The notes below the pieces were generated by a model. The model ran no database searches and was not told where the DNA came from. It saw only the letters and a list, made by a program, of their open reading frames with translations. From Chlorobiota bacterium (GTDB lineage Bacteria > Bacteroidota > Ignavibacteria > OLB7): a stretch of 64,000 nucleotides of DNA. The position numbers and the translations under genes were made by a program. Below are positions 1-64,000 of this stretch, piece after piece (position 1 is the stretch's first letter; each line of letters starts with the position of its first letter). The stretch is taken from NCBI GenBank assembly GCA_016710285.1, contig JADJXR010000001.1, forward strand, positions 3,573,232 to 3,637,231, given 5' to 3'.

Positions 1-12
1 GCTTCGCGGCCA

Positions 13-645
13 TTGCTGGTTAATATCCTGCTGATGGTTGCTGGCCTTCCGCTGGGAATCTGGGGGGCTATCCAGCTTTCGGGAATGTTGGTCGGCGGCG
101 ATGGCGTGGTGGCAACGCTGCTCCGAACCTTCCTGCAAATTCTGGCCGCTGCCGTCGGCGTGTTCCTCTCCTTCTTCCTTCTGCTTCTGCTTGGCAGCGC
201 GATTGCCGGGCCGCTGAACTCCAAACTCTCCCTTGCTGTGGAGCAAAAAATCCGTGGCACGCAGGTTTCTGCTGGCGATACCTCCATCGTGCAAGATGTT
301 GCCCGCAGCGTGGCGTTTGCGTTTGGGCGGCTGCTGATGTTTGTCCTTTGCTACCCGCCAATCTTCCTTACTCAGTTTATTCCTGGCTTGGGGTTCATTC
401 TCTTCCCGGTGTTGTCGCTGCTGTACGGGGCGGTTGTCCTTTCGCTTGATTTCAGCGATTATGTGTTTGAACGCCACTACGCCACCTTCCGCCAAAAACT
501 TCGGCACGTGTGGGCGCGCAAGTCGCTGTACCTGGGGTTTGGTGGCGGGCTGGCGTTGCTGATGCTGGTCCCTTTTGCGGGCTTTGTGCTGTTACCCCTT
601 GGGGTGGTTGGCGCAACAATGCTCCACGCCGAAGAAACGTCATAA
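13..645 (+). CDS. EI24/CysZ-family inner-membrane protein (possibly 5'-truncated by the window edge)
   Basis: Multi-TM hydrophobic protein with the family motifs LNSKLSLAVEQKIRG and YPPIFLTQFIPGLGFILFPV...VVGATMLH. The ORF starts 12 nt from the window start. Confidence 0.55.
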   Translation: MLVNILLMVAGLPLGIWGAIQLSGMLVGGDGVVATLLRTFLQILAAAVGVFLSFFLLLLLGSAIAGPLNSKLSLAVEQKIRGTQVSAGDTSIVQDVARSVAFAFGRLLMFVLCYPPIFLTQFIPGLGFILFPVLSLLYGAVVLSLDFSDYVFERHYATFRQKLRHVWARKSLYLGFGGGLALLMLVPFAGFVLLPLGVVGATMLHAEETS

Positions 646-828
646 GCCCAACCCGAACCCGAAGCAAGCAACCCACCGTGTGGTTGCCGGTTGTTCCCAC
701 CATCGGTTCTCCCTCTTACAGTCTGTGCGTTGTTGGAGCAACCGCCCTTCGGTATATTCGCCGTCTATCACGTTCATGGCAGCGCACAGCTGCCCATTTC
801 AACAGGCAGAGATGCCGGGTATTGAACC

Positions 829-3800
829 ATGCTAAAGCTGTTAGAAAAAATCTTCGGTGCCAAGCGCGACAAGGATGTCCAAGCACTGTACCCGATTGTT
901 GACGAGATCAATGAAATCTTCGAGGAGCTGCAATCGCTTAGCGATGAAGAGCTTCGCGGCAAAACCGACGAGTTCCGCGCCTTGATCCGTGAGCGGATTC
1001 AGGCCGACGAGGAGTCGCTTGCTGAAAAACAAGCGCGATTGAAAGAAGACATCTCCGCCAACGAACGGGACCGCTTGTACGAGGAGATTGCCGACCTTGA
1101 AGCCAATATCTACGCCACCACCCAGGACACCCTGAACGAAATCCTCCCAGAGGCGTTCGCCGTGGTGAAGGAAGCCTGCCGCCGCCATGTTGGCAAGCAG
1201 TGGGAAGCCGGTGGGGCAATGGTTACGTGGGAGATGGTGCACTACGACGTGCAGCTGATTGGCGGCATCGTGCTCCACCAGGGGAAAATTTCCGAAATGG
1301 CCACCGGCGAAGGGAAGACCCTTGTTGGCACGCTCCCCACCTACCTGAACGCGCTTCCTGGGCGCGGGGTTCACATCATCACCGTCAACGATTACCTTGC
1401 CCGCCGCGACAGCGAGTGGATGGGGCCAATCTATAAATCGCTTGGGCTTACTGTTGGCTGCATTCAATCGAACCAGCCGCCGCACACGCGCAAGCCGCAG
1501 TATGAGTGCGACATCACCTTTGGCACCAACAACGAGTTCGGCTTCGATTACCTGCGCGACAACATGGCGCAACGTTCGGAGGAGGTGGTCCAACGCCCCC
1601 ACAACTTTGCCATTGTTGACGAGGTTGACTCCGTCCTGATTGACGAAGCCCGAACCCCGCTTATCATCAGCGGCCCGGTCCCCGACAGCGACGACCAGTC
1701 GTTTGACTTAATGAAGCCACGGGTTGAGCGGTTGGTGCAATTGCAGCTTCGCGAGGTGAACAAGATGCTGGCCGAAGCCGATGCAATCTTGGAATCTGGC
1801 GACCAGAAAACCCGTGCGCAAGCCGGAATCCACCTTCTGCGCGCCCACCGCGGAATGCCCAAAAACAACAAGCTGATGAAGCTGCTGCAGGAAGGGAGCA
1901 ACAAGCGGTTGTTGGAGGAAACCGAGCTTGAGTATCTGCGCGACAAAGGGACGCGGATGCACGAGATTGACGACGAGCTGTTCTACTCCATTGACGAGAA
2001 AAACCACACGATTGACCTTTCCGAAAAAGGTCGCCACTCCATTGCCAGCGCGGGGGAGGACCCAGATATCTTCCTGATCCCCGACCTTGCTTCCGAACTG
2101 AGCAGCATTGATGGCGGCGACGACGCTGCCGAGGTGAAACTGACCCGCCGCGAAGAGGCCATGCGCCGCTTTGCCGAACGGAGCGACCGTATCCACACCG
2201 TCACGCAGTTGCTGCGTGCCTACTCGCTCTATGAACGGGACGTGGAGTATGTGGTGGATGAAGGAAAGATCAAGATTGTTGACACGTTCACCGGACGCAT
2301 TCTGGAGGGCCGGCGGTACAGCGAAGGGTTGCACCAAGCGATCGAGGCCAAAGAATCGGTGAAGGTGGAGGAGGACACCCAGACCTTTGCCACCGTCACC
2401 ATCCAGAACTACTTCCGCCTGTACAAAAAACTGGCCGGCATGACCGGAACCGCCGAGACGGAGGAAGGGGAGTTCTCGCAGATCTACAAGCTGGACGTGG
2501 TGGTGATCCCCACCAACCGCCCGATTGCCCGCAACGACATGAACGACTTGATCTACCGGACCAAGCGTGCCAAATACAACGCCGTGATGCAGGAGATTGA
2601 GAAGATGCGCCAGATTGGCCGCCCGGTTCTGGTGGGAACAACCAGCGTGGAGGTCAGCGAGACGATTAGCCGGATGTTGCAGCGGGCCAAAATCCCCCAC
2701 AACGTCCTGAACGCCAAGCAGCACCAGCGCGAAGCCGAAGTGGTGGCCAATGCCGGCCTGAAAGGTGCCGTCACCATTGCCACGAACATGGCCGGACGCG
2801 GAACCGACATCAAACTTGGACCCGGGGTGAAAGAGCTTGGCGGGCTGCATATCCTGGGCACCGAACGCCACGAGTCGCGCCGCATTGACCGCCAGCTTCG
2901 CGGGCGCGCCGGACGCCAGGGACCCGGGGTCCTCGCAGTTCTACATCTCCCTGGAAGACAATCTGATGCGCCTGTTCGGTGGCGACCGCATCACCCGCTG
3001 GATGGAGAAAGTCAGCAGTGCCGATGACGTGTTGGAGGCCCCAATGCTGACCAAAGCGGTGGAACGGGCCCAGAAAAAAGTGGAGGAGAACAACTTCGCA
3101 ATCCGCAAACGCCTGCTGGAATACGACGACGTGATGAACCAGCAGCGCGAGGTGATCTACGACCGCCGCCGCCACGCACTGCACGGCGAACGCCTGAAAA
3201 GTGAGGTGTTCGACTACGTGGAAGAATGGGTCGGGACGTTGATTGAGGCCCACTTCCCCGATGGAATGGACCTTCTGCGAAACGAAATCCGCGTGCGGAT
3301 GCTGATAGATATCGAGGTCTCGCCCGAACGTGCCCAGGAGCTGGGGAAAGCCTCCTTGCAGGAAAAAATTATGGAGGCGGCAATGGACACCTACAGCCGC
3401 AAAGAGCAACGCCTAAGCAGCGAATTCATGGCGCAGCTTGAGCGGTTCGCGATGCTGCACGTGATTGACGACAAATGGCGCGAACACCTTCGGGCAATGG
3501 ACGAACTGAAAGAGGGTATCCACCTTCGCTCCTTCAGCCAGCGGGATCCGTTGGTGGAGTACAAGAAGGAAGCGTACGGCCTGTTCACGCAGTTGATTTC
3601 CGACATCAATCTGGAGGTTATCAACCTGGTGTTCCGCTACGAGCCGGAGCTTCGGATGCGCCAGCCCGAGCCGCAACGCCGCCGCCCGGTGGCCACCACA
3701 AGCGATGGAATGCCACGCCAGCGGGGGAGCAACGTCTCGGCCAGCCGTCCCCTTAACTACACCCACCGCAATGCCACCGGAATGGGAATGGCCGCAACCA

Positions 3801-3991
3801 CTGCCGAAGAGATGGAGGCCGCAGCGGCGGCGGTGGAAGCCGGCGGCGAAGAACCAGCACCACGCGGCGGCGGCGAATCGCAGCAGCCAGCAATCCAGAC
3901 GATGATGCGGGAGCAGCCCAAGATTGGCCGCAACGACCCTTGCTTCTGCGGCAGTGGGAAGAAATACAAGCATTGCCACGGGCGCTCCTGA
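829..3991 (+). CDS. secA: Preprotein translocase ATPase SecA, interrupted by an apparent -1 frameshift near 2926
   Basis: The N-terminal 732-aa ORF (829..3027) carries the DEAD motor and preprotein cross-linking domains ([10 protein letters not shown]..., [22 protein letters not shown]). The C-terminal ORF (2837..3991, other frame) continues [20 protein letters not shown] and ends in the Zn-finger [13 protein letters not shown]. The frames meet in the run cagggacccggggtcc. Confidence 0.9.
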
Positions 3992-4089
3992 TTGCTGCAA
4001 TCACATCGGCCCCGCACGCCGTTCGCTGCGGGGCCGGTGCACATCTCTTGCTTGTCACGACTCTCTCTCTCTCTCCTTCCAACAGATCA

Positions 4090-4608
4090 ATGTTCCAACC
4101 GCTCCGCCTTCTTCTGCTTGTTTTTCCATTGCTCCTTCTTTCGGTCCAGCACCGGGCCGCTGCGCAAGGTGGCGGGGGGCAGCCTGGTGGCGCGTTTGGC
4201 AGCGTTTATGATTTCACCGCCGGAGCTGGTTTCTCGATGGAGGTGAACATCTGGGGTGCGGTTGCGCGTCCCGGGCGGTACAAGGTTCCTTCATCCACCA
4301 CGCTTCTGCAACTGATCTCCTACGCCGGCGGTCCGGCTGCCGGACAAGCTGGCCCCAAGCCCAAACTTGATGAAGTTCGCGTTGTTCACGACCTGACGGT
4401 GGACAGCACCGTCAGCAAGCCGATTGAGGTGTATGATCTGGTGAAATACCAGCAAACCGCCGACACCACGCTGAACCCGAAGCTCTATCCAAACGACACC
4501 GTCATCATTCCCGAACAAGACGACACCTTCAATGAGGTGTTGGCGGTTATTCGGGATGTTGGGCTGGTGTTGGTCTCCATTCTTACCATCTACAACGGGG
4601 TCAAATAA
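4090..4608 (+). CDS. Periplasmic polysaccharide-export (Wza-like SLBB domain) protein
   Basis: Signal peptide MFQPLRLLLLVFPLLLL. SLBB-like segment VNIWGAVARPGRYKVPSSTTLLQLISYAGGP. Confidence 0.5.
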   Translation: MFQPLRLLLLVFPLLLLSVQHRAAAQGGGGQPGGAFGSVYDFTAGAGFSMEVNIWGAVARPGRYKVPSSTTLLQLISYAGGPAAGQAGPKPKLDEVRVVHDLTVDSTVSKPIEVYDLVKYQQTADTTLNPKLYPNDTVIIPEQDDTFNEVLAVIRDVGLVLVSILTIYNGVK

Positions 4609-4612
4609 CTCC

Positions 4613-5918
4613 ATGAAAATCTTCTTCAGCCGATTTGGCTTCGCTGCAATTTCCCTTTCCCTCAGCTTCGTGCTTCTTCTTGCCGGTTGTGGCGGCGGCG
4701 ACTCCCCCCAGGATGGCCGCTCGAAAGAAGGGAAAACCGTCCTGAAGTTCTGGCACTTCTGGTCCGAACCAACCCAGAAAGCCGCCTTGATGGAACGGGT
4801 GAAAGCGTTCGAGGCCGAAAACCCTGACCTGTACGTCGAGCTTTCGGAGCTTAGCTGGAACGACGGCCAAACAAAGCTGCAACTGGCCTTCAACTCCGGC
4901 ACCGCGCCCGATGTGTTGGAGCTTGGAAGCGATTGGGTGGCGCAGTTCAGCAGTGCCGGCGTGCTGGCCAACCAGAAAGGAATGGCGGGGGATAACGAGT
5001 CCCGCTTCTCGGCAGAAGTTCTTGCGCCCGGGCAGTGGAACGGCGGCGCGTATGCCTGGCCCTGGGTGGTGGATTCGCGGGTGCTCTATTTCAACAAAGC
5101 ACTTCTTGCCTCGGTTGGTGCCGACACCACCAAGCCGGACACGCTTTGGAGTGATGTTCTGGCAAAGGCCGAGCAGATCAAAGCCAAGCATCCCGATGCG
5201 TATGGCTTCGGCGCGAACGGTCCCGATCGCCACCGGCTGTATAAAAAAATCGTCCCGTTCTTCTGGTCCAACGGCGGCCAAGTGGTGGGGGCCAACGGCA
5301 CGCCAGCCATGAACTCACCGCAAAATATCCAAGCGTTGGAGGCGTATCTGGAGCTTGCCCGCACCGGCTTGATTGAAACCCAGAAGGCGCTGGATCAGCA
5401 GTTTGTAGGGGAAGGTGGGCTTCTGGATTTCCGGCCCTTGGCTTGCCGATCGCATCCGCAAGGACAACCCGGGGTTGCAGTTCGGGTTGCAGGTGATGCC
5501 CGGGTTTGCGGGCCAGCGTGCGGTGTCGTTTGGCGGGGGGGAATATCTGGCAATCAACAACGCATCGAAGCAGAAGGATGCCGCAAAAAAACTGGTGACG
5601 TTCCTGACATCGGCCAAGCAGGCGTTGGAGTTCTGCAAGGCGCTTCCCGGTGGGATGACCCCGGCAGATCTGTCGGTGGCTGGTGATCCGTTTTTGCAAA
5701 GTGAGATTCGCAAACATTTCACTGCCCAGATGAAGAATGCGCGGTTCACCCCGGTCCATCCAAAATGGTTGGATATGGAGGCAATCATCGAGGAGGAAGT
5801 CTCCCAAGCAATTCTTGGAAACAAGGAAGCCGCCCAAGCCCTGAACGATGCACAGTATCGCCTAACCCAGCTTGCCACCGGCGAAGCCACGAACGCAGCG
5901 GAAACTGCCGGGCATTAA
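4613..5918 (+). CDS. ABC transporter extracellular solute-binding protein (family 1, sugar type) lipoprotein, with an apparent +1 frameshift near 5407-5410
   Basis: Lipobox LLLAGCGGG. The SBP-1 N-half is in frame with 4613. The C-half (GKVGFWISGPWLADRIRKDNPGLQFGL...) is in ORF 5415..5918, another frame. The junction lies in the run gtagggg. Confidence 0.7.
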
Positions 5919-5979
5919 CGCAACGCAGCGGGTCGGGCCCAGAACTGCAAAACCTTACGCACGCAACCCATACTTTTTA

Positions 5980-7125
5980 ATGAAACATCACGGCTTTTCA
6001 ACACGCGCTATCCATGCCGGGCAGCCGCCGGAGGAAGTTACCGGGGCGGTGAACGTCCCCATCTTCCAAACCTCCACCTACGCCCAGCAGGGGATTGGCG
6101 ACCACAAGGGGTTCGAGTACGCACGCACCCACCACCCAACCCGGTTCGCGCTGGAGCAATGCCTTGCCGAGCTTGAAGGGGGAATCCACGGCTTTGCGTT
6201 CAGCAGCGGACTGGCGGCGATTGACGCGGTGATGCGGCTGCTGGCCCCGGGCGATCACGTGGTTGCCGGGGATGATATGTATGGCGGAACCTTCCGCTTG
6301 TTCGATACCGTGCTGAAGCCGTTGGGCTACCAGTTCACCTTCGTTGATTTTCGCGACGTTCAGGCCGTGCGCGGCGCAATCACCCCGGCAACGCGGATGA
6401 TCTACGCCGAGACCCCCACCAACCCGATGATGCGCCTGTGCGACCTTCAAGCGATTGGGGAAATTGCACGCGCCGCCAACGCCATGATGGTGGTGGATAA
6501 CACCTTTATGACCCCGTACCTGCAAACCCCGCTGCTGCTTGGTGCAAGCGTGGTGCTTCACTCCACCACGAAATATCTTGGCGGCCATAGCGATCTGATT
6601 GGCGGCGCGGCGGTAACGTCCGATCCCGCCATTGCCCAACGGCTGAAGTTCCTGCAAAACGCGTGCGGCGCGGTCCCGGGGCCAATGGATTGCTACCTCA
6701 CGTTGCGCTCGCTGAAAACCCTTGCCGTCAGGATGGACCGCCATTGCGCCAACGCCCAGAAGGTGGCCGAATATCTTGCAAGCCACCCCGAGTTTGCGGC
6801 GGTTCACTACCCCGGCCTTCCCGATTTTCCGCAGCACGACCTTGCCCAGCGGCAGATGCGCGGGTTTGGCGGAATGATCTCCGCCGATCTTGGCTCGTTG
6901 GAAAAAGCCCGTTCCTTCTGCGCTGCGGTTCGCGTCTTCACCTTCGCGGAATCGCTGGGCGGGGTCGAATCGCTTCTGTGCCACCCGGTCTCGATGACCC
7001 ACGGCTCCGTCCCCCCGGAAACCCGCCAACGCCTGGGCATCACCGATGGCCTTGTCCGCTTCTCCGTTGGGATTGAAGATGCCGAGGACCTTATCGCCGA
7101 CATCCAACAAGCAATGGAAGCATAA
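5980..7125 (+). CDS. Cystathionine gamma-synthase / gamma-lyase / beta-lyase family PLP-dependent enzyme
   Basis: Cys/Met-metabolism PLP fold: AIHAGQ..., TTKYLGGHSDLIGG, and the usual C-terminal tail. The start is taken at MKHHGFSTR. Confidence 0.8.
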   Translation: MKHHGFSTRAIHAGQPPEEVTGAVNVPIFQTSTYAQQGIGDHKGFEYARTHHPTRFALEQCLAELEGGIHGFAFSSGLAAIDAVMRLLAPGDHVVAGDDMYGGTFRLFDTVLKPLGYQFTFVDFRDVQAVRGAITPATRMIYAETPTNPMMRLCDLQAIGEIARAANAMMVVDNTFMTPYLQTPLLLGASVVLHSTTKYLGGHSDLIGGAAVTSDPAIAQRLKFLQNACGAVPGPMDCYLTLRSLKTLAVRMDRHCANAQKVAEYLASHPEFAAVHYPGLPDFPQHDLAQRQMRGFGGMISADLGSLEKARSFCAAVRVFTFAESLGGVESLLCHPVSMTHGSVPPETRQRLGITDGLVRFSVGIEDAEDLIADIQQAMEA

Positions 7126-7236
7126 AGGGGAGAAAGGGGGGAACAGCGTTTGGGGGGGCAGGCTACATGATGAATGAAAAAAAACGGAGGGGCACGCTTG
7201 GCGGCCGTACCGTTGCAACGGACCTGTATCTACTCA

Positions 7237-7980
7237 ATGTTCAAACACGCAATAATTGTTGGCGCATCGGCGGGAATTGGGGCCGCGATTGCGCGCCAGC
7301 TTGGGCGCGAAGGGTGCGCCGTTGCCCTGGTGGCGCGGCGCGGCGATGCGGTTAAGGCGATTGCCGCCCAGATCAACGCAGAAGCAAAGCAACCCCTTGC
7401 CCGGGCCTATCAACACGACGTGTTGGATGTTGGCCAGGCCGAGGGATTGTTCCAGGAGATCACCCGCGACATCGGCGGATTGGACCTTATCATCTTTGCC
7501 GCAGGGGCAATGCCGGCGGTCGCGCCGGATGAGTACAACATCGAGAAGGACGCGCTGATTTTGGATGTGAACGTTCGCGGCGCGTTTGCGTGGCTGAACG
7601 AAGCTGCGCGGCGGTTCCAGCGGGTGGGGCGGGGGACCATTGTTGGCATCTCCTCGATTGCTGGGGACCGCGGGCGGCGCGGCAATCCCGCCTACTGCAC
7701 CAGCAAAGCCGCGTTGAACACGTACTTGGAATCGCTTCGCAATCGGGTGGCGCGGTTTGGGGTGAAGGTGGTGGTGGCCAAGCCAGGGTTTGTGGATACC
7801 GACATGACGAAAGGGATGCCAGGGCTGTTCTGGTTGATCTCGGCCGAGCGGGCAGCGGAGCTTATCCTGAAGGCCGCCAAGCGTGGGAAGAAAACCGCCT
7901 ACATCCCGGCGCGGTGGCGATTTGTTGGGACGGTGATTCGCTTCTTCCCATCGTTCATCTTCCGGCGGTTGAATATCTGA
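7237..7980 (+). CDS. Short-chain dehydrogenase/reductase (SDR) family oxidoreductase
   Basis: Glycine-rich IVGASAGIGAAIA, catalytic Y-x3-K (YCTSKAAL) and the NAG-like motif. Confidence 0.8.
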   Translation: MFKHAIIVGASAGIGAAIARQLGREGCAVALVARRGDAVKAIAAQINAEAKQPLARAYQHDVLDVGQAEGLFQEITRDIGGLDLIIFAAGAMPAVAPDEYNIEKDALILDVNVRGAFAWLNEAARRFQRVGRGTIVGISSIAGDRGRRGNPAYCTSKAALNTYLESLRNRVARFGVKVVVAKPGFVDTDMTKGMPGLFWLISAERAAELILKAAKRGKKTAYIPARWRFVGTVIRFFPSFIFRRLNI

Positions 7981-7990
7981 GCAAGGTCCC

Positions 7991-9481
7991 ATGATGACGT
8001 TACGTGATGAACCAACGCTCCCGTTCCAGAACCTTGAACTTGTTCATGGCTGGGGCTTAAGCACCGATGCCGTGGGCTACGTCTTCCGCCCTTCCACGGT
8101 GGAGGGGATTCGGGAGGTTTTTGAGCTGGCGCAGCGCACCGGGCGGACGATTGCGTTCCGGGGGGCAGGGCGCAGCTACGGCGATGCGGCCTTGAATGCC
8201 GAGAACGTGGTGCTGGACCTTACCCGGTTCTGCCGAATCCTTGAATGGGACCCGCACACAGGGGTGATAAAAATGGAGTCGGGGGTGACGATCCGGCAAC
8301 TGTGGGAGTACGCGCTTCCCGATGGATGGTGGCCCCCAATCGTTCCCGGGACAATGTTCCCAACGCTGGGCGGGTGCGCCAGCATGAACATCCACGGCAA
8401 AAACAACTTTGCGGTTGGCCCAATCGGCGACCATATTCTTGAGTTCGAACTGCTGCTTCCAACCGGCCAGCATCTAACTTGTTCGCGCCAAGAAAACCGC
8501 GACCTTTTCTACGCCGCCATTGGCGGGTTCGGGATGTTGGGCTGCTTCACCAGCATCACCCTGAAACTGAAGAACGTCTATTCCGGCTACTTGAACGTGA
8601 AGGCCATCAACGTCCCAAACCTTGATGCCATGATTCGGGAGCTTGAGCAACGGATGGACGCTGCCGATTACTTAGTTGGGTGGATTGATGGATTGGCAGG
8701 GGGGAAGGGAATTGGGCGAGGGGTGATCCACGAAGCCAACTATCTGAAGCCTGGCCAGGACCCCAACCCCGCCCAGACCTTGCGGATCGAAAACCAACAG
8801 CTCCCCGACACCATTTTTGGATTGCTCCCAAAATCAACGCTTTGGCGGTTCATGCGGCCGTTTGTGAACAACGTTGGGGTTCGGTTCATCAACATGGCAA
8901 AGTTTTATGCAAGCCGGTTGTTGGATCGCGGAAAAATCTTCCAGCAGTCCCATGCTGCGTTCGCTTTTCTGCTGGACTATGTTCCAAACTGGAAGCGATC
9001 CTACGGGCGGGGCGGGCTGATTCAATACCAAAGTTTCATTCCGGAAGCCACTGCTGCCGAGGCTTTTAAAGCCCAGCTGCGGCTGGCGCAGAAGGCAGGG
9101 TATCCGCCATATTTGGCAGTGTTCAAACGCCACCGCCGCGATAATTTCCTGATGACCCACAGCGTTGATGGATACTCCCTGGCGTTGGATTTCAAAATCA
9201 CCAAAAGGAACCGCGCCGCAATTTGGAAACTGGCCTCCCAGCTTGATGAGGTTGTCCTGAAAGCCGGCGGGCGGTTTTACTTCGCGAAGGATAGCACGCT
9301 TCATGCCGCCAGTGCCGAGCAATATCTTGGCCGCGAGGCGGTTGAGCAGTTCATGGCACTGAAACGCCGCTGCGACCCGAACGGGCTGCTGGAAACCAAC
9401 CTTTACCGCCGCCTGTTCCCCGAATCGGAAGCGACGGCGAAACCAGAGGCACAGACCCAAGCCGGAACCGCCCAGCCATGA
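7991..9481 (+). CDS. FAD-binding (PCMH-type) oxidoreductase, DprE1/alditol-oxidase-like
   Basis: FAD_binding_4 region (RPSTVEGIREVFELAQRTGRTIAFRGAGRSYGDAAL) and a long substrate-domain C-half. It sits immediately downstream of the SDR gene. Confidence 0.65.
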   Translation: MMTLRDEPTLPFQNLELVHGWGLSTDAVGYVFRPSTVEGIREVFELAQRTGRTIAFRGAGRSYGDAALNAENVVLDLTRFCRILEWDPHTGVIKMESGVTIRQLWEYALPDGWWPPIVPGTMFPTLGGCASMNIHGKNNFAVGPIGDHILEFELLLPTGQHLTCSRQENRDLFYAAIGGFGMLGCFTSITLKLKNVYSGYLNVKAINVPNLDAMIRELEQRMDAADYLVGWIDGLAGGKGIGRGVIHEANYLKPGQDPNPAQTLRIENQQLPDTIFGLLPKSTLWRFMRPFVNNVGVRFINMAKFYASRLLDRGKIFQQSHAAFAFLLDYVPNWKRSYGRGGLIQYQSFIPEATAAEAFKAQLRLAQKAGYPPYLAVFKRHRRDNFLMTHSVDGYSLALDFKITKRNRAAIWKLASQLDEVVLKAGGRFYFAKDSTLHAASAEQYLGREAVEQFMALKRRCDPNGLLETNLYRRLFPESEATAKPEAQTQAGTAQP

Positions 9482-9888
9482 AGGTGATCCCCACATTGCT
9501 TGGCACAGCGTTGCTGCTTCTGCTGCTGGCAACCAGCGGCTGCGATACCGATAACTGCGTTGACGTGGAGTGCGCCCCCACGCCGCCACCATTAACCGTT
9601 CTGGTGAAGGACTCGGCCACCTCCACCCGTTTCGTCACCGATGCGGAGGTGACGTTGTGGCGCGTGAGCGGAGCCGACACCGTGGCATTGGACACCTTGC
9701 TGCTCAGCGATTCCAGCTACGTGCTGAACGATGCTTCCGGGGTGCCGAATGCTCCATTATTGGTTCGCGCCATGCGTGGCCAGCGTTGCGGAAAGCAAAG
9801 CGGGCTTCAGCTGAGAATGGTGGAAGGGTGCTGCGGCTATCCGATTGTGGGAAGGGTTACGGTGGTGCTGGTGGATTCGTGTGGGTGA
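9478..9888 (+). CDS. Hypothetical lipoprotein
   Basis: Signal peptide plus lipobox LLLLATSGC. ATGA overlap with the upstream stop. No recognisable domain. Confidence 0.35.
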   Translation: MKVIPTLLGTALLLLLLATSGCDTDNCVDVECAPTPPPLTVLVKDSATSTRFVTDAEVTLWRVSGADTVALDTLLLSDSSYVLNDASGVPNAPLLVRAMRGQRCGKQSGLQLRMVEGCCGYPIVGRVTVVLVDSCG

Positions 9889-9971
9889 GACGAAAATCTT
9901 TTCTGGAAGAAACACCAACGCCGATGCAGCATCCTGCATCGGCGTTGTGTTCTGGATGGTGAACCAGCGCG

Positions 9972-10733
9972 TTACTTCGAGTTCAACGTCCAATCGTATT
10001 CCAGCGACACGATCTTTGTTTGGGGGTTTGCCGTCAGCCCGGCTTTCATTTCGGCGGTGCCGTATTTCTTCACGAACTCCTTCAATCCTGCTTCCCCACC
10101 AAAATCCCCGCGGTACCACTCAAAAATTTTGGATAGGCTTAGCGTGCTCGTTGCTGCGTTGTAGCTGTTCTGCTTTCCGGCCAAGTAGGCTTTTGCGTTG
10201 CTGGCAAGAAGCGATTTCACATTCTTCCCGGTGTAGGCTTTGTTGATAATCGGCGGGCAGCTTCGGGCGGCGCAGACCAATCCAAAGTGGATCAGCGGCT
10301 CCTTGAAATTCTTCCGAATGATGTCGTTCTCAATCTGGTTCAGCGTTAGCGAGCGCCCGGCGATCTTGAATTTTTTGGCATCGAAGAAGCCTTTCACATC
10401 GGTCGGCTTCCGCATCCCTGGATTGTCCAGCACGTTCTTGATTGTTGAGGCGTTGTAGGCGTTAATCCAGAATGCAAGCTGTTCGTTGCTGGTAAGGCCC
10501 ATCGGTTCGGCCGTTTGCAATGCGGATAAATAGGCGGCGAACGCCGCGTTCCCTTTGAACTTCCCGTAATCAACTTTCCCCCCCGATACCGCTTGGCTTA
10601 GCAGGGTGTTGAATGCTGAATGGTCGAATGTTCCCCCCCCCGCAATCGCTACGCCGACGGTAGCAACGGTGAACAGGTGGAGCAGAAGAACAACCTGTTG
10701 TAGGCGTGTCGGCTTGGTTCGTAAACTGGTCAT
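9972..10733 (-). CDS. DUF547 domain-containing secreted protein
   Basis: N-terminal signal sequence and the DUF547 core (LAFWINAYNASTIKNVL...HFGLVCAARSCPPI). Confidence 0.6.
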   Translation of the reverse strand: MTSLRTKPTRLQQVVLLLHLFTVATVGVAIAGGGTFDHSAFNTLLSQAVSGGKVDYGKFKGNAAFAAYLSALQTAEPMGLTSNEQLAFWINAYNASTIKNVLDNPGMRKPTDVKGFFDAKKFKIAGRSLTLNQIENDIIRKNFKEPLIHFGLVCAARSCPPIINKAYTGKNVKSLLASNAKAYLAGKQNSYNAATSTLSLSKIFEWYRGDFGGEAGLKEFVKKYGTAEMKAGLTANPQTKIVSLEYDWTLNSK

Positions 10734-10821
10734 GGCCTTATCGTTATATTGGCTGTTGATGATGCGCGGTTGCTGCGTCGTCCAAATCGTGGTTCAAGTT
10801 TAGCCAGAAGATCCTTACGCT

Positions 10822-11286
10822 ATGCCAAAAATTTTGGAAGGTTCGTTGAACGCCAGCGGCTACCGTTTTGCGGTGGCTGTCAGCCGCTGGAATGATTTTA
10901 TCACCCGCCGGTTGCTGGAGGGCGCGTTGGAGTGCATCCGAATGCACGGTGGAGACGTTGACGCGGTGACAGTGGCGTATGTCCCGGGGGCGTTTGAGCT
11001 TCCGTTGGCCGCCAAGCGATTGGCCGAATCGGGCAACTACGACGCGGTGATTGTGCTTGGTGCCGTGATTCGCGGCGGAACCCCCCATTTCAACTATGTT
11101 GCCGGGGAAGCGGTGAAAGGGATCAGCAACGCCATGATGGCCACCAACATCCCCTGCACCTTTGGCGTGCTGACGGTGGACACCATCGAGCAAGCCATTG
11201 AACGCGCAGGAACCAAAGCCGGAAACAAAGGCTGGGAAGCAGCGCAAACCGCGATTGAAATGGTTGGGTTGCTGAAACAACTTTAA
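10822..11286 (+). CDS. ribH: 6,7-dimethyl-8-ribityllumazine synthase
   Basis: Full-length 154-aa match to the lumazine synthase pattern (FAVAVSRWNDFITRRLLEGA..., VPGAFELPLAAKRLAESGNYDAVIVLGAVIRGGTPHFNYV). Confidence 0.9.
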   Translation: MPKILEGSLNASGYRFAVAVSRWNDFITRRLLEGALECIRMHGGDVDAVTVAYVPGAFELPLAAKRLAESGNYDAVIVLGAVIRGGTPHFNYVAGEAVKGISNAMMATNIPCTFGVLTVDTIEQAIERAGTKAGNKGWEAAQTAIEMVGLLKQL

Positions 11287-11421
11287 CACCGCCCCTAAAC
11301 ACCAACCCACACGGTTTGTTCCCCGTTCACCCCAAACTTTTGCCTTGCATTGCCGGTGGGATTTCAGTTGGTTCGCCCCATCCACTCAATGCCAGTACGG
11401 CTGCTCTCACTTTTTGGATCT

Positions 11422-13722
11422 ATGATGCTTCACACTTCCCTTGATGTATCCCGCCGCCGGGGTGCGTTCTTGGCCGGGATCTGCTTGTTCCTGATTGGCT
11501 CCGCTGCCGTTTCGTTTGCCCAAACCGCGCCGGTCTGGAAGGCCTACAGCTCCATGCGAACCGTCTTGGGCGCAACGTTCGATGCCGATGGAGGGGTCTG
11601 GGCCGCCACCACTGGCGGTGTCTTCCGCTACGACCCGGCTGCCGATTCCTTCGCCACCTTCCGCACCACCGAAGGGCTTCTGCGGTTGACGGCCCTTGCC
11701 GTGGGCTACGATGACGATTCCAAAACACTCTATGTTGGCTCCGACAACGGAGCCATCAGCATCTATCACACAGCGGAGCAGCGTTGGAGCTACTCCACCG
11801 AGATCAGCACGATCAGCCGCCCCGATAAAAAGATCACCGGCTTCCGCTTCCACAACGGAAAAACCTACGTGCTGACGGCTTTCGGGGTCGCAGTCTATAA
11901 TCCAGCCGACAGCACTTTCGGCGATAGCTACACCCGCTTCGGGAACCTTCCTCCGTTCCTTCCCGCCCACGACATCCTTTTTTTCAACGACACTATCTGG
12001 GTTGCTAGCGAGTTCGGGCTGGCATGGGCGCCGGAGCGTGGCAAGGTTCTGACCGACCCGAAATCATGGGCGGTTGCTGGCTTGCAAGAAGGGCTTTCGG
12101 ACACCACGTACGGCCTTGCCGTTGCTGGCGGAAATCTTCAGATAGCCACCGGACGCGGCGTGTTCCAACGGATTGATGGCACGTTCCAACGCCGTGGCGA
12201 TCTTCCTCCAGTTCCTTTCCACCTTACGCAGTCCGCAAACGTGGCGATCGCCTGGTCCGGAGCCAACCTGTTCCGGTTCAACGACACCACTGCATCGTTC
12301 CGGCAAATTCAAAGTGCGGAAACCGAGATTCAACACGCTGCCGCCGCGCCCAACGGCACGTTTGCCCTTACCACAAACCGCGATGGCCTTGCCATTCCGG
12401 TTGCCGATACCTTGCGCTACCTGTTCCCAAATTCTCCGGTGTCGAACGCTTTTGCCAGCTTGGTGAAAGGGAAGGGGGGAAGCATTTGGGTGGGCACCGC
12501 AACCAGTGGGGGCGATGGTCGCGGCCTAAGCAAACTAAGCAACGAAGTCTGGGAAACATTCGCCTTCCCAACCACGCCGGACCTCCCCTCGAACAACAGC
12601 TGGAACATTGGCAATGGAGCCGACAGCACGGTGTGGGTGGGGCTGTTCCCGGGCGGATTCCTGCGGATTGGCGAAGAAGGATGGAAGCTCTACAACGCCC
12701 AGAACTCCCCGCTGATTGGAATTAATGGGAGCGAAAAAACGTACGTCATTGGCGCGGGTGCCGCCGAGCATAACGGAAGAACATGGCTGGTAAACTGGGA
12801 CAACACCTCGGCGATTGGACCGGTGCTGGTGGCGCAGCTTCGCCCGGGCGAGCAGTCGCCCGATGGCAGCGGGTTTGTTAGCTACCGAAGCCCATTCCCA
12901 CGCACCTACCGTTACATTGCCATTGACCGCAACGGGACGAAGTGGCTGGGGGCCGATGGGAGCTTAAGCCTTCAAGGATTGCAATGGTTCCGCGACACCG
13001 GTTCGGCCCCGGCAACCAACCGTGGCATCTGGGGGATTATCACCACAAACGACGGGCTTCCATCAAACCAGCAATCGGCGTTGCTGGTGGACCCCGACGG
13101 CGAAGTCTGGATTGGAACGCCCTCTGGGCTGGTGGTGCTGGTGAACCCTTCGTTCATGCTGAATCGTGGGCGGCCAACGTTCCGCACCGTGCGTGCGCTG
13201 CGCGATGTTGGTATCCGCGCCATTGCCGTTGATGCCTTGAACCGCAAATGGGTCGGGACCGATCAAGGGGTCTATCTGATGAGCCTTGACGGCACCGAAT
13301 TGCTGGAACGATACACCGTTGATAACTCCCCATTGGTGGATAATTCTGTTAGATCAATTCTTACGGATTACGCCACGGGTGATGTTTATATTGGCACCGC
13401 AAATGGCATGAACAGGGTGTCAACGCCAGCAGTGGAGTCGCCGGAGACGGCCACCTCAATTGTTGCCTCACCTCAGCCGTTTATTGTGCCAGCCAACCAG
13501 CCGCTTCGCCTGTCTGGGCTTCCTGCCGATGCTTCGGTGAAAATCTTGACGGTGAGTGGCGTGCTTGTTCGGCAATTTCAATCCCCCGGCGGGGCTGTTG
13601 CCTTCTGGGATGGTTTTGATGATAACGGCAAAATGGTTCCCAGCGGCATCTATCTGGTGGCTGCCGGAACCGAGCAAGGAGAACAAACCGTGGTTGGTAA
13701 AATTGCGGTAATCCAGCAATAG
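11422..13722 (+). CDS. Secreted beta-propeller / two-component-regulator-propeller repeat protein with a T9SS C-terminal sorting domain
   Basis: Signal peptide. Repeated WVGT/G-x-GL motifs typical of Reg_prop/Y_Y_Y repeats. C-terminal beta-sandwich tail (VKILTVSGVLVRQFQSPGGAVAFWDGFDDNGKMVPSGIYLVAAGT) typical of T9SS type-A cargo. Confidence 0.6.
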   Translation: MMLHTSLDVSRRRGAFLAGICLFLIGSAAVSFAQTAPVWKAYSSMRTVLGATFDADGGVWAATTGGVFRYDPAADSFATFRTTEGLLRLTALAVGYDDDSKTLYVGSDNGAISIYHTAEQRWSYSTEISTISRPDKKITGFRFHNGKTYVLTAFGVAVYNPADSTFGDSYTRFGNLPPFLPAHDILFFNDTIWVASEFGLAWAPERGKVLTDPKSWAVAGLQEGLSDTTYGLAVAGGNLQIATGRGVFQRIDGTFQRRGDLPPVPFHLTQSANVAIAWSGANLFRFNDTTASFRQIQSAETEIQHAAAAPNGTFALTTNRDGLAIPVADTLRYLFPNSPVSNAFASLVKGKGGSIWVGTATSGGDGRGLSKLSNEVWETFAFPTTPDLPSNNSWNIGNGADSTVWVGLFPGGFLRIGEEGWKLYNAQNSPLIGINGSEKTYVIGAGAAEHNGRTWLVNWDNTSAIGPVLVAQLRPGEQSPDGSGFVSYRSPFPRTYRYIAIDRNGTKWLGADGSLSLQGLQWFRDTGSAPATNRGIWGIITTNDGLPSNQQSALLVDPDGEVWIGTPSGLVVLVNPSFMLNRGRPTFRTVRALRDVGIRAIAVDALNRKWVGTDQGVYLMSLDGTELLERYTVDNSPLVDNSVRSILTDYATGDVYIGTANGMNRVSTPAVESPETATSIVASPQPFIVPANQPLRLSGLPADASVKILTVSGVLVRQFQSPGGAVAFWDGFDDNGKMVPSGIYLVAAGTEQGEQTVVGKIAVIQQ

Positions 13723-13785
13723 CGTTGCACCCAGCAGCATTGCCTGAACAGAAACGTTTCGATCAAAAAAACAAGGGGACTGCAA

Positions 13786-14082
13786 GTGGAAAACAATCGT
13801 GATGAAGTTTTTTCCCGGCGCGTGCGTGCTGGCAAACGAACCTACTTTGTGGACGTTCGTTCGACTCGCTCCGGCCATGATTACTACCTGACCATTACCG
13901 AAAGCAAACGCAGCGCAGAAGGTGAAGAAAAAGAGAAATTCAAAATCTTCCTCTATAAGGAGGACTTTGAGAAGTTCCGTGCAGCACTGAACGAAGCCCT
14001 GGATTTCGTTTATCAGGAACTTGCCAAAATCAACGCGCTTCCACGCCAGCGCGAGAACTACGTCGAAGAAAACGAAGCGTAG
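13786..14082 (+). CDS. PUR-alpha-like nucleic-acid-binding protein (DUF3276)
   Basis: 98 aa; RRVRAGKRTYFVDVRSTRSGHDYYLTITESKR...FKIFLYKEDFEKF matches the Bacteroidota-type DUF3276/PurA repeat. Confidence 0.5.
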   Translation: MENNRDEVFSRRVRAGKRTYFVDVRSTRSGHDYYLTITESKRSAEGEEKEKFKIFLYKEDFEKFRAALNEALDFVYQELAKINALPRQRENYVEENEA

Positions 14083-14235
14083 CACGGTATTTCCCCACTA
14101 CGCGTATGATGTATATCCAACAACTCCACGCATCATTCGGTTGGTGTGTGGAGTTCTTGTTTCCGGTGGGGGATTCCACGCCGAAACATTTGGCTTGCTG
14201 CCGTGCCGTGAACATCCATCATCCATAATCGAGAG

Positions 14236-14991
14236 ATGTCCAGTATCCTTCTTTTTGCTTCCCCAATTCATGCTGCCGAGCTGGCATTGGCGATTGCCCC
14301 CGAGCATCAACTGCTCCTTTGGGACGACGGCCTGGACCCCGCTGCCGCCGCTGCAATCCCCGAGCGCATCGTTCGGATTGAATCAACGTCGCAGCTTCCC
14401 GCGGACCTTTCCGCCATTGTTGAACTTTCCTGCGTTGACGATGGCCAGAAGCACAGCAATCTTGGGTTCATCGGCCAGATTGCCCAGCCGCAAACCCTTA
14501 TCCTGAGCAACACCCTGACGATGACCGCAACCGCCGCCGCCTCGCTGATGGGAGGGGGATTTCCGGTGGTTGGGTTCAGCTTCTTGCCGTCGGTGTTCGG
14601 CGCGGCATCGCTGGTGGAGCTTGCGCCTTCCCTTCAGATTGCGCAATCAAACAGGGAGGGCGTGGTGCAGAATGCCCGCCAGCTGTTTGCACGCGATGCA
14701 GAAGTGGTGGAAGATCGGCTTGGCTTGGTCTCGGCACGGGTGCTGGCAATGGTGATTAACGAGGCCGCGTTCGCGCTGATGGAAGGGGTTGCTTCCCCCG
14801 CCGACATTGACACCGCGATGAAGCTGGGAACCAACTATCCCCAAGGTCCCCTTGCCTGGGCCGACCGCATCGGGCCCGATGTGGTGCTGGCGTTGCTGGA
14901 AGCCCTTTGGCAGGAGTACCGCGAAGAACGCTACCGCCCCTGCGTGCTGCTGCGCCAGCTTGCCCGCGCCAACAAACCCTTCCATGCCTGA
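14236..14991 (+). CDS. 3-hydroxyacyl-CoA dehydrogenase-like protein with degenerate cofactor and catalytic motifs
   Basis: Aligns end to end with HBD-family proteins. The C-terminal domain is conserved ([41 protein letters not shown]). The N-terminal GxGxxG is replaced by ASPIHA and the HFFNP motif by GFSFLP. Confidence 0.6.
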
Positions 14992-15062
14992 AACGCTTGC
15001 TCCTGAAGTCGGTTCGCTTGCGCCGTTCCATCAACTTTAACCACAGAAAACCAACCGTGACC

Positions 15063-16274
15063 ATGTCCGAAGCATACATCGTTTCCCCGCTCCGAACTCC
15101 AGTAGGAAAATATGGCGGCGCGCTCTCCGCCGTCCGTGCCGATGACCTTGCCGCCCTTGTGGTTCGCACCGTTGTTGAACGCGCCGGGGTTCCCCCCGAA
15201 GCCATCAACGATGTGATTCTGGGCTGCGCAAACCAAGCCGGCGAGGACAACCGCAACGTGGCACGCATGGCGGTGCTGCTGGCCGGGCTTCCGCAAAGCG
15301 TTCCGGCAACCACCATCAACCGCTTGTGCGGCTCGGCATTGGATGCGGTGATTGCTGCCGCCCGTGCGGTCCGTTCCGGCGAAGCTGATCTGGTGATTGC
15401 TGGCGGGGTGGAGGTGATGTCGCGCGCGCCGTATGTCCTGCCGAAAAACGTTTCCGGCGGGGCAATGTTCGGCAATCTTACCGCCTACGATACCGCCCTG
15501 GGGTGGCGTTTCCCGAATGCAAAAATGGAGGCGATGTTCCCGCTGGAGCAGATGGGGGAGACCGCCGAAAACGTTGCCGAGAAATGGGCCATCAGCCGCC
15601 AGGAGCAGGATGAGTTCGCGCTCCGTTCGCACCACGCAGCGGTGGATGCCTGGGAAGCCGGGCGTTACGACGACACGGTGATCCCCGTGGAAATCCCGCA
15701 GAAAAAAGGTGACCCCATTGTTGTCCGCCGCGACGAAACGCCGCGAAAAGATACCTCGGTGGAAAAACTTGCCACGCTGAAACCAGCCTTCCGCAAAGGG
15801 GGAAGCGTTACCCCGGGGAACTCTAGCAGCCTGAACGACGGTGCGGGCGCGCTGATTGTGGCCAGCCAACGCGCCGTGGAAGAATACGGCCTGAAGCCAA
15901 TCCTGAAATATGTTTCGGGTGGGGTGGCGGGGGTTGATCCTCGGTTCATGGGAATCGGGCCGGTTCCGGCAACCCACAAGGCTCTTGCCACCGCCGGGCT
16001 AACGCTTGACCAGATTGATCTTATCGAGCTGAACGAAGCCTTTGCCTCGCAGTCCATCGCGGTGATTCGGGAACTGGGGTTGGACCTCAGCAAGGTGAAC
16101 GTGAATGGCGGGGCGATTGCCCTGGGCCACCCGCTGGGGATGTCGGGCGTGCGGCTGATTGCCACGCTTGGAAGCGAAATGGCGCGCCGCCCCAACAGCC
16201 GCTACGGCCTTGCCACCATGTGCATTGGAGTAGGCCAGGGGATTAGCGCGATTTTTGAGAAAGTGCAGGGGTGA
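15063..16274 (+). CDS. Acetyl-CoA C-acyltransferase / 3-ketoacyl-CoA thiolase
   Basis: Thiolase signatures: [11 protein letters not shown] (active Cys), NEAFASQ, and [11 protein letters not shown]...CIGVGQG at the C-terminus. Confidence 0.9.
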
Positions 16275-16284
16275 AAGCCCCGAA

Positions 16285-16535
16285 ACATCAGGGTTGCGAC
16301 TACACAGGTAGCCGCCCCGACCTCCGTCGGGGTTGATAAAAGGTCTTTAGCCTTCGGTGTCATCTGACTGGGCCCCGATAAAGATCGTGGCCGCTACCGT
16401 TCCGAAACTGCTGCCGCACAGGTAGCCGAAGGTCTTTAGCCTTCGGTGTCTTAGCCTTCGGCGTCATCTGACTGGGCCCCGATAAAGATCGGGGCCGCTA
16501 CCGTTTCGACAGATCGGGGTCGCTACCACCGGTGT
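16285..16535. repeat. Dispersed copies (about two units) of the 118-bp hairpin-repeat family found in tandem at 50160..51010
   Basis: Contains GTAGCCG(C/T)CCCGAC-NNNN-GTCGGG(A/G)TTGATAAAAGGTCTTTAGCCTTCGG and GGCCCCGATAAAGATCG(G)GGCCGCTACC modules. It lies between the convergent 3' ends of the thiolase and rlmD genes. Confidence 0.7.
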
Positions 16536-16552
16536 CAACGTTGCACCGCTAT

Positions 16553-17992
16553 TTACTCCCCCCGCAGCGTCAGCCTTGCCACCGTTTCGATGTGGTAGGT
16601 CTGCGGGAACATATCCACGGGCTGCACAAAATCAACGGAGTATCGCTCGGCCAGCATCGCGCAGTCGCGTGCTTGGGTGGTGGGGTTGCAGCTAACGTAG
16701 CTGATTCTGGAGGGGGCAAGCTCCATCAGCCGCCGGACAACATCCTCGTGCATTCCCGCCCGCGGTGGGTCGGTGATCACAACATCGGGAACGCCGCCGA
16801 CGCGCCCCACCACATCTTTCAAATCCCCGGCGATAAACTCTGCATTCGCCACGCCGTTCAGCACGGCGTTTGCGCGTGCGTCGGCAACCGCGCCTTCGTT
16901 CAGCTCAATCCCGATCGCGCTTCCGCTGCGCCGCGCCGCCGCAAGTGTGATGGTCCCCGCGCCGCAATACAAGTCCCAAACGGAATCATCTTCGGTTAGC
17001 CGTGCGGCGTTCAAGGCTTCCTCGTACAAGCGGTTCGCCTGGATGCTGTTGGTTTGGAAGAAGGAGAAGGGGGAGATGCTGAAACGGTTCCCCGCCACCA
17101 TCTCGGTGATTGTGCCGCTTCCATGAAGAACCCGCACCTCTTCGCTGAAGGCAATCTGCGCCTTCTTCCGGTTGATCCCTTGCACGATGGTCGTCACCCC
17201 AGGAAAATGGACCCGAAGGAATCGTGCGTATTGCTCCATCGCTTGGTCCGCCTCCTCGCTTGTCACCAAAATCACCATTGCCTCGCCCGTCCCCCGCGAC
17301 GTTCGGATCACCAGATTGCGAAGCAGCCCGGTGTGCGTGCGGAAGTTGTACGGGGCCAAACCATGCTCCAACGCAAAGGAGCGCGTGGCGTTCAGCACCC
17401 CGTTGCTAAGCTCCGACTGCAGGAAGCATCCGCCAATATCCAGCACCTTGTCGTACCGCCCGGGGACGTGCAGGCCCAGCGCGAAATCCCGCACAAACTC
17501 CTTCCCGCTGGCGATTTCCGCATCGGTTAGCCAACGCTGGTCGGCAAAGGAGAACTCCATTTTGTTCCGGTAGAAGAAGGGTTCGTCGCAGCCGATGGTT
17601 GGGCGAATCTCCACTTCCTGCAACCCTCCAATCCGTTGGAATGCGTCCAGAACGTGCTGGCGTTTCCAGCGAAGTTGCTCGGCATACTCAAGGTTCTGCC
17701 ATTTGCACCCGCCACACGTCCCGAAGTATTCGCACGGTGGGGAAATCCGGTGGGGGCTGGGCGTAATCACTTGCACGGTGCGCCCTTCGGCGTAGCGTTG
17801 TTTTGTGCGGGTGATCTGCGCCAGCACCGTATCGCCAGGGACGCAGCCGGACAGGAACACCGCCATTCCGTCGTGGCGTGCAACGCACCCCCCTTCAAAG
17901 GCTGCCGTTTCGGCCACCAGTGTGTATTGATTCCCCTTGCGAAGCCGGGGCCGCAACGGTTCTTCTGAAATTTCCGATTCTTGGTTGGTCAT
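16553..17992 (-). CDS. rlmD: 23S rRNA (uracil-C5)-methyltransferase RlmD/RumA family (TRAM domain + Fe-S + SAM MTase)
   Basis: TRAM N-terminal region, the cysteine cluster CEYFGTCGGCKWQ, and the SAM-MTase motifs LYCGAGTITL and DPPRAGM. Confidence 0.8.
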   Translation of the reverse strand: MTNQESEISEEPLRPRLRKGNQYTLVAETAAFEGGCVARHDGMAVFLSGCVPGDTVLAQITRTKQRYAEGRTVQVITPSPHRISPPCEYFGTCGGCKWQNLEYAEQLRWKRQHVLDAFQRIGGLQEVEIRPTIGCDEPFFYRNKMEFSFADQRWLTDAEIASGKEFVRDFALGLHVPGRYDKVLDIGGCFLQSELSNGVLNATRSFALEHGLAPYNFRTHTGLLRNLVIRTSRGTGEAMVILVTSEEADQAMEQYARFLRVHFPGVTTIVQGINRKKAQIAFSEEVRVLHGSGTITEMVAGNRFSISPFSFFQTNSIQANRLYEEALNAARLTEDDSVWDLYCGAGTITLAAARRSGSAIGIELNEGAVADARANAVLNGVANAEFIAGDLKDVVGRVGGVPDVVITDPPRAGMHEDVVRRLMELAPSRISYVSCNPTTQARDCAMLAERYSVDFVQPVDMFPQTYHIETVARLTLRGE

Positions 17993-18089
17993 TGTTTGGC
18001 AAACTGTTCTGTTCAAACTACGCCATGTTGCATGGCATAGCGGCGTGCAATGTCGTAAAAGTTCCCCATCTCGTGGTAATTTCTTGGCC

Positions 18090-19685
18090 ATGAATCTTTA
18101 CCAGATGCTCCGCCGCGCTGCGGTGCTTTTCCCCAACTCCATCGCTGCCGTTGACGGGCAGCGCAGCTTCACCTATCGTGAGCTTGAATCGCGTGTGCGG
18201 CAGCTTGCCTTCCACCTTTCTTCCTGCGGGGTTGCCCCGGGCGGGCGCGTGGCCGTGCTTGATGTGAACTCCATTGAATATCTGGAAAGTTACTTCGCGG
18301 CGGCGGCGTTGGGGGTAATCCTTTGTCCGCTCAATTTCCGGCTAAGCCCGCCAGAACTTGCGGCAATTCTTGCCGATTGCGAAGCGCAGCTGCTGATTGC
18401 CAATGTGGAGTTCGCCCCCGCCGTTGCCGCCGCGCTGCACGGGGCAAACACGGTTTCCCACCTTCTTTGGATTGGTGGATTGCCGCCAGCAGCGGCGGAC
18501 AATTCTTGCAGAAGCGAGGCAAGCTACCAGCAAGCAATGGAGCCGTGCGGCGTGGTGGAATTCCCCAGCAGCATTCCCCACACCACCGTTGCCCAACTGT
18601 ATTACACCAGCGGAACCACCGGCCGCCCAAAAGGGGTGATGCTTACCCACGGGAACGTCTATCTGCACGCCATTGGCGCGGTGGCCGAGCTTGGCCTGTG
18701 CCAGTCGGACCGCTGGGGCCATATCGCGCCGATGTTCCACCTTGCCGATGCCTGGGCAACGTTTGCGATAACCATGGTTGGTGGATGCCACGTCATCGTC
18801 CCGAAATTCCAGGCGGAGGGGGCGTTGGCCGCAATCGAGGAACACCGCATCACCATCACCAACCTTATCCCCACCATGCTCAATTTGATGGTGAAACATC
18901 CAGACGTGGGGCGGCGGTCCTACGCCTCGCTTCGGTATATCCTGAGCGGTGGCGCGCCGATAGCACCGGAAGTCGTCCGCCAAATCATCTCCACTTTTGG
19001 CTGCGATTACGTCCAAACCTACGGCATGACGGAAACCAGCCCATATTTAACGCTCAGCCTGCTGAAAAATCATCTAACAACATTGCCGCAGGAAGAACAG
19101 CTTCGGTATAAATCAAAAACGGGACGGGCATTTATCACCGTTGAATTAAAAGTTGTGCGCGATGATGGAACCGAGGTGAAAAATAACGAGCAAGAGGTTG
19201 GCGAAATTCTTGTGCGCGGCGGAACAATTACCCCAGGATATTGGAACCGCCCGGCGGAAACCGAGGCCGCATTCCAGGATGGATGGTTAAAAACCGGCGA
19301 CCTTGCCGTAATTGATGAAGAAGGGTACGTGACAATCGTGGACAGGAAAAAAGATATGATTATCACCGGCGGGGAAAATGTTTATTCCACCGAAGTGGAG
19401 AACGTTTTATACCAGCATCCAGCAATTTTGGAAGCCGCAGCATTTGGCATTCCCGACGACGTTTTTGGGGAAACGGTGGCTGCGGCAATCGTCCTGCGCG
19501 AATTGCAAGAAATTTCCAGCGAGCAGGTGATTTCTTTTTGCCGAGAATATCTGTCGGGATTCAAAATTCCTCGCCAGATATTTTTTCTGGAAACATTGCC
19601 CCGCACCGGGACGGGGAAAATCTCTAAAAAAATGATCCGAGAATCGCTTGCTGCCAGCCAGCAAGCACCAACCAACCATTCCTAA
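18090..19685 (+). CDS. Long-chain-fatty-acid--CoA ligase / AMP-dependent synthetase
   Basis: AMP-binding motif YTSGTTGRPKGV, plus TYGMTE, GWLKTGDL and the C-terminal GKISKK lysine. Confidence 0.85.
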   Translation: MNLYQMLRRAAVLFPNSIAAVDGQRSFTYRELESRVRQLAFHLSSCGVAPGGRVAVLDVNSIEYLESYFAAAALGVILCPLNFRLSPPELAAILADCEAQLLIANVEFAPAVAAALHGANTVSHLLWIGGLPPAAADNSCRSEASYQQAMEPCGVVEFPSSIPHTTVAQLYYTSGTTGRPKGVMLTHGNVYLHAIGAVAELGLCQSDRWGHIAPMFHLADAWATFAITMVGGCHVIVPKFQAEGALAAIEEHRITITNLIPTMLNLMVKHPDVGRRSYASLRYILSGGAPIAPEVVRQIISTFGCDYVQTYGMTETSPYLTLSLLKNHLTTLPQEEQLRYKSKTGRAFITVELKVVRDDGTEVKNNEQEVGEILVRGGTITPGYWNRPAETEAAFQDGWLKTGDLAVIDEEGYVTIVDRKKDMIITGGENVYSTEVENVLYQHPAILEAAAFGIPDDVFGETVAAAIVLRELQEISSEQVISFCREYLSGFKIPRQIFFLETLPRTGTGKISKKMIRESLAASQQAPTNHS

Positions 19686-19706
19686 TCACCAACAATCAAA
19701 CAACAA

Positions 19707-20624
19707 ATGAACCGGTATAAACTCGCCTTGCTATTTCTGCTGCTTGCACTCCTTTTTCCCATCGGGATTCCGGCACAGACCGACACCGCCGTAAAAGTGC
19801 TGCTTGTGAACGCCCATCCCGACGATGAATCTGGATGCGCCGCCACCGTGTATAAAATCACTCACGACCTGAAAGGAGTTGTGGACCTTGCCGTGATAAC
19901 CAACGGCGAAGCAGGCTACAAATACTCAACCCTTGCCGAATCAATTTATGGGATGGAGTTGACGGAGGAGGCCGTTGGTCGGGAATTTTTGCCGACAATT
20001 CGGAAACGCGAACTGATGAACGGCGGCAAGTGGGTCGGCATCCGTAATTATTATTTTATGGAGCAGAAGGACACCCGCTATTCAACCGACCCGTCGGAGG
20101 TAATGAATACTGGAGTGTGGAACCTTGCGCAAGTAAAACAGCGATTAACGGAAATCATTCTTCGCGAACGGTACGATTATATTTTTTGCTTGCTTCCAAC
20201 CGATGGAACACATGGCCACCATAAATCAGCAACAATTTTGGCATTGCAGACAGTCCAAGAATTGCCAGCGGAACAACGCCCGGTGGTGCTTGGCGTTTCC
20301 GACTCGACAAAAGGGGACACCGCTGCAACCCGATTTTCCATGCTGGCAAAATACCCCGAAACAAAAATCAGCAGTGGCAAGCCAAGTTTCTTTTTTGATA
20401 GAACCGTGAAGTTCGGATTTAAAAACGCGCTGGATTATAAAATCGTTGTGAATTGGCTGATTGCCGAACATAAATCACAAGGAACCATGCAAACCGGAAT
20501 GAGCAGGGGAGACATTGAGCAATTCTGGTTTTTCGACATCAACGATCCAGCAAAAATGGAGGAAACAAAGCAGATGTTTGAGCGATTGAAGCCAATCCCT
20601 TTCCCGAAAAAAGAATACAAGTAA
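19707..20624 (+). CDS. Secreted PIG-L/LmbE-family N-acetylglucosaminyl deacetylase
   Basis: Signal peptide. Hallmark VLLVNAHPDDESGCAA motif and HxxH (GTHGHHKSA). Confidence 0.75.
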   Translation: MNRYKLALLFLLLALLFPIGIPAQTDTAVKVLLVNAHPDDESGCAATVYKITHDLKGVVDLAVITNGEAGYKYSTLAESIYGMELTEEAVGREFLPTIRKRELMNGGKWVGIRNYYFMEQKDTRYSTDPSEVMNTGVWNLAQVKQRLTEIILRERYDYIFCLLPTDGTHGHHKSATILALQTVQELPAEQRPVVLGVSDSTKGDTAATRFSMLAKYPETKISSGKPSFFFDRTVKFGFKNALDYKIVVNWLIAEHKSQGTMQTGMSRGDIEQFWFFDINDPAKMEETKQMFERLKPIPFPKKEYK

Positions 20625-20638
20625 CCAAACTGCGCATT

Positions 20639-22558
20639 TCAACGTGGCGGAAGTTGAGCTGGCGGGGGCAATGCCGGAAGAAAAAAGTATTCCCCGCCAA
20701 GCTGCTCGGCCAATCGAACCGCGTCGGAGTTCTGGCTGAATCGTTCGCGGGTGTCAATCACCACCGAACGCACCCCCGCGCGGCGATACGCTTCCCCAAT
20801 TTTTTGCATCTCCTCCTGCACCGTTTTGCGGCGCACTTCGCGGATCATTGCTGCGGATCCTGGCTCCAGCGGGACGTTGGCGCGCCCGTCGGTTAGGATC
20901 ACCACCAATGCTTGCTCGTTCCCCCGAATCCGCTCCCGCTCGGCAATCGAAAGGGCCATCACCAGCGATGAACCCAACGGAGTTCCGCCGCCGGTTGGCA
21001 TCCGGTCCAGCGAACGCTTTGCCCGCTCGACGGAGCTTGTTGGGGGGAGCAGAAGCTCGGCCTGGCTTCCCCGGAATCCAATCATCGCCACGCGGTCGCG
21101 GCTGATGTAGGCGGTTTGCAAAATTCTTCCTGCCACCCCTTTTGCCTCGCGGATTCGGTTGGTTGCCATGGATCCGCTGCTGTCAACGCAGAAAATGAAC
21201 AGCGTTCCGGCACGCTCGGAGAACTCCTTGATTCGCAGGTCGCCCTTTCGGATTCGTATCCAATCTCCATCCCCGCTCCTTCTGGATTGCTGGTGCGGGG
21301 CCGCTGCGCGAAGGGTTGATAGAAGGTCAATCCGCCTTCCGGCAAGCTCCCCCTCGGTTGTGCGGACGTGCCGCCCACGCAGCACCTGTTTGCGCGTCCC
21401 CCGCTTCCCCGATTCCAGCCCCAGGGCCTGCTGGAAAAACGCCAGCAGTGGCGGTATCGGCGCGGTGAAATCAATCGGGTCGAACAGCTGCTCGGCCCCG
21501 GTTTGCGATTCGCCGATCGTGCTTGCCTCCTCGGTTGGTTGCTCATCTTGCCTCCCTTCGGCTTGCTCGCCTTCCCCTTCGGCCTCGGTTTCGCTGGCCG
21601 CAGCTTCGCTGGTTGGCGCGGTTCCGCTTTGCTGGATTGGTGGCTCCTCCGCTTCCGGTTGCTGGGGGCCGGGCTGGGTTGGGTCCGGGATGTTTTGGGT
21701 GCGCGGAGCAAGCACCGTGGCGATTGCAAAGCTCACATCGGCTTCCTCAACCACCATGGATTGGCGAAGTGCCGCGTGCGCCCGCGCAGCTTTTGCCGCA
21801 AAGATCAGCCCCCGCTGGCCGGCCACCTGCAACGCCGCCGCCGCTTCTATCAATTGCTCGATTGCAAGATCGCCGACTCGAACCCGGGGCCAGCTAAGGC
21901 GGGCGTTCAGCACCTGCTCGGCAATGCGTTGCTCATGCCCGGAATATCGCTGGGTGGTCTGCTGTGGCGATGCCGCGAACTCCTGGCGCAGCCGCAGCAA
22001 TCGCCCTACGTGCTCGGCTGGAAGCCTCCGCTCTTGAGCGATAAGAAAGGGGATTTTGTCGGCAAGGGCTTGTTGGATTGGGCGTTCGGAAGGGACCGCG
22101 GTTGCCAGCAGGGAGAAGCGTGCGGGGAAGAACTGGCCAAATCCTTCGCGCTGGCAATTCACCATTCCGGAATCCAACGCTTGGCCAATCGTGGCGGCGG
22201 TTGCGGGGTCCAGAAGCGGAAGATTATCAACGATGAGTATGCCGCCATTGGCCGCCGGAAGTATCCCGGGTTGCAGCACGGGCGTGCCGTGGGCGATTGT
22301 TGCATCAAAGTCAATCCCGCCAATCAGGCGGTCGTGGGTGATGCCCAACGGCAGGCGGGCAACGGGCATTTGGGGATCAATCTGGGCCAGAACAAACTGG
22401 CTGAAACTGGAAAGGAGTTGCGATTTGCCAACGCCCACCGGCCCAGAGATCACCACCCCGCAGAGCGTTGGATCCACCAGCGTGCACAGCAATGCCCGCC
22501 GCGCCATTCCGTACCCAAGAAACGCGCTGAATGGAAGGGAATACAAGGAGTGGAGCAA
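20639..22558 (-). CDS. Magnesium-chelatase subunit D (BchD/ChlD)-family protein: degenerate AAA+ N-domain, Pro/acidic linker, C-terminal vWA
   Basis: N-terminal LPFSAFLGYGMARRALLCTLVDPTLCGVVISGPVGVGKS, an acidic proline-rich linker, and a vWA domain with the MIDAS motif DSSGSM. Confidence 0.7.
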   Translation of the reverse strand: MLHSLYSLPFSAFLGYGMARRALLCTLVDPTLCGVVISGPVGVGKSQLLSSFSQFVLAQIDPQMPVARLPLGITHDRLIGGIDFDATIAHGTPVLQPGILPAANGGILIVDNLPLLDPATAATIGQALDSGMVNCQREGFGQFFPARFSLLATAVPSERPIQQALADKIPFLIAQERRLPAEHVGRLLRLRQEFAASPQQTTQRYSGHEQRIAEQVLNARLSWPRVRVGDLAIEQLIEAAAALQVAGQRGLIFAAKAARAHAALRQSMVVEEADVSFAIATVLAPRTQNIPDPTQPGPQQPEAEEPPIQQSGTAPTSEAAASETEAEGEGEQAEGRQDEQPTEEASTIGESQTGAEQLFDPIDFTAPIPPLLAFFQQALGLESGKRGTRKQVLRGRHVRTTEGELAGRRIDLLSTLRAAAPHQQSRRSGDGDWIRIRKGDLRIKEFSERAGTLFIFCVDSSGSMATNRIREAKGVAGRILQTAYISRDRVAMIGFRGSQAELLLPPTSSVERAKRSLDRMPTGGGTPLGSSLVMALSIAERERIRGNEQALVVILTDGRANVPLEPGSAAMIREVRRKTVQEEMQKIGEAYRRAGVRSVVIDTRERFSQNSDAVRLAEQLGGEYFFLPALPPPAQLPPR

Positions 22559-22616
22559 TGTTGGCCGCGGTTAGTTGTTGGTTGCTGAAAAATGTTTTTA
22601 GTTAGCACGCACCGAA

Positions 22617-23819
22617 ATGAACCTTACCGTCCACGAGTATCAAGAAAGCCAATTCACCTGCCAGCAGATTAGCAGCCGGCAGGGGGCCGTTCTGTGGGAA
22701 AACTACGGAACCTATCTAACGGTCATGGCTCCCTCGCTGACCACCAACAACCGGTGGGTGCTGCGGCCACAGGGGTGGGTGGGGAGCATTGTGGTTGATG
22801 CCGAACTGTGCGTGATGTTGCAGCCGAAGTTGCCCGTTGCCAACATCTTCGCAATGCTTGAATATGCCTACCGGCTGAAAAGTTTTACGGTGCTGGAGGG
22901 GGTGGCTTCGCTCCGCACGGTGGAGGAGATGTTCCAGCAGCTTGCCACCATTTTTGCCAAGCGTGTGCTGGACCGGGCGCGGATTGGGCTGCACCAGCAA
23001 TATGTTGAACGCACCGAGCAATCGCCCTACGTCCGTGGCAGGGTTGACCTTCCGGAAAACTGGCGTGGGCCGCACCGCCACCCGCCAAGCTCGCGGTTCC
23101 AGGAGCGGACCGCCAACTGCGAGGATAACCAGATTATCGCCTTCACGTTGCAAACATTGGCGCGGCATCGCTTGGCCGAGCGTGTGGCAAGCAGCGTCCG
23201 CACGGCGTTGCGCCTGTTTGCGGGGGGGATCACCCGGGCATTCTTTCACCCAACCGACTGCACCAACCGCCACTACTCCCGGCTGAACAGCGATTACCGA
23301 ATCCTGCACGCGCTTTGCCGTTTTTTCTTGGAGCACTCCGGCCCAACCCATGAGTTTGGCGACCGCGCCATGCTTCCATTTCTGGTGAATATGGGCCGGC
23401 TGTTTGAGCTGTTTGTGGCCGAGTGGCTGCGCTGCCATCTTCCGGAAGGGTTCCGGCTGGTGACGCAGGAGCGCGTTGCGGCGGACGTTGCCGGGGCATT
23501 CCCCATCACCCTGGATATGGTGATCTACCAAGCCGGAAGCGACACGCCCGTGCTGGTGGTTGACACCAAGTATAAAATTGGCGACCGCCCTTCCCCCGAG
23601 GACCTTCAGCAGATTGTGGCCTACTCCGTTGCGCGGGGCTGCGCCAATGCTGTGCTGATCTATCCAACCAAACTGCGCCACCCGTTCAACGGGCGATATG
23701 GCCGAAGCCCAGTTGCTATCCGAACCGTGGCCTTCACCATCGAAGGGGACGTTGAGCAGGGGGGAAGGGAGATGCTGGTTGAGTTGCTGCGGGGCGTTTC
23801 AACTCACCCATCCGATTGA
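22617..23819 (+). CDS. mcrC: McrC-family (McrBC 5-methylcytosine restriction system nuclease subunit-like) PD-(D/E)xK protein, with no adjacent McrB
   Basis: N-terminal LPVANIFAMLEYAYRL resembles E. coli McrC IPVRNIYYMLTYAWGY. C-terminal ITLDMVIYQ...VLVVDTKYK resembles METDITI...ILIVDAKYY (PD...DxK). Confidence 0.6.
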   Translation: MNLTVHEYQESQFTCQQISSRQGAVLWENYGTYLTVMAPSLTTNNRWVLRPQGWVGSIVVDAELCVMLQPKLPVANIFAMLEYAYRLKSFTVLEGVASLRTVEEMFQQLATIFAKRVLDRARIGLHQQYVERTEQSPYVRGRVDLPENWRGPHRHPPSSRFQERTANCEDNQIIAFTLQTLARHRLAERVASSVRTALRLFAGGITRAFFHPTDCTNRHYSRLNSDYRILHALCRFFLEHSGPTHEFGDRAMLPFLVNMGRLFELFVAEWLRCHLPEGFRLVTQERVAADVAGAFPITLDMVIYQAGSDTPVLVVDTKYKIGDRPSPEDLQQIVAYSVARGCANAVLIYPTKLRHPFNGRYGRSPVAIRTVAFTIEGDVEQGGREMLVELLRGVSTHPSD

Positions 23820-25888
23820 ATCCGCAGGCGGTAGTTCCGAACCTCCGTCAGCCCGGGGTGTTGCGCCGGTTGGCAGCGGATGGTGCGCCCACCATACACC
23901 AGGTCGAAATAATCATCGCGCTCGTTGGTGTCCTCCTGCTCGTTGAAGTAGATGAACAGTTCATCGGTCCCATGCAAACGGCAGCGGCAGCTGATGGTGT
24001 AGGGATAGAAAATCGGCCCATGCTCCAGCAGCGATTGATAATCGCGAGCTTCCTCCATCAACGTCACCTCGGCTTTGGCCGCAAACTGCTCGATCTCGGC
24101 ATAGAGTGTCTCAAAATTTTTGCGGCTTCCTCCTTCTCCGGTCAGTGCCGTCAAGGCAAGGTCAATGTAGTCGGCGGCTGAGGTTTCTTCTCCGGTTGGG
24201 GGGGCGTTGGCAACCGATCCATCGCTTGGATCGGCGGCGGTGGCAGCACCGGCGGCGGTTTGCCGGCGGACCTCGTTCAAGGCAATGTAGAACGATCGCG
24301 AAAGCCGAAGCTCCTGGACGATGCGGGGATAATGCGCCATCATCTCAATAATCGCCGCGCCATGCCGGGCATCGGCCCCGGCCGATTGCAACTGGGCCTG
24401 CTGCCCGCGAATTCCGGCGAACATCCGTTGCGGTGTGGGGGAAGCAATCGTCAGGCTTGGGAAGGTGATGGTCCCTTGCTCAACCGCTTCGTGGAACAGC
24501 GCGGCGCAGGCAAGATGAAATTGCAGCCGAAGGAAATGCAACGCCTGCATGTACTGTTGCTCCACCGGGCCGGCCTGCAGGATGTCGAACAACTGCTCGC
24601 GCAGCCATCCCAGCCGGATTTTTTTTGCGCGGCGGCGCCGGCTGATGTCGCGGGACAACTCGATCCCTTTTTGCAGCAGCTCGAATGTTGGTATCGCCAG
24701 CAGCACCGCCGTGAATGGGGTGTAGATGGAGAACTTGTACGTGGTGTAGCGGAACGCCAGCACCGGAAGCAGGACTGCCAAAAACAGGAAGAGGAAGAAG
24801 AGTGAGTATTGGCTGATGGTCCGTAGCGTTGGGCGGCGCACGTTGCTTACGCGGGATCGCAGCAGCAGGAAGACCGTGGCGATTGCAATCCCCACCATGA
24901 TGTTCACGTAGGGGGCAACCACCTCAACAACCCGCCCCTGCAACATGGTGTTGACGATGTTGGCATGGATCCCCACGCCGTGCATATCGGGAAGCGCGTT
25001 CTTTCCGTTTTTCAGCGGCGTAAAAAAACGATCCACGATGGAGGTGATTTGGGAATTGCGGATGTCGGCATAGCCCACCAGCACAGCCTTCCCGGCCAGC
25101 TGCTGCCGGAATGCTTCCACCGCGCTGCTCTCCCCCTGCATTGCCGCGGCAAACACCGCCTCCAACGGAATCGTCGGGAATATCTGCTTCCCGCCACCGT
25201 TGTCCCCTTCGGATTCCTCGCCGATGCCGCCGGCGTAATCAATCACAAACGTTTTTTGGGAGAAGGAGGTGGCCACCGCAGCCGCGTTGCTATCAATGGC
25301 GCGGGCAATTTTTACGTCGAACGATTCAAACTTGACGGAATCTGCCTGGCCCCACAGCACGGTGTAGGTGCGGATTGTTTTGTCGTCGTCGGGCTGAAGG
25401 TTGATGCAGCCAAGCTGCGCTCCGTTCAGCTTGAAAAGGGGAGGGGGGATTCGGAATCGCTTCAGGCTGTCCTCGTAGAAGATGCCGAACATCAGGTTGG
25501 GGTGCGCCTCGATCAATGCGGCCAACATTGCGTCGCCGTCGGGGGATTCGGGGCGTTCATCTTCCAGCAAAAAATCAACGGCAACGATTGCGGGCTTTAA
25601 ATCCAGCACTGCGGCAAGCCGGGTTGCAAGAAGTGCGCGGTCCACACGGTCGGTGCTGTCGAACAGCGTGCGGTCGTAGGTCAGGACCCGGATGTTGGTG
25701 TCAATCGGAAGCTCGCCACGGGTTTGCAGCACCAGATCGGTGAAATTCTGGTCGTTCATCGCCACCTCGACCACGTCGAATTGTGGCAGGTCCTGGGAGT
25801 ATTGGGAGAAGATGGCAACCCCCACCGCCGCCGCCAGAATCAGCCCCCAGCGGCGAGCATCCATCCGAAATGTTTGGCGCAGTGACAC
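23804..25888 (-). CDS. CHASE2 sensor-domain membrane protein with an unrecognised cytoplasmic C-terminal domain
   Basis: Periplasmic CHASE2 region (VLTYDRTLFDST...AIVAVDFLLEDE...), three to four TM helices, then a roughly 300-aa C-terminal region with no kinase, cyclase or GGDEF motifs. Confidence 0.6.
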   Translation of the reverse strand: MSLRQTFRMDARRWGLILAAAVGVAIFSQYSQDLPQFDVVEVAMNDQNFTDLVLQTRGELPIDTNIRVLTYDRTLFDSTDRVDRALLATRLAAVLDLKPAIVAVDFLLEDERPESPDGDAMLAALIEAHPNLMFGIFYEDSLKRFRIPPPLFKLNGAQLGCINLQPDDDKTIRTYTVLWGQADSVKFESFDVKIARAIDSNAAAVATSFSQKTFVIDYAGGIGEESEGDNGGGKQIFPTIPLEAVFAAAMQGESSAVEAFRQQLAGKAVLVGYADIRNSQITSIVDRFFTPLKNGKNALPDMHGVGIHANIVNTMLQGRVVEVVAPYVNIMVGIAIATVFLLLRSRVSNVRRPTLRTISQYSLFFLFLFLAVLLPVLAFRYTTYKFSIYTPFTAVLLAIPTFELLQKGIELSRDISRRRRAKKIRLGWLREQLFDILQAGPVEQQYMQALHFLRLQFHLACAALFHEAVEQGTITFPSLTIASPTPQRMFAGIRGQQAQLQSAGADARHGAAIIEMMAHYPRIVQELRLSRSFYIALNEVRRQTAAGAATAADPSDGSVANAPPTGEETSAADYIDLALTALTGEGGSRKNFETLYAEIEQFAAKAEVTLMEEARDYQSLLEHGPIFYPYTISCRCRLHGTDELFIYFNEQEDTNERDDYFDLVYGGRTIRCQPAQHPGLTEVRNYRLRIQSDG

Positions 25889-25941
25889 GGTTAATGGAGG
25901 TTGCTTGTGATTGATGTGTGCAGTGATTCCCGCAAGGCTCT

Positions 25942-27069
25942 TTACTTCAGATATGCCGTCAGCATCATATCCTCGCCAATCATCTCCGTTTTGTAGATGG
26001 TGAAGTGATAGGCTTGGTCCACGTGCTCCACCGCAAGCCCACGGAACGGGCTGATCCCATGCCCAAACATTTTTGGCGCGATAAACAAGTTCAGCTTATG
26101 GACCAACCCTTCTCGCATCAAGGATTCGGCAAGCTGTGCGCCCCCTTCCACCATCACCGAGGCGATTCCGTGGTCGCCAAGCGTGGCAAAGACCTCGTTC
26201 AGATGCAATCCCTTTGTGGTTCGGTTCGCCCCATACACCGTCACGCCGGTGGCTTGCAGCAGCCGTGCTTTGTCGGTTTCCAGATGGTCAAGGTCGGTGA
26301 AGACGATGGTGTTCGTGCGGAACTCGTCGGTGAACATCTGCAAGGTGTCGGGAAGGTGAAGGTTCTCATCCAACACCACGCGTTTGGGGTTGCGCCCGGC
26401 GATGTCGAAGCGAACGGTCAGCGAGGGGTTGTCGTGCAGTGCGGTTCCTGCGCCAATCATCACCGCATCGTTCATGGCGCGAAGCCGGTGGGTGTGTTCG
26501 CGTGCCAGCAGCCCGGTGATCCACTGCGATTCGCCGTTGGGGAGCGCGATAAATCCATCCAACGTCTGCGCAACTTTCAGGGTGATGAACGGGCTTCCCG
26601 TTTTTATGAAATGGATGTAGGCTTCGTTCAGCCGCTTTGCGTCGGCCTCGTGAACGCCCACCACAACCTCAATCCCTGCTTCGCGCAGTCGCTTGTTCCC
26701 TTGCCCGCTGACAATCGGGTTCGGGTCGCGCATGGCCACCACAACCCTGCGGATTCCCGAGGCGATAATCGCTTCGGTGCAAGGTGGGGTTTTGCCGTGG
26801 TGGTTGCATGGTTCCAGCGTTACGTACAGGGTGGCGCTGCTAAGGTCGGTCCCTTCCGGGACGTTGCGCAGAACCACTACCTCGGCGTGCGGGCCGCCGT
26901 ACTGTTCGTGCGCGCCTTCGGCAACGATTCTTCCGTTTGCGTCGGCAATCACCGCGCCCACCATTGGGTTTGGGCTAACAAGGCCTTGCCCCCGGGTGGC
27001 GATGGTCAATGCCCGCCGCATCATGGTGTCGTCGCGTTCTTCTATGTCAATCATGGTGTGTTGCATCAC
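25942..27069 (-). CDS. ribD: Bifunctional riboflavin biosynthesis deaminase/reductase RibD
   Basis: CMP/dCMP deaminase zinc motif (HAEV...LYVTLEPCNHHGKTPPC) followed by the RibD_C reductase domain. Confidence 0.9.
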   Translation of the reverse strand: MMQHTMIDIEERDDTMMRRALTIATRGQGLVSPNPMVGAVIADANGRIVAEGAHEQYGGPHAEVVVLRNVPEGTDLSSATLYVTLEPCNHHGKTPPCTEAIIASGIRRVVVAMRDPNPIVSGQGNKRLREAGIEVVVGVHEADAKRLNEAYIHFIKTGSPFITLKVAQTLDGFIALPNGESQWITGLLAREHTHRLRAMNDAVMIGAGTALHDNPSLTVRFDIAGRNPKRVVLDENLHLPDTLQMFTDEFRTNTIVFTDLDHLETDKARLLQATGVTVYGANRTTKGLHLNEVFATLGDHGIASVMVEGGAQLAESLMREGLVHKLNLFIAPKMFGHGISPFRGLAVEHVDQAYHFTIYKTEMIGEDMMLTAYLK

Positions 27070-27081
27070 GGTTGTTGTTGG

Positions 27082-27611
27082 TCAATCTTGCCGTCCGCTC
27101 CAGATAAATTCTTCGCGGAGGATGTATGGTTTTGGTTTTGCAGGAATGGTGACAATGGCGCGGTATCGCCCTTGCGGAAGCCTTCCGCCGGTAAGGGTGT
27201 TCTGGCCATCCCAGTACTCGCGGTAATCGGCAACCTCTCCAATCTGGAGCGGCTCAACTGCGCCAATCGCCTGCGTGAACATCTTTCCCGCCGACGATGA
27301 CCAGAATTGCTCGCCAACCTCGTTCTCAATCTCAATCCGGACTTTTTCACCGCTGGGGAGATACTCCCCTTCGGGCGCGTTGCGGTCCGCTCCACCCGCA
27401 CCAAAAATTCCAGCCCAACCGTGCGGGTGCGCACGTCAAGGGTGATGGCAAGGGGAGAAGATGTGGTGCGGTTGGCTTGCAGCGTGGTGTCGGGCGGAGT
27501 TGTGGTTTGCTGCGGCTTGCTGCATCCCGCGCCGCAGATCAGCGCGAGCGCTACTGCCGCAGCGCAGGAAGCTGCCCGATAGATAGTGAGTATGCTGGCT
27601 ACGGTGTTCAT
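27082..27611 (-). CDS. Hypothetical lipoprotein, apparently frameshifted near 27426-27440
   Basis: MNTVASILTIYRAASCAAAVALALICGAGC lipobox N-terminus in one frame. The protein-like C-terminal part (AHPHGW...GEYLPSGEKVRIEIENEVGEQFW...GRYRAIVTIPAKPKPYILREEFIW) is in another frame (ORF 27082..27282 extended upstream). Confidence 0.4.
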
Positions 27612-27854
27612 CGCCGGAAAAATACGGTGGAACAAAGGAACGGAGAAAGGGGAGGGATGTAAGGAGAGATATAGGAGGAAGTGGAGTCTATCCCGGGTGT
27701 GATAGGGAATCTCCTTGTTAAACCGCCGCAACGGCTTAACTGTTCTGTGGCGTTCCAAACTATTATCTATCACGTACTTATCGCAACCGCGCAACCGCTG
27801 CACCCGTTGCTTCTTTGCGGAGAGAGTATCCAACCAGAAAACAGGAGAACAACC

Positions 27855-28547
27855 ATGAGGATTCAAGCATTCCTTGCGCTGTCAATCATTGGTGCGGCGG
27901 CCATTGCCGGTTGCGGCCACACCAACAAGCTGACCAAACACAACATCAACGGGAAGACGGCCATCTACCGAACCTACACAACCGCATCGGCCGGAAGTTA
28001 CGCCTACGTTGAAAGCCCCACCAAAAACAACACCGTGGTAGATATCCTGACCGCCATCGGCTCCGGAATCGCCAGCGACCAGGGGAGGAAGAAGCTGCAA
28101 AAAGCGGTGAATGGCGACAGCATCGCCCAGGCCGTTGGGCGCGGTATCAGCGAAGCAACGGTGGATTATTTACGGCTGCAACCGGTTGCCAGCATCGCCG
28201 ATAATCCAGAGGTGATTGTGGAGACGGAGCTGACCCAGTTCAACATCGTTTCGGGGTCGTACGGCGTGGCGATCTACGTCCGCGGGAAGTCGCGGGTGAT
28301 TGAGCGGCGAACCGGAATCATCGTTTGGGAGGACTCCGAATCGCACACCATCCCCCTTTCGGAAACTTGGGTTGCAGGGCTTGGTCCGCAGGTCGTCCGC
28401 TCCGGAGCCAGCATCTTCAACGCGGTGCAGTTGCTGAGTTTAAGCGAGGAGGAAATCCGCACCGTGGTGAATAGTGGCGCGGTGGTTGCCGGGCGGGAGA
28501 TTGGCGAGACGCTTCGGGATGACATTTCCGATATGCACGAGGAGTGA
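27855..28547 (+). CDS. Hypothetical lipoprotein
   Basis: Signal peptide plus lipobox AIAGCGH. No recognised domain. Confidence 0.4.
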   Translation: MRIQAFLALSIIGAAAIAGCGHTNKLTKHNINGKTAIYRTYTTASAGSYAYVESPTKNNTVVDILTAIGSGIASDQGRKKLQKAVNGDSIAQAVGRGISEATVDYLRLQPVASIADNPEVIVETELTQFNIVSGSYGVAIYVRGKSRVIERRTGIIVWEDSESHTIPLSETWVAGLGPQVVRSGASIFNAVQLLSLSEEEIRTVVNSGAVVAGREIGETLRDDISDMHEE

Positions 28548-28675
28548 TCGCCTATCGGCCCCCGCCGGAAGTGAGCAGAAATGAACAATGGCATTGTTGA
28601 ACACAAGGCTTGCGCAACCGCATTCCATTGTGCCAACGATGCCATTGGCTATTTGTGGGGGATTTGGAAATCAGG

Positions 28676-31600
28676 TTATCTGGAAATCATCACCGGAACC
28701 ACGCTCCGCTGCGTTCCCAGCCGAAGCTCAAGGAAGTAGAAACCGGAACCAACGGTGCTGAATGTGAGTGTGGTTTCCATTTCTTCTCCGGTTCCTTCCG
28801 GCAGCGGCAAGGTTCCCACCTCGCGCCCGGTGGGGTCAAGGATCACGGCCACGGGCTGGGTTCCTTTCGGCGCGGTAAAACGCAAGGTTGCTTCGCTGGA
28901 AAGGGGGGAGGGGAACAATTCTTTGATTGCCGCGGGCCTTCCGAACAGCCCGGCTTGGTCAATCTGGCATCCATCAAGAAAAACTTTCCCGGGCATGGTG
29001 GTCAGCGTCGCGCCCGATGCCAGCAGGGTGCATTCTTCAACCGCAATTTCATTCTCCGGTTTCCCTGTCACCAAGCCCTCCATCGTCAGCCGCGCAAGCT
29101 CAACATTGGCAAGTGCGGAAGGATCGGTGGAGGTGATTTCCACCACCCCTGCCGAAAGCCGTTTCCATGAAATGCCCCGCCCGGTGACCTCGTGCAGAAG
29201 CAATGCCGTGGGATTGAATCGGATGCGCGCAGCGAATCCCCCGGAAGCGGCCGCCGTGCCGGGGAAGGCGGAGGTGTACAGCCGGAGATCGAACCGTTCG
29301 TTCACCTTCCGGTACGCGCTGTCCAGATAGATCACGGGGGGCACGCCACCGCTTCCGGTGATCGTCACCGGAATGCTTCCGCCATTCTTCAGCAAGAACA
29401 ACCCTTCGGCCTGGTAGCCCCGGATTGCTTCCGGGAGGAAGGTGACGGAGTAGAATTCCGTTCCCGACGGTGCGACCGTTGCCGGAAAATTCCCCGCCAC
29501 TGTGAACGCCGTGCTATCCCCCCCAATCCAACGGAAGCGGAGCACTTCCGTGGCGTTGGTGGTTCGGTTCTTGACCGCCAGCGCGTTGTTGGCCGCCAGC
29601 GGTGTCCCTTGCATCACCGTGCCAAGCTCAAGCCGGATGGGGTCCGCACCGATGCCGCTTGTGGTTCCTTCGCCACGCAGCTGGATGCGGGTTGTTCCGG
29701 CAACTCCATCCACCAGCAACTCACCCTGATACGCTTGGGCCGCCACGGGGGCGAACGTTGTGGAAATCCAGAGTGTGTCGGCGGCCATTCCGCGCAGTTG
29801 CTGGGCTGCCGCCGGAAGCTGGGCCGCAAAAACGTTGTCGGGATTTTGGGCGAACGCAACGGAGTTGATCGTTTCCGTTGCTTCCCCCACGTTCGTGATT
29901 CCAATCCGAACCGGCTGGCTGTTGGTGGCAATCTGCACCGCGCCGAACTCCGCCGGGGCGTTAATAAGCTGAAGCTGCGCCGGGCGGGGAACCGAACGCC
30001 CGGCAATCGGAATCCGAATCGGATCCCCCTCGGAAAGGGTGATCACAACACCAGCGGAAAAACTCCCAACGCTGTTCGGCGCGAACGTCAGGCTGTAGGT
30101 GGTTTGGCTCCCTTGCGTCAGTTTCACATCGGTCGCGCCTTGCAGGGTGAACACGCCGGCAGTGTCCCCTTCAATCGTTGCTTCGGTGACGGCAATCGTC
30201 GCGCTTCCGGTGTTGGTCAGGATGATGGTGTTGGCGGCAGTGATGGAGCTTCCGTTGGTGATCTCCCCAAAGTCAATGATGGAGGGGCTGACGGTTAGGT
30301 CACGGACCTCACCGGTTCCCTGAATTGGCTGCACAGCCGTTGCCCCCGACTCTGCCGTTGCCCTGATGCTTGCCGTGCGCAATCCCCCAGCCGATGGAGT
30401 GAACCGGACATCAGCCCAAAGGGTGTCGGCCACGGGGTGCAACGTTGCTGGAAGGTTCAGCGGAAGGATGGTGAAATCGCTGGGTGCGGCTCCCTCCATT
30501 TCCACTGTTGTGATCTTCTCCTGTGTGTTCCCGCGGTTCACCAACCCAACGCGGATTGTCAGCGAGGAATCCACGCGAACGTTGCCGTAATCGGTGGTGG
30601 TTGGGACCCAAACAATCGAGTGGTTTGCCGCCGCCCCTTTCCCCCGAAGCTCCACACGGATGCGGTTGTTGTTGGGAAGGAGGAAGTGCGCCCGCGCAAA
30701 GCAATCGCCCGGGCGGGTTGGCGCAAATTTCACGCCGAAGCGGTGGGTTGGGTTCAGCAGTGTGAAGTCGGCGGGAAGATTGCCAATCACCGCAAACATT
30801 GCCGAATCGGGGCCATCAATCCGGACCCGCACAATGCTTGCCGGCGGTGGTTGCAGCTTGCTGATAAGGATCGTGTCGGCAAGGGTAATCGAGTCGCCAA
30901 CGGTCACCAATCCGGCATCAACCAGAAGTGGGCGGATCGCAAAACCATCATCCTTGCCATTGGCTTGAAGCGGGATGGTGATCCGGTCGCCATCGGCGGT
31001 TGTTAGCCGAAGCAGCGCGTACCGTGCCCCCGTAGCGGTTGGCGCGCACTCCACCCGAATCACGCGGGCTTGGTCCATTCCCCGGTTCAAACGAAAGGGG
31101 AGCGGGGGAGCAACGAACCGGAAATCTGCAGCGTTGTTCCCAATCATTTCGATGCTGGTGAAGTCTTTATCGCTGGAACCAAGCACCGCAATGGCAACTT
31201 CCTGCTCGGGGCTGATTGCTCCAACCGAAACATCACGGAAGTCAACGGCCTCGGGGCGGATCACGTATTTGGTTCGCACAACCACAACATCAATCAGGAC
31301 CTCACCCCTTCGCCACTTGTCCCCTTTGTTGAACGTGAGATGGGTCCGAAGAATCCTGCTTGGAGGGTCGCCATTAATACTTTTGGGGACAACGCCAATC
31401 AGGATAGTGTCGAAGCCATTGGGGGGAATCGTGCGGGGGATTACGCCGGCGCGGGCAAGGAAAAATTCGCTGGCGTTGTCCCCCTCAATCTCCATTTGGT
31501 TGATCGTAAAGGGAAAGCAGTTGGAGGTGTTCCGCAGCACCAGTTGCCGGAAGCTGGTGTCCGCCAGTGCCACCGTATCCAGCGTTGCCCTGGGCGGTCC

Positions 31601-32077
31601 GGGGCTGCCCTGCACCCTGGGGTACGGCTCCATCCAAGGACCAAATTGCGCTTGGCCCACCAGCTGAACCTCGAACCTCCGTTGCTCCACCCCGCGAACC
31701 GACCATTGGATAGTGAGTTTATCAACATACTTCCCGGGGAATCGTGGGGTGAATTTCACCTCAATCTCGGTTGATGTTCCCGGGCCAAAGCTGCGGACGC
31801 TTTGGAAGGCGCGGAAGTTCCCTTGCTTCTCGGTGAAGATTCCATCAATGCGGATTGAGTCGGTCAGTGACCGGTTGGAGAGAAGCACGGTTTTGGTGAT
31901 GGTGTCTTTCCCTGCTTCGATGCAATCGGTGAAGTCCAAGCGTTCGGGGAAGATGGTAAGCTGGGCAACGCCGGTTGCCGGCCCCATCAGGGCCAAAAGG
32001 AGAAAGATCGGCAGAGCCATCAAGCTCCGCAGAAGGAAGTTCCGCCCGATGATGTTTGGCATGGTCATGGTTGGCAT
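28676..32077 (-). CDS. Very large secreted surface protein with repeated Ig-like (choice-of-anchor-D-like) domains and a T9SS C-terminal sorting domain
   Basis: Signal peptide. About 1100 aa of repetitive beta-rich modules. C-terminal Por-type tail (KVFLDGCQIDQAGLFG...ATLRFTAPKG...GSGFYFLELRLGTQRSVVPVMISR). Confidence 0.65.
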   Translation of the reverse strand: MPTMTMPNIIGRNFLLRSLMALPIFLLLALMGPATGVAQLTIFPERLDFTDCIEAGKDTITKTVLLSNRSLTDSIRIDGIFTEKQGNFRAFQSVRSFGPGTSTEIEVKFTPRFPGKYVDKLTIQWSVRGVEQRRFEVQLVGQAQFGPWMEPYPRVQGSPGPPRATLDTVALADTSFRQLVLRNTSNCFPFTINQMEIEGDNASEFFLARAGVIPRTIPPNGFDTILIGVVPKSINGDPPSRILRTHLTFNKGDKWRRGEVLIDVVVVRTKYVIRPEAVDFRDVSVGAISPEQEVAIAVLGSSDKDFTSIEMIGNNAADFRFVAPPLPFRLNRGMDQARVIRVECAPTATGARYALLRLTTADGDRITIPLQANGKDDGFAIRPLLVDAGLVTVGDSITLADTILISKLQPPPASIVRVRIDGPDSAMFAVIGNLPADFTLLNPTHRFGVKFAPTRPGDCFARAHFLLPNNNRIRVELRGKGAAANHSIVWVPTTTDYGNVRVDSSLTIRVGLVNRGNTQEKITTVEMEGAAPSDFTILPLNLPATLHPVADTLWADVRFTPSAGGLRTASIRATAESGATAVQPIQGTGEVRDLTVSPSIIDFGEITNGSSITAANTIILTNTGSATIAVTEATIEGDTAGVFTLQGATDVKLTQGSQTTYSLTFAPNSVGSFSAGVVITLSEGDPIRIPIAGRSVPRPAQLQLINAPAEFGAVQIATNSQPVRIGITNVGEATETINSVAFAQNPDNVFAAQLPAAAQQLRGMAADTLWISTTFAPVAAQAYQGELLVDGVAGTTRIQLRGEGTTSGIGADPIRLELGTVMQGTPLAANNALAVKNRTTNATEVLRFRWIGGDSTAFTVAGNFPATVAPSGTEFYSVTFLPEAIRGYQAEGLFLLKNGGSIPVTITGSGGVPPVIYLDSAYRKVNERFDLRLYTSAFPGTAAASGGFAARIRFNPTALLLHEVTGRGISWKRLSAGVVEITSTDPSALANVELARLTMEGLVTGKPENEIAVEECTLLASGATLTTMPGKVFLDGCQIDQAGLFGRPAAIKELFPSPLSSEATLRFTAPKGTQPVAVILDPTGREVGTLPLPEGTGEEMETTLTFSTVGSGFYFLELRLGTQRSVVPVMISR

Positions 32078-32204
32078 ATGCTGCGTACCGATCACGTTGC
32101 AATAGAAGAGCATTCTTCACCACATAAAGTAACGGCAAAAATTGTGTGGCAGAAATTTTTTTACCCGTGTTACCTTTCTTGGAAGCATCGGATCAACCCC
32201 AGTG

Positions 32205-32816
32205 ATGACCCGCACAACCGCGATACCAGCCAATGTTTCGGAAAACGAAATCTTCCAGCAGTTCCTGGATGGTGACGACCAAGCGTTCGTCCAACTGTTT
32301 GAACGCTATGACCGCCGGCTGCGGCTGTACTGCGTAAAAATCGTGGGGGACCAACAGGTAAGCGAGGATTTAGTTCAGGAGTTGTGGGAGCGGGTGATAA
32401 AAATGCGGCGCGAACCGGTCCAGATTAACGAGCCGGGGAAGTATTTCATGACAATGGCCCGCAACCTTTGCCTGAAATATGTGCAACGCACCCGCCGGCA
32501 CACTTCGCTGGATGACCTTCTGGAATCGGAGCATCCAGCCGCCGAGCATCACGAGCAGTCGCACCTTGAGGAGCTTGTGGCGATGTACGTCCCCAAGCTG
32601 CCGATTGACCAACGGGAGGTCCTGGTGCTGCACCATTACATGGGATACCCTTACGAGGAGATTGCCACGATGCGAGGGGAGACGCTTGGTTCGGTGAAAA
32701 TGCGGGCAATGCGGGCGCGCGTCCGGTTGGGCCGCATGATTTCAGCAATGATTGACATCAGCAAGGAGGAGGAGCGACCCGCCTCTGGCGATATACTTGG
32801 AGAGAATGAACGATGA
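32205..32816 (+). CDS. RNA polymerase ECF-type sigma-70 factor
   Basis: Sigma70_r2 (LVQELWERV) and r4 (LPIDQREVLVLHHYMGYPYEEIA) regions. Divergent from the large T9SS protein. Confidence 0.8.
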   Translation: MTRTTAIPANVSENEIFQQFLDGDDQAFVQLFERYDRRLRLYCVKIVGDQQVSEDLVQELWERVIKMRREPVQINEPGKYFMTMARNLCLKYVQRTRRHTSLDDLLESEHPAAEHHEQSHLEELVAMYVPKLPIDQREVLVLHHYMGYPYEEIATMRGETLGSVKMRAMRARVRLGRMISAMIDISKEEERPASGDILGENER

Positions 32817-33517
32817 CACAGAATGAACGCGAGTTGCTTGTTGAGAAGTATCTATCCGGCGGCATGAATGCTGCCGAGGAGAGCGATTTCTTCATCAACG
32901 TGGCACTTGATACCAACTTACGGCAGGACCTTCGGGCGCAGCAGATGCTGCACCGGGCTTTTGCTTCCGATATTCGTGCTGCCGTCCCGCAGCAGGCTTC
33001 CTACCGGTCCAACATCATGGCACTGCTTGCCTCCACACAGGTGATTGGCGGGGCAGGGATCGGTGCCGGCGCGGGGGCATCGGGCGCGGCTTCCGGTTCC
33101 GGCGCGGCTGGCGCAGGGGCTGCCGCCACGGTTGGCACGGTTGCAACCGGGTCCCTGCTGACAAAAGTGATTCTTGGAACCGCCGTTGGGCTATCCCTTG
33201 CCGGTGGAACCCTGTACGTGACCGGGCAGTTCGGCAACAGCAACCAAGCTGAAACCCCGAACGCCGCCCCAGTTCAACATCACCTTGAAACGATTCCGCC
33301 GCAGTTGCAGCCGCCAACGTTGCAGCCATCAGCGTTGGAACAGCCAACGCCGCCGGCCCAGCCGCAAGCAGCATCCAAGCCAACAAAGCGGACCGCGCCC
33401 CCTGCCAGCCAGGCAAAACAAGCGGGGAATTCTGAAGAAACGGTGAGTGGTGACCAGGTTGTGACGGTCGGACCGGCAACAACCACCAAGCAAGGGAGTG
33501 CGACCCTGAATAAATAG
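32813..33517 (+). CDS. Putative membrane-anchored anti-sigma factor
   Basis: ATGA overlap with the sigma-factor stop. N-terminal cytoplasmic segment, a Gly/Ala-rich TM-like stretch and a Pro/Gln-rich C-terminal tail. Confidence 0.45.
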   Translation: MTQNERELLVEKYLSGGMNAAEESDFFINVALDTNLRQDLRAQQMLHRAFASDIRAAVPQQASYRSNIMALLASTQVIGGAGIGAGAGASGAASGSGAAGAGAAATVGTVATGSLLTKVILGTAVGLSLAGGTLYVTGQFGNSNQAETPNAAPVQHHLETIPPQLQPPTLQPSALEQPTPPAQPQAASKPTKRTAPPASQAKQAGNSEETVSGDQVVTVGPATTTKQGSATLNK

Positions 33518-33557
33518 CATTGTTCTCCGGTGTATCACCTCAGCGATACATCGTTAC

Positions 33558-33600
33558 GCGCCGAACGGGTTGACGTGTCCCGTTCGGCGCGTTAGTTTGT
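33558..33600 (+). terminator. Rho-independent terminator-like hairpin after the sigma/anti-sigma pair
   Basis: 12-bp stem GCGCCGAACGGG/CCCGTTCGGCGC, then GTTAGTTTGT. Confidence 0.45.
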
Positions 33601-33681
33601 GGGGACTGTGCTTCGGCAACGTGATTCAGCAACGTGCTTTGGAAGTGGCACAGCAACGGAAAAGAAACAGGGAAGGAAACC

Positions 33682-35520
33682 ATGACCACCGAGCGATTTC
33701 TCCAACTTCTGAACGAGCGCGTTCTGCTGTTCGACGGCGCGACCGGAACCTCGCTCCAAACCCAATATCTTACCCCCGAGGACTTCGGCGGGCGGGATCT
33801 TGACGGCTGCAACGAGTACCTTTGCATTTCCAACCCCCAAGCCGTTCGCAACGTGCATTATGGCTTTTTGGAGGCCGGTGCCGACATCATCGAAACAAAC
33901 TCCTTCGGCTCGGCTTCCATTGTGCTTGCCGAGTATGGCATTGCCGAGAAGGCCTACGAACTTAGCCGCCGCTCGGCCGAACTTGCCCGCGCCTGCGCCG
34001 ACGAATATTCCACCCCCGAACGCCCCCGGCTGGTTGCCGGATCGGTTGGACCCACCACGAAACTCCCGTCGCTTGGCCAGATTGATTTCGACACCATGGC
34101 GGCCGCGTTCCAGGAACAAATTGCTGGGCTGATTGATGGCGGCGCGGACCTTCTGTGCATCGAAACCTGCCAGGATCCGCTCCAGACCAAATGCGCTCTG
34201 TACGGAGCCATGGCCTACTTCGAACAGGCAGGGCGGACGGTTCCCATCATCGCCTCGGTGACGATTGAATCCACCGGAACGATGCTGATGGGGACCGAGA
34301 TCGCTGCCGCATTGGCAATCTTGGAACCGTACTCAATCATCACCGTCATCGGGATGAACTGCGCCACCGGCCCGAAGGAAATGGAGGAGAACCTTCGTTA
34401 CCTGTGCCAAAACTCCCCCAAACCAATTTTTGTGATGCCGAACGCCGGCATCCCCGAAAACATTGGCGGAAAGGCGCACTACCACCTTACGCCCGAGGAG
34501 ATGACCATGTGGATGAAGAAGTTCGTTGGGGAGTTCGGCGTTGCGGTGATTGGCGGCTGCTGCGGAACAACCCCGGCCCATATCAAGGCCCTGCGCGAAC
34601 TGATTGACACCGCCCCACGCGCCGAACGGAAGTGGGAATACACCCCCTCAGTGGCCTCGCTCTATTCCGCTGTCCCGATGCGGGTGGATCCCGCGCCGTT
34701 GCTGATTGGCGAGCGTTGCAACGCCAACGGCTCCAAAAAATTCCGTGAACTGCTTGCCCGCGAAGACTACGACGCGATGGTGGCAATGGCAAAAGAACAA
34801 GTCCGCGAAGGGGCGCACGTTCTGGACCTTTGCGTGGCCTACGTTGGCCGCGACGAACGCCGCGACATGGTGGAAGCCGTCAAGCGAATGGCCACCCAAG
34901 TCTCGCTCCCGCTTTGCATTGACAGCACCGAAGTTCCCGTGATCGAGGCAGCGTTGAAGCTGTATGGGGGGCGCGCCATTATCAACTCCATCAACTTCGA
35001 GGACGGAACCGCAAGAGCCGATGTGGTGCTGGAGCTTGCCCGGAAATTCGGCGCGGCGGTGATTGCCCTTGTGATTGATGAAGAAGGCCAAGCCGTTGAT
35101 TTCGACCGCAAAATTGCCATTGCCCAGCGCATCCGCGATTACGCCGTCCAGCAGCACGGCCTGCGCGAGGAGGACCTGATTTTCGACGCACTCACCTTCA
35201 CGCTGGGAACCGGGCAGGAGGAGCTTCGGCGCAGCGGGGTGGACACCATCAACGCCATCCGCGAGATAAAGCGGAGAATGCCGGGAGCCAAAACCGTGCT
35301 TGGCCTTAGCAACTGCTCCTTTGGATTGTCGCCCCTCACTCGGCAAGTTCTGAACTCCGTGTTCTTGCATCACGCCGTGGAGGCTGGGCTGGACATGGCG
35401 ATTGTCCACGCCAGCAAGATCATGCCGCTGTATCGCTTGGACCAGCGGGGCGTTGAGCTTGCCACGGACCTCACGTTCGACAATCGGAAGTATGAGGAAA
35501 TCGCTGCCGAGCTTGAGTGA
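33682..35520 (+). CDS. metH: Methionine synthase, homocysteine-binding plus pterin-binding modules only (no cobalamin-binding or AdoMet domains)
   Basis: S-methyltransferase domain with the Zn ligands GMNCATGP and GGCCGTTP. Pterin-binding domain (INSINFEDG..., GLSNCSFGL). The ORF ends at about 612 aa. Confidence 0.8.
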   Translation: MTTERFLQLLNERVLLFDGATGTSLQTQYLTPEDFGGRDLDGCNEYLCISNPQAVRNVHYGFLEAGADIIETNSFGSASIVLAEYGIAEKAYELSRRSAELARACADEYSTPERPRLVAGSVGPTTKLPSLGQIDFDTMAAAFQEQIAGLIDGGADLLCIETCQDPLQTKCALYGAMAYFEQAGRTVPIIASVTIESTGTMLMGTEIAAALAILEPYSIITVIGMNCATGPKEMEENLRYLCQNSPKPIFVMPNAGIPENIGGKAHYHLTPEEMTMWMKKFVGEFGVAVIGGCCGTTPAHIKALRELIDTAPRAERKWEYTPSVASLYSAVPMRVDPAPLLIGERCNANGSKKFRELLAREDYDAMVAMAKEQVREGAHVLDLCVAYVGRDERRDMVEAVKRMATQVSLPLCIDSTEVPVIEAALKLYGGRAIINSINFEDGTARADVVLELARKFGAAVIALVIDEEGQAVDFDRKIAIAQRIRDYAVQQHGLREEDLIFDALTFTLGTGQEELRRSGVDTINAIREIKRRMPGAKTVLGLSNCSFGLSPLTRQVLNSVFLHHAVEAGLDMAIVHASKIMPLYRLDQRGVELATDLTFDNRKYEEIAAELE

Positions 35521-35667
35521 TCCTTCCTGTGGCCGCGTGGCGCACGACGCCCGCATACGCCATTGCCCGAAATCAACATTCACCCAAACCTGATTCGTAG
35601 TTTCTGTTCCGCTGCGCCGGGCCTTTGCCTGGCGCGGCGGTAGCTTGTTCCAACCGCGCCGCGCACC

Positions 35668-36978
35668 GTGCTTTTGTTCTACCGCTATCTTGTCCGCCCA
35701 TTGCTTGACTTTTTGCTGCGAGCAATGGCCGTGCGTTCCCGCAAAGCGCGGCTGACGTGGCGGGGGAGGAAGGAGTGGAGAACGCAGCTGCGCCACGTTC
35801 CCCAAACGGCCAGCCATCGGGTTCATTTCCACGCGGCTTCGGTGGGGGAGTTCGAGCAGGCGAAGCCGATTATTGAGGCGATTCGGGCCACGTTCCCGGG
35901 CAGCGTTATCACCGCCAGCTTCTTCTCCTCAAGCGGAATGTGGCAGCAGGGGAACTACGATGGGGTTGATGCCGCCTGCCACCTTCCCCCCGACCGCCCC
36001 AAAGAAATCAACGAGTTTCTGGACCACCTTCGCCCCCAGCTTATCATCATCATCCGGTATGACCTTTGGCCCCAGCTGCTGGCCCAGGCCAATCGCCGGA
36101 AGATTCCGGTGGTGCTTGCGTGCGGCGTGCTGCATGGCGGTTCGGCGCGGTTGTTTCCGGTGGTTCGGCGCTTTTTCCGTTGGCTGTATGGCCAGCTAAC
36201 CCTTGCCTGCGTGGTGGGGCCGGAGGATGAACGGGCATTCCGGCAGCTTGCCCCAACCCTTGCGGTTCGCGTTGCTGGCGACACCCGCTACGACCGCGTT
36301 GTTGCCCGCACCCAGCAGCCATCGGCGACCCCGGTGCTGGCCGCGCATCTGCCGGGGAGCGTTACCCTGATTGCCGGAAGCACCTGGCCCGATGACGAAC
36401 GCCTTCTTGCCGAAGCCACCGCCGCCGAAGCCAGCCGCCTTCAACCAATCCTTGTTCCGCACGAGCCGACCCCCCAGCATCTGGACCCGCTCCGCAAGCA
36501 ATTCCCGAACGCCGTTCTCCTTTCCGAGCTTGAAAAAATTGAGATTGGAGGGAGTGAGTTTGAGGAGAGTGAGTCTGGAAAGAGTGAGCCTGAAGGGGCG
36601 GCAACCGGGAAGGAGCGGGGGGTGATTGTGGACCGCACCGGAATGTTATCGGGGTTGTATCGCCAGGGGGAGATCGCCTATGTTGGCGGCGGGTTTGGGG
36701 CGGGGGTTCACAGTGTGTTGGAGCCGGCGGCCTACGGAATTCCGGTTATTTGCGGCCCCGGAATCCACCGCTCGCGCGATGCCGTGGCGATGGAGAAAGC
36801 CGGGGCACTGATAGTGGTTGCCGATGCCGCATCGCTGCGCCAAACGTTGCTGCGGCTGCTGGATAACCCCGAAGAGCGGAATCGGCTGGGGACCGCTGCG
36901 CGCCAGTTTGTGGAGGAACGGGCCAACGCCACCGAACGAATCATTTCCACACTTTTGGAGAAGGGTTTGCTGGCGTAA
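35668..36978 (+). CDS. waaA: 3-deoxy-D-manno-octulosonic acid (Kdo) transferase
   Basis: N-terminal Kdo-transferase domain with the HAASVGE motif. GT-B C-terminal half. Confidence 0.75.
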   Translation: MLLFYRYLVRPLLDFLLRAMAVRSRKARLTWRGRKEWRTQLRHVPQTASHRVHFHAASVGEFEQAKPIIEAIRATFPGSVITASFFSSSGMWQQGNYDGVDAACHLPPDRPKEINEFLDHLRPQLIIIIRYDLWPQLLAQANRRKIPVVLACGVLHGGSARLFPVVRRFFRWLYGQLTLACVVGPEDERAFRQLAPTLAVRVAGDTRYDRVVARTQQPSATPVLAAHLPGSVTLIAGSTWPDDERLLAEATAAEASRLQPILVPHEPTPQHLDPLRKQFPNAVLLSELEKIEIGGSEFEESESGKSEPEGAATGKERGVIVDRTGMLSGLYRQGEIAYVGGGFGAGVHSVLEPAAYGIPVICGPGIHRSRDAVAMEKAGALIVVADAASLRQTLLRLLDNPEERNRLGTAARQFVEERANATERIISTLLEKGLLA

Positions 36979-37026
36979 ACCTTCCACGAAATCTCTATCT
37001 TTGCCCCCCAATTTCGGAGTTCACGG

Positions 37027-38526
37027 ATGAAGATTGCTTATTTCGATTGTTTCTCAGGAATCAGCGGCGATATGGCCGTTGGGGCATTGCTTGATGCTGG
37101 GGTGCCGCTTGGCGTGGTCCAGGAGGGGCTTGCGCGGATTGGGCTTTCCCCAAGCCAGCTGACGGTGCGCACCCGCTCAATCAGCCGCAGCCAAATCCAC
37201 GCCACAAAGTTCGATGTCCTTCGGCCCGATGGTGCCATCTTCGACGCGGAACCGGCGGAGCATCACCACCATCATCATGGCGACCACGATCACTCACACG
37301 ACCACGGCCATTCGCACGGTCACGGTCACTCGCACAGCCACGGTCACTCGCACGATCACGACCACTCGCACGGCCATTCACACGATCACAGCCACTCGCA
37401 CAGCCACGATCACTCACACGGCCATTCCCACGATCACGGCCACTCGCACAGCCATGCCGTAGCTGAAGTGATGGATGGCGAGAAGGCCCAGGGGGATGCT
37501 CATCACCACCATCACCACCACCATCACCATCATCACGGCAGTTATGCCGAGATCATTGCGTTGATTGATGGGAGCAGTTTGGAGGAGGGGGTGAAGGAGC
37601 GCGTCCGCAAAATTTTCCGGACGATTGCCATTGCCGAAGGGCGCATCCACAACATGGACCTGAGCGAGGTCCATTTCCACGAAGTCGGCGCGTTAGACTC
37701 CATTGCCGACATCGTTGCGGTGGCGCTCTGTTTGGAGCATTTGCGGGTGGAGCAGGTCTATTCCTCGGTGGTTCCGTTGGGTTCGGGGGGGATGATCCGG
37801 ACGCAGCATGGGGTGATGCCGCTTCCCGCCCCGGCCACGCTGGAAATCTTGAAAGGCTACCCCGTCACCCTGACGAACATCCCGATGGAGCTAACCACCC
37901 CAACCGGCGCGGGAATCTTGAAAGCCCTTTCGCGCGGGACGATTGAGCTTGAGCGTTTGCAGGTGGAGCGCGTGGGGTTCGGGGCCGGCACTCGCGAGCT
38001 TCCGGATCGCCCAAACCTGCTGCGGGTGGTGATTGGCGAGATAATCGGCGAGGAAGAGTTCGACACCGTCACGCTGATTGAAACGAACATTGATGACATG
38101 AACCCCCAAGTCTATCCCTTCTTGCTGGAGCGGTTGCTGGAGTCGGGGGCAATGGAGGCGTACCTGACCCCGGTCATCATGAAAAAAGGGCGGCCCGGGA
38201 TGGTGCTGTCGGTGCTGGCTCCGCACGGTGCGGTGGATGAGCTTACCAAAGTGATCTACCGCGAGACCACCACCATCGGGGTCCGTTACCAAACCCTTAC
38301 CCGGCGCAAACTGATCCGCGAGGAGATTCTAACCCCGTCGGAATTTGGCGTGGTTCGGATGAAGAAAATCAACAGCGCGGGGGAGCTTCGGGTGATACCG
38401 GAGTACGACGAAGCAAAGCGAATCGCCCGCGAGCGTGGGTTGCCGCTGCAGACCGTGCTTCGCAAACTTGGCGACGTTGCGCGCCAGGCCGCCAGCAAGC
38501 TGGCGGAAACCTCACCCGAGCTGTAG
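37027..38526 (+). CDS. larC: LarC-family nickel-insertion protein (DUF111) with a long His-rich insert
   Basis: MKIAYFDCFSGISGDM start. Conserved HFHEVGALDSIADIV. About 90 aa of (H-D/S/G)n and a H12 run. Confidence 0.75.
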   Translation: MKIAYFDCFSGISGDMAVGALLDAGVPLGVVQEGLARIGLSPSQLTVRTRSISRSQIHATKFDVLRPDGAIFDAEPAEHHHHHHGDHDHSHDHGHSHGHGHSHSHGHSHDHDHSHGHSHDHSHSHSHDHSHGHSHDHGHSHSHAVAEVMDGEKAQGDAHHHHHHHHHHHHGSYAEIIALIDGSSLEEGVKERVRKIFRTIAIAEGRIHNMDLSEVHFHEVGALDSIADIVAVALCLEHLRVEQVYSSVVPLGSGGMIRTQHGVMPLPAPATLEILKGYPVTLTNIPMELTTPTGAGILKALSRGTIELERLQVERVGFGAGTRELPDRPNLLRVVIGEIIGEEEFDTVTLIETNIDDMNPQVYPFLLERLLESGAMEAYLTPVIMKKGRPGMVLSVLAPHGAVDELTKVIYRETTTIGVRYQTLTRRKLIREEILTPSEFGVVRMKKINSAGELRVIPEYDEAKRIARERGLPLQTVLRKLGDVARQAASKLAETSPEL

Positions 38527-38541
38527 CCGCCAACAATTCCA

Positions 38542-39270
38542 ATGAACGGAGAGAAACGGGGCGGCGGCTTCGGCAACGGTGGGGGGCTTCTTCCGGCCCG
38601 TCGTGGCCTGCGTTGGTTGGCGGTGGCTTCGGTTGCAAGCGTCTGCGGCGTGGTGGTTCGTTCGGTGTATGTTGGGCATCCCTCGTTCCTGTTCCTTTTG
38701 TGGAATCTGTTGTTGGCGGCGTTTCCGTTGCTGTTCGCTTTTCTTGCTGCGCGCAATGCGGGAAAAGGAAACCGGCGGGGAAGGGTGATTGCGTGGGGGG
38801 CATTGTGGCTTCTGTTCTTCCCCAACGCGCCGTACATCATCACCGACTTCGTCCATCTTGGCTCGTGGGGCGAATCCCCCCTCTGGCTTGATGCCGTGGT
38901 GATTGGCAGCTTCGCCTGGACCGGGATGATGCTGGGCTTTGAATCGCTTGCGCTGCTGCAGGGGATCGTCGGGAAAAAATATGGCCACGGGATTGGATGG
39001 GGCTTTGCGGCTGCGGTGCTGGTGGTCTCCAGCTACGGGATCTATCTGGGGCGTTTTCAGCGGTGGAACAGTTGGGACCTTTTCACCCAACCCGCAGCCC
39101 TGTTTGCCGACATCTTTTCCAGCATCGCCCACCCATCCACCACGGTCCAAGGGCTTGCGCTGACGGTTGGAATGGGTGTATTCTTGCTGCTGTCCTATTT
39201 CTCTGTCATCACGCTGCGTGAGAAAAAATTTGGGGGGGAAGCTGGCATTGCCAACCCGGGGAAGGGCTGA
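38542..39270 (+). CDS. DUF1361 domain-containing membrane protein
   Basis: Multi-TM protein with the FFPNAPYIITDFVHL motif. Confidence 0.55.
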   Translation: MNGEKRGGGFGNGGGLLPARRGLRWLAVASVASVCGVVVRSVYVGHPSFLFLLWNLLLAAFPLLFAFLAARNAGKGNRRGRVIAWGALWLLFFPNAPYIITDFVHLGSWGESPLWLDAVVIGSFAWTGMMLGFESLALLQGIVGKKYGHGIGWGFAAAVLVVSSYGIYLGRFQRWNSWDLFTQPAALFADIFSSIAHPSTTVQGLALTVGMGVFLLLSYFSVITLREKKFGGEAGIANPGKG

Positions 39271-39308
39271 ATCCAGAATACTTCAACGAACACTGAACAC
39301 GAAACGCC

Positions 39309-40658
39309 ATGCCATATACCATTGCTGTTGTTGGGACCGGATACGTGGGGCTTGTCTCCGGAACCTGTTTTGCTGAATCGGGGAACCAGGTCCTTTGTGT
39401 GGACATTGACCCAAAGAAAGTGGAGATGCTGGAAGCCGGCGGAATTCCGATCTACGAGCCAGGGCTGGACCTTCTGCTGGAGCGGAACATCCGCGAACGC
39501 CGCATCCGTTTCACCCTGGACCTGGAGGCCTCCGTTCTGAAATCCGAAATCATCTTCCTCTGCCTTCCAACTCCGCCCGACGAGGATGGCTCGGCGGACC
39601 TGAAATATGTGCTGCAGGTGGCGCACGACATCGGCCAGATACTTCACCGCAACCCTGAAGTCGGCTACAAGGTGATTGTTGACAAAAGCACGGTCCCGGC
39701 GGGGACCGCCGATATTGTTCGCGACACCATCCGCCAGCAGGCTCCGAATGCCGATTTCGACGTTGCCAGCAATCCCGAATTCCTGCGCGAAGGGCACGCC
39801 GTGGAGGATTGCATGAGGCCCGAGCGCGTGGTGGTGGGGACCAACAGCCCACGCGCACGCACGATGATGATGGAACTGTACGAGCCGTTCGTCCGCAGCG
39901 GCAACCCGGTGTACATGGTCTCCGAACGGAGTGCCGAGGTTGCGAAGTACGCCGCCAACTCCTTCATCGCCATGCGGATCAGTTTTATGAACGAGATGGC
40001 CAATTTCTGCGAGCAGGTCGGGGCCGACATTGACGAGGTTCGTGTGGTGATTGGCGCAGACTCGCGGATTGGCAAGAAATATCTGTTCCCGGGGATTGGC
40101 TACGGCGGCAGTTGCTTCCCGAAAGATGTCCGCGCAATCCTGAAAACCGCTGCCGATCATGGTGCCCAGCTGGAGTTGATCAACGCAGTGGAGCGGGTGA
40201 ACCAGAAGCAAGGGCGCATCTTTTTCGAGAAGATCGTTGGCCATTTCGATGGGGATCTGAAAGGGGTTCGCATGGCCGCTTGGGGGCTTGCCTTCAAGGC
40301 CAACACCGACGACGTGCGCGAGTCGCCCGCGTTCCGCGTGATTGATCTGCTGATTGATGCCGGGGCCGAAGTCACGGCCTACGATCCCGAAGGGATGGAG
40401 GGGGCGCGCCAACGCTACGGCGACCGAATCCGCTACGGAGCCGGGATGTACGAGGCGGTTCGCGATGCCGACGCGCTGGTGGTCCTGACCGAATGGAACG
40501 AGTTCCGCAACCCGGACTTCCAGCGGCTGAGCGATGGAATGCGTGGCAAGGTGATCTTTGATGGCCGCAACCTGTTCTCCGGCGAGGATGTTGTCAAGCG
40601 TGGCTTCCGCTACTACTCCGTGGGCCGGCCATTGCAGGCGGGGGTGGAGAAGGAATAG
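39309..40658 (+). CDS. ugd: UDP-glucose 6-dehydrogenase family
   Basis: N-terminal Rossmann VVGTGYVGL. Central catalytic-Cys region GGSCFPKDV. UDPG_MGDP_dh C-terminal domain. Confidence 0.85.
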   Translation: MPYTIAVVGTGYVGLVSGTCFAESGNQVLCVDIDPKKVEMLEAGGIPIYEPGLDLLLERNIRERRIRFTLDLEASVLKSEIIFLCLPTPPDEDGSADLKYVLQVAHDIGQILHRNPEVGYKVIVDKSTVPAGTADIVRDTIRQQAPNADFDVASNPEFLREGHAVEDCMRPERVVVGTNSPRARTMMMELYEPFVRSGNPVYMVSERSAEVAKYAANSFIAMRISFMNEMANFCEQVGADIDEVRVVIGADSRIGKKYLFPGIGYGGSCFPKDVRAILKTAADHGAQLELINAVERVNQKQGRIFFEKIVGHFDGDLKGVRMAAWGLAFKANTDDVRESPAFRVIDLLIDAGAEVTAYDPEGMEGARQRYGDRIRYGAGMYEAVRDADALVVLTEWNEFRNPDFQRLSDGMRGKVIFDGRNLFSGEDVVKRGFRYYSVGRPLQAGVEKE

Positions 40659-40671
40659 AAGGGAGTTTCCC

Positions 40672-40706
40672 GTGGCCGCCCGGGCGTTTGTAAGGCGGCC
40701 ACGTTG
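40672..40706 (+). terminator. Terminator-like hairpin after ugd
   Basis: CGTGGCCGCC...GGCGGCCACG 10-bp stem. Confidence 0.35.
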
Positions 40707-40771
40707 TAACGAACATTTGTCTGGCGAAAAATCCTTTTGCGCAGTGGGGGGCGTGGGCGCATATTTGCCGC

Positions 40772-40847
40772 GCTTCCTTAGCTCAGTTGGTAGAGCAACT
40801 GACTCTTAATCAGTGGGTCGCCGGTTCGAGTCCGGCAGGGAGCACCA
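40772..40847 (+). tRNA. tRNA-Lys (anticodon CTT)
   Basis: Cloverleaf: acceptor GCTTCCT/AGGGAGC, D-arm GCTCAGTTGGTAGAGC, anticodon stem ACTGA/TCAGT with loop CTCTTAA, T-arm GCCGG-TTCGAGT-CCGGC, and 3' ACCA. Confidence 0.9.
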
Positions 40848-40853
40848 AGAATA

Positions 40854-40888
40854 AAAAAGCGACGTGTCCATTGCCCGTCGCTTTTTTT
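40854..40888 (+). terminator. Rho-independent terminator after tRNA-Lys
   Basis: AAAAAAGCGACG-loop-CGTCGC stem followed by T7. Confidence 0.6.
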
Positions 40889-41041
40889 GTTTGATGAAAT
40901 TCCCTTCCCCGTTTGTACGGCGTGGGGAAAGGGTACTATCTTCGGCCTGTTCGCTTCCGGCCAAGCATGACCGTTGCTGTCGGTTTGGCAATGCTGGTGC
41001 GTTGTTTGTTTCACTAACAGGGGGAGGTTTCCCTATCCTTC

Positions 41042-42403
41042 ATGGATGATCCGTTTATAGGACTACTCATTACGTTGCTGTTGGTTCTTGCCAACGCATT
41101 CTTTGTGGCTGCCGAGTTCGCTATCGTGAAAGTGCGGGCTTCGCAGATAGAGTTGAAAGTGCAGTCCGGCAGCAAAGTTGCCAAAATGGCGCAACGCCTG
41201 CTGGCGCATCTGGACGAATACCTTTCGGCCACCCAGCTTGGAATCACCCTTACCTCGCTTGGGCTTGGTTGGGTTGGCGAACCCGTTGTCAGCAAGCTGA
41301 TTATTGGTTTCTCGGCACTTGTTGGTTTCGAGCCAAACCCAGAGCTTGCTCATAAAATCGCCCTTCCGGTTGCGTTCCTTGCCATCACGTTCCTCCATAT
41401 TGTCTTTGGCGAGCTTGCGCCAAAATCGCTGGCGATCCAACGCCCAGAGCAGACCACGCTGGCCATTGCCTACCCACTCCGCGTCTTCTACATCCTTCTG
41501 AAGCCGGCCATCAAAGCCTTGAACGGAACGGCCAACTTGCTCCTTCGGCTGATCGGTATCCAACCCGCGAACGAGTCGGGCCATTACCACAGTGGCGAGG
41601 AGCTTCGGCTGCTGCTGGAGCAAGGGAAGGAAGGGGGAGCATTGGAGGAAAGCGAGCACGAGCTGATTGAAAACGTCTTTGAATTCCGCGAGAAAATCAT
41701 CCGCGAGGTGATGGTCCCCCGCGTGAACATCGCCGCCATTAACATCGAGGCTCCGCAGGATGAGATCATCAAGTTTGTGCTGGAGGAAGGCTACACCCGA
41801 ATGCCGGTCTATGAAGGCTCCATTGATAACATCATCGGCATCATCTACTCCAAGGACCTGATTACCCTGATGGAGCACAGCAACTTGATTATCCTGCAAG
41901 ACTTGCTCCGCCCCCCATACTTCGTTCCCGACACCAAGCCGATTTACGAACTGCTGCGCGAGTTCCAGCGGAAAAAAATCCAGCTTGCAGTGGTGATGGA
42001 TGAGTTTGCCGGAACCGCGGGGCTGGTGACGATGGAGGATATTTTGGAGGAGCTTGTTGGCGAAATCCAAGATGAGTATGATGAAGAAGCCACCGGCGTG
42101 GAACCGATTGGCGACGGCGAGTATATGGTGATGGCCGGCATGACCATCAGCGATGTGAACGAACACATTGACGGATTTTTGCTGCCGGAAGGGGAGGACT
42201 ACACCACCATTGGCGGGTTGGTGAACAAGTGGTTCGGCCATATCCCGCAGGAGAACGAATCGTTCGAGCGGGACGCGGTTCGGATGACGATCGTGAAAAC
42301 CCACAACCGCCGCGTGGTCCAAGTGAAAATCCAGGACCTTAACCGCGACAGCCGCGTCAACGGCCTTAACGCATTCCCGCTACCAACACCGGAAGAAGAA
42401 TAG
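41042..42403 (+). CDS. HlyC/CorC (CNNM) family transporter: DUF21 + CBS pair + CorC_HlyC
   Basis: N-terminal DUF21 TM domain (AAEFAIVKVR), two CBS domains (REVMVPRVNI..., IGIIYSKDL), and the C-terminal transporter-associated domain. Confidence 0.8.
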   Translation: MDDPFIGLLITLLLVLANAFFVAAEFAIVKVRASQIELKVQSGSKVAKMAQRLLAHLDEYLSATQLGITLTSLGLGWVGEPVVSKLIIGFSALVGFEPNPELAHKIALPVAFLAITFLHIVFGELAPKSLAIQRPEQTTLAIAYPLRVFYILLKPAIKALNGTANLLLRLIGIQPANESGHYHSGEELRLLLEQGKEGGALEESEHELIENVFEFREKIIREVMVPRVNIAAINIEAPQDEIIKFVLEEGYTRMPVYEGSIDNIIGIIYSKDLITLMEHSNLIILQDLLRPPYFVPDTKPIYELLREFQRKKIQLAVVMDEFAGTAGLVTMEDILEELVGEIQDEYDEEATGVEPIGDGEYMVMAGMTISDVNEHIDGFLLPEGEDYTTIGGLVNKWFGHIPQENESFERDAVRMTIVKTHNRRVVQVKIQDLNRDSRVNGLNAFPLPTPEEE

Positions 42404-42447
42404 AGCATCCGCGTGCGCCCGCTTGGTATCAGCTTTCAATAAATCCC

Positions 42448-44637
42448 ATGTCCTTATTCCAACGAACCCTTGTCACCAGCGCGCTTCCGTATGCCAATGG
42501 GTATATCCATCTTGGCCACGTTGCCGGCGCGTATCTCCCTGCCGACATCTACACCCGATTCCTTCGCGCAACGGGCCAGGAAGTGATCCATATTTCAGGA
42601 TCGGATGAGCACGGCGTGGCCATTATGATCTCCGCCGAGGAAGAGAAATCCACCCCGCAGGCGATTGTTGATAAATACCACACCGCCAACGCCGCTGCGT
42701 TTGCCGGGCTTGGAATTGCCTTCGATATGTACGGGCGCACAACATGGCCCGAACACCACCAATCCGCCCAGGAATTCTTCCTTGCCTTGCACCAGCAAGG
42801 CTACCTTGTTGAGAAGGAGGAGGAGCAGTTCTATGACCCCGAAGCCGCCATGTTCCTTCCGGACCGCTATGTGGAGGGGACCTGCCCGGTGTGTGGCGCG
42901 TTGGGCGCACGTGGCGACCAGTGCGACAACTGCTCCAGCACCTACAACCAAACCGAACTGAAGAACCCCATCAGCAAGCTCACCGGAAAAACGCCGGAGC
43001 TGCGGACCACCCGCCATTTCTACTTTTCGCTTGGCAAGTTCCAGCAGCGGCTTGAGGAATACGTGGAGGGCCACAGCCACGACTGGCGGGATCACGTCCT
43101 GCAGCAGTCGCGAAGCTGGCTGAAGCAGGGGCTGGGGGACCGCGCCATTACCCGCGACCTCTCCTGGGGCATTGACGTCCCGCTGGCGGGCTACGACGGC
43201 AAGAAACTCTACGTCTGGTTCGATGCCCCGTTCGGCTATATCACCAACACCAAAGTGCTGATGGAATCGCGTGGCGATGCCAATGGATGGCGGCGGTGGT
43301 GGCAATCCCCCGACACCCGCTACGTTGCCTTCATCGGCAAGGACAACATCTGGTTCCACACCCTGATGTTCCCGGCAATGCTGATGGGCTGGAACGACCA
43401 ACAACGGGAGCAGTATATCCTGCCGAACAACGTCCCGGCCTGCAATTTCCTGAACCTTGAGGGGAACAAGTTCAGCAAGTCGCGGAAATGGGGGATTGAC
43501 TTGCAAGATTATCTGGCCCAATTCCCCGCCGATCCGCTTCGGTACACACTGGCGGCCAACCTGCCGGAAAACAAGGATGCTGACTTCACGTGGCGCGAGT
43601 ACCAAGCCCGCACCAACAACGAGCTTGCCGACATCCTTGGCAACTTCGTCAACCGGACGTTGCAGTTTTCGGCGCGCTATTTCGACGGCGCGGTCCCGCC
43701 ACTTTCGCCCGACTCGGCAAAAGAGGAAAGCCTTCTATCGCTTCTGAACGAGGACCTTCGCCGGATTGCTGCCGATGGCCGCACCGATGAGGAAGCAATC
43801 GAAGAGCTTTCCACGAAATATCTGAACTACCTTACCCGCAACGATGCCGTGATGCTGGTGGCGCTGGCCCGTGCACCGCACCGAATTGCCGATCTCTATT
43901 CCGCATTCCGTTTCCGCGATGCGGCCCTGGAGACGATGAACGTTGCCCGCGCCGCCAACAAATATTTCAACGACTCGGAGCCGTGGAAAACCCGCAAGGA
44001 TAACCCCGAACGCTGCGCAACCTCGCTGAATATCTGCTTGCAAGTGGTGCGCTCGCTGGCGGTGTTGTTCCGGCCAATCATCCCGTTTACTTCCGACCAA
44101 ATTTTTGGGCTGCTGAATGTGCCGCCAACCGAAAACGACTGGTATTCGGCGGGGACGCTGGCAATCCCCACCACTGCCCCCCTTGCCGAGCCGGTGATCC
44201 TGTTCAGCAAAGTGGAGGATGCGGTGGTGGAAGCGCAAGTGGCCAAGCTGGGCGCCGCCGCCGAGTCATCGGGGGAGAAGCAGCCGATCCATGTTGAGCT
44301 GAAGCCAGAGGTCACGATTGAGGATGTGATGAAGCTGGACCTTCGGGTGGCAACGGTGCTGGCGGCCGAGCGGGTGAAGAAATCGGAGAAGCTGCTGAAG
44401 TTGCAGATCAGGATTGGCGACCTTCAGCGGCAAATTTTGGCGGGGATTGGGAAGGTCTATCAGCCGGAGGAATTGGTGGGGAAGAAGATTGTGGTGGTGG
44501 CAAACCTGAAGCCGGCCAAGCTGATGGGCCAGGAGTCGCAAGGGATGCTGTTCGCGGCAAACTCCCCCGACGACGTTCCCACCATCGTCACGGTGCTAAA
44601 TCCCGATGACGTAGATGATGGGTTCATCGTCCGGTAA
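42448..44637 (+). CDS. metG: Methionine--tRNA ligase with C-terminal tRNA-binding (EMAP-like) domain
   Basis: HIGH motif (YANGYIHLGH), Zn knuckle CPVCG...CDNC, KMSKS variant KFSKS, and a C-terminal Myf domain. Confidence 0.95.
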   Translation: MSLFQRTLVTSALPYANGYIHLGHVAGAYLPADIYTRFLRATGQEVIHISGSDEHGVAIMISAEEEKSTPQAIVDKYHTANAAAFAGLGIAFDMYGRTTWPEHHQSAQEFFLALHQQGYLVEKEEEQFYDPEAAMFLPDRYVEGTCPVCGALGARGDQCDNCSSTYNQTELKNPISKLTGKTPELRTTRHFYFSLGKFQQRLEEYVEGHSHDWRDHVLQQSRSWLKQGLGDRAITRDLSWGIDVPLAGYDGKKLYVWFDAPFGYITNTKVLMESRGDANGWRRWWQSPDTRYVAFIGKDNIWFHTLMFPAMLMGWNDQQREQYILPNNVPACNFLNLEGNKFSKSRKWGIDLQDYLAQFPADPLRYTLAANLPENKDADFTWREYQARTNNELADILGNFVNRTLQFSARYFDGAVPPLSPDSAKEESLLSLLNEDLRRIAADGRTDEEAIEELSTKYLNYLTRNDAVMLVALARAPHRIADLYSAFRFRDAALETMNVARAANKYFNDSEPWKTRKDNPERCATSLNICLQVVRSLAVLFRPIIPFTSDQIFGLLNVPPTENDWYSAGTLAIPTTAPLAEPVILFSKVEDAVVEAQVAKLGAAAESSGEKQPIHVELKPEVTIEDVMKLDLRVATVLAAERVKKSEKLLKLQIRIGDLQRQILAGIGKVYQPEELVGKKIVVVANLKPAKLMGQESQGMLFAANSPDDVPTIVTVLNPDDVDDGFIVR

Positions 44638-44729
44638 GTTGCGGGTGGTGGAATCCATCGGTTTGTTGCGTAGATTCGGCCGCTGAAAATCTTGGAAAGA
44701 AGCAGTTGAACACAGCACGGAACCCACGC

Positions 44730-44981
44730 ATGGCACAGCAACAACGCCGCATCGCAAGCCTTACGCTCCGCTCGCTCCTGACGGAAAACGCCCCGTTACG
44801 CGGGCTTTCGGCCAGGGTGATTGGGCAACTTGTTCGGTACTACGGTAACTGGCGGCACTCCCGCGACTTAATCAGCAACCTTGATGAGTTCGGCAGCGCA
44901 GTGCCGCCGGCTTCCCGGAAAAACGGCGGCGGTGGTGCCTCGCCGTACTTCCCCACGCTCCGTTCCTTCCATGCTCGCTGA
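44730..44981 (+). CDS. Small hypothetical ORF in the metG-lysC intergenic region (may be non-coding leader)
   Basis: ORF only. No domain and no convincing riboswitch signature seen. Confidence 0.15.
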   Translation: MAQQQRRIASLTLRSLLTENAPLRGLSARVIGQLVRYYGNWRHSRDLISNLDEFGSAVPPASRKNGGGGASPYFPTLRSFHAR

Positions 44982-45020
44982 CCGAAATCTCCATCATCCA
45001 TCCATGCCATCCTGCGTGCC

Positions 45021-46418
45021 ATGATCGTCGCAAAATTTGGCGGGGCGGTGCTTGACGGCGCGCCCGGCGTGCTGCGGGCGTGCTCCACTATCTGCTCCCT
45101 TCCTTCGCCGCAACTGGTGGTGGTTAGTGCGTTTGCCAAGGTCACCAACTGGCTGGAGCAGATTGCCCACCGCGCCACCGAGGACTCCGCCGAAGCCTTC
45201 CGGCTGCTGCAATCGCTGCTGAAGCATTACGAAGGAATCGCCGCCCAGCTTCTTCCCGAGCCTGCCTACTCCGCTTGGCTGAATCACGTTATCCCGTGGG
45301 CTTCCCGTTTGGATGAAATCATCCAGGGGCTTTCCATTGTTCGCGAGCTTTCCCCGCGCACGTTGGACATGGTGGTCCATTATGGCGAACGCTATTCTTC
45401 CTCCATCGTGGCCGCCGCGTTGCAGCTGCAGGCGGACGTTCCGGTGATCCCGATTTCCGCGCTGGAGCTTATCATCACCGATGAGGCCCACCGCTACGCC
45501 CGCCCCCACATTGACCTGACGCGGGAACGGGTGGAGGCCCTGCTGAAGGAGTACCGGGGGAAGCAGGTGATACTGCTGACCGAAGGCTATATCGCCCGCG
45601 CCACCAGCGGACAGGTGACGACCATGGGGCGCGAAAGCTCCTCCTACACCGCCACGCTTCTGGGGGAATTGCTTGGGGCCGATGAGGTCCGAATCTACAC
45701 CGACGTTCCTGGCGTGATGACTGCCGACCCGGCAATCGTTCCCGGCGCGATGACCATCCCCAGCATGAGTTACGAAATGGCCAACACCCTTGCCGAGCTT
45801 GGGGCGAAGGTTCTTCACCCACGCACGGTTGCGCCGGTTGAGCGCGCAAGAATTCCGCTGGTGATTACCAGCTTCCAGCAAGGGGAAACCGTGATCGCTT
45901 CCCAACAGCAGAACCCGACCACGGCGGGAACTCATCCGGTAGAAACTCAATCAGCAGAAACCTACTCGGTGGCATTGCTCCCCGAAGCCACAGTAATCAC
46001 CATCGAGACCGAGCTTGCCAACGCCCAGCTTGACCCTTTCTGCCACGCGCTTTCTGCGGAGGTTCCGTTGCTGTGGCGGCATCACTTCCGCCGGAAGCAT
46101 ACGCTGGTGACGGCCCGGCCAATCGAACCAACCATGCGGTTGCCGTTGGAGTTGCTTCCGGAATCTACCCGTGTGGAAGTCCAGGAAGCGGCCGTTGTTT
46201 CGCTGGTTGGCCAGCATTCCATTGCTCCATCCCAGATGGAGTCGTTGTTCGGCATCATGGCGGCCCTGCCGGTGTTGGCGTTGCAAGGTGGGGTGGATTC
46301 CCGGGCGTTCAGCGTGGCGATTCCGCGCGAACGGGCATCGGCGATTGTGGGGCGGCTTCACGCGCTGATTACGGGAATTCCGCAGCAACCGCTGCACCAT
46401 GAAGTTTTTGTTCGGTGA
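45021..46418 (+). CDS. lysC: Aspartate kinase
   Basis: Classic MIVAKFGGAVL start, amino-acid-kinase fold and C-terminal ACT-like region. Confidence 0.85.
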   Translation: MIVAKFGGAVLDGAPGVLRACSTICSLPSPQLVVVSAFAKVTNWLEQIAHRATEDSAEAFRLLQSLLKHYEGIAAQLLPEPAYSAWLNHVIPWASRLDEIIQGLSIVRELSPRTLDMVVHYGERYSSSIVAAALQLQADVPVIPISALELIITDEAHRYARPHIDLTRERVEALLKEYRGKQVILLTEGYIARATSGQVTTMGRESSSYTATLLGELLGADEVRIYTDVPGVMTADPAIVPGAMTIPSMSYEMANTLAELGAKVLHPRTVAPVERARIPLVITSFQQGETVIASQQQNPTTAGTHPVETQSAETYSVALLPEATVITIETELANAQLDPFCHALSAEVPLLWRHHFRRKHTLVTARPIEPTMRLPLELLPESTRVEVQEAAVVSLVGQHSIAPSQMESLFGIMAALPVLALQGGVDSRAFSVAIPRERASAIVGRLHALITGIPQQPLHHEVFVR

Positions 46419-48357
46419 TGCTTCCATGCGCCTTGCTCCATCCATCTTCCTTGCCTTCGCGGCGTTGTTGGGATGCAGCGGGGCGGCCATTGGGCAGATT
46501 CCGATGCTTGCCGACACGCTGTTGCGCCCGCAATGGCTGATTGCCCGAACCGAACGCTACGTTGCAACCCATGCCACGTCGCTCTCCCTTGATTATGCCA
46601 TTCGTGACCCGTCCCTTTTGGGCCACTTGCAGGGGCTGTTTGGTTCAACAACCACGCTAACGGCCAGCCGCCCCACCCGCGACCGTCTGGACGCACAGCT
46701 TCAGCTTTCCCTTCCGTTGGGTTCCGCGTTCAGGCCGTACGTTCTTGCCGATGGAGTGATGCTGAACGATGCCGGCAGCACAACAAGCCATATCCCGGGA
46801 TTGAACAACACCAGTGCCGGGTTCCTTGGGGCCGGGTTTCAGCTTAGCGATAGTGCCGCGCTGAACCATCTTGGGGTTGCCGTTGGTGGCGGCTACAACC
46901 GCCAGCTGAACGTCCACCACAACGGGCTTGCTGCGGTGGCCAACGCGGCGGCGGCAATGGACCTTGCCGGATACGCCATCACCCTTACCGGCGATGGACG
47001 CTGGTACAACCTTCAACCCCTGGAAAACCTGAACGCCGCGCTCCTGTTCCGCGCCGCACGCCAGTTCGAGGAACGGGCCGTTGGGGAGCTTGAGCTTCAG
47101 TACGACCTTGCCCGCTCGGACCTCTATCTTCCCCGCGCCGAGGAGGATATTCTGGCCAATGGCGGAGCCAATTATCTGGGATTGGAGCGGCGGCAGGATC
47201 ACCGGCTGGGGGTGGTTGCCCACGTGGAGCTTCCGGTGGTGGACCAGGTTGATCTGGCCATCAGCGGAACCATTGCCCGCCAGGGTTACGGGGTGTTCGA
47301 GCGGGGCAATCTTCCGCTTCCAATCCAGCGCGAGCGGAACCCTTTTTTGGTGGATCGCCGCGATTTCTTGATCGGCATCTCGTCGCGGCTGATCTGGCTG
47401 CCGGAAAACGGAAGGGTGGAGTTGAAGCTGGACTACAACACCGCCGAGCAGGATAACATCGTGGAGGCGGTCGCGCCGGTCAGCGATGTGCTGCTGAAGG
47501 AGAAGCGGGAGACCAACGCGCTGAACGATTTTGTTTCCGAGCAGATATTGGCTTCGGCAATTGCCGAGCATCAGTTTGGCGGCGGGGACACGGTGGGGGT
47601 GGTGGGGTCGGTTGGCATTTATCGCTACAACACCCCGCTGGGAAACCTGCTGGATTACGACGAGCAATCGCTTCATGCCGAGGCGTACTACCGGCATACT
47701 TTCAGCCCATTTCTTCAAGGAGGGGTAACGGTTCAGGCGTTTCTGACCCATCTGGTCTATCTTTCGGGGCGGTTCAGCAGCGATAATTCTTGGAATCGAA
47801 TCTTCCGGTTTGCCCCCTCCGTCCGTTTCCGGCCCAGCAAGGGGGTGCGGAACGATGTGGTGGCCGAGGTCAGCGCAAACTACACCGAGTATGATTTCGA
47901 GGAGCTGTTCCAGGCCGTACGCGGGCGTTCCTTCCGCGAGCTTCGGCTGCGCGACTCCTTAACCGCGCAGATCACCAGCACCTTGTCGCTGTGGGTTTCG
48001 GGGGAGCTTCGGATCTCCGAACGGAGCAGTTTCAGTTGGGCGCAGTTTGCCGAAAGCCCGCTGGAGCGGACGCGGATTGAGGGGGGGGAAGCGGGCCTTG
48101 CAACCGAGCGTTTTTCCGGACTCCAGATTGGAATTGGGGGGAAGTTCTTCCGGGTGAAATCATTCCGAAGCAATCCGCAAAACGTGCTGGAACCGTACTC
48201 CGATCGGGTCTCCTTGGGGCCAACGGTGCGTGTGGTGGCTGGGCTTCCCGCCGGAAGCCGAATCGAGCTTCAGGGGTGGTGGGAACATCAATTCAGCGAC
48301 AGCAAACTAACCGGACGCACGCCTTCGTTGTTTCTGGTTGCCGGACTTCAACTTTAG
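46399..48357 (+). CDS. Hypothetical outer-membrane (beta-rich) protein
   Basis: Signal peptide. Alternating hydrophobic beta pattern throughout. No recognisable domain. Confidence 0.35.
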   Translation: MKFLFGDASMRLAPSIFLAFAALLGCSGAAIGQIPMLADTLLRPQWLIARTERYVATHATSLSLDYAIRDPSLLGHLQGLFGSTTTLTASRPTRDRLDAQLQLSLPLGSAFRPYVLADGVMLNDAGSTTSHIPGLNNTSAGFLGAGFQLSDSAALNHLGVAVGGGYNRQLNVHHNGLAAVANAAAAMDLAGYAITLTGDGRWYNLQPLENLNAALLFRAARQFEERAVGELELQYDLARSDLYLPRAEEDILANGGANYLGLERRQDHRLGVVAHVELPVVDQVDLAISGTIARQGYGVFERGNLPLPIQRERNPFLVDRRDFLIGISSRLIWLPENGRVELKLDYNTAEQDNIVEAVAPVSDVLLKEKRETNALNDFVSEQILASAIAEHQFGGGDTVGVVGSVGIYRYNTPLGNLLDYDEQSLHAEAYYRHTFSPFLQGGVTVQAFLTHLVYLSGRFSSDNSWNRIFRFAPSVRFRPSKGVRNDVVAEVSANYTEYDFEELFQAVRGRSFRELRLRDSLTAQITSTLSLWVSGELRISERSSFSWAQFAESPLERTRIEGGEAGLATERFSGLQIGIGGKFFRVKSFRSNPQNVLEPYSDRVSLGPTVRVVAGLPAGSRIELQGWWEHQFSDSKLTGRTPSLFLVAGLQL

Positions 48358-48796
48358 CAGGGGAATCACACAGGTGAACAACAGCGGAACCATCCTTCTT
48401 CAAAAGCGATTTTTCACCGACAAGGGGGAACTATCGTTGCTTCTGCGCGAGCTTGAGCGGCTGCGCCCGCAGATGCCGCTTAGCAACGACCAGTTCCACA
48501 ACTTGGTGATTGCCATGACCGAAGCGGTCAACAACGCGATTGTTCACGGCAACCAGTTGGACCCCTCCAAATCGGTCTTCTACCAAATCTCCGCAACCGA
48601 GGATGGAGTTTTTTGCACGATTGAAGATGAGGGGGAAGGCTTCACGCTGGAAGACCTTGCCAACCCCATCAGCCCCGAAAATCTGTTGATGGAAAGCGGG
48701 CGCGGGATGTTCATTATCGGCGCGCTGATGCGGGACCTGAAGGCGGTGAAAACCGAGCGCGGGATGCGGGTGGAGTTCCTGTGTGCCGCAGGGTGA
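48338..48796 (+). CDS. RsbW-like anti-sigma regulatory factor / serine-protein kinase (HATPase_c_2)
   Basis: Conserved N-box AVNNAIVHGN and G-box IEDEGEGF...GRGMFII. Confidence 0.55.
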   Translation: MPDFNFSRGITQVNNSGTILLQKRFFTDKGELSLLLRELERLRPQMPLSNDQFHNLVIAMTEAVNNAIVHGNQLDPSKSVFYQISATEDGVFCTIEDEGEGFTLEDLANPISPENLLMESGRGMFIIGALMRDLKAVKTERGMRVEFLCAAG

Positions 48797-48833
48797 GCTT
48801 CCATATCCCACCGCTCCCCGTGGCGCATCAACG

Positions 48834-50188
48834 ATGATGAACTCACCCTCTTCACCTCCTTTTTTGTGGGTTGGCGGCGCGGTCTTGCTTGCACTTGCGC
48901 CGCTTCCATGGTTGGGGGATTTGCGCGCAGAGTTCTGGAGCTATCTGGCCTTGATGCTTCTATCAACGGTGCTGCTTGGGGTTGGCTGCTGGCTGGGCTT
49001 CAGGGGAAGGGGCGGGGACCTTCCGATTCGCCACATTCTGCTGGTTGCCGGGCTGCTTCGCCTGGCCATGCTTCCCATGATGCCTTCCCTTTCCGACGAT
49101 GCCTACCGCTACGTGTGGGATGGGCGGCTGCTTCTTCACGGAGAAAACCCGTACCACGTCACCCCCACGGAAACAGCCTGGAGGGATGAGCTGTTCCAGC
49201 TTCAAGGCTACCCCACCACTCACACGATTTATCCCCCCGCCGCACAGCTTCTGTTTGCCGCCGCCGCTGCCGTTGGTGAATTTTTTGGAGGGGCTTGGCA
49301 ATGGAGTTTCCTTGCTTGGAAGTTGATGGTGATCGCTGCCGATCTGTTGGCGGTGTACTTGCTGCTGCGGCTGCTTCGCGCGCAAGGGGTTCCGCTGGTG
49401 CGGGGGGTGATGTATGCTTGGCATCCGTTGGTGGTGGTGGAGCTTGCGGGCCAGGGCCATACCGACGCGTTGTGGGTGTTGGCAATCGCGCTTGGGCTGT
49501 GGGGGTTCGCTTCCGGGGGGGCGGGGAAGGGGTTGCCGGCGGTGGTGGTTGGGGGCGCGGCGCGGGTGTTTCCGCTTGTTGTTGCTCCGCTTTGGTTCCG
49601 TTTTTTGCCGCGCCGTCAGCTTCTTGTTGCGGTTGCTTGCGCGGCGTGCGGCGCGCTTCTGTTTGCGCCGTTTCTGACCCCGTGTCGGTGGAGAATTATG
49701 TTCGGGTGATGCTCCGGTTCACCAATTACTACGAGTTCAACGGGGGGGCATATCAAGCGGTGAAATGGGTGTTCGATGAACTCCATCTTCAGCCATCGAA
49801 CAGGATAGCGGGGGGGATATTGTTAGGGGTGCAGCTTGCTGCGTTTGGCCTTCTTTGGTTGCTTCCGGTTGCCGAGCGGTCGGTGCGTTCGCTTGCGTGG
49901 CGGATGTTGCTGCTGCTCAGTTTCCAGATCGTGCTTCCGGCAAAGGTCCATGTGTGGTATTTCGTTGCCCCGCTGTTCCTGCTCCCGATAACGTGGGGGC
50001 GCGGGCTGCGTTGGGGGTGGTGGTGGCTTTGCGCCGTTGCCCCGCTGACCTACTTCGCCTACTCTGGCTTGGCGGTTCGCGAGCCAACGTGGCTGCTGGC
50101 CGTTGAGTGGGGCGGCTTCGCGCTGCTGGTGCTGGCCGAACAAATGCGCCGAAGCGCCGGTAGCCGTCCCGACCTGCGTCGGGATTGA
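48834..50188 (+). CDS. GT87/DUF2029-like integral-membrane glycosyltransferase, apparently frameshifted near 49668-49680
   Basis: DDAYRYVWDGRLLLHGENPYHVTP motif in frame with 48834. The C-half (VSVENYVRVMLRFTNYYEFNG...) is in ORF 49295..50188 in another frame. The junction is at the cccc run in ctgaccccgtg. The last 10 codons and the stop lie inside the first repeat unit. Confidence 0.55.
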
Positions 50189-51010
50189 TAAAAGGTCTTT
50201 AGCCTTCGGTGTGTCGTCACTGGGCCCCGATAAAGATCGAGGCCGCTACCCCGACAGAGTCAGGGCTGCTAGCGCAGTGGTAGCCGTCCCGACCTGCGTC
50301 GGGATTGATAAAAGGTCTTTAGCCTTCGGTGTGTCGTCACAGGGCAGGCTAAAGACCTGCCGCTACCCCGACAGAGTCGGGGCTGGCGGTGGAACAGGTA
50401 GCCGTCCCGACATACGTCGGGATTGATAAAAGGTCTTTAGCCTTCGGCGTGTCGTCACAGGGCAGGCTAAAGACCTGCCGCTACCCCGACAGAGTCGGGG
50501 CTGGCGGTGGAACAGGTAGCCGTCCCGACATACGTCGGGATTGATAAAAGGTCTTTAGCCTTCGGCGACTCACTCTTGAGAAAGACAGGGCAGGCTAAAG
50601 ACCTGCCGCTACCCCGACAGAGTCGGGCTGGTGGTGAGACAGGTAGCCGTCCCGACCTGCGTCGGGATTGATGTCAGGCTGGCGATGGAACAGGTAGCCG
50701 AAGGTCTTTAGCCTTCGGCGTGTCGTCACAGGGCAGGCTAAAGACCTGCCGCTACCCCGACAGAGTTGGGCTGGCGATGGAACAGGTAACCGTCCCGACA
50801 TACGTCGGGATTGATAAAAGGTCTTTAGCCTTCGGCGTGTCGTCACTGGGCAGGCTAAAGACCTGTCGCTACCCCGATAGAGTTGGGCTGGCGGTGGAAC
50901 AGGTAGCCGTCCCGACATACGTCGGGATTGATAAAAGGTCTTTAGCCTTCGGCGTCATCCTCGCAAGAAAGACAGGGCAGGCTAAAGACCTGTCGCTACC
51001 CCGACTGGGT
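50160..51010. repeat. Tandem array of about eight copies of a roughly 118-bp GC-rich multi-hairpin repeat
   Basis: Units start at about 50161, 50281, 50399, 50517, 50644 (partial), 50693 (partial), 50786 and 50903. Each carries TCCCGAC-NNNN-GTCGGGA, AGGTCTTTAGCCT...AGGCTAAAGACCT and CCCCGAC-AGA-GTCGGGG palindromes. Confidence 0.85.
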
Positions 51011-51039
51011 TAGAGTAGATCGGCGCACCTGCAAACAAC

Positions 51040-51066
51040 AAGGCCCAGCCAATAATGGCCGGGCCT
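51040..51066 (-). terminator. Terminator-like hairpin for the minus-strand lipoprotein gene
   Basis: AAGGCCCGGCC-ATTATT-GGCTGGGCCTT followed by GUUGUUUG when read on the minus strand. Confidence 0.45.
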
Positions 51067-51106
51067 TTGTTCTAAAAAAAACTTTGCGATGCTGTTGGCT
51101 GCGCAA

Positions 51107-51559
51107 TTACGGGTTGCGGCGGACGCTTGATTCCTGCGAGCTGCTGTTGCTGCTGCTTGGCGTGCGGCGGACGCTTGATTCTTGCGAGCTGTTGGTGCTT
51201 CCACCGCGGCGAACTTCCGATTCTTTTGCGGTGTTCTGCCCCGGGCGGCGTGTTTCCGATTCGGCTGGCTTATTCTCCGAAGGCTTCGCGGTGGATTTTG
51301 CTGCCGCGCCCTTGTCTTTGTCGCCGTGATCGTGGCCATCGTGGTCATCATGCTTCATCGCTGCCGAGTCAGGCTTCATTGCGGAGTCGGCCTTCGCGGT
51401 GTCCATCGGGGTTGGCGTTGGCATTGGTGCGGGGGCTGGCATGGTCATCGTGTCTTTCTTTGTGGTGTCGGTTGCCGGTGGCTCTTCCGACTTTTTGCCG
51501 CAGGCCACAAACGTCAGTGTGGTAAGGGCCAGGGTTAGGATAATCGAGCGTGTTTTCAT
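51107..51559 (-). CDS. Small lipoprotein with a His/Asp-rich segment and C-terminal tandem repeats
   Basis: Lipobox LTFVACGKK. AMKHDDHDGHDHGDKDK. C-terminal ...SSQESSVRR... repeated, encoded by tandem roughly 54-bp DNA repeats at 51110-51220. Confidence 0.45.
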   Translation of the reverse strand: MKTRSIILTLALTTLTFVACGKKSEEPPATDTTKKDTMTMPAPAPMPTPTPMDTAKADSAMKPDSAAMKHDDHDGHDHGDKDKGAAAKSTAKPSENKPAESETRRPGQNTAKESEVRRGGSTNSSQESSVRRTPSSSNSSSQESSVRRNP

Positions 51560-51774
51560 GGTTGGTTGTTCGGATAAACTTGAATGGTTGGATGCTTCTT
51601 GCATAAGCCGCCGCAAAGATAGCAGATGCAAAGCGAAGTGCTGTGAGGAATTTTCGCGCCCGAAGATTAACCGTGGGATCAACCCCACCCTGAACCCCTT
51701 CTCGCCTAACGTTCTGCTACATATTCCCCCTGCGTAACGGCGTGCGTCGCGGGCTATATTTGCAGCCCGCAAAC

Positions 51775-51848
51775 GGGGTTATGGCACAGTTGGTTAGCGC
51801 GCTTCCTTGACATGGAAGAGGTCACAGGTTCGAGTCCTGTTAACCCCA
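51775..51848 (+). tRNA. tRNA-Val (anticodon GAC)
   Basis: Acceptor GGGGTTA/TAACCCC, D-arm GCACAGTTGGTTAGCGC, anticodon stem CTTCC/GGAAG with loop TTGACAT, T-arm CAGGTTCGAGTCCTG. Confidence 0.88.
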
Positions 51849-51850
51849 CA

Positions 51851-51892
51851 AACAACGGCGATTCCGCAAATGGAGTCGCCGTTGTTTTTTTT
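51851..51892 (+). terminator. Rho-independent terminator after tRNA-Val
   Basis: AACGGCGA-TTCCGCAAATGGAG-TCGCCGTT stem followed by T8. Confidence 0.7.
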
Positions 51893-51962
51893 GATGGTGG
51901 AATCATTCTTTCCGCTGTGGAAGGGGGAAGGAATGCGTAATCTTTCCGGTATCCAAGCCGAT

Positions 51963-52875
51963 ATCATCAAGAAGGTAGCCGCCCCGACCTCCGTCGGGAT
52001 TGATAAAAGGTCTTTAGCCTTCGGTGTTCAGGCCGCGTTGGCTCCGTGCGTTGCTCCCCCTCTTGGGAGGGGCTGGGGGGTGGGTTTGGGGACACCCGCG
52101 AACCGGGTGTTGCTTTCCCGAATCTCAGGATCAGAAACTTCCCGTGCCACCGCAACCCCCGCGCCCTGCATTGCTTCCCCCGAACCCACCCCGCCCTATC
52201 GGGCACCCCTCCGTTGGAGGGGGACTACTTGTGAGGGTTCGGAGAAAACTCGCGGACGGGCTTGTGGGCGGCTCCCCCTCTTGGGAGGGGGCTAGGGGGT
52301 GGGTTTGGGGACACCCGCGAACCGAGCGTTGCTTTCCGAATCTCAGGATCAGGCAGGGCGGGGTAGTCGCAGGTCTTTAGCCTGCGCGGGGACACCCGCG
52401 AACCGGGCATTGCTTCCCGAATCTCAGGATCAGAAACTTCCCGTGCCACTGCAACCCCCGCGCCCTGCATTGCTTCCCCCGAACCCACCCCGCCCTATCG
52501 GGCACCCCTCCGTTGGAGGGGGACTACTTGTGAGGGTTCGGAGAAAACTCGCGGACGGGCTTGTGGGCGGCTCCCCCTCTTGGGAGGGGGCTAGGGGGTG
52601 GGTTTGGGGACACCCGCGAACCGAGCGTTGCTTTCCGAATCTCAGGATCAGGCAGGGCGGGGTAGTCGCAGGTCTTTAGCCTGCGCGGGGACACCCGCGA
52701 ACCGGGCATTGCTTCCCGAATCTCAGGATCAGAAACTTCCCGTGCCACTGCAACCCCCGCGCCCTGCATTGCTTCCCCCGAACCCACCCCGCCCTATCGG
52801 GCACCCCTCCGTTGGAGGGGGACTACTTGTGAGGGTTCGGAGAAAACTCGCGGGCGGGCTTTGTCAGACTTTCAG
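51963..52875. repeat. One family-1 partial unit followed by about 2.8 tandem copies of a roughly 299-bp composite GC-rich repeat
   Basis: Exact 299-bp periodicity: identical ORFs 52225..52488 and 52524..52787, and 52299..52679 versus 52598..52888. Internal palindromes CCCCTCTTGGGAGGGGG and CCCCTCCGTTGGAGGGGG. Twice-per-unit motif GGGGACACCCGCGAACCG...TCCGAATCTCAGGATCAG. Also contains GCAGGTCTTTAGCCTGC. Confidence 0.8.
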
Positions 52876-53502
52876 TTTCAAAAAATAAAGGTCGTTGATG
52901 TTATCCCACAAAAAAACATGGTCTTGTTTAAGTGAAAGGTCTGGTCCGTATGGTCTTTCTGTTTTATACCGTAGGATAGTTCCTGATTTATATTCTTTGC
53001 CGTGTCGAAAATCAAAATCTGATGTGTCTGGCGAATAGTTGCCCTGGTTGTAATAATGTGAATGATCTGTTGCAAGAATAAAATAGCAAAGGTCAATGCC
53101 ATGATCTTTGTATAATTCAAGGTTTGAAATGTCCTTGAATACATCATAACGATTATTAGGTTCTCGGTGATTCTCTTTCTTGAAAAACTTTAGTTCAAAA
53201 GCTGCTTTCGTTACAGTGCTATTGTCTTGGTAGCTTATCAGTATATCCACTCTTGCTCTGTCGGATTTGCTTTTTATGCTTGCTTCGTTGAGTGAAACGT
53301 ATGTCTCGAATTCAAGGTGAAATTTGTCAGCAAGTCTAAATTCATACAACCGCCCCAAAGTTTTTAGGATGTGTCCAAATTCAAGTTGAAAAGCATTTTC
53401 ATTTCTTGCTGTCAGCCCGCCAAAAGCAAGTTTATGAGTCAGGAGCTTGTATGCTGTCTCAATAATTTCTTCTGTCAGTCTAATTTGGTTTTCTTTTAGC
53501 AT
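52864..53502 (-). CDS. Hypothetical protein with a PD-(D/E)xK-like motif
   Basis: Low-GC codon usage. Segments FQLEFGHIL ... RVDILISYQDNSTVTKAAFELKFFK fit an E...D...ExK restriction-endonuclease-like pattern. Confidence 0.35.
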   Translation of the reverse strand: MLKENQIRLTEEIIETAYKLLTHKLAFGGLTARNENAFQLEFGHILKTLGRLYEFRLADKFHLEFETYVSLNEASIKSKSDRARVDILISYQDNSTVTKAAFELKFFKKENHREPNNRYDVFKDISNLELYKDHGIDLCYFILATDHSHYYNQGNYSPDTSDFDFRHGKEYKSGTILRYKTERPYGPDLSLKQDHVFLWDNINDLYFLKLKV

Positions 53503-53597
53503 TTATCAGGACGATGGTGCTTTATTCTCAACGCAAATGCGTTTTTTATTTTCAAGAACAGCAAGTGAGAGAAGGTCTTTAGTCTTCGGTTGTAAAA

Positions 53598-54089
53598 TCA
53601 GACCCCATGGTTAGCAACATTGTTTGTGATTTCGCTGGGGAGCAAGCTGTGCAAGTCAAACAACGGGAGGATAAGATTGGCGAAAGGAGTATTGGCAAGT
53701 TTGCTAAGTAGCAAACCTCGTGTGGTTCCTACAGATGCGCTGGTCATCGTCGCAGCAATCCATCCGGGAATTTCAATATTTCCCCCTGATTCCTTTAGGC
53801 CATGGATCTGATACTTGGAATTGGTTGTGATTGATGCCAGCATCCCTGATTTTGATTTTTTGTGTCCTTCCCATGAAATTTCTACAGAGATGATGAGCGT
53901 GGATGTCGCACCAGTAGCAGCATTAATACTACGCCGCACAGTGATGGCATAATGAATTCCACTGATCTCAGCTGGATCCGGATTGGAAATCTCGAATGTC
54001 TCAACGGAGCAGTCAGCAAAAACAAGGCCGATTGGGGGCGCGGCGGGGGGAGCATCTCCATTTTTAGAGCGAGAGTTTTTCTTGGCCAT
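53598..54089 (-). CDS. Hypothetical protein (163 aa), no recognisable domain
   Basis: ORF in the AT-rich island, co-directional with the TA genes. Low-complexity N-terminus. Confidence 0.3.
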   Translation of the reverse strand: MAKKNSRSKNGDAPPAAPPIGLVFADCSVETFEISNPDPAEISGIHYAITVRRSINAATGATSTLIISVEISWEGHKKSKSGMLASITTNSKYQIHGLKESGGNIEIPGWIAATMTSASVGTTRGLLLSKLANTPFANLILPLFDLHSLLPSEITNNVANHGV

Positions 54090-54564
54090 AGCTCTGCGAT
54101 TTTTGAGTTTTTGAAGAGATCATTTCGTTAGAATTATTAACGACAAGGGTTCCGAACTCATTGACGCTTTGTGAGCTTAGATGGAATGATTCAGAAGAAG
54201 AGAGCGGGGTGTTTGTCTTCCCGTAGGTGATAATGGTGGTTATGGAGCCATCACTATTTTTTAGTTTTTCAATCTGCCTGGTAAACGCTGTTGAGGCCAC
54301 GGCTTCGGGGAAATTTTGAGCTACTTCCAGCAACCGCCGCGCCGGTCCTTTTGGGCGGCGGCGGCCTTGTTCCCAGCCTTCAAGGGTGCGCTGGCTAATG
54401 CCCAGCATCAGCGCAAATTTTGCTTGGGACATCCCCATTTTGTTCCGAATCTCCTTCGCATCAGGAATTTGGTAGTAGGTAATGCGCGATGGCTGCTTTT
54501 TGCCTGCGCGTATCTCCTGCAAGTCGGAAAGTGCATGTTCCAACGATGTCAATAAGCTATCCAT
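54064..54564 (-). CDS. HTH (XRE-like) antitoxin, HigA-2/NadS-like
   Basis: IRNKMGMSQAKFALMLGISQRTLEGWEQGRRRPKGPARRLLEVAQNFPE matches antitoxins paired with Gp49/HigB-2-type toxins. It overlaps the toxin-like ORF by 8 nt. Confidence 0.6.
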   Translation of the reverse strand: MDSLLTSLEHALSDLQEIRAGKKQPSRITYYQIPDAKEIRNKMGMSQAKFALMLGISQRTLEGWEQGRRRPKGPARRLLEVAQNFPEAVASTAFTRQIEKLKNSDGSITTIITYGKTNTPLSSSESFHLSSQSVNEFGTLVVNNSNEMISSKTQKSQSYGQEKLSL

Positions 54565-54757
54565 GAAGATTTTTAATAATGGTTTGAAGGATGGTTATTT
54601 CTTCTCTTGTGAGGTCGCTTTTCTGCCGCTTGCTGTATGCCGCAATCAGGTAGATATCCCCTTGTCTGCTCCGATAGTAGTAGATCACCCTTGCACCGCC
54701 ACGTTTGCCCCCTTTATGTTGCTCCGTTAATGCCTCAAAGATAGCATGGTGTTTCAC
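54557..54757 (-). CDS. RelE/ParE-superfamily (Gp49/HigB-2-like) toxin, N-terminally short (66 aa, GTG start, in-frame stop immediately upstream)
   Basis: GGARVIYYYRSRQGDIYLIAAYSKRQKSDLTREEITILQTIIKNL matches the conserved C-terminal half of HigB-2/Gp49-like toxins. Confidence 0.5.
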   Translation of the reverse strand: MKHHAIFEALTEQHKGGKRGGARVIYYYRSRQGDIYLIAAYSKRQKSDLTREEITILQTIIKNLHG

Positions 54758-54845
54758 TAGTCAGAGAGGAAATGATTCCTTCCGTTGATTCCGTGATCCC
54801 ACCAAGTTGCTCCGCACCAACTTCATCCCTATGTTTGGCCCGCCG

Positions 54846-56915
54846 ATGAACGATCTACCAAACTCTCAACCCGCCAGCAACGCTCCAGAACCGGAGCCGC
54901 TGGAGCTTCCCCTTTCCTTGCAGGATAAGCTGAACAACCTTCCGCCGGACCCGGGGGTGTACCAGTATTTCGACCGCGACGGGAAGGTGATCTACGTTGG
55001 CAAGGCCAAAAACCTGCGCAACCGCGTCCGCAGCTACTTCCAGCAGGGCCGCCCGCACGACGCAAAAACCCGCGCACTGGTGGCGAAAATTGCCGACCTG
55101 CAGACCATCGTCACCGACTCCGCCGTCGAGGCCCTAATCCTTGAAGACACCCTGATTAAAAAACTGCGGCCACGCTACAACATCCTGCTGAAGGATGATA
55201 AAACGTACCCGTACATCCGCGTCACCAACGAGCCGTTCCCCCGCGTGTTCAGCACCCGAACCCGGGTCCGCGACGGCAGCCGCTACTTCGGTCCCTTCAC
55301 CGATGTGAAGTATGTCCGCTACTTGCTGAAAACCCTTCGCTCAATCTTCCCAATCCGCTCCTGCGACCTTACGTTGAACGATGAAACGATTGCCGCCGGC
55401 AAGTTCAAGGTCTGTTTGGATTTCCACATCGGGAAATGCCAAGGGCCATGCGAAGGATTGGTAAGCCAAGCCGACTACCGCGAAATGATCCGCCAAGTGA
55501 TGCAGGTCCTGAACGGAAAAACCCGCGAACTTGAACGCACCCTTGAGCTTGACATGGGCCACCTTGCCGAAGCGATGCGGTTCGAGGAAGCCGCCGCCAT
55601 GCGGAACCGTTTGCAGAAACTGCGCGAGTACAGCGGCAAGCAAAAAGTCGTCAGCGAGGACCTTACCGACCGCGACATCATTGCCTGCGTTGCCGAGGAC
55701 GACGACGCTTGCGCGGTGATCTTCCGCGTGCGCGACGGGCGGATGGTGGGGCGGCAGCACCATTACCTGAGCGGCGTGCTGCAGATGCCGCAGCCGGAAA
55801 TCCTCCGGAACGTTATCGAACGCCATTACTCCACCGCCGAGTCTATCCCCGAAGAATTGCTTCTGCCGATTGAGTTGGAGGACGATGGCGAGCTGATTGA
55901 GCGATTCCTAACCGACCGCCGCGCCGAAGGGAAGGTCCGGCTGGCGGTGCCGAAAATTGGCGACAAGCAGAAGCTGGTGGCAATGGCCCAGACGAACGCA
56001 AAGTTCCTGCTGGATGAGCTGAAGTTGCAGCGAATGAAACGGAGCGACATGGTCCCGCGCCCCGTGCAAAGCCTGCAGCGCGACTTGGGCCTGAAGAAAC
56101 CGCCGCGCCGGATTGAGTGCTTCGACAACTCCAATATCCAGGGGACCGACCCGGTTTCCTCCATGGTCTGCTTTGTGGACGGCCAGCCGCGCCGAAGCGA
56201 GTACCGGAAGTTCAACGTGAAAACCGTTGTTGGCCCGAACGATTTCGAGACGATGCGCGAGGTTGTTGGCCGCCGCTACCGCCGCGTGCTGAACGAAGGC
56301 CTTGCGCTTCCGGACCTGATTGTGATTGACGGCGGGAAAGGGCAGGTGGGGGCGGCAATGGAGGTGCTTCAGCAGCTGAACCTTGAGCATATCCCCCTGA
56401 TTGGATTGGCCAAACGATTGGAGGAAGTGGTGGTCCCGGGCCAGCGCGACACGTTGCTGTTGCCCCGTTCCTCCAGCAGCCTTCGGCTTCTGCAGCAAAT
56501 CCGCGACGAGGCTCACCGCTTTGCCATCACCTTCCACCGGACGCTTCGGAACCGGCGCACCTTGCAGACCGAGCTAACGAACGTCCCAGGAATCGGCACG
56601 AAAACGGCGCAAAAAATTTTTGAGACGTTCGGCTCCGTTCGCGGGGTCATTGCGGCCTCGTTGCAGGAATTGCAGCAGGTGCTGGGCCCCAAAACGGGGC
56701 AAGCCTTGCACGAGTACTTCCAGGCCAAAGCCGCCGCGCTCTCCGCCGCCGCCGCCGAAGAAGGCCCCGCAACCGACGAGCAAGAAGACGACATCCAACT
56801 GATGAGCGACGACGGCCAATTGGAGGGGGATGAAGAAATGGAGCGCGATGAAGAACGCAACGGAGATGCGGAGGAAGAGCCGGAAGAGTTCGCCGGGGAA
56901 GGGGAATTGGAGTAG
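54846..56915 (+). CDS. uvrC: Excinuclease ABC subunit C with an unusual acidic C-terminal tail
   Basis: GIY-YIG (GVYQYFDRDGKVIYVGKAKNLRNR), UvrBC-interaction region, RNaseH-like endonuclease domain, (HhH)2, then about 70 aa of D/E-rich tail. Confidence 0.9.
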   Translation: MNDLPNSQPASNAPEPEPLELPLSLQDKLNNLPPDPGVYQYFDRDGKVIYVGKAKNLRNRVRSYFQQGRPHDAKTRALVAKIADLQTIVTDSAVEALILEDTLIKKLRPRYNILLKDDKTYPYIRVTNEPFPRVFSTRTRVRDGSRYFGPFTDVKYVRYLLKTLRSIFPIRSCDLTLNDETIAAGKFKVCLDFHIGKCQGPCEGLVSQADYREMIRQVMQVLNGKTRELERTLELDMGHLAEAMRFEEAAAMRNRLQKLREYSGKQKVVSEDLTDRDIIACVAEDDDACAVIFRVRDGRMVGRQHHYLSGVLQMPQPEILRNVIERHYSTAESIPEELLLPIELEDDGELIERFLTDRRAEGKVRLAVPKIGDKQKLVAMAQTNAKFLLDELKLQRMKRSDMVPRPVQSLQRDLGLKKPPRRIECFDNSNIQGTDPVSSMVCFVDGQPRRSEYRKFNVKTVVGPNDFETMREVVGRRYRRVLNEGLALPDLIVIDGGKGQVGAAMEVLQQLNLEHIPLIGLAKRLEEVVVPGQRDTLLLPRSSSSLRLLQQIRDEAHRFAITFHRTLRNRRTLQTELTNVPGIGTKTAQKIFETFGSVRGVIAASLQELQQVLGPKTGQALHEYFQAKAAALSAAAAEEGPATDEQEDDIQLMSDDGQLEGDEEMERDEERNGDAEEEPEEFAGEGELE

Positions 56916-56935
56916 CTGACGGAGAAGGGAGCAAG

Positions 56936-57195
56936 TGAAGGTAGCCGTCCCAATTGAATCGGGGCGGTGTGATCTTCGTTCTTCGTGCGTTGGCCCCGTG
57001 CGTTGCTCCCCCTCTTGGGAGGGGGTTGGGGGGTGGGTTGGGGACACACGCGAAACAGCGTCCCTTTCCGAATCTCAGGACCAGAGCCTTCCGCGGTCAG
57101 CGCGAACCGCCGCCCGTTCGGTGGTTCCCCCGAACCCACCCCGCCCTGTCGGGCACCCCTCCGTGGGAGGGGAATGCTTCGGGGGGGGGCGGAGG
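56936..57195. repeat. Partial copy of repeat family 1 (GGTAGCCGTCCC) fused to a family-2 unit
   Basis: GTTGCTCCCCCTCTTGGGAGGGGG...GGGACACACGCGAAACAG...TCCGAATCTCAGGACCAG...CCCCCGAACCCACCCCGCCCTGTCGGGCACCCCTCCGTGGGAGGGG. Confidence 0.7.
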
Positions 57196-57275
57196 TAGGA
57201 TGGCGCGGCACAGATCAGCAACATGATAGCGAATCAACACATCAAAAACTCAACAACAGACCGAACCATTTCCAC

Positions 57276-58475
57276 ATGAGCAGTTTTCAGATTGGCGACA
57301 TCTTCCTGTTCCCCCTTCGCGACCGGATGTACGGCGTTGGGAAATTCGTGATGGAGCATAACCTTGCGTTGCAGCACAGCTACATGATTGCCGTCTATGA
57401 CCGGGTGATCGAGCTGGACCCGGCAGTTCTGAACGACCTGTATGCCCCCTTGCCCGACATCAGCCACGAGCTGAACGGCATTGAGCAAGAAGAAGCATTG
57501 GTCAACACCGTGATGCTGACCGCAATCGGCATCCGCGCCACCGAGGTCCACGTGGTTGCCCATGCCGACATCCACGAAAGCGACCGCGACGGATACCTGA
57601 CCTGGCTCTACGTCAAAAAATATGAGGCCCTGCAGAAAGGCTTGATTAAAGAAGAAGAGGAGGCCGCAGCCGAGGAAGAAACAACCGAGGAGGAAGGGGA
57701 GGAGATGGAGCAAGCAGAGATGGAGCAACCGGAAATGGAAGGAACCGAAGGGGAAGAAGATGCTGGGCCAGAGCCTGAATCGAGCAATGCAAACATTGTG
57801 GAGGACCAGCGCCAAACCGCCGCTGCGGCAACCATCCCGGCCCCGGCCGAGCCGAAAAAACCGTTGACGATGGTCCCGATTCTTTCACCCACCGGCGAGG
57901 TTCTTCGCGAGGTTCGGATCCGGTTGTGGCATCTGCATGTTTTTGAGGTAAGCGTGGGGGAGGCGTTGTTCGGGATGTACAAAAATTTCATGATGCCGGA
58001 GCTTGCCAGCACACGGATTGGGGCCTACATCATTGCCCACTACGACCACCGCAACGTTGGCCGCGTTCGCCAGCTTGCCGACGCACTTGTTGAAGGGGAT
58101 TTCGGCGCGGGGCACGAACTGATTGAGTTCGGCGACACCGCCGCCCAGGTGCTGGCATTGAAACTGAAAGAACCGCTGGAGCCGGAGGTGATGGGGGATG
58201 TACTACAGATTCTGGGCGACATCGGGGTGGACCGCGGCTACGACCTGATTGCGGCGTTTGTAGCAGAGCATGGCATGGACGAATCGGGCCGATACTACGC
58301 CCAAGCGTGGCGCGGGTACTGCAACGCCGTGGTGAACACCGGCGGCGATTCCGCACCGTTGCAGCCATACCTTCCCCAGCTGAAAACCATCACCCACCCG
58401 GAACTCCGCAGCGATATCCGAATCGCCCTGGAGTCAGTAACCAACAAAGCGGTGGAAGGGGCGGTGGATGGGTGA
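57276..58475 (+). CDS. Hypothetical protein with a central acidic linker
   Basis: Start at MSSFQIGDIFLF. An E-rich linker separates two domains. No family recognised. The longer ORF upstream reads through the repeat and is disregarded. Confidence 0.4.
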   Translation: MSSFQIGDIFLFPLRDRMYGVGKFVMEHNLALQHSYMIAVYDRVIELDPAVLNDLYAPLPDISHELNGIEQEEALVNTVMLTAIGIRATEVHVVAHADIHESDRDGYLTWLYVKKYEALQKGLIKEEEEAAAEEETTEEEGEEMEQAEMEQPEMEGTEGEEDAGPEPESSNANIVEDQRQTAAAATIPAPAEPKKPLTMVPILSPTGEVLREVRIRLWHLHVFEVSVGEALFGMYKNFMMPELASTRIGAYIIAHYDHRNVGRVRQLADALVEGDFGAGHELIEFGDTAAQVLALKLKEPLEPEVMGDVLQILGDIGVDRGYDLIAAFVAEHGMDESGRYYAQAWRGYCNAVVNTGGDSAPLQPYLPQLKTITHPELRSDIRIALESVTNKAVEGAVDG

Positions 58476-58558
58476 GCTTGGCGGCGGAAGCATGAAAAAA
58501 TGGAGGGAGTAGAGATTGTCTCTGCTCCCTCCATTTTTTTGGATTTGCCTCTCGCGTG

Positions 58559-59329
58559 CTATCCCCGCCGCGAGACCTGTGTTGCCGAGGCCTGCGCGGT
58601 GGGGAACAGAAGCATCTCGGCAACGGCAACGTGGGCCGGACGAGTGGCGCAGTACACGACGGCATCGGCGACATCATCGGGGGTGAGGGGCGTTAGGCCA
58701 TGATAGACGGCTGCGGCACGCTCCTGATCCCCATGGAATCGGACAACGGAGAATTCCGTTTCCACCAGCCCCGGGTCCACCGTCGTGACGCGGACTCCGG
58801 TCCCGAGCAAATCCAGCCGCATCCCGGCGGTGATGGCCGCCACCGCGTGCTTGGTGGCGCAATAGACATTCCCTTTTGGATAGACCTCGTGCCCGGCCAC
58901 CGACCCAATATTGATGACGTGGCCCTTCCCCCGCAGGATCATCCCGGGCAGCACCGCTCGGCTGACGTAGAGCAGGCCTTTCACGTTGGTGTCAATCATC
59001 TCCTCCCAATCGTGCAAACTCCCTTCCTGGATGGTGTCCAGCCCGCGGCTTAGGCCAGCGTTGTTTACCAGCAGATCAATTGCTTGCCATTCTTCTGGGA
59101 GCGTATCCACCGCTTGTTGGACGGCGGGTTGGTTGCGAACATCCAGCCGCAGCGGAAGCACATCGGTTCCGGCATCGCGAAGCTGGGCGGCAAGTTCCTG
59201 AAGGCGTTCTTCGCGGCGTGCGGCAACAATCAGCCGCGCGCCGTGCTTGGCCAACTGCTGGGCGCAGGCCAATCCAATCCCCGAGGTTGCCCCGGTGATG
59301 AAGGCAATGCTTCCTGATAATGAGGTCAT
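58559..59329 (-). CDS. SDR-family NADP-dependent oxidoreductase (YdfG/serine 3-dehydrogenase-like)
   Basis: ITGATSGIG, NNAG and Y-x3-K (YCATKHAV) motifs. Confidence 0.85.
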   Translation of the reverse strand: MTSLSGSIAFITGATSGIGLACAQQLAKHGARLIVAARREERLQELAAQLRDAGTDVLPLRLDVRNQPAVQQAVDTLPEEWQAIDLLVNNAGLSRGLDTIQEGSLHDWEEMIDTNVKGLLYVSRAVLPGMILRGKGHVINIGSVAGHEVYPKGNVYCATKHAVAAITAGMRLDLLGTGVRVTTVDPGLVETEFSVVRFHGDQERAAAVYHGLTPLTPDDVADAVVYCATRPAHVAVAEMLLFPTAQASATQVSRRG

Positions 59330-59490
59330 TCCGTTATCCTTTTTCTTCGATACTGTGTTGTGGGTGTGGAAACTACGCCAATTTTGCCGGAGCCGGATGC
59401 GGGGAAAACCTTGTCACATCCTGATGATCGGGCTATCTTTTCCGGCGCGTTGCGCAAACCCACTCAAGTTGATAACTCCCAAATCGAACC

Positions 59491-62124
59491 ATGAAACGTT
59501 CTCTCTACTTCCTTGCCATCCTGATCGCCATGATCGTTTGGCCTTCGTCTTCTGGGAAGGCGCAGGTGAAGGATTCCGTCTATGTAATTGAGCAGTTGGG
59601 GCTGAATCCTTACGAGTGCTGCTACGGGTTCATCCTGCAAAGCCGCCAGCCCAAAGGGACCAAGATTGATGAGTTCCGCGTGCGGATTATTGAAGGGGAT
59701 GGCAAGTTCCTTACCGGCCAGTCCAGTTCCCCGTTTCGGTGGCTGGTGTTCCAGGATTACGACAGCGTGCGCTGGCTGACCAGCACCGCTTCGGCCGAGC
59801 TTGACAGCGGCCAGATTGCGCAAGGCTTCAACGTCTGCGCCCGCAACGTTGGCGTGTTGGTGATGGTGTGGGAGACGCGCTATCTGGAGGAGGTCCGCAG
59901 CCGCGACACCATCCGCGTTGTTTGCACGGGGCGCACCGGTTGCGACGAACCGTTCTTCCGCCCAATCCCCAGCGGATCCATTTGCGCGTTTGATGTTGAC
60001 CTTATTGCTGGCAACCCAGAGCAGCGTGTCGTCAACGATTTCCATGTTCGGGTTGCAAGCGGCGGGGTGGCATTCAACACCGCGGCGATTGCTTCGCAGG
60101 GGCGGCAGCCTGCCGGGTGGACGCGCTTCAAAACCAAAGCGGACACGCTTAGCTGGCGAACCATCAACAACGGCTTGACGCAGCCGCAGTTCGCCGAAGG
60201 GTTCCGATTCTTCTTGGATGTACAGCCCGATTCCGCAATCATCATTGAATGGTGGACAACGAACTTCGGCGAAGTTCTTTGCCGTGGGTTCGACACCTTA
60301 GTCTGCGGGCTGCAGGCGCCCGACAGCATCCAGTTCAGCCGCGTTCCGGTCAATGGAGATAGCTGTTGCTTGGACCTGCAGATGCGGAACACCCACAAAC
60401 CAAAGTCGAAGTTGAATGGCTTTGCTGTGAAGATCACCACTCCCAAAGCACGCTTTAGCGGAAGCCCAATTCCCCCAGCCGGGTGGTCAACCGCCGGGGC
60501 CAATGCCGCCGGGGACTCCATCTATTTTTCCACGGCGAACGGGCTGGCTCCCAATCTTGCAGCCTTGTTCAGGGGGGTCTGCTTCGATAACAACCTCTCC
60601 AGCACCGACACCGTGCGGTTCCAGGTGGAGACATTCAGCAGCGGGATCAGCGTCACGAAAGGGACGGGATCGCTCTACTGCCAGCGGAAGCTGGTTTTCT
60701 GCGACAGCATCAGCGCGACGGTGGATTCCACCTATCCATCGGCGGTTCGCTGCATCCGGTTTGCGGTGAACAACACCAATTCCCGAAGTGATGAGATTGA
60801 GAGAGTGGTGATGCGGTTCCGCAATGCTGGCACGCCGCGCCGGGTGGTGGCGGCATCGGGACCGGCTGGGTGGCAGGTGGCGTTCGGGGGGGATTCGGCG
60901 GTCTTCTTCGGCAACATTGTTTACCCGGGGGAACGCCTCCCTGGGTTCAGCGCGTGCTTGACGTTGGGAGACAGCACAACGAAGGACCCGCTTGGCATCT
61001 ACTGGGAGACCTCCAACACCACGCGGAGCATCTGCCGGGACACGATCAAGGTGAATGCCATTATCACCCGTGGGTGCGATAACATCAGCGCGACCGAGCT
61101 TCCGGCAACCGAGCCGCAGATTGCTTGCTTCAAGGTTTCGCTGAACGCAGCCAACCAGTTCAACAAACCGGTGACGCGGTTTACGATTGCCATCCCGGGC
61201 ACGAAGACCATCTTCACCAATGCCACAACGCCAAGCGGGTGGAAGTTGGTGGACGATGCGTTCCCATTGTTCGATCTTGATTTTGCCGACGGGAATTTGC
61301 CAATCGGCGGAACCGTGGCCACCGATGTCTGCTTTAACGTCTCGCAGCTTGGCAAGCCGCCGCTGGCAATCCCGGTGGTCTGGACAACCTACAGCGGAAC
61401 AACGCTGATCTGCCAGGACACCTTGCGAATCGCCTATCAGGGGAATCAGGTGGACCCGGTGTGTGACACGATCACCATTGCCAACACCGCAACGGACCCT
61501 GAGCAGGGGAAATGCACGTATGCGATTACCATCAAGAATCGGCACAACAATCCAACCGGTCCAATCAATGGATTCCGCGTGAAGGTTACGGGGGGGAAGG
61601 GAGGCTTTGCCGCTGCCGATGCGGCAGGGGGGGGATGGACAGCAACGGTGGGGCGTAGCGAAGTTCAGTTTAGCGGAGGAGTGATTCCTGCTGGTGAGGA
61701 ACGAAGCAGCTTCACCGTGGTGATAGATTCCAGCGACGGCAACCCGGTTCGCATCGAGGCCGTTGCCTTGACTGACGGCACCCCACGTTGCGCAACCCAG
61801 CTGACGGTTTCCTGCCAGCCGCCAACAACGGATGCTCCGTTGGCCGGCGAAGAACCCGCAGGGAAATGGCTAAGCGTCACCCCGAACCCCGTTGCCCACA
61901 CAATGGCGGTGGAATACCGCTGGCCAGCGGCTGGAAGGCTGGCCCTCCGTCTTCGCGATGCCACAGGGGCAACGGTTTTGCAGGAATCGGCGGTGGTGTT
62001 GGCTCCTGGGTCGTCATCGCGGTTGCAGCTTTCCACAACCGAACTTCCTTCCGGCATCTACTATCTCAGCCTTGACGACGGGCGCGCCCCGGCAATAACC
62101 CAGCGGGTGGTTGTGGTTCGGTAA
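59491..62124 (+). CDS. Secreted protein with four internal roughly 150-aa repeats and a T9SS C-terminal sorting domain
   Basis: Signal peptide. Repeated modules each carrying GF(R/A)VK(I/V)T...P(A/S)GW and Cys pairs. C-terminal Por tail (LSVTPNPVAHTMAVEYRW...SGIYYLSLDDG...VVVVR). Confidence 0.6.
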   Translation: MKRSLYFLAILIAMIVWPSSSGKAQVKDSVYVIEQLGLNPYECCYGFILQSRQPKGTKIDEFRVRIIEGDGKFLTGQSSSPFRWLVFQDYDSVRWLTSTASAELDSGQIAQGFNVCARNVGVLVMVWETRYLEEVRSRDTIRVVCTGRTGCDEPFFRPIPSGSICAFDVDLIAGNPEQRVVNDFHVRVASGGVAFNTAAIASQGRQPAGWTRFKTKADTLSWRTINNGLTQPQFAEGFRFFLDVQPDSAIIIEWWTTNFGEVLCRGFDTLVCGLQAPDSIQFSRVPVNGDSCCLDLQMRNTHKPKSKLNGFAVKITTPKARFSGSPIPPAGWSTAGANAAGDSIYFSTANGLAPNLAALFRGVCFDNNLSSTDTVRFQVETFSSGISVTKGTGSLYCQRKLVFCDSISATVDSTYPSAVRCIRFAVNNTNSRSDEIERVVMRFRNAGTPRRVVAASGPAGWQVAFGGDSAVFFGNIVYPGERLPGFSACLTLGDSTTKDPLGIYWETSNTTRSICRDTIKVNAIITRGCDNISATELPATEPQIACFKVSLNAANQFNKPVTRFTIAIPGTKTIFTNATTPSGWKLVDDAFPLFDLDFADGNLPIGGTVATDVCFNVSQLGKPPLAIPVVWTTYSGTTLICQDTLRIAYQGNQVDPVCDTITIANTATDPEQGKCTYAITIKNRHNNPTGPINGFRVKVTGGKGGFAAADAAGGGWTATVGRSEVQFSGGVIPAGEERSSFTVVIDSSDGNPVRIEAVALTDGTPRCATQLTVSCQPPTTDAPLAGEEPAGKWLSVTPNPVAHTMAVEYRWPAAGRLALRLRDATGATVLQESAVVLAPGSSSRLQLSTTELPSGIYYLSLDDGRAPAITQRVVVVR

Positions 62125-62144
62125 TCGTCGTGCATTGGCAGTTC

Positions 62145-62185
62145 AACGGGGCTACGGTCAGCAACCGTAGCCCCGTTGTATTGTG
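62145..62185 (+). terminator. Rho-independent terminator after the T9SS cargo gene
   Basis: AACGGGGCTACGG-TCAGCAA-CCGTAGCCCCGTT followed by a T-rich GTATTGTG. Confidence 0.5.
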
Positions 62186-62327
62186 AAGAGTTTATGTGTA
62201 CGATTCTCGGATGTTGTTGTAAAATCAAACAGCCATCAGATGAAAAAAAATCAACAGAAAACGCCGAAATTTGCTTAAAAAGAAGGATTCTGGATTGTCA
62301 AAAACTTCACCAGGGGTTAAAAAATCG

Positions 62328-62359
62328 TTGACAACAGGATTTCGGCCATAGTAGTTTTG
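62328..62359 (+). promoter_or_regulatory. Bacteroidota-type sigma-A-like promoter motif (TTG ... TAnnTTTG)
   Basis: TTGACAACAGGATTTCGGCCATAG-TAGTTTTG, with 21 nt between TTG and the -7 box. This is a motif match only. Confidence 0.2.
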
Positions 62360-62885
62360 TATGCTAAACGCACGAGCAAGAAACCACGTTAGTGGATGAT
62401 GAGGCTGGGAATTGGGGCAACTGGATATCGAATGTGTGGCTGAAGGCTTGGGGATACTGGAAGAATCCCCAATTTTTCGCGAAAATTGCAACACCGCCAT
62501 CCCATCCCTTCGTTGTTTCTTCGACTTTATCAAAATGACAGAGGCAGGATTGCGCTGCTAAATCACAGCGTACTCTTGTGAAGAATGGGGGGCTACGGCG
62601 TAGATATGGGCGATAATCAGCCACAATGGATGGCACAATGGGGAGCGAAAAGTAGTAGAACAGAAAGTCTGAGACACTTCTTTTCAAAAGCCGACAAGGT
62701 CTATACTTGGGTGGTCGAAATCCAGATTACAAGCATGGCACGGTAATTGATGTGATCTACGTGCAAGTCTTTACTGGGCTTGTTCAAGACGCACAACATC
62801 AATGGGCAATGCCAGTAGAAGAAGCGGCCCTCTGTCTCGGCAGCGTATGGCACCCATCGTAAGAAACAGACGGGAGAGCGATTAA

Positions 62886-63698
62886 GTGAACGTTTTCAAA
62901 CTGCATAGCTGGCCAACTCCTGTATTGGTTCTGCTATCACTAATGGTCGGAACAGTGGCGTTTGCCCAGACTGCTCAAACTGCTCGTTTGGGGTCGGGAA
63001 CGGAAGCACAGGCAGAGAATCCAACGTTATCAACCCAACGTTCGGGCATCCAATTGATGGGGGTTACGCCACCATCACCAGGGGTAAGCACTGCACCGAT
63101 GGTTGATATTTATGGGCACATGGGGGTTGGAACGCTGCAACCGGATATTTCCGCAGCAATTGACATTTCATCGGCTCATGCAGGGCTGCTGATCCCGCGA
63201 TTGACGCAAGCGCAACGGGACTCTATCTATCTCCCTGCAACAACCCTGCTGATCTTTAATCAGACGTCGTTCCAGTTTGAGTACAACGACAGCACGCCGG
63301 TAAACCCACATTGGGTTCCGTTTCTAAACGGGCATTCCATTATCGGGTTCAACATGATTGGAACCGGAACAAATCAAGGGCAAACCTTGAATGTGGGGAA
63401 TGGATCGGTGCTTCAGCCAACTGGCACGGGGATTGTAATTGCTAACCAAATCAATGGGGCAGGGGCGAACAAGTTTGCTGGCGCAATACCGATCCCCGAC
63501 GGAACCACGGATCTTGACATCGCATACACGGGGCTTCAAGCAAATGCAGTGGTTGTGGTCTCCATCAGCGACCCAACGTTTCCAGGGGTGGTGACAACAA
63601 CCACCGAAAAAAATCCTGGAATTGGATTTACGGTTCACTTTGCAAGCCCATACCCGGGAACAACCGGAACCCTTGATTACGTGGTGATTAACCCGTAA
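62886..63698 (+). CDS. Hypothetical secreted protein
   Basis: Signal peptide MNVFKLHSWPTPVLVLLSLMVGTVAFAQ. Thr/Gly-rich beta-type sequence. Lower GC (about 50%) than the window average. Confidence 0.35.
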   Translation: MNVFKLHSWPTPVLVLLSLMVGTVAFAQTAQTARLGSGTEAQAENPTLSTQRSGIQLMGVTPPSPGVSTAPMVDIYGHMGVGTLQPDISAAIDISSAHAGLLIPRLTQAQRDSIYLPATTLLIFNQTSFQFEYNDSTPVNPHWVPFLNGHSIIGFNMIGTGTNQGQTLNVGNGSVLQPTGTGIVIANQINGAGANKFAGAIPIPDGTTDLDIAYTGLQANAVVVVSISDPTFPGVVTTTTEKNPGIGFTVHFASPYPGTTGTLDYVVINP

Positions 63699-63732
63699 TC
63701 ATCCTTTGAAAATTCTGTGAGGTACAGGCACC

Positions 63733-63973
63733 TGAATTGGCCGTTGAGGAGCAGTCAATTCAACACAGCAACGGAAGCCTAACCGTTCGCCAAAAAATGG
63801 CACAGGGTTTGAGGAAGCCCTACCAACAAGTGCATGAGCGGTGGTAATGTTGAGGAGCATTACCACCGCCAATGCCCGACGAATCTTGGTACGCGTCGCA
63901 CAGAAAACACCAAGAATGCAAAGGGGTTTTGAGGAAGCCCCAACGCACACCGCGATTTGGTTGAGGAGCCAAA
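63733..63973. ncRNA. Candidate structured RNA: five consecutive hairpins with loops UUGAGGAG or UUUGAGGAAG (strand undetermined, runs to the window end)
   Basis: Hairpins at about 63733-63765, 63804-63821 (AGGG-TTTGAGGAAG-CCCT), 63838-63869 (GCGGTGGTAATG-TTGAGGAG-CATTACCACCGC), 63923-63941 (GGGG-TTTTGAGGAAG-CCCC) and 63956-63973 (TTTGG-TTGAGGAG-CCAAA). Confidence 0.3.
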
Positions 63974-64000
63974 CAAAGTGTGCACGACGGAACCGGTGAT

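Follow-up and report, generated by a model that had tools for sequence, protein, structure and literature searches.

By analogy, the element described here appears to find its closest precedents in ribosome standby sites and in STAB-SD, a stabiliser of Bacillus mRNAs, the latter reportedly described by Agaisse and Lereclus in 1996. STAB-SD sequences and other 5' stabilisers (B. thuringiensis cry3A; B. subtilis hbs and aprE) are Shine-Dalgarno (SD)-like sites that are placed far upstream in a 5' UTR and lack a start codon; they are found in very highly expressed genes, and binding of the 30S subunit protects the mRNA there. The sites in the present locus are likewise SD-like, complementary to a generic anti-SD and, in the loops inspected, devoid of a start codon at initiation distance. 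STAB-SD, however, is a single unstructured site near the 5' end, in SD-rich Firmicutes possessing RNase J, whereas here seven sites are displayed in hairpin loops, in an SD-poor bacterium.

A second group of related systems depends on CsrA. CsrA-controlled mRNAs (E. coli pgaA and glgC, B. subtilis hag, C. jejuni flaA) carry several GGA sites in a long 5' leader; hairpin loops present the upstream sites, the final site overlaps with the SD, and the cargo can be a secreted filament subunit. The same layout is found here, where the last hairpin shows GGA in its loop and a further GGA forms part of the SD itself. Different from the CsrA leaders, the locus has eight sites, a regular triplicated module and near-identical loops whose resemblance to an SD goes further than the GGA; the lineage has no known or detected CsrA, and the host is SD-poor. 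The Csr/Rsm sponge sRNAs (CsrB, CsrC, RsmX/Y/Z) are also arrays of stem-loops exposing GGA, which act multivalently in those sRNAs. Multiple GGA loops are shared with the present locus, but neither an intrinsic terminator of its own nor a match to a covariance model of this group was found.

SD-like purines can also be engaged by RNA. In S. aureus, the 5' and 3' UTRs of icaR pair with each other (PMC3868564), which resembles a pairing discussed below, and icaR as well as the C-rich-loop sRNAs RNAIII, RsaE and CcsR have in common that SD-like purines pair with a pyrimidine motif encoded elsewhere. In our case such a pairing is predicted, and the repeated loops bear the SD-like rather than the anti-SD side. 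Finally, the SD-dependent autoregulation of rpsU in Flavobacteriia (ribosomes without bS21) likewise involves a rare, strong and conserved SD where SDs are otherwise unused, but it concerns a different gene, and rpsU has no hairpin array. As judged by these likenesses, the cis-acting array of SD/GGA-displaying hairpins described below may work like a Csr-type GGA array or an SD-based stabiliser.

Architecture of the leader

The window, i.e. the whole stretch of 64 kb that was analysed, ends within a non-coding spacer of about 430 nt between two genes on the same strand, encoding proteins of 270 and 250 amino acids, respectively. The upstream gene (62886-63698, plus strand) encodes a secreted protein with a precomputed PF26696 PTL_trimer hit, and an ORF with the identical protein sequence is present on 20 public contigs. 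The first 302 nt of the leader lie in the window (63699-64000, plus strand), while the remainder was read from near-identical contigs (L001, 6858-6981). The AUG of the 250-aa gene is expected by offset at about window position 64125. Comparison of the representative contigs L001, L003 and L004 with the window tail revealed a single difference, a homopolymer of six A in the window and seven in the contigs.

A preliminary description of this DNA had pointed to five stem-loops within about 240 nt, three with TTGAGGAG and two with TTGAGGAAG in the loop. Both statements hold: on the plus strand TTGAGGAG is located at 63744, 63850 and 63961 and TTGAGGAAG at 63809 and 63929, and each of the five motifs is flanked by an inverted repeat. 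Across the 64 kb, TTGAGGAG was observed six times against 1.76 expected (none of 100 shuffles reached six) and TTGAGGAAG three times against 0.45 expected, and the 240-nt stretch holds three of the six and two of the three matches, respectively. The excess over expectation together with the clustering within 240 nt shows that this concentration is not due to chance. A scan of both strands of the window for hairpins with GAGGA in the loop and a stem of 4 bp or more yielded a single cluster, at 63733-63973, which also contained the only stems of 9-13 bp. A dispersed repeat of the REP, BIME or MITE type was rejected, as no other cluster exists in the 64 kb and the stems differ, with only the loops in common. 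The 302-nt part of the leader has a folding energy of -111.6 kcal/mol, and compared to dinucleotide shuffles the fold reaches z = -5.4 on the plus strand and z = -3.2 on the minus strand.

The structure of the individual hairpins required some revision: five were correctly recognised, but pairing in the first one is interrupted by a mismatch or bulge, the shared loop is better described by the 8-nt sequence UUGAGGAR, and hairpins without GAGGA lie in between. All are read on the plus strand. The first type A hairpin (h1, 63733-63762) consists of a 9-bp stem with further pairs beyond a small internal loop and displays the loop UUGAGGAG at 63744-63751; its stem covaries (C-G to U-A, G-C to C-G). 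It is followed by a spacer hairpin, AACGG-AAGCCUAA-CCGUU (63770-63787, one covarying pair), and by the type B hairpin h2, AGGG-UUUGAGGAAG-CCCU (63804-63821), whose loop is invariant. The second type A hairpin, h3 (63832-63875, core 63838-63869), has a core stem of 12-14 bp, in which four pairs are changed on both sides, and the loop UUGAGGAG at 63850-63857. In the next spacer hairpin (63884-63915, module 2), UCUUGGU...ACCAAGA is nested in CGACG..CGUCG. Type B hairpin h4, GGGG-UUUUGAGGAAG-CCCC, is located at 63923-63941, and in one sub-clade its loop reads UUAAGGAGG, corresponding to a full SD. Hairpin h5 (type A, 63945-63983) has an inner stem at 63956-63973, the loop UUGAGGAG at 63961-63968 and an outer helix GCACAC/GUGUGC. 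The last spacer hairpin, GACGGA-ACCGGUGA-UCCGUC, starts at 63986 and is truncated by the window end at 64000; its loop is able to pair with a downstream UCACCGG, as a pseudoknot or an alternative helix, and one covarying pair is seen there. ViennaRNA closes each GAGGA loop further by U-A and U.G pairs, leaving a GAGG tetraloop in which the A of GGA is paired. According to this prediction, the sites would have to breathe open before binding anything.

The element was already suspected to run off the end of the window, and two further GAGGA hairpins indeed follow in the near-identical contigs (L001), so that the full spacer contains seven, five of them in the window. Hairpin h6 is GAGUU-AAGAGGA-AACUC and h7 is GGGCC-UUGAGGAG-GGUUC, the stem of which requires two G.U pairs. 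This final hairpin is located about 20 nt before the SD, and its loop UUGAGGAGG sits 34 nt 5' of the SD UUAGGAGGU. The spacer terminates in a canonical SD, CCUUAGGAGGUACAGUCC-AUG, i.e. UUAGGAGGU-N7-AUG, with 8 nt between GGAGG and the start codon.

When the leader is cut at its A-type hairpins and the pieces are aligned, it resolves into three tandem modules of 103-114 nt and a terminal half-module. A module comprises an A hairpin (GUUGAGGAGC), a CGACGGAA...CCGUCG hairpin, to which the first spacer hairpin at 63770-63787 belongs in module 1, an A-rich linker and a B hairpin (UUUGAGGAAG), with the loop AAGAGGAAA in the B hairpin of module 3; the half-module consists of the A-type hairpin h7 and the SD. 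Loop-to-loop spacings range from 32 to 79 nt. The mean column identity among the three modules is only about 49%, but the loops are kept, which speaks for selection acting on the loops and against a recent duplication. TRF finds no tandem repeat in the leader, because the modules are too diverged. Near the 5' end, a conserved block GUGAGGUACAGG (63717-63728, plus strand) nearly repeats the SD context GGAGGUACAGUCC. The predicted partner of this block is ACCUUA, immediately 5' of the SD, and a helix between the two would close the whole domain; the pairing is invariant and without covariation.

The seven loops and the unstructured SD have the same composition: a UU prefix is followed by a purine run around AGGA in all eight sites. 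AGGAG is found in four loops, GAGGAGG in h7 and AAGGAGG in h4 of the one sub-clade, and GGAG can be read in five of the eight sites. In h7, CCUUGAGGAGG nearly copies the SD context CCUUAGGAGG. Going by sequence, the loops would best be described as copies of the ribosome-binding site of the 250-aa gene itself. Their calculated duplex energies with a generic anti-SD are -5.6 to -7.8 kcal/mol, with -12.0 for h7 and -11.6 for the SD, compared to a mean of -2.5 kcal/mol for random 10-mers. Energies such as those of the loops are within the range expected of working SDs. Neither a start codon (ATG, GTG or TTG) 5-10 nt after the inspected loops nor a conserved small ORF was found. A 4-mer SD core at -17 to -4 precedes only six of 40 ORFs, compared to 8.5% of random windows, an approximate figure because start codons were assigned naively. 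By this approximate measure, SDs are scarce in the genome, and their use at other genes is close to background.

Conservation, strand and genetic context

Orthologues of the 250-aa protein with 72-89% identity were found, and the corresponding loci were taken from genome, metagenome and assembly collections. They provided 14 distinct spacer sequences, 13 of which were aligned (250-aa protein 72-100% identical). Across these 13 spacers, the stems differ, but little or no change is seen in any of the seven GAGGA loops or in the SD. The RNAalifold structure contains 104 pairs, and 97.6% of the cells are standard pairs. Changes on both sides affect eight pairs (18 cells), and none of 500 column shuffles reached the observed values; sliding the partners by one to three columns as a control reduced pairing to 31-51%. 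The earlier suggestion of selection on structure, made from differing stems with a common loop in a single sequence, is therefore borne out by orthologous loci, in which the loops are kept and the stems compensate.

The same alignment also settles the strand. Standard pairs account for 97.6% of the cells on the plus strand and for 85.3% on the minus strand, 172 cells are G.U pairs, and several helices shift among G-C, G.U and A-U. The G.U cells and the lower pairing of the minus strand indicate that the RNA is made from the plus strand and that the loops read GAGGA and not CUCCUC. An RNA from the minus strand was rejected on the basis of these G.U counts. Adding the flanking sequence did not turn the spacer into a gene: only short ORFs (66 amino acids or less) overlap it, its indels are not multiples of three and its stem changes are compensating, and a coding region was dismissed on these grounds. 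The element is thus a selected, structured, non-coding RNA of the plus strand. It was found only in one narrow clade of MAGs, whose source labels read 'Chlorobi bacterium' and in one case Armatimonadota. In an orthologous locus with a protein of 46% identity (L053), the spacer is about 100-140 nt long, depending on the start codon chosen, and contains neither the hairpins nor the SD. SD and hairpins therefore occur together and are missing together.

The transcription signals point to a leader and not to a free RNA. Within the spacer, a consensus scan of the operon found neither a terminator on the plus strand nor a promoter of the sigma-70 type. At the end of the preceding 877-aa gene, by contrast, there is a classical hairpin with a U-run. 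A conserved promoter-like sequence, TTGACA-N18-TAGTTTTG (62326-62362, plus strand), was recognised by eye about 520 nt 5' of the 270-aa gene. It is the only good candidate for an operon promoter by eye and was missed by the consensus scan. Because a terminator is lacking and the array runs into SD and AUG, it is not an independent transcription unit but a cis-acting leader, either a 5' UTR or an intercistronic spacer. Thus, from the proposal of a CsrB/RsmZ-like RNA, the reading of GGA/GAGG on the plus strand is retained, while the free sRNA is not. Contig L075 (1,261 nt) starts 22 nt after the upstream stop codon and looks transcript-shaped. Contigs L024 and L076 start and end at arbitrary places, and contig shape is therefore weak evidence for transcript ends.

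Searches of the region, the extended locus and the whole window with Rfam 15, using E-values up to 5-10 as well as gathering thresholds, returned no Csr/Rsm family; the output consisted of two tRNAs and a sub-threshold match to CcsR1 (CcsR/cuckoo, RF02791) on the minus strand, with 24.9 bits against a gathering score of 65.3 (E = 0.0024). The structure is not on the strand with the CCUCCUCCC loops of this family. The alternative that had been offered for the minus strand, namely loops exposing an anti-SD-like CUCCUC, is supported neither by this match nor by the reduced pairing. CsrA of E. coli and B. subtilis, used as tblastn queries, had no match in the 64-kb window and the fetched loci. In a survey of 313 human gut genomes, no CsrA homologue was present in any Bacteroidetes genome (bioRxiv 10.1101/2021.04.27.441718). 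Viral contigs were also searched with a three-fold TTGAGGAR pattern (at least 120 loci), but the candidates that survived the hairpin filter were all short-period tandem repeats, whose 'stems' are repeat artefacts, and similar arrays in viruses were rejected. The periods of these viral repeats are mostly multiples of three, and they are probably coding.

The operon encodes secreted or surface proteins of 877, 228, 270 (PTL_trimer), 250 and 1,118 amino acids, and the 877-aa and 228-aa proteins show weak, sub-threshold type IX secretion tail hits. It is surrounded by housekeeping genes of the chromosome, namely uvrC and the genes for a short-chain dehydrogenase and for an amino-acid kinase. A signal peptide and NGGTG repeats are present in the 250-aa protein, whose structural model is poor (pLDDT 61) except for a C-terminal beta domain, which has only weak matches to phage tailspikes and pyocin fibres (best E = 0.02). 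Codon bias is weak in the 270-aa gene (Nc 55.7 at GC3 0.51), whereas the 250-aa gene shows the strongest composition-independent bias (Nc 43 at GC3 0.55, where about 60 would be expected). This gap suggests that the 250-aa gene is probably expressed much more strongly than the 270-aa gene. In the intergenic region behind the 250-aa gene, an invariant CU-rich block, AUUUCCUCCUCUUCCCUU, predicted to be unpaired, is embedded in flanks that vary across orthologous loci. Its sequence UUUCCUCCUCUUCCC, about 135 nt past the stop codon of the 250-aa gene, is complementary to the loops and the SD.

Candidate readers of the loops

The array would act as the plus-strand leader of the mRNA for the 250-aa secreted, tail-fibre-like protein, and its seven loops would be decoy or docking copies for whatever reads the SD; with seven displayed copies of the SD, its reader should also read the loops. 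The reader that we tentatively favour is the anti-SD tail of the 30S subunit. The array may hold 30S subunits beside the true start site, in the manner of standby sites, and the bound subunits together with the stable stems would shield a long-lived mRNA, leading to very high output of the fibre subunit while the upstream gene is expressed less. We assign a probability of about 40% to this reading, in which the leader captures 30S via the anti-SD, shields the mRNA and provides high fibre-subunit output. What we infer concerns the identity of the ligand as the 30S subunit and not a protein or a different RNA, an activating and stabilising effect, and the positions of the transcript ends. The 30S subunit is favoured because the conservation of the loops extends past GGA into the SD consensus (AGGAG, GAGGAGG, AAGGAGG), because the duplex energies correspond to those of working SDs, because SD and array co-occur in a genome otherwise without SD use, and because the 250-aa gene looks built for high output with no CsrA in sight. 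Several points speak against it. In the B-type loops and in h6, the match to the anti-SD extends over no more than 4-5 nt, and a seven-fold array of SD copies is, to our knowledge, without precedent. The loops are also predicted to be small, as tetraloops that would first have to open. A dimeric GGA-binding protein would suit the modules with two loops, and the last module of hairpin plus SD, at least as well. Moreover, ribosomes of the class Bacteroidia sequester their anti-SD and disregard SD sequences (PMC7797042, PMC13000453), which may not hold for the Chlorobi-labelled lineage. A variant in which, in a bacterium that has mostly given up SD-dependent initiation, the eight-fold SD array (seven decoys and the real SD) selects a special reader, either ribosomes with an exposed anti-SD (e.g. 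without bS21) or an anti-SD-mimic RNA such as UUUCCUCCUCUUCCC, appears rather improbable.

Nearly as likely as the 30S subunit, although doubtful when taken on its own, is a protein reader similar to CsrA or of the RRM type. The leader would then be a multivalent platform for a GGA/AGGA-specific protein (CsrA-like or an RRM-type Rbp of the Bacteroidota/Chlorobi group) that represses or times translation of the fibre subunit, with dimers bridging pairs of loops as well as the last hairpin and the SD. Display of GGA in hairpin loops is the hallmark of CsrA sites, AGGA is present in all eight sites, the two-loop module exists in three copies, and the bridging range of CsrA partly covers the observed loop spacings. 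A hairpin followed by an SD 34 nt later, as in the last module, is the classic repressor geometry, and the cargo is a secreted filament-like subunit, comparable to flagellin. In B. thetaiotaomicron, the RRM-1 protein RbpB bound AGGA-containing GUAGGAUA repeats in vitro. This reading is weakened by the lack of CsrA in the window, the fetched loci and the surveyed gut Bacteroidetes, by the lack of an Rfam Csr/Rsm match, by GGAG in five of the eight sites, with conservation reaching further into the SD consensus than CsrA needs, and by the strong codon bias, which suggests a gene built for high output. If the loops instead paired with an anti-SD-like RNA, the candidate would be AUUUCCUCCUCUUCCCUU, which may belong to the 3' UTR of the fibre gene or to the 5' UTR of the gene behind it. 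Such an interaction between 5' and 3' UTR, or of the sponge type, would resemble icaR in S. aureus and has precedents (PMC3868564, PMC5737220). The block is invariant in all orthologous loci between variable flanks, it is predicted to be unpaired, and it is missing from the distant orthologue, as are the hairpins and the SD. It offers perfect complements of 6-7 nt to every loop variant (GAGGAG/CUCCUC, GAGGAA/UUCCUC, AAGAGGA/UCCUCUU), and with duplex energies of -8.1 to -14.2 kcal/mol all seven loops pair better with it than with the anti-SD. However, chance matches are common between purine and pyrimidine runs of low complexity, a stoichiometry of 7:1 in cis makes poor regulatory sense, a long covarying hairpin between gene and block leaves their co-transcription in doubt, and the UU prefix of the loops finds no explanation; we consider this pairing unlikely.

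The two remaining explanations require no reader of this mRNA at all or a separate RNA. The spacer could be a passive intercistronic structure for stabilisation or processing, protecting a processed mRNA of the fibre gene against nucleases as in the papBA or puf operons, with loops that bind no ligand. Its great stability (-111.6 kcal/mol for 302 nt, z = -5.4), the unequal codon bias of two genes in one operon and the lack of an internal promoter are in line with this, but it accounts neither for identical loops amid modules of about 49% identity and covarying stems nor for the copying of the SD by the loops, which makes it less probable still. The least likely explanation, and in our view a very improbable one, is an independent sponge sRNA, which would resemble CsrB/RsmZ if made from the plus strand and CcsR/cuckoo, with CUCCUC in the loops, if made from the minus strand. 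Identical loops in an array of several hairpins and the CcsR1 match at E = 0.0024 would suit it, but no terminator precedes the SD, the match remains far below the gathering score, the minus strand loses 12% of the pairs, and the invariant G.U pairs of h7 are workable on the plus strand only.

Implications for SD use and RNA-based control

The leader is an undescribed, covariation-supported cis-regulatory RNA, which is absent from Rfam 15 and could join RNA family databases. Its reach is limited, because the only genomes in which it was found form a narrow clade of uncultured 'Chlorobi bacterium'.

Which reader applies would determine what the element means for these bacteria. If a protein reads the loops, the array would be a bait for a CsrA-like global regulator in a group in which no canonical RNA chaperone is known. 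If a special reader exists, the leader would represent a new kind of ribosome-selective or RNA-titrating leader and not one of the CsrA type. If the loops bind the 30S subunit or an anti-SD mimic, the leader would be a natural modular 'SD array' in a setting where pairing between SD and anti-SD is nearly unused. It would then offer a handle on the remaining role of the conserved anti-SD in such bacteria and on the way in which one mRNA can be selected for very high or gated translation.

Possible pairings within the leader and 3' of the 250-aa gene

The hairpin that is cut by the window end and has no GAGGA loop, GACGGA-ACCGGUGA-UCCGUC (window 63986-64000; 6843-6882 in L001, a near-identical contig that runs past this end), presents a loop that is complementary to UCACCGG, located 11 nt downstream. 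This complementarity could reflect an H-type pseudoknot or an alternative helix, and it includes one covarying pair, in which G-C is replaced by A-U in 5 of the 13 aligned sequences. The motif GAGGUACAG occurs twice in the leader, at its extreme 5' start (window 63717-63728, GUGAGGUACAGG) and at the Shine-Dalgarno (SD) site of the 250-aa gene (L001 6969-6981, GGAGGUACAGUCC). Structure modelling predicts that the 5' copy pairs with ACCUUA, which adjoins the SD. In some relatives, GGUACAGG is also found 3' of a promoter-like site in the upstream leader.

A further set of complementary sequences lies outside the window, in the next intergenic region. The pyrimidine block AUUUCCUCCUCUUCCCUUGAUGACGG (L001 7866-7890), about 135 nt past the stop codon of the 250-aa gene, is anti-SD-like, and it contains a perfect 6-7 nt complement to every variant of the array's hairpin loops. 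The block is predicted to be single-stranded and is invariant across all orthologous loci; it is not present in the 46%-identical distant orthologue L053. A long extended hairpin is also located 3' of the 250-aa gene (L001 about 7779-7836); its 5' arm is rich in purines and its 3' arm in pyrimidines, and several of its pairs covary. As this hairpin has no U-run, a classical terminator was ruled out. An alternative pairing partner for its purine arm could be the CU-rich block downstream.

Over the last 350 nt, the window differs from the contigs compared (L001, L003 and L004) only at 63792-63797, where it carries A6 instead of A7, a difference attributable to strain variation or to a sequencing error in the homopolymer.

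The leader of the upstream 270-aa gene

A 760-nt spacer (window 62125-62885) precedes the 270-aa gene (PTL_trimer). The 877-aa gene's terminator hairpin (62139-62183) lies in it, as does a conserved promoter-like site, TTGACA-N18-TAGTTTTG (62326-62362). The latter combines a sigma-70-like -35 with a Bacteroidota-type TAnnTTTG element and implies that the 270-aa gene, too, would have a leader of approximately 520 nt. In one sub-clade, the leader of the PTL_trimer gene contains an eighth hairpin, GCAGCC-UUGAGGAG-GGCUGC, with the same loop as those of the array (L011 about 1455-1480; L025 about 195-225; L065). L054 (UUGAGAAGG) and L055 (UUGAAGAAGG) carry degenerate forms of this hairpin, which is absent from the window. 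The loop motif can therefore arise in, or disappear from, the operon's other leaders.

Translation initiation, codon bias and gene composition

Several minus-strand ORFs that follow a tRNA (51775-51848) have an unusually low GC3 of 0.33-0.54, compared to about 0.70 elsewhere. Except for an HTH_3 protein (54064-54564), no Pfam match was obtained for these ORFs, and the region (window 51775-54564) may represent a small integrated island.

An SD signal is almost nil among the window genes, with the 4-mer core present in 6 of 40 against a background of 8.5%, a pattern characteristic of Bacteroidota-like translation initiation. Notable deviations are found at 27681, where AAGGAG...AGGAGG immediately precedes a GTG, and at 41042, with GGGGAGG 16 nt upstream. 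The 250-aa gene (L001 6982-7734) displays the strongest composition-independent codon bias among the genes examined (Nc 43 at GC3 0.55), and its product combines a signal peptide with a tail-fibre-like build. This putative surface fibre subunit is probably very abundant.
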